Source: Eledone cirrhosa (taxonomy: Eukaryota). From it: 64,000 nucleotides of DNA. The notes below the pieces were generated by a model, which saw only the letters and a list, made by a program, of their open reading frames with translations, was not told the DNA's origin and made no database searches. The first letter of the stretch is position 1. Every line of letters starts with the position of its first letter. Below, piece by piece: positions 1-64,000 of the stretch. The translations under genes and the position numbers were made by a program. The stretch lies in the NCBI GenBank assembly GCA_964016885.1, contig OZ024743.1, positions 360,716,001-360,780,000 on the forward strand, read 5' to 3'.

Positions 1-32
1 CTAAAGTAGAAACAATTATATTTATGTGTAAT

Positions 33-209
33 AATTGTTTCTACTTTTGGCACAAGGCCAGCAATTATCCCAGTTCATTACTGGTACTTTATTTTATCGA
101 CCCCGTAAGGATGAAAGGCAAAGTGAACCTCGGCGGGATTTGGACTCAGATTATAAAGGGGCGTAACTCTATGTGGCAAAGCATGGCGTCCGACCTTCTA
201 ACGATACTG
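33..209 (-). mobile_element. tRNA-derived SINE with Nin-type central domain (5' end slightly truncated)
   Basis: Reverse complement aligns with the copy at 6831: B-box-like GAGTCCAAATCC, GCCTTTCATCCTTACGGGGTCGATAAAATAAAGTACCAG domain, tail GTGCCAAAAGTAGAAACAATT. Confidence 0.85.
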
Positions 210-544
210 TATAATAATGTAAAAGAATTCTAACTTCGTTGAAGCTATTGTGCCCATCGATTACCCTTTCTCTTACCAAACATTGTGGTCTTAAACATTC
301 TAAAATTACTGTTTTAATTAAGGAGCGAAAGTAACATACATTTCTTAAACCTACTCAGGAACTGCTAAACAAACAATACAAAAATAATTGAAGCAGTACT
401 AAATAGAAGAGTAGAATATGATAGTGGTTGAGCAAATCTTCATGGACATTAAGATATAATATAAAGTAGAAGATACACACACACACCTACATATGTATAA
501 TATATATATATATATATGTATACACACACATACAGACACACATA

Positions 545-587
<43 letters not shown>

Positions 588-605
588 ACACACATACACA
601 CACAT

Positions 606-639
<34 letters not shown>

Positions 640-2100
640 GTATATGTGTGTATTAAAAATTACAAATGACTAAAAGTCTAGAATGTATATATCGGAATAA
701 AGCTAATGTTTCATTCAGAATTCTGTCTTAAAAGATTTACTGATTCGGTATGAATTGGATAAGATTCATTCAATTTTCGACCACAATGTTCAGTGTTGGG
801 TAGCTGTCATTTATTCTTTAAAACATGTTAGAAGCTGAAGGCACATATTTTTCACATTATAGTAAAACTGATCACTTTGAATATATCTAGTAGGCTTTAT
901 ATTTTTATACGTATTGTTTAGCTTTTTAGTCACTAAATGTTTTTATAATATTGTCAAAATGCTTTCAAAACTGTCTGAATTTAAATTCAAATATGCAAAC
1001 GAATCTACGCCAGATAAACAAAGGTAATATATAATTTACTTTCTTCTCAATTTATTAATACTTCATAGAAGTACATGTACATATGTATGATATTCTAGAT
1101 TTAATATTTTATAAATTGTCACCAATACAGTAAGATAGTGCTGGCGTCTAACACAAAAAAGACGATTCCATTGGAATTTAGATATCTACTAGGTAAATAC
1201 GTATATATGTATGTGAGTACGTATGTGCAAGTACGGATCCTATTGCATGTGTGTATCTATATGTTTTGAGTTATACGTGTACACATATACATGTTTCTGT
1301 CTCTATACATGTGTATAGAATTCCAGAGAGTTCTCATTGAGAACAACTACCATATTATTCTCCTCAAACAAAGAAATGCCAAGTAAAAAGTATTTAAAAT
1401 AATAATGAGGACACGCACTCATTTCAATGAGAAAACGATTGCTGCCAACTGTTTTGCGTACAACCATATGCGCTATCTTCATGACTGTCCCATTAGTAAC
1501 ACAAAGTTTACATAAAAGCATATGTTGTCTACAAAGTCACATGTAAAAATGTAGCTCCTCGGCAGTACCGACATGATGCTTTACATACGGGTCAAGGAGC
1601 GAATAAAAACGACAGCACCTTTTGTGAAACACATTTTGACAGAAGCCGCAGCCGGGAATTTGAGGTTACCATTGAGGCTTCGGAAAGGAATTTGAGGTCA
1701 CCATTGAGGGAAATTTGAGAATCAAAGAGGTCATTATCATACAGAAGTATAAGTCACAAATAGGATGGAAATGGATGAAGCGGATTAATTACTATAATGG
1801 CTTCAATCATGCGTATATTAGACACTTAGACCAGTTAGGGTTAAACATATCGATCATTAGGTGTTTTTTTTTAAACCTTTATTGTTTTATATTTGTAAAG
1901 GGTATTGGAGCTGAAATATCATTTTGAACTATATTGAATAAAACATTAATGTTTTTGTTTTATTTGTTACACTTTCACTTTTATATATGTTTACCACAGA
2001 GTACACCCTTTCTAAAAAATATCAATCATTTATTACATATCTCACAATGCTTCGTATGAACTAAACTAATTTATGTATATATATTTATATATATATATAT

Positions 2101-2628
2101 AGAAAAATACCAGTAGGAGGCGAGACTGTTTGGTTACTGAAAACGTTAAAAGGTAATCGGGACACAAACAAGAGAAGAAACGTTCCCTTCGTCAGCTGTT
2201 TCCTACGGATCTTGGATGTTTCGGCGCTTAAAACAGAACATCGATCCGTAGCGCGCCCAAGGCCTTTTATCTATCAAAAGGCCATGAAGGAAAGAAGTGA
2301 TAGTGAAGAGAGAGGAAGAAAGAAAAAGGGAACAAAAAAAAGGGAGAAGGGGGAACACAGGTCAAAGGCACATGTATGTAAGCAACCGAAGAGAAAATAG
2401 ATCAAGTTATACCAAGCCGATAGGTATAAGCCCTGCGGCCATAATAACAGAAGAGCTATGTTTTTCCGTGGCGATTCTCAGTAAAGTGAGTGTAGGGAGA
2501 GAGAAAGACTGAGAAACCGGAAGTGTGAGGAGGACAGAGGAGGTGAGTAAGGGGGATAGAGTGAGAGAGGAAGAAGGGGCTTATGACGCACGTGCGACCG
2601 AGACCGAATGCAAGCAAATGGATAGGGA

Positions 2629-2663
<35 letters not shown>

Positions 2664-2769
2664 AAAAGGTAATCGGGACATAAAGAAGAGAAGAAAAGTT
2701 TCCCTTCGTCAGCTGTTTACTACGGATCTTGGGTGTTTCGGCGTTTGAAACAACATCGATCCGTAGCGC

Positions 2770-2772
<3 letters not shown>
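2101..2772 (-). mobile_element. Non-coding PLE terminal remnant with ~110-bp direct repeats (2146-2254, 2661-2770), flanked by (TA)n
   Basis: Direct repeats read directly; homologous to 45605-45960, which lies 3' of a PLE GIY-YIG fragment. Confidence 0.7.
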
Positions 2773-2844
<72 letters not shown>

Positions 2845-2845
<1 letters not shown>

Positions 2846-3088
2846 TTAATTGTTATGTAATAAACAACATAAGATTATTATTTCTTTTACCAGTAGTTTC
2901 TTGATGTTATGTCTGTTTTTTCTTCAAATCCATGTTTAATAAATACACCATGTTTTTTATTCATTCTGACGACTGAGGACAGACACAACAACTGTCTTCA
3001 AGAAACCACTTGTTTATTACATAATTAATAAGCTCTGTAGCCTACATAGAGCACTCTTTTTTCCTTTACCTTTCTGACGGAAACACTT

Positions 3089-3090
<2 letters not shown>
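2845..3090 (+). mobile_element. PLE pLTR remnant (family B) with partial hammerhead and 5' inverted piece
   Basis: ATTCATT-CTGACGA-c-TGAGGACAG..CTGTCTTCA-a-GAAACCA at 2959-3008, stem III deleted; shares its tail with 7688-7770; microsatellite on both sides. Confidence 0.6.
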
Positions 3091-3119
<29 letters not shown>

Positions 3120-3120
3120 G

Positions 3121-3311
3121 TAGGAAAATGTTTAACCCCGACGGCTGAGCTCAAGATGTTTCGACAGCTATTTCAGTCCAGAAATAGCCGTCGAAACGGC
3201 TTCAGCTCAGTCCTCGGGGTGAAACATTTTCCCATTACCCACTCTACTACCCTAAGTATTGAGTACTCTGGTGCGTTATGGTCCATCTGGTTCCTTACCA
3301 CACCTCCTACG

Positions 3312-3313
<2 letters not shown>
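3121..3313 (+). mobile_element. Family A short palindromic element (hairpin plus constant tail) in (TA)n
   Basis: Inverted repeat 3122-3233 followed by tail ATTACCCACTCTACTACCCTAAGTATTGAGTACTCTGGTGCG..; at least 9 copies in window. Confidence 0.8.
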
Positions 3314-3350
<37 letters not shown>

Positions 3351-6045
3351 GTGCTCTGAGCTTGTATATTCCAAATCATATGACGTCAATGTGGCTTTGA
3401 GAGAGCCACATCAATATGTGGCCCATGACTTGTTAATGGATAGAAACAGCATGAAGAATTTATACTTTTAAACTGAAATATCTATTTTGTGAAAGTTGCT
3501 AACTATCAAACGTAGGATTGATACTCACAATATCATTTATTATCAGATCTGCCAACTGCCTTGGCCGAGAGTCATCAGTAAGGCCTTTTGCTTCACCCGT
3601 CAACTGCGGCTCTTTTTACCGTTAATACAGGCTAAAAATATTCAGGAAATATATATAGACTCTACCTTTCAAACTAAGTATTCTTATGTCACCACTTTTG
3701 CCCCGTCTTGTCCTTTTGAAACTCATCTCAAAGAGACAAGATGGAGTAAAATGGAAGAAAGTGGAGACACAGTAAAAGAACAGTCACTTAAAAATATAAA
3801 TAATGTTTCACAAATGAGCTTTGACAATTCTTCTTTGCCCACTTATTTCTGGGAGGTTCATGGGTTCTTTGACAATTACCAATTAAACAAATATCCGGTT
3901 ACTAAACTAACCGTTGAATGGGTTATTTACTCAATCATTAATAAAATTAAGTGAAACCTAACTTGTACGTGTGTTTTATTGGCAGCATGATCCACCCAAA
4001 TATGACAATATCTCTTTCAACACCAGATTTTGCATCAGGAATCTAGCAAAGTACATGCAAAACATTAAGTATACTTTAAGAGGTATCGTTACTGATAACT
4101 TACTAAATAAATGAAGGCTGTTGCGTTCCGACATAAGTAGAAAAAGCCATTCTATTAAGTGTATTAATCTATATAATCAATACAATTTATAATTCATATT
4201 ACTTTTTCTATTAGTTTTAAAGATAAATATTCTTCGAAGCACGATTTATATCAAATAAAAGTGCTCCATTTAAAACCAGTTTGGATAACATCATGTCATT
4301 TAAGAAGATATTTGATTTTACATTGTTCATTTCTCAAAATAATTACTACATTTGACTTGTATGATTAGATTAATTCTCGTTGATTAGAAAGATACACCTT
4401 ATAAAATAATGTGCCAATGTATTTATCACTGGTATCTGATATTCAGTGTTTTTCAATAGTCAGTTGCCTTTTTTTATACTTCTTGCAAAGTGAGATTACT
4501 TGAAGCTAAATATATTCTTCCTATACTTCCATATGCCTATGAGCTTCATTCCTTGTAACGTAAGCTAGTATTTATCGAATCATTATCAAATTTATCACTG
4601 CTGGAACATTGTAAAATATTACTGAGAATGTTAGCATATGTTATGTTGACTTAGTTTTCTCCTTTGACGTGTTTGTTAAAAAATCAGGGGATTCACAATA
4701 TGGCGCAAATATTACGTAAATAAAATTGATACAAATACTTACCTACATTATATACATATTAATAACTCGCATTCCACATGGAGAGAAAATGATTTTCAAA
4801 GACTACAGAAATAAGCTCACCGTAATGATCAAAGCAATTTCATTAATTACATCACCATATTCAATGTTGTCCTTGTAGAACTTATATTAACGATGTTTCA
4901 CAAAAATATATTATTTAGAGTAAACTGAGCTTCCATTACGTTGCATATTTTGCAATGAGCAGTCGGGAAACCACAGATGTTTTACCAACATCGCATTTGC
5001 ATGAAAACAAAGCATATACCATTAGTTTAGAATCAATGATTATCCGGAATTACACGCAAAAAAATTAATACTCTATATCAGTGGTTCCTTCAATCACAAT
5101 CAAAAACAACTAGGGGGCTTTTACACTGTCATTCCCCCTGCTAGAAATATTAGGCCAAACTTTCCTTCAAATCAAATTATGTGAACATAAAGCATCATCT
5201 GAAAATCTGACAGGGATTGAACGTCCTTGATCTGCGGTTTCTCAATCAGCCAAACTGTGGCAATAAAAACAGCAATAAAAATCGTATGAGCTACGGCTGG
5301 ATACGAATAGCTTTTAACCAAAAATTGAAATTATGATCTTGGATTTTGTTTACCAAAAATCAGAATTCTCTAAGCTTAGATAAAGTAGAAATATAAAGAA
5401 TAATATTTGATTCATCAAAATTCTATGTAAAGGTTTTATATGTCAGATTTACGTAGATTCTTCGGTTCTTGGATAATATATTTCAGAAAAATAGACATTG
5501 AATTTAGCATTATATCATTTCTGTGTCAGTTCAGAAACACGGCTCCAAAGAATATTATTATATTAATACTCGGAAATCCGCAAAAGCCTTCTGACAGGGT
5601 CATCCCTTTGTAAATTTTATGATGATCATTTGGTGATATTCATTCAGAACAATAAATTATTATTTAAAACTCTATAATCATATTTAAATTGATATTAATT
5701 TTCTTTTGCGTAAACTGAGGGTCATTACTCGAGTAATATCATTTCTAACATTGAGATAATTCACTGTCTGCTTTGATGAATAGAATATAATCTTACCTGA
5801 AAATGATTCATATGAGCAACGTGAATAACCAATGAAACTACAATTGCGAAGAAAGAAATTAGAATTTACTAGTTAGAACATTCCGATTTGCTGCTACCTG
5901 ACTAAGAAACACTGTTTAGCAGACGACAGGCAATCGATAATGAGAATAGATAGGTGTGAGATAGTAAAGACTCATGATAACTGAAGAATTTAATTTGATT
6001 TGAAGTGTAATAGTAATTGTAATTTTGATGGAGTACTGGCAGTGC

Positions 6046-6165
6046 CGCTAGGGTATAGTTTTAAGGCTTTGCGGTATTTCTTGCAACTCACTACACCTTG
6101 GATTCGAACTCGACCTAGATTTATTTTGCCTTTTATTCTATCTGGTTTGATGAAAAAATTACCGA
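6046..6165 (+). mobile_element. Old, degenerate tRNA/Nin-type SINE
   Basis: TGGCAGTGCCG (A box), GGATTCGAACTC (B box), TTTGCCTTTTATTCT..GATGAAAAAATTACC resembling the Nin domain. Confidence 0.45.
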
Positions 6166-6830
6166 TCAAGGGGTTGTTAAAATATCAAACGAAATTATTT
6201 ATAGTATCTATTTCATCACTTTACTATCGGTTTTCAAATTATAATTTCATGCGTGTCCGAGAAAATTTCATCTAACAAGTATTTATGCTCTAGCACACAC
6301 ACATACAAGCGCACGTGCACAAACACGGACACACACACACAAACACATATATATATGTATATATATTATAGGGATATATATGAAAGCATATACGATATAT
6401 TTATGTATACTAGCCATAAATGAGCCCTGTTTTAGAGTGGTTGGTTGTCATCTCGCAGCTATCTTAGTAGATGTGAGATTGACAGACACATGTTTCTTGA
6501 TTATTATTTGTCATCGGTGAAAATTACTCATATGGATGAAACATCGACTGGAAATACTCATCTGCATATATTACGAACCAGACTGATTAGAAGGCAATAA
6601 TTAGAAGTGGCACTAACATATATACATACATACACACACACACATATATATATAATATATATATATATATATCTAAATATGTATACGTACATACATATAT
6701 GTATACAGACTCACACATAGATGCACACACACACATATATATATATATGTACGTATGGGTTTACCGAACATTTATTATAATGCTCTGTTTGTTTGTAAAC
6801 AAACAGCTAGAATTATTAGCCGTACAGCCG

Positions 6831-7020
6831 GGCGGTGGATTGGCAGTATCGGTAGAGAGTCGGACACCATGCTTTGAAACATCGAGTTACGTCCATTTAT
6901 GATCTGAGTTCAAATCCCGCCGATGTTAACTTTGCCTTTCATCCTTACGGGTTCGATAAAATAAAGAACCAGTAATGTACTGGGTAATTGCTGGCTTTGT
7001 GCCAAAAATAGAAACAATTA
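6831..7020 (+). mobile_element. Full-length tRNA-derived Nin-type SINE with 17-bp target-site duplication
   Basis: A box TGGCAGTATCGG, B box GAGTTCAAATCC, Nin domain; AATTATTAGCCGTACAG at 6811-6827 and 7016-7032. Confidence 0.9.
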
Positions 7021-7078
7021 TTAGCCGTACAGTGTTCGTCAACCATCGCTGCCCTTTTGTTCAACACTGACAAAGGAA

Positions 7079-7119
7079 GGATGAACTAGTTTCTAGCTTA
7101 TAAGCTGTCATCAGCACCG
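7079..7119 (-). ncRNA. Minimal type I hammerhead ribozyme
   Basis: GGUG-CUGAUGA-c-AGCUuauaAGCU-a-GAA-ACUAGU-U-CAUC; palindromic stem III typical of dimeric PLE hammerheads. Confidence 0.75.
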
Positions 7120-7480
7120 TATACGTTCCTGTCAGTTGATTGAAAGCTTGAAAGTATATACTTTCCTTATGCATATTAACGGCTGAGCAGCCTAATTTGC
7201 ATATCGGGCCAGTAAAACGATAAATGGAAAATATGAAATTTCATTTCTCACTCTTAGTACGGCTGATAGTTAAATGTAAGTATTTATACGTACATACATA
7301 TATGTATACAGACGCACAGTAGTATGTATATATATACATACATGCACACATATATATATATATATATATATATGTGTGTACGCATGGGTTTACCGAACAT
7401 TTATTATAATGCTCGGTTTGTTTGTAAATAAACAGTTCGAATTATTAGCCGTACATTGTTCGGCAACTATCGCGGCACTT

Positions 7481-7527
<47 letters not shown>

Positions 7528-7531
<4 letters not shown>

Positions 7532-7675
7532 ATTCTGCAACCTCGATGGCTGAGCTCTGGCCAGAGCTCAGCCGTCGGGCTCCTGAAACTTTTTATATTA
7601 CCTACTCTAATATCCCAAGTATCGAGTAATCTGGTGGGTTACGGTCTACCTGGTTCTTTACGACACTCTATCTGA
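7528..7675 (+). mobile_element. Family A element, diverged copy with short hairpin
   Basis: CGATGGCTGAGCTCTGG/CCAGAGCTCAGCCGTCG hairpin plus family tail; (TA)n flanks. Confidence 0.7.
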
Positions 7676-7687
7676 TATATATATATA

Positions 7688-7975
7688 AAAATGAAGTATT
7701 TCCGTAGGAAATGTAAAGGAAATGAGAGTGCTCTATGTAGGCTACAGAGCGTTTTAGTTATGTAATAAATAACATGAGATAATTAATTCATTTAACAATG
7801 GTTTCTTGAAGAGCTTGACACTCATGTCTGTCTTCATTCATCAGAAAAAAATTTATTAAAAACTTATTAAACATACATTTTTTTCTGATGAATGAAGACC
7901 GACATAAGTGTCAAGCTCTTCAAGAAACCATTGGTAAATGAATTAATTATCTTATGTTGTTTATTAGATAACTAT
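7688..7975. mobile_element. Family B PLE pLTR remnant as an inverted repeat with two hammerheads (7786-7850 minus, 7878-7943 plus)
   Basis: CUGAUGA-a-UGAAGA..UCUUCA-a-GAA-ACCAUUGGU-A-AAUGAAU on plus; mirror copy on minus. Confidence 0.75.
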
Positions 7976-8020
7976 ATATATATATATACAGAGAGAGAAA
8001 GAGAGAGAGGGGGGGGGGGG

Positions 8021-8083
<63 letters not shown>

Positions 8084-8547
8084 TAAATAAATATATTTCT
8101 ATGAGATTATAGCTGGAAGAAGAAAATTGTGATGCTAATATTTTCTTAAATCCGCATTGGAAGAACAATATTATATTAATACAAACCATATTATTTTACT
8201 GTCAACTAACACTAATTATAAACCGCAAATATACGTTATTTTCGATATTAAACATGCACGGTGATAAAATAAACCCATATAGCTTCAAAACTGTGGCAAG
8301 TTATAAACATCACATGATATTAAAGAAATAATATACTTTCACATATTAGTAATTAATTGGCAAAGTAAACAGTGCATTAACATCTAGTTGGTGGGTTTCA
8401 TTATGAAGAACTATCTTAACACGCTTTTGTTTTCTGTTTGTTTATTATTTTTTGTTTATTACTTTCTTTCATTTTTCTTTCTGTCTCTCTCTCTCTCTTT
8501 CTCTATCTATACACACACACACACACACACACAAATACACGCGCGCA

Positions 8548-8640
<93 letters not shown>

Positions 8641-8641
<1 letters not shown>

Positions 8642-8824
8642 CGTAGGTCCCGTTTGAGTCGGGGATAACCACAGTAAGTAAGGTACTCAATACATGGCAG
8701 AGTAAAATGTTTTTTATTGTATAGAAGGAGCTTCTACAGGACTAGTACTGTTTCATTCAGATGAAATCTTCAGGAAGATTTCATCTGAATGAAACAGTAC
8801 TAGTCCTGTAGAAGCTCCTTCTAT

Positions 8825-8830
<6 letters not shown>
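8641..8830 (-). mobile_element. PLE pLTR remnant: perfect 57-bp-arm palindrome (8715-8830) containing a hammerhead core, plus tail
   Basis: Arms 8715-8771 and 8774-8830 are exact complements; minus strand reads CUGAAGA-uUUCaucuGAAu-GAAAC-aguacua-GUC; (TA)n flanks. Confidence 0.7.
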
Positions 8831-8878
<48 letters not shown>

Positions 8879-9370
8879 GTATATATATATATATGTGTGT
8901 GTGTGTGTATCTGTTTCTGCTAATAACCTCCTCATATGAGTAAGAGTTAAAAAGCCGTAAGATACAAGTTTGAAGGTGAAAGGGTATCATAAAAATTTCT
9001 CGGAGAGAGGTTAATCATTTCTTATGTTACAGCGAAACCCAAGACAATGAATTTTCTCAAAACATCATTTAAAAAAAATATGTATATGAATAAATACATC
9101 AATAAATCAATAAATAAAAATATTAATTTCTATATTAGGCACTAACATAATACAAAAGCAATAAAAAATTAATTAATAACAGATTCCCTAATAGTGTGTA
9201 GTATCACCCAGGGATAATTTAGGATCCCAACACTCCGAAACCTCATAGACGGCATTACGTAGGTAATCTTTGAGCCAGTTTGGATGGAATAGCAGATTGT
9301 GTGATTAACGTAATGGACCCTAGTATGCTTTTGTGGAAGGCAAACCTGTATACATTAAATAAATACCTAG

Positions 9371-10830
9371 GTGTGGTTAATATTCGAAGAGGAATATTTC
9401 AAGGAAATTAATTATCAATATTGTTCTTTGTCATCGCCATCAATCCTGATGATCAGACGGGAGACAAATATTGGTTATATGTTCGAAATCAGAGGACCTA
9501 AGATCATTCATATCGATAATCTGAAACTAATTGGCAAGAATGAATATATGGTTGACTCGTTGGTTCTTCAAAGAGAGGTATTCGTGTACGTGGAAGAGGG
9601 CTTGGATTACCGGACGGAGAGTCAATTAGTGACCCTATCTAAATTGGTTAGAGTTGATACTGAAAATTTGATTACGAAGAACTTGATCACTGCTATCAAT
9701 AACTGGGAAGTGTCGGTTATTAGATATAGTGAGGCCATTTTCAATTGGACCAAACAAGTGATATAGACAATTGATGACAATAGTGCATTGCATCCAAAGG
9801 TAAATATTATAAAGCTATATATATACAAGGCAGAACGAGGATTTGTAAATTTGAAAAATTGTGTGGCTAGTTAAGGCAAATCTTTAGATTTTTATTTAGC
9901 CAGTAGTCGAGGAGAAATTTTAAGCTGTTGCCAATCGCAGAAGCATGTGAATTGAAAATAAAGAAAATTGCAAACAGTGTAGGTTAATTAAGAAGTTGGA
10001 AAGTAGGACATACCGTGTGTACCTGTGACAGGATTGTGCCACCTGAATACAAAAGACGACACGATCATTTGTAGCTTACATACCCTATGATCTTTCTGCA
10101 AGAAATGTGTTTCAAACTGTGAAATAGTGTCATTACAAACAAAAGAAGGACATAGAAAACCAGACTGTAAAACAGTTGTGAGATGTGACAATTCAAGCAG
10201 ATACATTTCTTGTGCATGCAAACCAAACACCACTTTGGTGGCGAAAAGCACTGCAAGGAGGGAAGTGTTTATTGATTGTTATAGCTCACACATGAGATCA
10301 TTTCATCAATAGTAACGAAAACGAGAAAATTGCAATTCATACAGACTTGAGAATGGATGCCGAGAGAATATAGCATATGAAAGCAAGAATGATATCAATT
10401 CTGGTTGGAGTGCATAAGTCGGTGAGGTAAAGCAGTCAAGCGCCTCATTGATACAATTGGAGACAGGCCTATCCTTACAACATTGCCAAAGTGAAAACAT
10501 TTGGGAACAGCAAATATTCTGCAGAAAGTAACTGAGGTTATATAACTTGAACCAATGTTATTCTTTGTGAATACTGACAGAACAATCAAGGCCAACAGAC
10601 CTGACATAATTGTGTGGAAGCTTCCATCCGATCGTAACATCTCCTTGAAAGAGTCCGGAAAGTTCACTATCTATCAATTGAAATTGGGAAAATGTGGCAT
10701 CTTAAGGCCTGTACACTACCAGTGATAATCGGTGCACTTGGAAAGATAAAAAAGGGTATTGAAAAATATTTCAACCGGATACCGGGAAAGCCATCGCTGC
10801 AAGAGATACAGAAAATATCAGAAGGGCATT
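9371..10830 (+). mobile_element. Decayed R4/Dong-clade non-LTR retrotransposon (RT thumb to RLE endonuclease)
   Basis: KNLITAINNWEVSVIRYS, ANRPDIIV (~10590), PVIIGALGKIKKG..LQEIQK; many stops and frameshifts. Confidence 0.75.
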
Positions 10831-11024
10831 ATCAATTTAAAAACATTGCAAGGACATTTACTGTTGTTTGTACCGTTGTGACATCATTTGTGTGACCATA
10901 GATTGTAACATATGTTTATTATCAAATTTTTCCTCAGGTGCCAAGTTGACAATGGTCAGGATTTTGAAATAAGCAGAATTCAAAGTAAGTTTCAAATCAT
11001 AATGATAATAATGATAATATTAAT

Positions 11025-11211
11025 AATTGTTTCTACTTTAGGCACAAGGCCAGCAATTACCCAGTGCATTACTGGTACTTTATTTTATCGACCCCGTAAG
11101 GATGAAAGGCAAAGTCAACCTCGGCGGGATTTGAACTCAGATCGTAAAGGGACGTAACTATACTGGAAAGCATGGCGTCCGACTCTCTACCGATACTGCC
11201 AATCCACCGCC
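11025..11211 (-). mobile_element. tRNA-derived Nin-type SINE
   Basis: Near full-length match to the 6831 copy, in an (AAT)n context. Confidence 0.9.
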
Positions 11212-11264
11212 ATTACCGCCAATGATAATATTAATAATAATTGTTTCTACTTTTGGCACAAATT

Positions 11265-12420
11265 AATAATGCATTCTTTATTAACCACAAGGGTTTACAT
11301 AAAGTAGACATTAAGGACAGTACAGGACAATACAGGACGGTACAAATGGGCATTTCTGCGTGTAAAAAAAATAGGATGTAACAAAAAAATAACAATGAAA
11401 AATTCCCCAATAGGAGGGAGACTTCCGAGGGACATTCGTGCAGAAAGCCCATTAAAAAGCCACAGTGACCCTGACCACCAGAGCAAGTGCCCTCTCCCAG
11501 TTTTCCACTTTTAATTTACAGACACATACTCAGAGTAGGCCCATTCACTCGGACCATTCTTGCTTCGCTCACCCATCTTTCAACAAAATGCTGGGAAGAG
11601 AGGACTTCCCTCTCTACCCTGATTTTCCTTTACAAATGAAATTTGAAAAGCTTAATCAGGGCATCACTGAAGAAGTAAGTGCTCGTCTTCAGCCCTTTCA
11701 AACGTGTCCACCATACTATCTCTTTCGCCATGGGCACCAGACAGATAAAAACTGTCTGCCCTTCCCGGCTAAAGGAAGAGGGTGGGGAAATCCTCACGAT
11801 GGACTCAGCTGATAGCCGGATCCGTCCTACACGCGACAGCAGGTGTTCGACATAAACCCACAAGTCAGCAATGCTCGGACACTGGACGAGTGCGTGCAGG
11901 ACGGTTTCGTCACCCTGCGCGCATCTCGGACATGCCCGGCTGACGGCACCTCCATGCCTGTAGAGTTTATCCCGAACTGGCAAAGCTCCTCGGTAGCACT
12001 TCCAGGCCAGTGATTTCTGGAAATTGTCCATAGGCCGCGTCCCGAAAGTTCTTCCGAAGAGATTGGCTAGTTGATTTTCGTTGACGCCTAGAGTTTCCCC
12101 AAGTAAGTCGTCGCTCTTTCCCTCCACTAATCCTCTATAGACTACCAAGGTGGAGTTTCCACCGATCACATTGCTCGATTGGTCGAAGCTGTGAGCGCCT
12201 GAAGACATTCCAGTCTCCAAGCCCTCCCTCTCGGTCTTCGCTTGACTCAGGACTGCAGTTCTGTCAAGGAGACGAACTGGGGAAAGACGCGCCTAGCAAA
12301 CGACGAATACACCTGATCACCGTCGAGGAAGAGGTGGAGATGTCGTAGCCTGAGCGCGTGTCTGCGCGCATCATCAGCCACGGGGTGCCCAGCCCTCCAC
12401 GTAGCGGGTGTTGACAGCAG
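11265..12420 (-). mobile_element. 5'-truncated Tx1/L1-clade LINE (ORF2 C-terminal zinc finger and 3' UTR)
   Basis: ORF 11630-12220 with CPRC..ETVLHALVQCP; highly similar to 62338-63490; AATAAA plus ATT tail. Confidence 0.85.
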
Positions 12421-12444
12421 ATAATAACAATAATTATTATTATA

Positions 12445-12628
12445 TGGATTGGCAATATCGGTAGAGAGTCGGGCACTATGCTTTGAAGCATAGAGTTACG
12501 TCCCTTTATGATCTGATTTCGAATCCGTCCGCGGTTAACTTTGCCTTTCATCCTTACGGGGTCGATAAAATAAAGTACCAGTAATACACCGGGTATTTGC
12601 TCTCCTTGTGCCAAAAGTAGAAACAATT
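12445..12628 (+). mobile_element. tRNA-derived Nin-type SINE
   Basis: A box, B box, Nin domain and tail as in the other copies. Confidence 0.85.
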
Positions 12629-12719
12629 ATTATAATTATTTATAACGCTTTTGTTCTGGCAGATGTTATACAGACACTATACCAAAAAAAAGGAAAGACA
12701 TAGCCAATGGCTAAATGTA

Positions 12720-15680
12720 CTTTAGGTCATTCCTTCTCCTTGACATTTCCAATACCTTTCTTAGAATTCATATTGTTCAAAACAAGGCTGTTTTCTGCAA
12801 CAGTCCTGTCCTGGTGGTAATTCCTAACTTCTCAAGCCATGCATCCAGCCTTCTACTAACTGCTCCCAGTGCACCAACCACAATCCGTTCTACTTCTACG
12901 TGTCTGATTCTCCACAGTTTTCCGATTTCTCTCTTCAGCTCCTGGTATTTCTCAACTTTCTCACTTTCTTTCTTCACCCTGTGGTCACACGGTGAAGCAA
13001 TATCCACAATAAAAACGCTGTTATTCTTCTTTCCTACGAAAGCAATGACAGCCTTTCTAAGCATGATAAAATGGTCACACTGGATGTCCCACAAGATCTT
13101 ATAATGTTCATTTTCAACCACCCTTTCAGGTCAGTGTTCATACTATTAATCACTTTTGTCATACTCATGACAGAGCTTCAAATTAATCAATCTGCCAATT
13201 TTTGCGTGTCCTCTCTTGTACTCATTCTGAGTAACCATCTTACATTCACTAATAATGTCATGTATTGTCTCACCTTACAACGTGGGGAATACACTATTCA
13301 ATATTTAACTTGATACAGTTCGATCTTATTTCCTGTTGTTGGGCTGCAAAAATAAGGGCTTCAGTTTCAACTTTTAAATCACTTTTCCTAGTCCATTCCC
13401 AGTTCCTATCTATGTCAACTGTCTCAGGCATTTCACGTAAGAATTGACCATAGATCCGTTTCTTCCATTTATTCAATGTTTCATTCTGTTTAGTACCTTT
13501 ATCTTTCTTATTCCTGCCATCAATCTCTCCTTTGAAATCTTTACATACCTTGCCAGATTATTTTCCTCCGATGTCACACACATTTCTCAGCTAATGATAC
13601 CTCTTCCTCCTCTCTGACGTAATAGAAACAACCTGTCCACGTCCCCATTGAGGTGTAGAGCCCATTTTAGTGTAATAATTTTCCTGGTTTTTCTATCATG
13701 ATCATTAAGTTCATTACATCTACAATCTAACACATCAGTGATATACCTTAGCACTGCAACAGCCCATGTGTTGATAGCCAGTATCTTATTTTTACCACTT
13801 AACTTCATCTTTAACACCAGTTTATATTTCATTAATAATAGTTCTTTCCTTTCCTTCTCTTTCATTTAGTTTGTTTCCAGGATGCCTAAGTACTTATACC
13901 CGATGGCATCAATGTCCTGCATAACTTGTCCGTCTGGTAATTCAATTCCTTCCATGTTATTAATCCTAACTCGCGTCAGTAGTAGTACCTCACACTGTTT
14001 TATACCAAATTCCATTTCTATGTCCCTATTGAATGCATGAACTCTCTGTAGAAGGGAATCAATATGTCCATAGCGTTTCCCACAAAGTTTAAGGCCATCC
14101 GTGAACAGCGGGTGGTTTATCTTAAGCGCCCATCCTCCACACCCACAGCCAGCTTTTGACCTTCTCAACACCAAAGTGGAAAGTACCAAGAGCAAAGGTG
14201 AAAGACTGTCTACTTGAAATATTCCTCTCTTGATCATCACAACTTCAAATGTTTGTCTAACGTTAGCAGCTGTATTATCAAACATTTTCAAACATTCTAC
14301 TATCCACCTATGTGGCACCATGTCTTAAGCCTTCCAGGCCATGGCAATATTTTTGTGTCTCCTTTTACAATCTTTGAGGATCGCTTTATCAATAAACAAT
14401 TAATCCTTAGACCACTTCTTTCTTCTCCTACATCCCTTCTGTTCTGCAGGTAGTGCCTCCTCTAGATATTCATACATTGCCTCCGCAATAACATCTCTCA
14501 TGCGTTTCCACATAAGGAGGCTAGAGATAGGTCTAAAGTTGTCAACTGCATTTGTATTGCTGGGGTCCTTTAAACACAAGATCGTGCTCTCGAAGTTTAG
14601 CCATACTGACAACCTCTCTTATCCATTCAAGATATTAGTCAGTCGCTTATAAAATTTTCCATGAAGGTCCCTCCGCGCTTTTAACCAGAATCCTTGCATA
14701 CCGTCTCTGGCGGGAGCTTTCCAATTTGGTACATTTCTAAACTGGATAGTTACCATATCAATTGTTATCTTTAAATCTCCCTGTTTTTTCTTCAATGTTA
14801 TTTTTGATGTTAGTCAACCACCTCACATTTCTAATGTGCCCTTTTCCGACAATCCACATATCATTCCAAAACTTCTTATTTTCATCATCATCAGGGATTA
14901 CATCATCATTCATAACTATACTATTTACGTCTTGATAGAATCTCATTCAATGTAGTTGGAAACGTACATTCTGTTTATACTGCGTGATCCGTTGTTCATA
15001 ACTCTTTGTAGCTTTAGCAAGCACCTTTTTTTCAGCCACTCAATTACCGTAGTAATCTTCTTTCTCCTGATATTGTACTTCCCTATGAGTTGGTCCATAT
15101 TTCCCCTTTTTTTAATTCACCTAATTTTCTCTTTCCAGAATATCTATATTCATCCTATGCATTTTGACGTTCCTTTCAAATCTCCCTTTGCACCGTTGTT
15201 CGTTTATCTGCATTTGTGTAGTGCGTTTCAGACCTAACTCTTTAGCAACGTAGATACTTGCTGCGTTGATGAGAATGTTGGTTTCTGTGATGGTTCTAGT
15301 TGACACCTTGTCAAAGATGTTGTTTACATTGTTCATTTTTTTTTCTTTTAGCTGATATTGTTTTGCTTTTAATTTTTTTATTATTGCCTCTGATGTAGAG
15401 ATCAGCAATCACCTGTCTTTCTTTTTCGGATATCTCCTTAAGTTAATCAAAGTTAATGTCACCTCCCGCATCATTACGAATATGCAGATGTTCTTCTTCC
15501 TGTTCGATTCCATCATTTTCCATACTCTCATCTCTATTTGAATATCCAAACATCCTGAGTTTCTATATATTCCATACGCCCTTGACCCATCTTTTTCTTT
15601 ATCATTTCAATCTCAATCCCAGATAGCCATCCGTTTTTGCATATTACCCTTATCTGATCACAAATTATTTGTTCATTTAC
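12720..15680 (-). mobile_element. Decayed near-full-length R4/Dong-clade LINE (RT plus RLE)
   Basis: Collinear fragments: [89 protein letters not shown]. Confidence 0.9.
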
Positions 15681-15699
15681 CTAAAATTTAAAACAAAAC

Positions 15700-17880
15700 T
15701 CCAAAACAATATGGCTGAGCCATGCTCCGCCACCTTGAATCTGTTGTCGTGTGACAGAGGTGCAGGCGATGAGGGAGCTAACACCATCTCTAGCGCAAAC
15801 TCAAGCAGTATTGCCAGCAACAAAATCAACAGCAACAGCACCTACAAAAAATAAAAACAAAAAAAAAGACGAATGAAATGAAGGCAACAAAAAGAACAAT
15901 GAAATTAAAAACACCACCACCAACAACAACAACACCAACACCAATTGCAACAACAACAGAGCCAACAATAATACGCCGCAGCAGCCTGAGAAAGGCCATG
16001 CTTCAGCATGGACATTAGTAAAAAAGAGAAAATCTTGGTCCCGACATGGACGTTCATTAAACAACAGCAACTTGGGCCAACTTAAATGTCCCGGCAACAG
16101 CCATAGAAGCAGCGGAGAGGAGAACGATGTTCTCTAGATCAATTTCAGTGCAGAACCCCAAACAGAAAAACGAAGCTACGATGAGGTGCATCAGAGATGA
16201 TACCTAGTATATAGCGTGGGCAGACAACACGGCACCAACTCGTTGCTGTTTAAGTCAGAAGCCCTCGCTGTGAAACATTTGGTGAAACCCCGCAAAAGCG
16301 GCAAGGTCATCATGTACCCTTCCCACATGGGAAAAAGAACAATGTGAATCCGCTTTTTCAGGAGTCCACCAGGACTATACTTGTGGTGGCTCCTGGGATG
16401 CGTGGATGTGGAGGGGACAAATTTCGTCCCGATAAAATTAACAATAACAGTCAGTGAGGAATGTCCGCGGTTGATTTGGAGATACTTCTCCATATCAGGC
16501 CAGAAGACCTAAAATATATCACAGACCACCATCGTCTCCACAACGGGACGTTACTGCATATAATGACTGAGGGATGAAGGCCGCATCTGCGGAGAAACAA
16601 CACATTTGCGAGCTTTCTGCCCTCAGCTCAAAAATGCAAGTGGTCGAAATCCTCCACTGCTGACGATGCCGGGGTAGGGTGCACCACCAACACCATCAAT
16701 GGAAAAAGCACAAGAAGCAAGACCAGTAGAAACTGCTCCATCAACTTTGCCCACCCAGGATGTAGACGAGCAGTGCCCTCCCATTCTCCTACCCCTAAAA
16801 TACATACATAGGTGCAAACACAAACACACAGACATAGATACCTCGTAGTCAATTAGAGAAGATAAGGCAGTACATAAAGCAAAATAAATAACAACAAAAA
16901 AGATGACACACAAAAATATCTCCACACGTCACACGAATACCAGCAACAGAAAATGTAGTCACCACACACACAGCAAACACAAACACTCCTACAACAACAT
17001 CAACGCACTCCTACAACAACATCAACGCCACCGCACCAACTCTATCACTACGACAATCCCCCAAACGCAAACAACAACAAACACAAGAACAAAAGAACAC
17101 ACAAACAACTGAAGTCGTAGATAACACACCGACAACAAACACAGATACATCAGAAAAAAACAAGAGCACTATCCCCACCACAATAACCCAAACACAAACT
17201 TGTTTAACCACAACAACAACAAAATACACAAAACCACGTTCTTATAAGAATCTCCAAACAGGAAATGAGCAAGAAGTCAAGAAATCGAGAAACGGTGATA
17301 TTTTTGGAACGAGGACATTTCGTGTCCCAGAAGATATGTTTCTGGTACGAATGACGCTAAATACCTACAAAGGGTTTACTCTGGATGTGGGAAGTCTGAA
17401 TATAAGACCAACAAGCACACTGTTTAAGGGTTCCCAATAGAGACTCTACCAAATATGGAGGCCGAACCACCCGATCACCACAATCCCCCGGGAGGTAATT
17501 AAACTTTTCTTCTCTGTTTCCGCTTGTCAACATAGCGATACTATGTGTAGGATATTTAAATGTTCGTGGCTTGGGAGTCGTCTTGGAAGCACAGTCACTT
17601 GCTGAACAACCTCAGGTCACTAGATATGGATGTGACTGCCGTCAGCGAGACCAGGATATCTGACACCATTTTCGACGACTATCTCATCATCGAATCTCTT
17701 ATTCGGTTGTGAATGAGAGGTGGAATACAAGTTTTGTTTAGGAAAGGCCTGGATTTCGAAGTAAGGTCGATCTTCCGGGACTGGGACGGTAAGTTTGGTG
17801 GTTCTGGACGTGAACACGAGTGAAGTTGGGGCCTTTAGACATGTGGTCGTCTGCATCCCGGCCCGTACGACCGGTCGAAT
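15700..17880 (+). mobile_element. Decayed Tx1/L1-clade LINE 5' part (ORF1 remnant and start of APE endonuclease)
   Basis: CAA-rich low-complexity ORF1-like region; GYLNVRGL (~17550) and DMDVTAVSETR APE motifs; same layout as 56680-58620. Confidence 0.6.
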
Positions 17881-17989
17881 AGGCTACCGTTTAAAAATGT
17901 AAATAATATATACTATTCTTATGTATTTCTCTAATCAAAAAAACTATATATATACGATGGAGATGACCCTATGCGGTTGATTCAGGTCC

Positions 17990-18230
17990 ACGCTGGCGCA
18001 TTAGGGATATCCAGTCGGTACCTGTCAAACTGTTGGAACTGGCTGATCAGATACTTGAGGCTTTTGCAGCCACCGTTCCGATCACCTACTCTCACACAAA
18101 CCCAGAGTGCGTCTAAGATGCCATTCCAGTTCCCCGCTAATAGTAAAAGGTGAGACGTTCACAGAAGCTTATCCAGGCGCCTAAAGAAATCCGGTCGGCC
18201 GTACCTGGTCGGGGTGCACACGGCCACAAG
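17990..18230 (-). mobile_element. APE endonuclease fragment of Tx1/L1-clade LINE
   Basis: Minus strand translates LVAVCTPTRYGRPDFFRRLDKLL*TSHLLLLAGNWNGILD (GDxN-like motif). Confidence 0.55.
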
Positions 18231-18641
18231 ATTTGTATATGATTTCTTCATGCACAACATTTCTGATTGGTTTTTTCTGACACAACATTTTTTGCAATTG
18301 ACGTCATTGAGTTTCCTGGATAGTCATCAATGTTTGGCTTAACTTCTTGAATAAATTCAAGTGTCCTGATAGAATCAGAGCGTTTGGAATGTTTTATTTT
18401 TGTTTTAATACGCTTCCATCTTCTTCTAACTCACAAAGAATCTTGTGGACAAAAGATCTTCCAACTTTCATAAAACGAGAAATTTCTGAGCCACTATTCT
18501 TAGTCTTGAAAGCCACAATCACAGAATGCCTTTTCATTTCATTAGTAAGCATAATTATTTTCATTGTTATTTTCTGAAATAGAAGTTCAATAAAAATTAG
18601 TCAAATAAAATAATGACTAAAAATGCATGTCCTCAAATACC

Positions 18642-18754
<113 letters not shown>

Positions 18755-19811
18755 ACGCACACACATATATATATATAGGTGTGCGTTGTATGGATATATG
18801 TCATACATTTCAGGTTATATATTGCAATTTAAATTCAATATTTATTAAATTGAAGATGGTTCTTATTTCTCCTAAAATGCATTGAAATTTATAAATTCAT
18901 ATACATATGATTATTTGAAATATTATAAACAGAGCAACGCATGAATGAAACAGAGATTAGGTTAAGATATTATAATCTCAATAGATGAATAAAAGATGAA
19001 AAGTATGAAGCTATTTCTGGTATGTATTTCTGGTATGTATATTAGCTATATTTTATTAAGATTTTTTGTTGTTTATTCTTCTTTTGCAATCATCAAAATA
19101 TATTTCATTACTTTCTCCAGTGATAATAATTGGTTCTGCTTTTGGTACAAGGCCAGCAATTACCCCAGTTCATTTCTCTTGTAACTTGAGCGGGATCGCC
19201 TTTCCATTGTCAATTTGCATTGATCACGCAAAGCCACATTGTTCTCAGAACCACGACACCAATCTTTTGATGCGTGCAGCTTGAACTACTGCCACCCATT
19301 GATTTGGCAAGATTTTTTTTTAGATGGCCGTTTAGCTGCCCATTTGTCAGGTTTTGTTTTTTGTCCTACACAGTACCCAAAATCACCCACCTCGCCAAGT
19401 GGGGTTGCCGGTTTAGTAGCCGACGATCCGATGTGTAAATATATTTGTTTCAAAGCAATCAAATTGGACACAACATGGATACCTTATCTAATGCTATCTT
19501 TAAAAATCATTACAATTACAGTCGGAACGAACAGCTAATAGCATCTAGATAAAATTGGTATATAGATCTCAATTATATATAGTTCTTTCTTACGCTTTTT
19601 CTCTTCTATCAATCGTATCGATCCCTGTACTTTTTTTGTTTCATGTCTGTTACTTATTTTAACGATATTTTTTAGTCGGACTACCATATCAAAGGACATA
19701 ACAATTGGTATGGACTTAAACAGAATTATAGACACGGACACAAATATGAACACCAGCTTCTCTGGTTACTGTCAATCACATTTCACTTGCAATAAATTCG
19801 TCAACCGAAGG

Positions 19812-19910
19812 CTACATTAGAACACACTTGCCTAAGATATGCCGGCCTGCGACTGAACTCGAAACTACGATGTTGTGAAACGAACCCCTTAAAGACACCA
19901 CCCTGGCTGC
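19812..19910 (-). mobile_element. Degenerate tRNA-derived CORE-type SINE head
   Basis: Minus strand GAGTTCAGTC (B box) followed by CTTAGGCAAGTG (start of CORE domain). Confidence 0.45.
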
Positions 19911-21319
19911 ACTATTTTTGTTGGCGTAACATACATATTTTTTTAAGTTTAATTATTTTTTTCTAATATTGCGGGAGGTAAAAAAATAGCGGGGAGATCG
20001 TATTTAGATTGCAGTAAATGACAATGTGTAACCATTTCATTCATATATATACACACAATACAACCAAATATCTTTTTAAGACAGGGCAATGTGGTTTAAT
20101 TATAAACACATTAGATATTGTCTTCGTATTCGTGGCCTTACTGGACACTACGCAGTTTTCTAAATTTCCTATGTTCACGAAAATATGTAAAAGATGAATG
20201 GAGTAGGAATTTGTTATCATTAAAAAGGTATTTTGGCGTAGAAAATATTTCCTTATATATTATTGCCAATGTTTTGTTAAATTTCTCTTGTTATTCACTA
20301 GAAATTCACTCGTTACGTTTTCTACTGTGAAGTAACATTTAAGGCTTCCATTTTTTTCTTTTTGTTGTTGTTGGCTTGTGTTTTCCTCACTAGGTGACAT
20401 TAATTTGATATTATATTCTTCACTGTCTACGAGTATATTCCAAAAGATGTGATTTCCTGCAATGTCGTAATGTAGTAGAGAGGGAAGTGAGTCAATGTTC
20501 CCTTGACACTATGATATCTTTGAAGTCCACCCAAACTACCATAATATCCAAAATAGATAAAGATCTTCTGATTCGGGTATTTTAATTTTTCAGAAGTGAT
20601 ATTGATGCAATCTTCGATGATAAATGCTTGCCAATTGTTTTCCAAATAGAATTCCTTTTTCATGACGTGAGCAGTCTTTACTAATTTCATGCAAATGTCC
20701 TCAAATAAACAAGAAAAGTTTTATAGAGTGTTCCCGAGTTTTTGAGGACACATTGTTTTATCGTTCTAACTTTGTTCTGTTTTGCTACTATTATCATTTC
20801 GATTCCGATAAATGATCACAGGAATCGAGCTATCTTGGCAAACAAAAGCACGCAGTAATTAATGCATTAAAGTCATAGTGTAATACTTTGAGATTGCTCG
20901 TTCACAGGAAGCTGCAAAGTCCTTTGTGGTAATATGTGTGCATAAATGAATGTTTTGTCTCTCGTTTCTTTGTCCACTGGGCAGCGTTTGGCTCGTGTCA
21001 GAGGCTGTGACACTGGGTGTGCCAGCAATACCATTGGTAGTGGTCTAAACTAACAAAGTCCAGCTCAACTGCCGATGATCTTGGATTTCCGTGTCCTTCG
21101 TTTGTATTTTTCTGTTTTAAAAATATTTATTGAGGTTTCCCCTTAAAGAACTGTTTTTCGTTCGCTGTCTTGTCTTCTCTTTGTTACTTTTCTTAAGTTT
21201 GAATATATATGATATTAACCACAGTGTACACTCTCACACGCACACACATACTCCCAAACACAAATACAAATGCAAACAGCTACACACACACATACAGACA
21301 AACACAGACAAACACACTT

Positions 21320-21369
<50 letters not shown>

Positions 21370-22677
21370 GAATGTATATATAGTGTATTTTGCAATGCAC
21401 TGTATGCTTAATTAAAAGCATTTCGAAGACCTTACGCTATTGTTTTAGAGTAGTGACAGTCTCACTTACTTTAAATTTTCAGCAAACAGGGGAGATAAAG
21501 CTGACAGAGCTCTGTTTCGTACTTTTTGGTACTTATCAAAGCTAAGTAATCCACCTGTTTGTTGAAAATCATGAATGTTTGATTCTTATAGAATTCTAGT
21601 AATAATCAGGAACTGATTATACAGAGCGGTTCCCGGTCAAGCATACATTGAAAATATATATTAATCTCTATGTTTGTATGCAGTGTAAATTAACTCACAC
21701 ACACAGACGCACTTACACATACACACTCAAATTCTCACATACAATCACACACATATGTATATGTATGTGTAGATGTGTGTATGTTCATACAAACACACAA
21801 AACTTATAAAGAACACACACAGACATGTATTCATACCCCCATCGTTCGTTATGTTAGTCGTCACAGAAATGTATGTATACTCATACACTCTCACATACAC
21901 TCACACACATATACTTCTCAGACGTTACATAAGTATATGAATGTGTATATATATATGTGTGTGTGTGTTTAATTCTCTGTGTATCTGATTAAATATTTAT
22001 ATAAAGATGTGTGCATGTATGTAAGTTACTAAGGGCTAACGTATGTAACGAATGCGCAAACTCACACATTCATATACAAAATGTTACGTCATCGTGTTAT
22101 AAAGTGTCTGATTATTGTAGTTGATTACAGTAGATTATTTTAGCTAAAATGATATATTGTTTTAATACAAATGAAAATAAAAATTACAAGTTGTTAATCC
22201 CGAGGTCTTACCTAATAACATTTGATTTGAATTGGTCCAGCCGATTGAGAATGCATAAAGAAAAGACAGACAGACACACGAAGAAGTTTGTATATGTAGA
22301 GATAACTTTTCTTTATTATTATCATTGTTAAACTAATGTCTCATATATATATATATATAGTAATAATAATAAATTTGAAGACTAAAATTCAAAGAGGGCT
22401 CGATAAGGATAAATATATATCATCCGTTCATTGCCAATGAACGTCTCTATGAACCACCTAAGAGAACATTAGTCTACGACTTCTTTTATACCATAAACGT
22501 GGTCCTGTCTTTGCTAGTAATTGTTTTTCACCGCTCCTATTAATGACATATTTTATTCGTTTTTTCCTGTTCTTTGCCAGGGAACGTTCCGACGAACCAA
22601 AGTATCGTCTTCCTGTCTTCCTCCGGTTGCAACGTTTTTTGAAATATCCACTTCTGCGTTTACAGATTGACTTTGTT

Positions 22678-22728
22678 AGTTTCAGAAGATCCCGTTAAGG
22701 GTGAAAGCAGCGATTCTTTGCTTAAACT
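22678..22728 (+). ncRNA. Variant type I hammerhead in PLE1 5' pLTR (CAGAAGA core)
   Basis: AGUUU-CAGAAGA-u-CCCguuaaGGG-u-GAA-AGCA..UGCU-U-AAACU. Confidence 0.6.
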
Positions 22729-22880
22729 TTAATGTTATTTTAAGAAATATTTGCTCTACGGTTCTTATATATTTTATATATATTTATCCATATCGAGCCC
22801 TCTTTGGATTTTAGTCTTCAGATTTATTATTATTACTCTTTGTCTCCCGCGGTTGAGCACTCTATTGACTTATATTCATC

Positions 22881-24961
22881 ATGCAGAAACAACATCTGAA
22901 TATTTCTACAAAGAACATACACGTACCAAGCAGGAAAACATACCTAAAACTCCTGATACAGAAAACAGACGCGTTCATTGAAAGGTTGCGTTGGCGTGCC
23001 TTTTATTTCGATAATCCGCGAAAAGCAGACAACAAACAGGATAAATTTGGGTTTAAAACCTATAATAACCCCCCGTGTAACCCAGCATTGCTACCCTTCG
23101 AAAATGATGTCTTGGAATTCATACGGCGTATCAAATCTCGGAATAGGAGCAATTCCTTCCAGCAGGACCCGAAGAATAGAATTCGTTCTATTAAGGATTC
23201 TAATGCCGTGCACGTCCATTCCGACAAAACTGGCAACCTATATCCAGTGGATAGCAGTACTTACCATCAACTACTACATAATGCTGTAACTAAGGATTAC
23301 CGTAAAACTAATCGGTGCGTCATCAATGAAATCAACGATGCTGGGTTTAAAATCACCTCTGATCTCAACATCCTGTACCGGACCGAACCTCTGGACCCTA
23401 TTTCTCCCCACTTTACTCTGAAGGATCACAAATTCAATTTTCCGAACAACCCCTCTATTCGGCTTATTAACCCTACGAAGTCCGATTTAGGTAGACTTAG
23501 TAAAAGGATTCTTGATAGAATTATACCTGAAATTAGAAGTTTGGCCCTTCTTGCACTGTGGAACAATTCTTTCGCGGTGATTCATTGGTTCAACGGCATA
23601 TGCAACAAGGAACATTGCCGTTTTATCCAATTCGACATCAATAATTACTACTCCTTCATCACTTTACCACTTCTCCTTAGAGCTATCAATTTCGCTAAAA
23701 CACTCACAGTGTTAAGGATTTCGAAGTCGATGTCATCCTCAATGCCCGTAAGTCGGTGATTAATTTCGACGACTATATTTGGATTAAAATATTCTATAGT
23801 ACCCCATTCGACGTGAGTATGGGCGCCAGCGATTCTGCGGAGGTTAATGATCTTATCGGCCTTTTCCTTCTTTTCTCTATCAAGGACGAATTCCCCAACG
23901 CTGGCGGTGGTTTGTACCGTGATGATGGTCTTTTGACCATGACTAAGTGTGGCCCTCGTGCTTGCGACAGGTTCAGAAAAGAACTCACAGACTTCTTTAA
24001 AGGCTTCAACCTCTCTATACAGGTTGAAGCCAACCTCTCGGTCGTTAATTACCTCGACGTTACCCTCAATTTATCGAATGGCTTGTATGACTCGTATAGA
24101 AAGCCGAATGATACGCTTAATTACATAAGTAAGCATTCCAATCATCCTGCCAGCATAACCAAGAACCTGGTAAGAAACGTTTCGTTGAGGCTTTCCCGTC
24201 TATCTACTAACGAGCATATTTTCAACGACCATTCCACTTATTACAATGAAGCTCTTGCTCGGAGTGGATTTATCGATAAGGTAGCATATACAGAGTACGA
24301 GTATAGATCTAGAAGTAATAGATCCCGTCGCATTATATGGTATAACCCCCCATATAATATGGAGGTGGCCACACCATTAGCTAAGATCTTTCTATCCATT
24401 ATTACGAAGCATTTTCCCCCTACACATACATATAATAAAATGTTTAATAGGAATACTATTAACATTTCTTACTCTACGACTCCTAACCTTGCACATAATA
24501 TTACAGCTTCAAATTTAGCTAAAGTACCTAGCCGTAGGAACACGTGCAACCCTGTAGTTAGTACTAACTGTAATTGTAGGAATCGGGTTGATTGCCCCTT
24601 ATCCGGGAAATGCCTCTCTAGTAACATTGTCTACAAATGTAAGGGTGAAACACGCACGTCCCGTAAGGCCTACATAGGGTTAACCGCCAATAGATTCAAG
24701 CAGCGTCTTTACATGCATACCCACTCTTTTCGTTACCCTCTAAGAAGGAATATGACGTCACTTTCAGCTTATATCTGGAGTCTAAAATACAGCCACACCC
24801 AATATAAGTTACACTGGGAGATCCTAGCTAGGGCTAGATCGTATAACGGAAATAAAAGATCATGTGACCTCTGCGCCGCTGAGGCCCTGGAAATACTCTA
24901 CGCCACAGACCACATCTTAAACAAAATATCTGAGGCAATTTGGGCTTGTAAACATAAATAG
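22881..24961 (+). pseudogene. PLE reverse transcriptase plus GIY-YIG endonuclease, one frameshift near 23710
   Basis: FIQFDINNYY, FDVSMGASDSAE, GLYRDDGL, YLDVTL, IIWYNPP, CNCRNRVDCPLSGKCL, IVY..YIGLT..FKQR..H, CDLCAAE, ILNK. Confidence 0.93.
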
Positions 24962-25949
24962 CACAACACTTTCCTGTATTACAGCCACACATTATACCCT
25001 AACCGATAGTACGATCTATACGTGGATATTTTACGTCTTGATGTGATAGCTAAGTATATGTTATGTTTATACCATTACTTATTTGCATAGGTAAGTATAT
25101 ATTACCTGTATGTTTTGTGAAGGTACGTATACTTTCTCGTACGTATATTTGATTGTATATGTTATGGCGTATATTTTTATATATTCTGGTACATATGCCT
25201 TTGGTTATGTGTGTACGATTGTTTCGCGTCTGTGTGAGTATGCGGGTTCGTACGTATGTTGGGTGTTTGTACATGTGTACTTCATGTTTTGGTTGACGTA
25301 GTCTCCGAACATTTGTGTATTTACATGTAGGTATGTGTGTGCGTTTGTTATATACGTATTTATTTATTTATATACGTTTATTTAATTATTTATTTATTTG
25401 TATACACGCACACACACACACACACATATCTATACGTGCGTGGTTTTGTATATCTATGGCGAGTGTTTTCGCGTACGCTTGTGTATGTACGTATTTGGAC
25501 GCGCGTATGTATTTATTTCATTTCAATTACCTCTGTATTGTGTTTTATTTACTTTATTTTTAACTCTGACGCGGAGAATCATTTGGTTTCCTAGTTAGAA
25601 TTTTAGTCTACGACTTCAGCTATACCATTTACCTGGTTTTGTCTTTGCGTGCTATTGTTCTCCACGCTCCACATATGACGTATATCTTCGTTTTTTCCGT
25701 TCATTACCAGTGAACGTCTCTATGAACCACCGAAGAGAACATTAGTCTACGACTTCTTTTATACCATAAACGTGATTCTGTCTTTGCATGTAATTGTTTT
25801 TCACCGCTCCTATTAATGACGTATTTTATCGTTTTTTCCTGTTCTTTGCCAGGGAACGTTTCCACGAACCAAAGTATCGTCTTCCTCTCTTCCTCCGGTT
25901 GCAACGTTTTTTGAAATATCCACTTCTGCGTTTACAGATTGACTTTGTT

Positions 25950-26000
25950 AGTTTCAGAAGATCCAGTTAATGGTGAAAGCAGCGATTCTTTGCTTAAACT
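25950..26000 (+). ncRNA. Variant type I hammerhead in PLE1 3' pLTR
   Basis: Same as the 5' copy but stem II is CCAguuaaUGG (compensatory change). Confidence 0.6.
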
Positions 26001-26171
26001 TTAATCTGTTATTTTAATTAATATATATATATATATATATGCAAAAGTTCTATTTAAAGTTGTTGGGATACAACAAGTAAATATTTTTATAACTGATATA
26101 AAGCACTCGACAAATGTTTGGAGTAGATATACGATATTAATAAATGGAATCTATATTTATAAAACCATATT

Positions 26172-26236
26172 TATTTCATTATACATATTTCAGGGATACC
26201 ACATTAAATTATGGTATGCCTTCATCAGACAAAATA
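26172..26236 (-). ncRNA. Type I hammerhead ribozyme
   Basis: UAUUUUGU-CUGAUGA-AGGcAUACCA..UGGUAUcCCU-GAA-AUAUGUAU-A-AUGAAAUA; canonical core, 8-bp stem I with wobbles, palindromic stem III. Confidence 0.85.
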
Positions 26237-26342
26237 CAATATATAACAGTTTTACAAATAGCTTTGACGTACCCTTTTAAAATACAACCATTACTTTTGG
26301 ATGCTGTCTGGATAGTGAGTTGTTTATATAATAAGTCATAGT

Positions 26343-38667: not shown

Positions 38668-40480
38668 AAAGAATGGGGGAGGGAGACGGAGACACACTCT
38701 ACACACCACTCTAAGCGGTAGTTTGAGGAACAATTGGCAGCGAATTATAACATATCAAACAGTCATGTAGAAACACGATCAATAAATCGAGCTACCTTAG
38801 ATTGTAGATTTTAGGACAGGCCAAGCTTCTAATCAAAGTCATTCCTGCCGTCTTCTCATTTTTTATTATTATCTACTGTGGACTTTTATTCAATGATGAT
38901 ATCGTGATATATTTCGTTTTGCTACTATGTCTAACAGTGCGTGGTAGTGCGTAGAAAATTACCCAACGGTTCGCTGTTTTGTTACGTAGATATATGATTG
39001 CATTTATATTGGAATCAAGTGCCCCAAATCTACAACAGTTGTGAAGGTGTGCGTAGGGAAAACTTATTGAGTAAAAATTGCAAATTTGAAAAACTTATTT
39101 ATAATAGCACAAGGAGTGGTGATCTAATACAGAAAATATTATTTAAAAGATATTTAAAAAATACCTGGGCGTATTACTTAACAAAACCATTTGAAGAATA
39201 TGGTACTAAGGAAGAATTTAGGCGTAGACGAAATGTACATCATTAAGTTGACTCTGAATTGGTTTTAACGATCAGTATTTCAGTTGTTCGAACTACTGAA
39301 CTTACAACTAATTGGATTATAATGTTTGTCACATCATTCTACAGACGGCTGTAACCTTAACAATGTTATCACATATATTCACCAGGCAAAAGGCGTTTTA
39401 ATAAAAAAAAATGCAAGTACAATCCAACAGTTGCGTTGCCACATAAGTTATCAACAAAACTACTATAAAAAAAATGTTGATCGATTCAAAACTATTGTAA
39501 GTGACACTAAACATGATACGTTGTGACCATTAGTCTGCTCACTTATAATCAAGGAAAACATATTAAGATGAGTAAATGTAGAGCAGTTAAAGTAATTGAA
39601 TATATATACCATAAGAATGAAAGTCTATATCACATTGTAGTAAAACTTTCGAGAATGCAGCATTAGAATCACTTAAAAGTATATGATATTTCCAATGTTG
39701 GTGACAAGTAAGTCAGGACACCGGAAATAATCAAACAGAGAAAAGAAGCCAGACATTTCATTGACAAAGATTTTCAACTGATAGAGCCACAATTGAAGTG
39801 TGAGTAGATCAAGTCTATGACCCTTGTAACGTATTTGCAAATTGATACAATCTATGAAACTCAATACATTTTAGCACATTAATTTCCTTCTACAGCATGA
39901 ATAGATCTAATAATGGATTTCGCATATAGACAGGCACACGACTTTACACAAGCCAGCAAGGTTTATCTACATGATAAATGAAACTCTTAATAATAGCAGC
40001 CAAATCCCTATCATATTACGGTCTCCCGTCTTCAGAATGGAATGAGTATATTAGAGATTGTAATTAATAGATACAAAATGCCGGAAGATGAATGATGGAA
40101 CGCTTTTACTAATAACTATGATGGTTTTAGGAGGATCTGTGGCCAAGCATCAACATGTACTGAGGCATATGCTGGTCTATCCTCATGAGTTCATATTCTA
40201 TGTAATTTTCAGATAACAATTACGAATCAAAGGTTTGCTATTGTACTAGTGTACTAGTAATACTCTATCGTTAATCACACCAAGAAAAAAGTAATTCAAA
40301 TTTAGACTTTTCATGAATATACATTAAAAAAATGGTTATGCAGAACATTATCTTTTATACTAATTCATTTAGCACCATGAGTTTCGAATATTTGCATCTA
40401 TATCTTCTACGCCTGTTTCAGTATATGAAATATCTTCATTTACAGGCAATCTTAAACATAAATGAATATATATATATATA

Positions 40481-40697
40481 TGAACAGATTCAAGACCCCG
40501 ACGGCTGAGCTCCGGGCGTTTCGACAACTAGATATGAACTAAGCCACCACTCGTGGTTTGGTTCAGATCCTGATGTCAAAATGGCCGGAGTTCAGCCGTG
40601 GGTTTCCTGAATCTTTTCATATTACCCACTCTACTACCCCAAGTATCGAGTACTGTGGCGCCTTATGGTCCACCCGGTAACTTGTCACACCTTCTTT
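40481..40697 (+). mobile_element. Family A element, long-hairpin variant
   Basis: AGATTCAAGACCCCGACGGCTGAGCTCCGG..CCGGAGTTCAGCCGTGGG..TGAATCT plus family tail. Confidence 0.75.
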
Positions 40698-40711
40698 ATA
40701 TATATATATAA

Positions 40712-40768
<57 letters not shown>

Positions 40769-40999
40769 CGTCTTTGTGTGAGTCTGTGTGTTTAGGTATG
40801 TGTGTGCGTGCGTCTTTGTGTGAGTCTGTGTGTTTAGGTGTGTGTATACAGTTATATGTATGTGGGTACGAGCGAAAGAAATGGGCAATCAATACATAAT
40901 GTGTATGCTCAGTATTTATATCAACATTTATACTTGACTCCCAACTACCAGCGAATTCTAGGCGACACTACTTCTAAATAATCAGGTTTCATTTAAGAA

Positions 41000-41960
41000 A
41001 AGCAGAAAAAACAGAGATTAGCATTTGGATCCATCTTATTCAGGGACTCTACTAGCTAGTTCAAATCATGTGGTGGGTTTGATACATCAGCAGTAACACG
41101 AGGAATATTTAATTTCGAGGAATATTTAATCTCGGTACAATCCATGATATCGGGCATGTGATTTCCTTGGGATCCTCTTTGCATCAGTCGGTTTGGTAGA
41201 ACAGTTGAGCTATGTGATTAGTTTTAGTGGATCTCATGTTATTATATTCATGGACTGCGGGCTGGTTCGAGCTGTCTACACTAACATGCAAGTTGGTGGG
41301 ATATAAGGTTGTCTTGCGAGATGCATGGAGTCATTGGTTTGAAGTTATCTCTCAATGCGCTCCTCCGCTGACTGTAAAACTTTAGGTTAGTTTTTCTGTT
41401 GGTGGATATTGTTTGTTTTTACAATATATAGAATCGCTCACAGAAGCATAGTTGACAATGTTGGTTCCCGGAGTGATGTGAGGGCAGTTTTCAGAATGCT
41501 TTAATTTGATGTGGTGGGTGTTAGTATCTTAGCAAATTTCATGGTGGTAAAGACTTGTATTTCCTGTACATAAATGCGCGTGGGTGCTATGGAAATCTAC
41601 CGTTGAACACAATAGCAGTTAAGCCCTTATAGTTCATCCATCCGCAGCGGAGATGAAGGGGGCTATATACAGGATAAATAAGCCTAGGATGAGAGGCACC
41701 TCAGCTACCTCGAAGTAACCCATGGTCACATAGATATGTGGCCCCCTCTCCTTTTTTACTCATTGTGACATGTGGAACAGTGCTGTACAACGTTGCGTTC
41801 AGAATTATATTGATATGGAGGTCGCTGCTCCGAGTGAAGTGATTGCGAAACTTAGGGATTTGAAATGTCTGATAAGACACATAATGTCGAATAGGGTAAT
41901 TCTGTAGGCTGCTTTGTTCTCGATGTCCCGGCAACATCGTTCCGGCCATCACGTATGCAT
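41000..41960 (-). mobile_element. Possible highly decayed PLE RT/EN remnant
   Basis: Only weak motifs: ILNATLYSTVPH (resembles DVxSLYTNIPH) and ENCPHI. Confidence 0.3.
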
Positions 41961-42023
41961 TTGTCTATTCTCCATGAGATAAGTAAAACTGTTTGTATCA
42001 GAAATAACTTTCTTTTTCACATG

Positions 42024-42084
<61 letters not shown>

Positions 42085-42097
42085 ACATATATATATA

Positions 42098-42161
<64 letters not shown>

Positions 42162-42165
<4 letters not shown>

Positions 42166-42228
42166 AAAAGAGTCAGGGTGCCGACGGCTGAGCTTCGGCC
42201 GTTTCAACAGCTAGATCTGAAATAGCCC
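42162..42228 (+). mobile_element. Family A fragment (one hairpin arm)
   Basis: TAGGAAAAGAGTCAGGGTGCCGACGGCTGAGCTTCGGCCGTTTC directly after (TA)n. Confidence 0.6.
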
Positions 42229-42948
42229 AGTATTAGGACGGTAGTAAAATCTAGCTGATATAAATGTATATATATAAAAGTAAATATTGAGTTAGAAACT
42301 GAGAATGGTGCCTTACAATTGAAATAGCTCGAGGAAAAAATTGATCTTTCTTTATTATATTAAATTATATTCTGAGTTTCTAACTGAATACATACTTTTG
42401 ATAAATTCAGCTCCTAGAATTATGTAGTGCTTTTTTAAATGTCGAGTTAATCTCGCTGCTATTTTTAGAAACATACGTTTTACGAGACACGTAAATATGG
42501 TCCCTAAATGTGGTGTAATTTTCTCAAAGAACAGGTAGCATATTATTTAGAATTTAAGTATCAGTAGAATTTGGTCAGATTAAACCTCACCAATACCAAC
42601 ACCAAGTCTATTCAATTTCTGGTTAGGGTTGTTTTTAGCAACCAACTATAATGACTGTATATGCCTATAAAATAGGGGTATTTTGGTCTATGAGACCTAG
42701 CTGTATTAGTGACACTAGTGTTAATATGCTCTTACCACTCATGTGGGGAGTGGTAGTATTGAATTTGATAGTGAAACATTCACATATGTAAACAGATATC
42801 GGTTCGTTTGAGAATGTGTATGCTTGTCAATAGATGTTAAAATTATAAGATGTTAAAATTATAATAATCAGCAGACTACTGATGAGGACATTTTATCTCT
42901 TGGTCTATTTTTATTCACAACCACCCAGCACGCCATTCTTCATTCATT

Positions 42949-43040
<92 letters not shown>

Positions 43041-43041
43041 A

Positions 43042-43498
<457 letters not shown>

Positions 43499-43939
43499 CA
43501 TACACTTATAAGTACATACACACATTTAGACATATATGTACCCCTTAGTAGGGTGAAAATAGTAATAACAGGTACGTCGTATTTACTTATCACAGTTGGT
43601 ATTAACTTTTATGTGCGAAAGGTATTAGGTTGGAGGTAGTTTTCCTTAGAAAACCGGATTATAGACCGCGCGTAGTTGGTGATGCCTGGTTGTATGGAGA
43701 ACCCACGGTAGGACTTTGCCAACGTATATTATCACTCTAAATAGTTAGTGGTTAAATATTTGGATTAGAACTAAGGAAGTGAGAAAGAGGGGGACTCCAT
43801 GATGAGGAAAGACGTGGGTCCAACTGCTCAGGGGTATTTTTAAGAGACAAGAAGAGAAAAGAGGAAATAGGTAAGTTTAGTTGGCGGGGTTGATGTCTCT
43901 GGGACTCAGTGTTGTAGGGTTGCTATCGATATAGCTTGA

Positions 43940-44160
43940 GGAAAGTTCCCGTCCTTAGACCCTCGAGGGTCTCACTCTGACAGAGGCTGCATATGCCAGA
44001 GCCGCCTACGTCTTAAGGTATCTCACCAACCCTGTAACAAACCGAAGAGCACGGGTTCTTGTCCATCTCGAGCTTCCAGATCAGTTCGGAAGAAGCTGCT
44101 ATAATTTTCGGTGTAAGCAGGGGAATGCGTGGCTATGATGAACGCCAATCAGCGTGAGAC
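43940..44160 (-). mobile_element. Decayed PLE GIY-YIG C-terminal fragment
   Basis: Minus strand translates SELIWKL..GICSLCQSETLE, matching SAYIWSL..CDLCAAEALE of PLE1. Confidence 0.55.
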
Positions 44161-44342
44161 AGACTGTTAACATCTCTCCCTTCTTTCGCCGACAAGAAGT
44201 AAGTGACATAGTCACTACTTTAAAACTGATAGCGTATGGTCTTCTAAATGTTTTTAATTAAACATATGGTATAGTGCCAAATATTCCATACATGCATTCA
44301 TATATATATATATAAATATATATATGTATATATATATATATA

Positions 44343-45035
44343 TTCCTGTAAAGAAAAACACACTCTTATGTGACTTTCCCCTCTATATATTGTATTTTAA
44401 ATTGCCCAGGAAAACTTCATTTGAGTTCTCTCTAGTAGTATCGGCCTTCCACATCCTGATTACCCAGAGGGCCGAATTGGAACCCACTTAAAAGGCGAAA
44501 CATTCTCCTGGTGAGTTTGTACATGTGTGACTTAGATATGAGGTTGGTTTCTCATTTTAATTTATACTTTTAATTTTAATGTTTTTCCTATGCTTCTATT
44601 AGCTTTTATTCTATTCACGCTGGTGGTTTCAAATTCCTGTAAAGAAAAACACACTCTTCTGTGTCTTTCCCCTATATATATTGTAGTTTAAAGTGCCTAG
44701 CAAAACTCTTTCCTTTGAGCTCATTTAATTACAGGATTATACGCGAATCCTTAGCTCCGTTATTTTACTTGATATTTGCTCCTTGCCCTCTCTCTGCTGA
44801 TGAGCACCATACATTGAATAGTATAGGCTGCCATCTCTAGCAGCTTGTTCTGTTCATGCCACCGGTTACTCCCTCGCGCACGCATTTCCATTATATCTAC
44901 ACGTGCGATAGGTATTTACTATAGTTCTCTCTAGTAGTGCGGACAATATCGGCCTTCCAGATGCTACCACAGGGCCGAATTGAAACCCACTTAAATGGCG
45001 AAACACACTCTTCTGAGTATTTCCCCTCTATATAT
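44343..45035 (+). repeat. Mosaic of internal direct repeats between (TA)n tracts, with scattered hammerhead-like pieces
   Basis: 44343-44425 matches 44635-44720; 44425-44505 matches 44924-45005; GAAACACActcttcTG(T/A)GT(C/A); CTGATGAGC at ~44797. Confidence 0.55.
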
Positions 45036-45036
45036 T

Positions 45037-45112
<76 letters not shown>

Positions 45113-45555
45113 TGGATGCAAAGTCTCCTAAGATTATTGCAATTGCTTGTCAGATTACAGAAAATGGTGCACCTTTAGGCTACAGCCAGCCACACGAACC
45201 TGTAACATATCCTGAAAAAGCAATGCTTGTACTTTGAAGTTTTTTTAAGTGGGGAAAGGCCTTGCACTTGACCAATCCCACTCCTTCAGCATCGAAAACA
45301 CTACCCGAAAAGGAGAACTGCTCAACATCATAGGATGTTTCAGAAAGCGCAGGTTTTTTTCAGAGTTTCTCTCTGTTAGAAAGGTGTTGTGACAACAACT
45401 AGGGGCCTTTCACTCACAGGTGAAAAAAAAAAAGTATTATTTGGATGGCCATTGACTCTGCTGAGTTCCCCCGCCCTTCACCGGGTCTTGTATTTCATCC
45501 CGCAGGGTGTCCAAATATCAATCTCCTCACCATGCATGCTTGGTGGAGTTGCCGG

Positions 45556-45604
<49 letters not shown>

Positions 45605-45608
<4 letters not shown>

Positions 45609-46014
45609 CAAGAAACGAAGTGGGCTGTGCGGTTACTGTAAACAAAGCGTAAGATAGTGATATGGAAGTAAACAAGAGAAGAAACCCTTCATCAGCTGGT
45701 AACTGCGTTCATAGATGTTTCCGCGCATAAAACAGGACATCGAAATCGATCAGCAGCGCGCCCAAGGACTTTTATCGATGAAAAGGCCATGAGGGAAAGA
45801 AAAGAAAAAATAGTGAAGAGAGAAGAAGAAAGATACAAAAGGAAAGAGAAAGTACGAATTAAACAAACCGAATGGAGGGCGGTCATAGATCAATGGCACA
45901 GGAAAGTGAGTAACCGAGGAGAAAATAGAATAACTTACAACGAACCGATTGGACTTAAGTCCTAGGGTCAAATAACTGCGCTGTTATTCCGTGCGATCTC
46001 AGAAAAGTGGGTGT

Positions 46015-46073
<59 letters not shown>

Positions 46074-46082
46074 GAGGGGGGG

Positions 46083-46120
<38 letters not shown>

Positions 46121-47030
46121 GGAAGTGAATATATTTTTGGAAGTGAATATAACTGCGGAGCAAAGTGAGTGTGATCGCACGGAAAACATTGCTCCGCAGT
46201 TATTTGACCAATCGGTTCGTTGTAACTTTTATAGCAATGTAAATTCCGCAAAAAAGCATAAAAGTGTCAATTTAACATCTATGTCAGAGCTATCGGCAAA
46301 CATTAGTAAAAGGGGAAAACATTGATGGTTGGCTAATAGGTTTCTTTCAAAAGTCTGACGGTATAGTTAGTGTTTGTGCTTAAGCGCTATTATAATATAA
46401 GTTTATATGCCAATACACGTTAACTCTGTATACCGTGCCCTCCATAGCAGCTGTCTGGTAATGCCTGCGAGTAAGTGTGTGTGTATAATGCTTAAACTAT
46501 GAGTAATAGGTCTAATACGGTATCATCGCTATCTGTTCGGCCGGTTCCATAGAGCAATATGTATATTTTAACAAGAATGAAAATATTCCATTACGAACTG
46601 TTTACAGTAATGCAAATATGCAAAGATCTACATAAGGATATTTAGAAAGTGTAAATAACTAAGAAAAATTTATATTTCTACCTAAGGATGCTTGGGTTTT
46701 TTTCTATCTTAGTTTGTAATTGGGAAGGATGTAAAGCCGATCTCTACCCACCTGGGGGATTTGAGGATAAGATATGTCCTATATATTCTGTGTTTACACG
46801 AGGTAACGAGTTCATCCTTTTTGTTTAACAATTGGTCCTTTACAAACAGTATCTGGATCGTTTCCTGCGAGCATAAATTGCACGGACAGCGTCCTCCCGA
46901 ATAAGACTCTGCCTTGGAAAGTAGGCTCCACGTTAGATGACAGGTAATTTTACTGTCTTGGAGGTCCCACATATGGCTAGAAAGTGCCGTAGCGTGTCGC
47001 CGGGCCGGGTTTCTAAATGAATGATGGTGG
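45605..47030 (-). mobile_element. 5'-truncated PLE (PLE4): GIY-YIG C-terminus, 3' UTR and terminal structured motif
   Basis: HHSFRNP..TALSSHMWDL..LTWSLL..CNLCSQE..LLNKKDELVTSCKH; 3' end abuts (TA)n. Confidence 0.85.
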
Positions 47031-47042
47031 CTTCATTAGTAC

Positions 47043-47104
47043 CGGTGGCTTAGTTCGGATCAAGCTTTTGATACGGCCGGAGCTCAGCCGTCGGTGTCCT
47101 GAAT

Positions 47105-47108
<4 letters not shown>
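47043..47108 (+). mobile_element. Family A fragment joined to the 5' truncation of PLE4
   Basis: GTGGCTTAGTTCGGATC..CGGCCGGAGCTCAGCCGTCGGTGTCCTGAATCT matches the right arm of the 40481 copy. Confidence 0.65.
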
Positions 47109-47176
<68 letters not shown>

Positions 47177-48154
47177 GTGAGATAGAGAGAAAGAGAAATA
47201 TATATATATATAAAGAGTAAAGTGGTTATGTTGATAGTTCGATACTCAAATAGATAGACACTCAGTGAGAAGAATATATAAGCAAGTGTGTTCAGATCTT
47301 TTAGAATCTACTCGTTAACATTATAACTTCTAACTGGTTACTTTCTCCTTAAGTTGAAACAACCCCACTGTATGTATATTATAAACCAGTTTTGCCTTTA
47401 ATTTTCATAATCCACCGATGTTCGGTGTCAAGAAATTCCAAGCAACGATTTGTAACGTTTTATCCTCTAATAAATTATTCAATTCTACTTTCGAAATCGA
47501 GTGTTCTCTTGTTCACCCTATCCGCTTAATTGTATACATGAATATATGTATAAATATAATTTATCACTTTTTACAAATATCTAAAGATATTTTCACGATT
47601 TTCTACCTCCGCTAGTTATATCTTCATATAAACCAATTTATTTATATGAAAAGAATATTTCAATTTGACCAGCCAAATATTGGGTCGTCAAGTATAACAT
47701 TTGTAGAAATTTGTTTTTTTTTCTACCAATTTCTGCAAATTTCATACTTGACAACCCAATAAATGATATAATAAAGGGGAGAGCAACATATTTATTCGAA
47801 AGATAAAACAAACAAATGAATTTCTCAGTAATATGAATATTTCTTTCAGAAATACTTCTAGGAAACTATTCATCAAAATGTTAGAAGGTATTGCACACAG
47901 TAACACACACAGACATACATCCATACGTGCGTACAGCACATACATATAAGAAACAAAAACTTAGTTTGTAAATTGTTAATGTGAATCCAGGTGATATAAT
48001 TATCATATTCTAAACTTTCTATGAGTTTTAGTATTATGATGAAACAACAAATAAATACACAAAACTAAAATATAAAAAGGAGCTCATAATCTGTCATGCT
48101 ACTGGCCAATGAATACACGCAGCGATCACTATCACATATAAAAATAAATCTAAA

Positions 48155-48340
48155 TAATTGTTTCTACGTTAGGCACAAGGCCAGCAATAACCCCAGTGTA
48201 TTACTGGTACTTTATTTTATCGACCCCGTAATGATGAAAGGCAAAGTTAACCTCGGCGGGATTTGAACACAGAATGGCAAGGGCCGTAACTCTATGCGTC
48301 AAAGCATGGTGTCCGACCCTCTACCGATACTGCCAATCCA
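48155..48340 (-). mobile_element. tRNA-derived Nin-type SINE
   Basis: Near full-length match to the other copies. Confidence 0.88.
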
Positions 48341-48542
48341 CATCTAAATAATACACACATTTACATACACACATATATATATTCACATACACACATGCAC
48401 ACATATGCAGGTAGATAATTTATAAACATGTTAATATATATTTGCAACGTCGTGAATGATATGGGCAAGTGCAACTCATCGAAGGAAACTGTTAATATTA
48501 CATGAATATACATATATGCATGTGAGTGTGTGTGTATGTGTG

Positions 48543-48592
<50 letters not shown>

Positions 48593-48596
<4 letters not shown>

Positions 48597-48760
48597 AAAA
48601 GGTATGACACCGACGGCAGAGCTCAAGCCGTTTCGACGGCTTGAACTCTGCCGTCGGGGTCATACCTGTTCCTATTACCCACTCTACTACCCTAAGTATT
48701 GAGTACTCTGGTGCGTTATGGTCCATCTGGTTCCTTACAACAATTCACAATTCCTTCGTT
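48593..48760 (+). mobile_element. Family A element
   Basis: GGTATGACACCGACGGCAGAGCTCAAGCCGT-ttcg-ACGGCTTGAACTCTGCCGTCGGGGTCATACC plus tail. Confidence 0.82.
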
Positions 48761-48861
48761 ATATACATATATGTATGTAAAAGGTAAACAGAAATAACAA
48801 CAAATCGGTACAGTATATGGAAGGAATATATTAGGTTAACGCTTGATATAGCAGGAAGAGG

Positions 48862-48896
48862 GTCTTAACGTTTCGGACATTAGTACTTCATCAAAC
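48862..48896 (-). ncRNA. Degenerate minimal hammerhead
   Basis: uUGAUGA-a-GuACuaauGUCC-GAA-ACGU-U; mutated C3 and stem II. Confidence 0.5.
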
Positions 48897-49164
48897 GAAA
48901 GAATGAGAAATAAAATAGATTAAGGGGACGGGCTGGATGGAATTGGAAAAAAATGTCTTTAGATAAAAATAACAGGTCCATTCATGTTGACATTTCTTAC
49001 AAAACTGTTGGGGCTGGCGTTTTGTGTATGATTTGTTTTTTAGAAAAGTGGATGATGGCGCGCGTCTACCTAAAATGGAAAAAAAAAACGTTTTGTAAAA
49101 AGAGCTATACTTGAGCACCTGCGTAAGCATGAGTGTGTTAGTGTGTGTGCGTGTGTGTGTGTGT

Positions 49165-49237
<73 letters not shown>

Positions 49238-49460
49238 CAGTTGAAAAATACAAACTTGACTGTCACCACTGAATATGAACCTGAAGATTGCGAAAGCATG
49301 AAAGTACTTGTACAATTAAGATTTAACATTTCATATTCTACCATAATATTTCATTATAATATCATATTAATTTTAAAGGATTGTAAATAAAACGAAGAAA
49401 TCAGACAAATTTGGAATTCCTTTTATTAATATAATCTTCTATACACAATCATACACACCC

Positions 49461-49546
<86 letters not shown>

Positions 49547-49548
<2 letters not shown>

Positions 49549-49747
49549 CAAAGGAAATGTGGTAAGGAACCAGATGGACCATAACGCACCAGAGTACTCA
49601 CTACTTAAGGTAGTAGAGTGGGAAATAGGAAAAAGTATGACCCCGACGGCAGAGCTCAAGCTGTTTCGACGGCTATTTCTCGTCATACTTTTTCCTATAT
49701 ATATATATAATATATTATATATATATAGGGGTCATACGTTTTCCTAT
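49547..49747 (-). mobile_element. Family A element with two short inverted terminal pieces
   Basis: Reverse tail, one arm, then GTCATACTTTTTCCTATA and GGGGTCATACGTTTTCCTATA separated by TA. Confidence 0.8.
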
Positions 49748-49900
49748 ATATATATATATTTAAAGGTTAAACAAGGTCCAATGAATACATCAATGAATAA
49801 CGTTTTACAATAGATTAGAAGCACTATACATATGGTTTTTCCGGAGTTATTAATATTAATTCAAAATATTAACAAATATAGACATGCGTGTGATCAAGTA

Positions 49901-49967
49901 TATTTTATTATACATATTTCAGAGGTATTGAGCTATCTACAACAGTACGTCCTCATCAGATAATATA
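49901..49967 (-). ncRNA. Type I hammerhead ribozyme (left arm)
   Basis: CUGAUGA-GGacGUACUG..CAAUACcuCU-GAA-AUAUGUAU-A-AUAAAAUA. Confidence 0.75.
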
Positions 49968-52145
49968 AGATGATGTTTGACATACCTTGACTATTTTGAT
50001 GGTTAAAATTCAGTCATGGCGGGAATAAGTTAGGACAAAAACACAATATTTTTTATACCCTAAGATTGAGACATGAAAACATTACATATAATACAAAGGG
50101 TGCGTGTGAGAAAGCTTATAAAGATACATAATAAAAAATAACTACTAATATAATATAAACCTACATAACTGTTAGAAATTTAAATAATTTAAATAAAGTA
50201 ATATATGGATAACACATTATTGTAGAAAGAGGAAGTGAAAGACAGAGAGAGAAACAGATGAGGAAAGAGAGACTTATCTAGAAATATAGAATTATCTTAT
50301 GCACGAAAGCAAAAGAAAAATTGATTAAGGATAGAGAGAAGAGGAGAGAAAAAAAATGTTATAGTATAAAACATAGGGAGGGAGACTTGTATTGTCGTGG
50401 ATAAACAGCGTAAAATTAGATGATGTAAAAATATATATATAAATATATATTTGGGCATAGTTTAGTGAATGATTAATTTCGAATTGTTAAATTATTTAGA
50501 AATAGTCAATCAATCAAAATATCAAATATATATATGGGTGTAGTTATATGACGGTTTATTTTCGAATCCTTAAGTTAATTAGAAATAGTCAATTAATCAA
50601 ATATATATATCCCAGCGCATCCGGATGATCGTTAAATTTCGAATCTTTATGTTAGTTAGAAATAGTGAATTAATCTAATGGCATAAGATGTCTGACTATA
50701 AAATTTATAACGTTTTATATTATAGTATGATATCATATTTAAAGTGTTTACAAATATGAGAAAGAAAAGAATTAAGATTTTCTTCATCCCGAAGATAATC
50801 CAAATTAAATTATATAAATAAAAAAATTTATATAAAAAAAATTTATATTAAAATATAATCATTAATTACTCTTAATAGTGTTATAAATACAGTTTTACAT
50901 CAAGTTAAGTGGAAAAAAGTTAGTTAACTAGGATCGTGTAAGACACAAATATTGTAAATATACAAATCAATCTTCTTGAATCTTAAAATACAAATTCAAA
51001 ATAAATAAATGAATGGTTTACGATTCCATATAAGTGTCAAACATATAATCTATATAATTTAAAAATACAAAAAACCCTGAAAAATTAAATGTATTTAAAC
51101 AATCAAATGATATGCATACTCATCAAAAGATCATGTTAACAATTTATATGTTTATGTAGAACTCTTAATCCAACATTAATCATATCGTAAATAATAACAA
51201 TTATTATAAAGATTTATAATCTGTTATAGTATCGTTTTACGCACTCAGTTGATAATAAACGTCAAAATCAAAACTTATTTATTCAAAACATTTTTTTAAA
51301 TATAATTTAATTTGGATTACCTTCGGGATGAAGAACATCTTAATTCTTTTCTTTCTCATGTTTGCAAACACTTTAAATATGATATCATACTATAATATAA
51401 AACGTTATAAATTTTATAGTCAGACATCTTATGCCATTAGATTAATTCACTATTTCTAACTAACATAAAGATTCGAAATTTAACGATCATCCGGATGCGC
51501 TGGGATATATATATTTGATTAATTGACTATTTCTAATCAACTTAAGGATTCGAAAATAAACCGTCATATAACTACACAACAGATATATATTTGATATTTT
51601 GATTGATTGACTATTTCTAAATAATTTAACGATTCGAAATTAATCATTCACTAAACTATGCCCAAATATATATTTATATATATATTTTTACATCATCTAA
51701 TTATACGCTGTTTATCCACGACAATACAAGTCTCCCTCCCTATGTTTTATACTATAACATTTGTTTCTCTCCTCTTCTCTCTATCCTTAATCAATTTTCT
51801 TTTGCTTTCGTGCATAAGATAATTCTATATTTCTAGATAAGTCTCTCTTTCCTCATCTGTTTCTCTCTCTGTCTTTCACTTCCTCTTTCTACAATAATGT
51901 GTTATCCATATATTACTTTATTTAAATTATTTAAGTTTCTAATAGTTATGTAGGTTCATATTATATTAGTAGTTATTTTTTATTATGTATCTTTATAAGC
52001 TTTCTCACACGCACCCTTTGTATTATATGTAATGTTTTCATGTCTCAATCTTAGGGTATATAAATATTGAACTTTGTCCTAACTCATTCGCAGCCATGAC
52101 TGAATTTTAACCATCAACATAGTCAAGGTATGTCAAGCATCATCT

Positions 52146-52212
52146 TATTTTATCTGATGAGGACGTACTGTTGAAGATAGTTCAGTACCACTGAAATATG
52201 TATAATAAAATA
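52146..52212 (+). ncRNA. Type I hammerhead ribozyme (right arm)
   Basis: UAUUUUAU-CUGAUGA-GGacGUACUG..CAGUACcaCU-GAA-AUAUGUAU-A-AUAAAAUA; perfect 8-bp stem I. Confidence 0.85.
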
Positions 52213-52253
52213 TACTTGATCACACGAATGTCTATATTTGTTAATATTTTGAA

Positions 52254-52301
<48 letters not shown>

Positions 52302-52453
52302 AAGAATTAAAATACTAGAACGTGTTGGAGTTAAACACCCTCTTCATATTATAGAAATGACAGTATAAGATATAGCTCAATGTAATTAAACAGAGCCGAA
52401 GAATTATAAAAAATAAACCAAAGAAGACTTCAATACATCAAAAGTATTTATTA

Positions 52454-52491
52454 GCCAACAATGTTTCGTCCTATTAAGGACTCATCAGGGC
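52454..52491 (-). ncRNA. Canonical minimal type I hammerhead ribozyme
   Basis: GCC-CUGAUGA-GUCCuuaauaGGAC-GAA-ACAUUGU-U-GGC; ~155 nt from a (TA)n junction. Confidence 0.85.
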
Positions 52492-53734
52492 AAGTAAAGC
52501 TACAAGAAGCACTATCGGCCAATACAAGCCAAAAACTCAGAAGAATATGGAGTATACATCTATTAAAGCTTAGGAAAGATATCAAGGAAAAGTTGGCTAA
52601 GATTAAGAGTGAGCAGTATCAAACATAGATATAGACCAAATAGCAAGGAAGTGATTAACATGTTGAACCCACATTGCAAATATTTAATAATGCAAAAACT
52701 TGAAACACAAATGGTAATATAATGCGAGAATTACAGTACGATATAGAATATAATATAATATAATAGATGGTGATAATAAAAAGCTTAATATATGTATATA
52801 TATATATATCTGTACACATTAGTACAAACACAAACTAACACTTATTAAGTATTTAAATATATATATATATATATTGTTTACAGTATAATATAATAAAGAT
52901 AAAATAAGAATAAAGATAAAAATAAAAATAAAATATAATATATAATTCCCTGTCAGTGTGCATAAACAATATAAAAACATTATAATAACATTATAATAAC
53001 AATATAATATATTGGCGTCAAAAGATATACAAAATAACATCATATATATAATTCAAGGTTTACAAATAATATAAAGTTTTACACAGGGTAAGAAAAAAAT
53101 CATATAGTACTAAATTGTGTTGAAAAAATATCTATACCATTGCAACAAATACACAGAGGTCAAGTCATTTTACATTGGCATAAATATTACCAAAATATCA
53201 CAAAATATTACAAAATATAACAGTACAGTACTTCAAATAACAGACATATATTAAAATCTATAATACGACTACATAAAAATGATATTATATAACAACGTTA
53301 ATATCAAATATCAAACAGAGTCTAAGGAAATGCTTAATATATATATTTACGTGGTTGACATACACAGACATATATTAATGAAATTACATGAATCCGACAG
53401 ACAGCGCGTGGTAGTAAAAAAAATAATAAAATAAACCGAAGATCGAAAAACAAAAACAAGTATATTTACTTAGGTGTCACAAGCGGTTAAGTAAAATAAA
53501 AAAAATAAAAATGTAAACCGGAGAATTGACTAGAAAACCTTTTTAAATTAATTAATATTAAAAGTATTTAAAATACATATTTAGTCACTTCAAAATTGGC
53601 TAGAGTTTAAGTCATCAAAAACGTATAAGTTTAAGATATTTCAATAAAATTATCAAGAATAGAGTAAAATATGCTCCGTTCAGTCGAATGACGTTATCAA
53701 ATAAAAAAATATATATATATATTTATTTATATAT

Positions 53735-53809
<75 letters not shown>

Positions 53810-53814
<5 letters not shown>

Positions 53815-54245
53815 CTAAAATTCTGAGATTGCTTGCTTGCTTCCTTGCTTATCTCTAATGTAATACTTTCAAAGGTGCGCATAATGGGAAAATAATTTTA
53901 TAGGAAGCTTACCCTGTAATGGGAATACAAATGTGTGTGTATATATATATATATGTGTGTGTGTGTATAAGTGTGTATGTGTGTCTATGACAAGTGTATA
54001 TCGATCACTGACACCCACATACATATATACACACACATACCTATATATTTATGTATATACAAACACACATTTTTATATACACTGTATATACATATACAGT
54101 CGTATATATATGGGCCTTCCAGTTTAATTTCACCTGATATACATGTCTGTGTATATTTTAATTATTTAAAAATTATTTTTGAGTGAACATAATTTGCAAA
54201 AAATATTTTTAAGTGAACATGACCCAACGGGTCACGTCGGTCTAG
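53810..54245 (+). mobile_element. Probable non-autonomous Helitron
   Basis: 3' hairpin TGACCC-aac-GGGTCA (54220-54234), then CTAG (54242-54245) followed by T; 5' end obscured by (TA)n. Confidence 0.5.
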
Positions 54246-54255
54246 TATATATATA

Positions 54256-55137
54256 AATGTAATCTGACTTTTTCGAATATTAATAATAATATTCGATTCG
54301 TTTGCAATTATACAAACAGCCTCTTACATAAGCCATGTCAGTAGAATGAGCCCTCAATTCTCGCATTTGTGTTGGCATGTAAACAGAACTGCAGACACTA
54401 ATGTTTCTGGGTAATTACCCTTTATCAGTGCAGTTTACTGCTTACCTACCAACTATCAGAGCTAGTGAAAATATATGATATTTTCTGAAATATACTGTGA
54501 CTGATCGTCCTGATTTGCACATTAGTCAACTGGCTGATCTGTCAGATCTGCATATTAGCAGACCCATTGATCAGCCAGATATGCATATCAGCAGATAGGC
54601 CAGTCAGTTTCATGTATACGAGCGAATAATGGCCGGCTTTGCCATATTCAAATAACTAACAGCTAGTTATCGCTCCACATTGCTGAATACAATAAATGTA
54701 ATCTGAGCTTTTCGAATATTAATAATAATATTCGATTCGTTTGCAATTATGCAAAGAGCTTCTTTTATAAGCCCTGTCAGTAGAATGAGCCCCTCCTTCT
54801 CGTTCTTTTGTTGGAATGTAAACAGAACTGTAGACACTGTTTCTGCGTGATTACCCTTCAACAGTGCAATCTACAGTGGGTCTGTTAATATGCAGATCTG
54901 ACTGATCAGCCATCCTGCTAATATGTTAATTAGGCTGATCCATCAATGTATAGTTCATAAAATATATTTTTTCACTAGCACTGACATTTGGCACGAAAGC
55001 AGTAAACTGCATTGATGAAGGGTAATCACCCACAAACATTAATGTCTGCCGTTATGTTTGCATGCCAACACAGGAGCGAGAATGAGTGGCTCATTCTGCT
55101 TACATGGCTTATAAAAGAGGCTGTTTGCATAATTACA
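54256..55137. mobile_element. PLE pLTR cluster: two tandem minus copies plus one inverted copy, each with a decayed hammerhead (54387-54435 -, 54826-54869 -, 55005-55053 +)
   Basis: Consensus AACUGCA-CUGAUGA-a-GGGUaauyACCC-a-GAA-ACAuuagUGU-C-UGCAGUU; each copy has different core lesions. Confidence 0.75.
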
Positions 55138-55139
55138 TA

Positions 55140-56400
55140 CTTGTTCTCCGATATTATCGGAGCGGTCTACTGCAAATGACAGCAGAACGGGAATATTTCC
55201 CATTCTCTCCTCACTTCTGGACGTAAATACTCTCCAGCCTTTTCTGCGGAAGCTGGAGCTGTTTCAGGGCAACTCGCTCGAACCGGGATGTGGAAGGGCT
55301 ACGTTTGTATATACGGACGACATCATCGTCATAGTGTAGAACACCTCGGATATCAAGGTGGTCGGCTCCTTCTTAGAGGGATATGAAAGGTCGTCGGGAG
55401 CAACACTGAAACCGGAGCAATCGGTGAAATTTCAGCTCGGCACCTAGAGGGGTAAATACATGCTGTTTAACAACATCAGCGTACGCTGGACGAGTGGACA
55501 TGTAAATTTGCGAAGGGTCTGGGTCGGAAAACACCTCCTTGTGAGTTAGGCCTGGGACGAGGTAACGAGTAGGGGGCGACTGGCATGCAAAAATGGACGA
55601 AGAGAAAGCTAACGCGTCCGTCATTTCTTAACGCCTGATCGTCGTGCCTTGTCCCCGTTTAAATATCACAAAATTGCAACGCCTGCTCTTCAACTTTTTG
55701 TGGAAGGGAAATGTTCCATTAGTGAGCCGATCGATCCTGTACCAGCAGCCTTTAATGAAAAGGCTGGGCATGCCGTGGCTTAAAACACACAAACATGTTT
55801 AGAGGCTACGGCATCTTCAGGCATTCTTAAAAGGTGAACAGTTGTGGTCGCCATTTGTGAGAGAGAAGAGACCGTGACTAAGCACCTGGCACTGCATCAG
55901 TGGAAATTCCACTCATGTGTTCTATAGAGGATGAGTGGGAGGCAAGTGAGACGACGCTCTCGGAGAGGCTCTGGGCATCGTCGAAACTGAAACGACCAGT
56001 CTGATCCGGATGTCAGTTAAGCCGGACATTTGACAATGCTAGCGGGGACTCTCCGGTTCGAGAAAAACTCTATAAGCACGGAAGTGTAGTCAGATGGACC
56101 TGTCCGAGATGCGCATAGAGGGCCAAAACCATTCTGCACGCACACGTTCAGTGCCCATGCCTTGCGAAGCTATGTCGAACTGCAGTCATTATATCGTGTG
56201 AGAAGGATCAGGCTATATACCAAGTCCATCGTGCAGATCACACTGGCGCCAACTGTTGGCGGCGAAGGACGAACAGTTTTCCTCTGCCTTTGTTAATTTT
56301 TATTACACGATTTTATTTTAAACACCTACTGTCCCTCTCTATTGAATTGCCTCCTGTATGTGGGCATTTATGGCCAATAAAGAAATTATTATTATTATTC
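55140..56400 (+). mobile_element. Decayed Tx1/L1-clade LINE 3' part
   Basis: VYTDDIIVIV, LLFNFLWKGNVPLV, TCPRCA motifs homologous to 62338-64000; AATAAA plus (ATT)n end. Confidence 0.75.
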
Positions 56401-56679
56401 AAAAGTAGAAACAATTATTATTATTATTATTATTACACGAGGGATAATGCCACGCTATATTTGCCAATGGTAAGTCTTTTAAATTTTGTTTCTTTTTAAG
56501 CAACAATCGTAATAAAATTTCGACACAACCGATTATGTTAGACTGTGTTCTATCTGCCGAAAAAATACCTTTTTTAGTAACACTAGTGGAACGAGCGTTT
56601 AAGCCCGTTCCAAAGTGGAATTTTCTTACCATTTTCCTCCCAAATTACAAAAAATGTCCAGCTTTTTCTCTGGCAAACA

Positions 56680-59600
56680 CAATGAGTCAGATTCTTAACA
56701 GCTGCCGAAAAGAATAAAGGGAATGACACACCAGTTTTAGAAGCTGTCGATAAAGCTGCGGACAACTGTACTCCCAACGACGACAAAAGCAACAAAGACG
56801 GCAACAACAAGAACAACAACAACCAAAACATATACACAGACGTTGAAGGATTTACTACACTATCAAGCAGAACCCCACCCCCACCACCTCTGCCGCCAAC
56901 GACAACGATAGTGACAAAAAACAACAACAAGAACAACATTGCTACCAAAGGAAAAAGTCAATACAGTGCCGCAGCAAAGACAGCCGCAAGTAACAAGGTC
57001 GACTTAGCTACCTTCAGAGAAATAAAGAAACGGCAGCAAAGTACGACTAGCAGTGCCGGAGGAGATAATTGCCAATGTACATAAACGTAAAATTATTTAT
57101 AAATGCATAGATCTCTGCAGAAAACGTCGGGAGCGACCCTCTATGCAGGAAACGAAACATATATTAAGTGAAATATGGAAAAATAAACCTTTGTCTCGAG
57201 AGGAAGAGATTACGGAACGTTAGAGTGAGAATTTCCTGCTGATCCCAACATACACGGGCAAAAATGTAATAAAAGTTACAAGAACAAATTTTCCGCCCGA
57301 GATAGAAAATACCCTGGCTAGTAGAACCCATACTAGAGGACGAAGAGGAAATTGAAAACGTCCTCCCAATTCAAACATCATGCCAGGAGACCTGAAGCGG
57401 TTTTGTGATTGAGTCTCGGCTCCAAATGAATCCGGAAAAGCTAAGAAAGATTCCTAATATCATCGAGCTGCCAAATGGCACATAACTGTTCATAGCTGTA
57501 GAAGGGAGGCGGCCTCGATGTCATATCTCAAGTGAAAACACTCATCTTACCCTAAGCAAGGAATAAAAGAATGTAAATATGCACTATTACCAACACCCAA
57601 ACTGCAGCAACAACAACACCAACAAAAGCAAAAATATCTACAACGACAGCAAGAAAACGACAGAGACTGATGCTGCAGCACCACCACCAACATCAACATC
57701 CATGTGCGTGGAAAACATGCCCCTACCCGACGTCACACAATTGGATACAAATTCTGACGAAGGTAAAATGTGGAAAACCGTCTTTCACTACAAGAAGAGA
57801 AAAAAACTCTCTGACATCACCCTCTAAAAAAGAAGAAAAAAAAGCTAAATCCTTGAGACAACACCTACACCACCAACACCACCACCACCATCACCATCAC
57901 CAGCAACCGCACAACATACACATCAGGCACCCAAAACATCCCAAATACAACCAAATTCACATCCACGACAACAAAAAGAAATCCAACAGAGATTACAACC
58001 TGCACACTATACAGCAAATAAACCTGAACTACCAAAATGGAATCAACTACATACAACATAACACAGGCATTTCAGAAATAAATCACATAACACCCCCAAA
58101 AAATTCACACGACCCACACACATAAAAATCATAAACATAGATAAAAAAACGTACACAAATTTAAAAACGGAATTCCCCGAGACAGTTGGGAATTCTGAAG
58201 GGCACTCTCCAGAAGGATATATGCAGACATACTTGCAAACGAACCCTTATCTCACTAGCGGGACGGAACAACCATCTTTTCCCCCCAAAGACTAAGGTAG
58301 GTGGCTTTCCCACTTTTTCCTCATCCAACATGGTTTCTTTCAAGATAGGCAGTGCAGATGCACGTGGCCTGGGATCGTCTTGTAGCAGGGTCATCGCTAA
58401 ACGACCTGAGGTCACTAAACATAGATATGGTGGTCATTGGCGAGTACAACATTTCTAACACATGACATTTTGGGGCTATGAGGTGTACCTATATCCAAGC
58501 CGTGCCGGATCTGGGGGCGGAGTCTGGATCTTGCAATACGGACGATCTTCCTGGATCCAGAAGGTAAGTTGATTTGTGTTGGACGTGACCAGCAGCGAAA
58601 GCTATGCTTTCAGTCTAGTGGCTGCTTGTGCCCCGAGAAGTCGATTACATATATCATAAATTTGTATTCTGTGCGGTCAATCTAGATAGGCTTTATAAAC
58701 AGGGAGCTGGGTACTGGCAGCTAAATGCGTCATTCCCTGCGCGCAAAGACTGTAGAAGCTGGATCAGTGGACTTAGAGCAGAATCGGTAAGGTTTAGTAA
58801 GTCTGAAATGATTGAGAAAACTAGAGTAGACAGAGATCTAGTTAGAAAACTAGAAGAGCCACTTACTCAAGGCATCACAGCCAACGTGCTCGCGGCGATG
58901 TTGGCCCTGGGTCAATCCTTCAATGCTAAGCACAAAGGCTACATTGTCAGAGCAAAAGCGCAGGATCTTACACACCAGGTGACAAAAACCGTTCAATGGG
59001 CCCGAGTGGTGGAGGCGAGGCGTCGCAACAAAGCCATAATGCGATCTTTCGAGGACCACGACGGGCGCGTGCTACTTAACCCCAAGCAGATATGGGAGGT
59101 CTTTCAGCAACACTTCACTCAAATGATCGGGAGTGGTGGCTGGTCGGACCGAGGGATGGATTTCAGAGCCTACTTCGATGGCCTACCACAGTTCTTGGCA
59201 AGTAAGGCGGAGTTTTGCGAAAGACCGATAACAGCCGAGGAAATATGGGACGCAATGGCAAGCTACACGAGGAGCAAATCGCCTGGCTTAGATTGTCTAC
59301 CCTATAAGCTTTAAACAAACATGCCAGACTTGTTCGGTGACATCTTAGCGGATGTCTACACCAACTGGCAGCAGAACGGGAGAGTTCTATACGTCGAGGG
59401 ATGGTGGCGCTGCTGAGAAAAGAGGAAAACAAAGGGGACCATATAAACAGGCCCATAATTCTGCTAAACGCAGAGTTTAAAATTTTGGCTAAAGTGCATG
59501 CAACGAGGATGGCGCTTGTCATCGGCGATGTAGCGGAGGCGCACACATACGCCATTCTGGACAGGTTCATCCACGATATCCTCCACCTCATGCGATACAT

Positions 59601-59745
59601 CATAGAGATGGTGGTTAAAGAAGCCGACACGGGTGGGGCTTTGATTAATTTTAAATCAACCAGATGCCTTCGATATGGTCGACTATCGCTACATTGCGGC
59701 CGCCCTCGAAGCAGCAGGCTTTACACCCGTTTTCTGGAGCTGCTG
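56680..59745 (+). mobile_element. Decayed Tx1/L1-clade LINE (ORF1 remnant, APE, RT N-terminal half)
   Basis: FKIGSADARGL, GYWQLNAS, KSPGLDCLP, RPIILLNAEFKILAK; ends at a (CTT)n tract. Confidence 0.8.
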
Positions 59746-59751
59746 CTGCTG

Positions 59752-59839
59752 CTTCTTCTTCTTCTTCTTCTTCTTCTTCTTCTTCTTCTTCTTCTTCTTC
59801 TTCTTCTTCTTCTTCTTCTTCTTCTTCTTCTTCTTCTTC
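59752..59839. repeat. (CTT)n microsatellite
   Basis: Read directly. Confidence 0.98.
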
Positions 59840-62016
59840 CAATGGACGACGTATGCCTCTTCTCAAAAATATCTGCCTTGTCTTAATTTGAAATGAATGT
59901 TATCGTTGTTGTAGCTGTTATTATTGCTGTTGCCTTTGCTGTTATATTTGACGCATACATATAAAGAGACGCGCAACTTATGAACACATTTTTTCTTGAG
60001 TAGGATCTCTGTTAATGACCAACACATTTATGGTAGGAATAATAGAAAGTTTACTGAAAACCTGAAACAATTTTCACTGTATCGAAATTGACGTAATTTT
60101 CAATATATTCCTTTTGGTAACTTTGTTGTTTTGCATAAAATCAACAATCTAAATACGAGTAGATTTGTTCGTATGGAGAATTGAGTTCAAGTGTTGATTA
60201 TCGTTCTCAGAAAGTTTAATAACAAGGATAATAGAAAATAGTTGACATGATCTCATGGGTCCACCACTGAAGAAAATTGCTGTTATATTGCAATGGGCAT
60301 TAAACCATTAATGATGCATCCAATTTCGCGGGGACACATCAAGTATTGCACAGATTGATGTATTCACATACATAGTATGCTAGCTTTTCCCATTGGAAGA
60401 AATTGAATTATAGACGGAAAATAAATGGAAGTTTTTCTTTATGACTATATGATATAGTTTGCATTCAAAAATATTTACTATATTTCACTAATCACAATTT
60501 CTAACACACAATCGTTAGTTTATATACTTCATAAACACCATGTGGTGTTTCTCGGTCTGCGCAAGTCGAAAAGTGATTTGCTTTTGTTAAAGATATGTAA
60601 ATTGTATTCTCCTGGCATATATACTTCGTCTCATGATTGGAGATTCAGAGGAGAAGGTAATTTATTTTTGGCTTGAAGGTAGCAGCTGTCTCAGCGTGGT
60701 ATTATCAAATATTCCCCTCATGTGCTATGTTTACTTTATTTCATATTTCTATTTTCTATCTTGTCTTTATTCAAAGCTGCTTGTAATGTAACACTGGCAT
60801 ACAATTTGTTACACTAAATTATGTAATTGGTGAACATATTCTCACACAGTATTCCTGTATTCTTCTGCTTCAACCGAATTGTCATTTTCCGATAAAGCAT
60901 CTGAAATCAATATGGGAAATATATTCTAAATATTTGCTTAACAGACAGAGAAATATTTTTTAACCTTGAAAATGGATTTTCATTGAATTATAAGCATAAC
61001 AAAATCATGATGTATCTACCATTCTTAGTCATCTATTGTATATTACTGAATTGACAGATAATTCTTGCCAAAATGTGAAACTGAAACGAACGGCAAAATG
61101 TATTATAAATAAGTTGTATCATTCAAATAAAGTCAGCTTCTAAATCTAATATCACATTTGATTGAAAATATCAGTTGTCAATCAACTCAATGCGTTCTTA
61201 GACTTGGTAAAGTTTCCGATTAGCACATATGAATATATAGTGATATATAAAAAAATTATCCCTCTAAGCATAAAAATTGTGAACAAAAAACAATCATAAA
61301 AATAAACAAGACTTATATAAGAATATACATTACAAGAAAACATTAGTCGATATTTATGTATTCCAAATCTCACAACATGAATTTTGTAATCCCATTGATT
61401 ATATGACAATTATTGAATTTACGTCAGAAACTCATGGTTAAAGCATTCTTGTACATAACAGATTTAATCTTATTCCTTAAGTTTTTTGAATACCAAATAA
61501 AAGAAAGACTAACATCACAATGTTTGCAAAGCCTTCGAATATATTATTTAATCGTATATATTATTTAAGGTGTATTTGTTTCAAACTACGAGTTGAGTAA
61601 ATTGGTGGCCAGCAACCAAAACTGTTGCTACAACGAACTTTGAGGTGAAACAGCTAAAATAGGAATTATTTTATCAACCTTACATATCTCATTTCTTCCT
61701 TCAAATAAACCCTTTTTACAATCGCCATTTAGTGAATAAGAAAATTCTAATTAGTCCCTAGGTGTAAAGTTATTATACACTTTCAAATACTTCTGGAAAT
61801 TAGCGTATTTCTCATTCCGTCAATAAATCAAAATTCAACAATAAAAGTCGGCTTTATGAGTCACAAAGGTTCTCAATAATTTGTGTTGATTCTCACCTCA
61901 TAAGATATGTATTGTGTTATTCCGAATTCTATTTCCTTCGCCTTGTCTACCTCATATCCTACGTTGAGAACATACATTCATGAAAACATACACAGACACA
62001 CAGACGCACACACACA

Positions 62017-62099
<83 letters not shown>

Positions 62100-62115
62100 A
62101 TATATATATATATAT

Positions 62116-62285
62116 AACGAAGGAGGTGTGGTAAGGAACCCGATGGACCGTAACGCACCAGGGTACTCAATACTTAGGGTAGTAGAGTGGGTAATAGGAA
62201 AATGTTTAACCCCGTCGGCAGAGCTGAAGCCGTTTTCGAGGTCGCAACGGCTTGAGCTCTGCCGTCGGGGTTAAACATTTTTTCT
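62116..62285 (-). mobile_element. Family A element
   Basis: Reverse tail plus hairpin AAAATGTTTAACCCCGTCGGCAGAGCT..AGCTCTGCCGTCGGGGTTAAACATTTT. Confidence 0.82.
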
Positions 62286-62337
62286 ATATATTTATAGGTA
62301 GATAGATATTATAATAATAATAATAATAAAAATAATA

Positions 62338-64000
62338 ATAATGCTTTCTTTATTAACCAAAAGGATTTACATAAAGTAGACATTAAGGACAGTACAGGAC
62401 AATACAGTCGGTACAAATGGGCATTACTGCGTGTAAAAAACAAGAAACAGAGGATGTAATAATGAAAAAATTCCCCAATAGGGGGGAGACCTCCGAGGGA
62501 CATTCGTGGAGAAAGCCCATTAAAAAGCCACAGTGACCCTGACCACCAGGGCAAGTGCCCTCTCCCAGTTTTCCACCTTTAATTTACAGACACATACTCA
62601 GAGTAGGCCCATTTACTGGGGCCATTCTTGCCTCTCTCACCCATCTTTCAACAAAATGCTGGGAAGAGAACACTTCCCTTTCTACCCTGATTTTCCTTTT
62701 TAAATGAAATCTGAAAAAGTTAATCAGGGCATCACCGAAGAGGTAAGTGCTCGTCTTCAGCCCTTTCAAACGTGTCCACCATACTATCTCTTTCGCCATG
62801 GCCACCAGACAGATAAAAACTGCCTGCCCTTCCCGGCTAAAGGAAGAGGGCGGCGCAATCCTCACAATGGACTCAGCTGATAGCTGGATCCGTCCTACAC
62901 GTGACAGCAGGTGTTCGACATAAACCCACAAGTCAGCAATGCTCGGACACTGGACGAGTGCGTGCAGGACGGTTTCGTCGCCATGCGCGCATCTCGGACA
63001 TGCCCGGCTGACGGCACCTCCATGCCTGTAGAGTTTATCCAGAACTGGCAAAGCTCCTCGGTAAAACTGCCAGACCAAGGATTTCTGGAAGTTGTCCATA
63101 GGCCCCGGCCCGAAATTTCTTCCGAAGTGATTGGCTAGTTGATTTTCGTCGACGCCTAGATTTTCTCCAAGTACGTCGTCGCTCTTCACTTCCACTAATC
63201 CTCTATAGAACGCCAAGGTGGAGTTTCCACCGATCACATTGCCCGATTGATCGAGGGCTGTGACCGCCTGAAGACATTCCAGTCTCCAAGCGCTCCCTCT
63301 CGGTCTTCGCTTGACCCAGGACTGCAGCTCCGTCAATGAAACGAGCTGGGGAAATATGTGTCTAGCAAACGGCGACCACACCTGATCACCGTCGGGGAAG
63401 AGGTGGAGATGTCGTAGCCTGAGCGCGTGTCTGCGCATCATCAGCCACGGCATTCCCAGCCCTCCACGTAGCGGGTGTTTACAGCGGATGGATCGCCTGA
63501 CCATCGGAGCGCGTCCCTTCCACAAAAAGTGAAAGAGCAAACGCTCCAGCGCAGTCAGGCGGGGCTTAGGACAAGGTACGACGGTCAGGCGGTAGTAGAT
63601 GACGGACGCGATATACGCGTTAGCCACCTCCGCTCGATCTTTCAGGGATAGCTTCCCTAGGCCCATTTATGGGTGAGAGAAGCTACCCTGCTCGTCACCT
63701 CGTCCCAGTTTTTTTTTTCCGTCTGGAGGTCCGGACCGAACCAGACCCCGAGCAATTTAACCGGTCCGTCCAGCGCCCGACGACGCTGTTGGACGGCATG
63801 GGCCTTCTTCTCCAGGTGCCTAGCTGCAGGCCCACTGACGTTTCCTGGTTGAACATTGCTCCTGTCACCGCTTCGTATTCTCTTAGTGTAGTTCCGATCG
63901 CCTTGATGTGTTTGGCGTTCGACACCACTACGGTGACATCGTCCGCATATGCTGACACGGATCTTCCGCATCCTATTTCGCGCGGGACCCCCTCAACGTC
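62338..64000 (-). mobile_element. Young Tx1/L1-clade LINE ORF2 3' half (RT YADD, thumb, zinc finger) and 3' UTR; continues beyond window
   Basis: SAYADDVTVVV, KLLGVWFG, 360-aa ORF with CPRC..HALVQCP; ends in (TAA)n. Confidence 0.9.

Follow-up and report, generated by a model that had tools for sequence, protein, structure and literature searches.

A putative hammerhead ribozyme with non-circularly permuted blocks and a split stem II in non-coding tandem repeats of Eledone cirrhosa

Introduction

Can hammerhead blocks that stand in an order other than the circular one of types I, II and III still be closed into a complete ribozyme fold, and which strand would then supply stem II? This question is raised by a motif on the minus strand of the Eledone cirrhosa genome, located at 2184–2292 of the window, by which we mean the whole stretch of 64,000 nucleotides analysed here (contig OZ024743.1 of assembly GCA_964016885.1, positions 360,716,001 to 360,780,000). 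An original prediction made from the letters of this DNA had read the motif as a hammerhead of a Penelope-like element with non-circularly permuted blocks, possibly dimeric or switchable.

Relatives of such a motif have been described in several contexts. In the available parts of Eckert et al. 2023 (PMC10085705), hammerheads with the order cleavage site (UH), GAAA and CUGANGA (S-G-C) are named type SGC, cleave in vitro and are reported only from metatranscriptomes; none is given from genomes of known organisms, except one GCS candidate, and CUGANGA and its adjacent stem strands are assumed to be inseparable. The same pages report that type-CSG RNAs, of which two metagenome sequences are known, also cleave in vitro. 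Animal non-LTR retrozymes, as presented in the accessible text of Cervera and de la Pena 2020 (PMC7229834) and of the preprint by Li et al. 2026, consist of non-coding units in tandem, each with a single hammerhead, and are linked to Penelope-like elements; circularisation of the unit RNA is known for them from the same sources. For the Penelope-like Naiads, the sections of Craig et al. 2021 (PMC8557442) at hand state that canonical hammerheads are missing, that some elements carry core words outside the descriptors, that Naiads may spread better without hammerheads and that cephalopod Naiads are old remnants.

Results

Sequence and parts of the motif

The minus-strand string quoted in the original prediction was found at 2184–2292, with all hammerhead core nucleotides intact: C3-A9, G12-A14, A15.1-U16.1 and H17 are present at 2189–2237. 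The cleavage site comes first, followed by GAAA and then by CUGANGA, so that the circular block order of types I, II and III is absent. The order is indeed non-circularly permuted, as had been claimed, but it is not unprecedented, being that of type SGC (Eckert et al. 2023). Reading the same letters as type II or type III by eye fails at stem I.

Followed from its 5′ end on the minus strand, the motif opens with the 5′ strand of a clamp helix (2287–2292), whose 3′ strand (2183–2188) stands immediately 3′ of A9; this helix emerged from folding, and in the alignment of families A–D 93% of its cells are paired and two of four pairs show two-sided change. Next in the fold is hairpin P (2258–2286; 85% paired in A–D), which adjoins both the clamp and stem II without a spacer; in other families a hairpin of different sequence occupies this site. 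The 10-side strand of stem II (2253–2257) comes next, upstream of the cleavage block; it is the predicted donor of G10.1, and it is 98.7% paired and invariant in A–D. There follow the 5′ strand of a linker helix (2243–2251), seen in folds and alignments and equivalent to the stem I–stem II interaction helix of Eckert et al., the 16-side strand of stem III with H17 in a GUU triplet (2237–2242), read from the sequence, and the 1-side strand of stem I (2230–2236), which is 100% paired in A–D. The 11-side strand of stem II (2223–2227), identified in the A–D alignments, precedes G12-A13-A14 and the 15-side strand of stem III (2215–2222, sequence and A–D alignment), the 3′ strand of the linker helix (2203–2211, fold and A–D alignment) and the 2-side strand of stem I (2196–2202, sequence and A–D alignment). 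The catalytic core C3-A9 (2189–2195) is read directly from the sequence, and the clamp strand that closes the motif was obtained from the fold and the A–D alignment. As originally described, the 5-bp stem III, the 7-bp stem I and the 9-bp extension, here called the linker helix, are all present, and the cut in this copy is predicted between 2237 and 2236.

The folding energy of the copy at 2184–2292 is better than that of all 200 shuffles (200/200, z −3.6), and its nested minimum-energy fold contains the clamp, hairpin P, the linker helix and stem III. A search of the whole window against Rfam gave no hammerhead among the 150 of 214 weak matches listed.

Stem II and the predicted four-way junction

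A stem II of about 2 bp, formed by the strand 3′ of the core and the strand before GAAA, had been part of the original prediction, and this pairing turned out not to be a conserved stem. It amounts to at most 2 bp in 124 of 126 copies; in 15 copies of families A–D it never extends beyond 2 bp, with two of five positions pairing and 48% of cells paired, and in none of 13 copies of family G′ is either of the first two bases past the core a G. A stem II partner of at least 4 bp lies upstream in 107 of the 126 copies, a figure from a scan that covers more positions upstream than downstream and therefore needs a control. The strict arrangement, comprising the clamp, the hairpin, the upstream stem II strand and the linker helix, fits 37 of the 126 copies, as against 19 of 2,520 sequences in which family groups have exchanged their upstream parts and 7 of 2,520 shuffled ones; it fits none of nine G and none of four J copies, which are old and decayed. 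A looser descriptor (57 of 126 copies versus 163 of 1,008 controls) carried 12–16% false positives, and the strict one was used in its place.

The alignments point to the same structure. In the 15 A–D copies, picked by hand as well preserved, 93.1% of cells of the six-helix structure are paired and seven pairs show two-sided change, a result reached by 0 of 500 shuffles; in 12 hand-picked copies of families E, F, H and I, the values are 91.3% and 13 pairs, with three E rows off by one column at stem III and at 10.1–11.1. Covariation of stem I among genome-wide copies, which the original prediction had proposed as a check, was borne out by two-sided changes at three of five pairs in A–D and at four of seven in E/F/H/I, where stem III shows them at two of four pairs. 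In the 13 G′ copies 84% of cells are paired, compared with 31–44% when the alignment is slid, and an upstream G stands opposite C11.1 in 12 of them; covariation in these copies is not above shuffles, 62 of 500 of which reach it. The alignment-based pair counts cover families A–D, E/F/H/I and G′, with J and L left out. Since stem II is invariant within A–D, its covariation rests on the comparison between families: next to G12 it has 5 bp with the upstream strand in A–D and 6 bp of other sequence in G′. More generally, related copies can beat shuffles without any structure, so that we place the weight on whole helices that change sequence from one family to another.

Two registers can be distinguished at the base of stem II. 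In A–D and G′ the base right after A9 opens the clamp and 10.1 is supplied from upstream. In F, H and L, the base after A9 can pair with 11.1, giving a stem II of 1 bp, and the clamp begins one or two positions later, while either register is possible in E. In both registers the base of stem II would become a four-way junction. As judged from sequence comparison, it is the strand upstream of the cleavage block that appears to complete the conserved stem II. The original prediction had noticed that upstream strands could pair, and such a fold exists, but the label of an alternative, core-sequestering structure was wrong, since the strict descriptor, the A–D alignment and the G′ copies all identify it as the conserved fold.

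The opposite assignment of these folds would make the motif a switch, whose active state has a canonical short stem II formed by the two G that come after an unpaired nucleotide past A9, and whose upstream clamp and hairpin represent an OFF state reached by branch migration. The two G-C pairs it needs are possible in 15/15 and 14/15 of the A–D copies, F, H and L keep the canonical 10.1–11.1 pair, and the nested minimum-energy fold of the copy at 2184–2292 extends the clamp into G8-A9. The short stem is nevertheless impossible in G′, which lacks the G, and the nucleotide after A9, left unpaired by the switch, covaries with the clamp (U-A in 13 and A-U in 2 of the A–D copies, G-C in G′). We consider such a switch unlikely, and favour the four-way junction as the fold of the active RNA.

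Abundance, families and tandem units

Copies of the motif were searched for in 3.0 Gb of genome sequence. A strict pattern that prescribes 3 bp of stem I in addition to the block order gave 855 exact matches against 0 in the reversed control, and a pattern with stems I and II free gave 1,214 against 39. A third exact pattern gave 433 against 6, a set that includes an unrelated repeat tail. This abundant tail, which may be SINE-like and which was seen at loci L183, L196, L200, L205, L207, L208 and L228–L230, has GUH, GAAAC and CUGANGA in the same order; its helix stands apart from the core, and the tail was not classed with the motif described here. DNA searches with five family representatives returned 1,564, 1,147, 1,033, 448 and 162 first-look candidates, which are not copy numbers, 40 being scored per search. 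The retrieved loci contained 126 cores that fall into 11 clusters, two of them single-copy (the family letters used are A–J, G′ and L). The repeat is also present as contigs in three sequencing runs of one sample, of unrecorded kind, which do not constitute independent support; no RNA run was listed as containing it.

These controls bear on the objection that the motif is made of chance words or is an assembly artefact. It would agree with the result that eight loci of the motif gave no Rfam match at the gathering threshold, but it is refuted by the pattern counts, by the covariation and by the independent published consensus sequences described below, and its probability is negligible.

The motif is carried by about ten families of non-coding tandem repeat inserted in (TA)n, and it lies near the 3′ end of the unit; no coding frame was found with the unit in the loci scanned. 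Head-to-tail offsets are 515–727 nt in family A, 600–665 in B, 383–396 in E and 746–791 in C and D. In 21 of 30 A loci a (TA) run starts 50–111 nt past the core, in 24 of 30 B loci it starts 39–94 nt past it, and an inverted piece occurs at 20 of 60 loci, a count made without a background control.

Such an array invites the view that cleavage takes place only in a dimer or in trans between units; a possibly dimeric ribozyme had also been entertained in the original prediction. Tandem units do exist, and minimal Penelope hammerheads work as dimers according to the part of PMC4209133 that was available. Here, however, stem III has 5–10 bp and all helices close within one copy, which removes the requirement for a dimer; moreover, the next unit repeats the same cyclic order, so that dimerisation restores no canonical type. 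Cleavage restricted to dimers is accordingly quite improbable, and a monomeric fold is preferred.

The insertions cross the predicted cut site and end 40–110 nt beyond the core, which means that their template was either uncut or re-ligated. Templates that must have crossed the cut site count in favour of the switch. That copies do not end at the predicted cut would also suit a hammerhead-derived RNA structure devoid of catalysis, which would serve as a binding or priming signal for a retroelement protein. Sequence conservation has two sides in this respect. The original prediction had expected the blocks to be conserved above their flanks, and within family A they are not (departures of 4.3% versus 3.2% and 6.7%); across families and phyla, by contrast, CUGANGA, GAAA and UH are kept while every helix changes its sequence, a pattern that argues against a purely structural signal and makes this possibility improbable. 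The equality of core and flanks in family A and the absent covariation in G′ fit neutral decay after insertion and provide no support. We retain a catalytic RNA as the preferred reading.

Other copies and neighbours in the window

The motif at 2184–2292 belongs to a family-A non-coding tandem element on the minus strand (2069–2770), delimited from the sequence and homologous loci, which consists of one unit plus a truncated start with a period of 517 and is flanked by (TA)n. Both further copies named in the original prediction exist. The one at 2661–2770 (minus strand, 91% identity over 112 nt) is 5′-truncated, lacks the clamp and hairpin P and has a 2-nt deletion at the cleavage site; this copy is likely dead. 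The other, at about 45685–45790, is part of a family-B element (45568–46035, minus strand) with an inverted unit piece at about 46170–46230. The two features described for it, a GUC triplet and a compensatory exchange within the extension helix, were both seen, the exchange being a family-B trait, and C11.1 has been lost. The original prediction had placed it where other Penelope-like elements of the window carry a hammerhead; the analysis gave no ground for taking it as the terminal repeat of the nearby Hydra-type fragment. A family-L copy absent from the original prediction lies between (TA)n at 34297–34402 on the minus strand; more diverged, it has the same layout in the 1-bp stem II register, with an AUA triplet. 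On the plus strand at about 42860–42900, all that a 5′-truncated piece retains of a family-L-like motif is its 3′ half.

Other elements were noted in the window. Canonical type I hammerhead-like motifs can be seen by eye at 33344 (+), 52488 (−), 26228 (−), 52154 (+) and 49959 (−), that at 26228 being downstream of a Hydra-type frame. Decayed frames of Hydra-clade Penelope-like elements occupy 22869–24961 (+), 27436–29480 (−), 35100–37805 (−) and 46787–47017 (−); RWK-like and DKT motifs together with a C-terminal GIY-YIG are recognizable in them by eye, and Pfam gave no match. A short, near-perfect palindromic element, with similar ones in several loci elsewhere, stands beside (TA)n at about 3130–3240, and related LINE-type fragments with a zf-RVT domain are found at 11630–12292 (−) and 62584–63666 (−).

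The probable Naiad link and the search for a mobilising partner

Targets of the (TA)n type, partial tandems and inverted pieces are described for Penelope-like elements in the consulted portions of Craig et al. 2021 (PMC8557442), whose supplement, as available, has an octopus Hydra element likewise targeting (TA)n. All three traits are shared by the repeats described here and by Naiads; they are common to other Penelope clades and thus not diagnostic. A Hydra-type element was not taken as the partner, since Hydra-type sequence occurs at 17 of 230 loci and neither its distance nor its orientation is constant.

More specific is the RNA layout itself. Reading by eye a part of the 54 Naiad ends, we recognized the split layout at the 3′ end of ten published consensus sequences, from Beroe, one Clytia, three Acropora, two Morbakka (assigned by file order), Eulimnadia and two Octopus, that is, from a ctenophore, cnidarians, a crustacean and octopus. 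In this reading the Beroe motif has a stem I of only 2 bp, and that of Eulimnadia comes right behind the coding frame. The core is not followed by a G in the Acropora and Eulimnadia records or in both records from the Morbakka (cubozoan) part, so far as the excerpts go, and the short stem II required by the switch is impossible there as well. Eight other Naiad consensus sequences, nematode ones by their headers and file order, end by eye in a plain type CSG with block C whole. The split form and CSG have their cyclic order in common, as well as the linker helix, which makes a CSG reopened inside block C the best reading of the split form. In the excerpts of bivalve Naiad records, no such motif was seen by eye. 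Several arthropod Naiad ends have CUGANGA with other flanking helices that gave no fit by eye and may represent further variants.

In Eledone, the loci scanned contain no frame with an N-terminal GIY-YIG and a reverse transcriptase beside the motif, and no intact Naiad linked to it was found in the 3.0-Gb genome, where three Naiad patterns gave no match. A fourth gave six matches against two in the control, and the five regions examined contained a single decayed endonuclease remnant and, on the same strand, no copy of the motif. This absence agrees with cephalopod Naiads being old remnants. The remnant, at locus L239 on the minus strand and about 1077–1390 from the 3′ end, is an N-terminal GIY-YIG of Naiad type and stands beside a short Naiad 5′ motif, with no linked ribozyme motif in 7 kb.

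These comparisons support what had originally been proposed, namely a hammerhead whose blocks are non-circularly permuted and whose context is Penelope-like. From the sequences, the motif of the window is likely to be the missing ribozyme of Naiads, carried by a retrozyme-like non-coding derivative. In broader terms, we find it reasonably probable that Naiads across animal phyla use non-circularly permuted terminal hammerheads, most of them with an undescribed opening between A9 and stem II and with G10.1 supplied across a four-way junction, and that retrozyme-like derivatives of them have been amplified in about ten families here.

Discussion

Our analysis favours, with a probability of roughly 0.6, a self-cleaving hammerhead with non-circular blocks, the two chain ends of which would lie at the base of stem II and in which the four-way junction fold would be the active one. 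That the motif family is a ribozyme in one form or another appears very probable. The reading builds on the block order, the intact core, the complementarity of the strands, the covariation between families, the copy number and the tandem units ending at (TA)n.

The mechanism could be as follows. At the base of stem II, the clamp helix, the hairpin and the upstream stem II strand would form the four-way junction; RNA of tandem units would fold as a monomer and be cut 3′ of H17 (2237/2236). Two such cuts would release a unit of 0.4–0.8 kb, which could be circularised, and a Penelope-like reverse transcriptase/endonuclease, most plausibly of Naiad type, would copy the unit into (TA)n, in the way that has been put forward for retrozymes. 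Between families, the crossover of the junction would slide by one pair, being placed after A9 (A–D, G′), after a 1-bp stem II (F, H, L) or at either position (E).

If this is true, the statements of Eckert et al. that SGC hammerheads are confined to metatranscriptomes and that CUGANGA is inseparable from its stem strands need revising, and so does that of Craig et al. on Naiads lacking canonical hammerheads and perhaps spreading better without them. Animal genomes would harbour abundant permuted hammerheads, overlooked by type I descriptors and by Rfam, one further hammerhead topology would exist, and the role of ribozymes in Penelope-like transposition would become testable in a clade thought to lack them. 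The S-G-C order is already known from type SGC; what appears to be new is the predicted layout with a split stem II and a junction, together with the high-copy genomic occurrence in an animal. In the literature searched, mostly without subscription papers, we found no paper in which SGC or CSG hammerheads are assigned to Naiads or to the genomes of animals, or in which this junction is described, and no tested precedent for a junction directly after A9.

Comparison with the known systems, within the parts of the sources available, places the motif as follows. The crystallised hammerhead of Zhan et al. 2024 (PMC11300833), in which a 1-bp stem II is continued by a distant strand and which is active, resembles families F, H and L in combining a G10.1–C11.1 stem II with a distant-strand helix; it differs in the pistol-like connectivity of its loop pseudoknot, and is a precedent only for the 1-bp register and not for the one in which 10.1 comes from upstream. 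Like non-LTR retrozymes, the repeats are non-coding tandem units with one hammerhead motif each, but the hammerheads of retrozymes are of type I in units of about 300 bp, whereas here they are permuted, in units of about 380–790 bp that are dispersed and mostly truncated. With the Naiads of Craig et al. 2021 they have in common (TA)n targets, partial tandems and inverted pieces, as well as the RNA layout, which several consensus sequences show at their 3′ end, while the element of the window differs in having neither a coding frame nor an intact Naiad partner found in the genome. Type CSG has the same cyclic order as the motif, but keeps block C whole and opens between G and C. Type SGC (HRIMA-1) has in common with it the S-G-C order, a short linker between stems I and II, and a helix that connects these stems at their far ends and corresponds to the linker helix; in HRIMA-1, however, a stem II strand follows directly 3′ of CUGANGA, whereas in the window that strand lies upstream, the motif is predicted to open at a four-way junction, and it resides in an animal genome with at least 855 exact-pattern copies.
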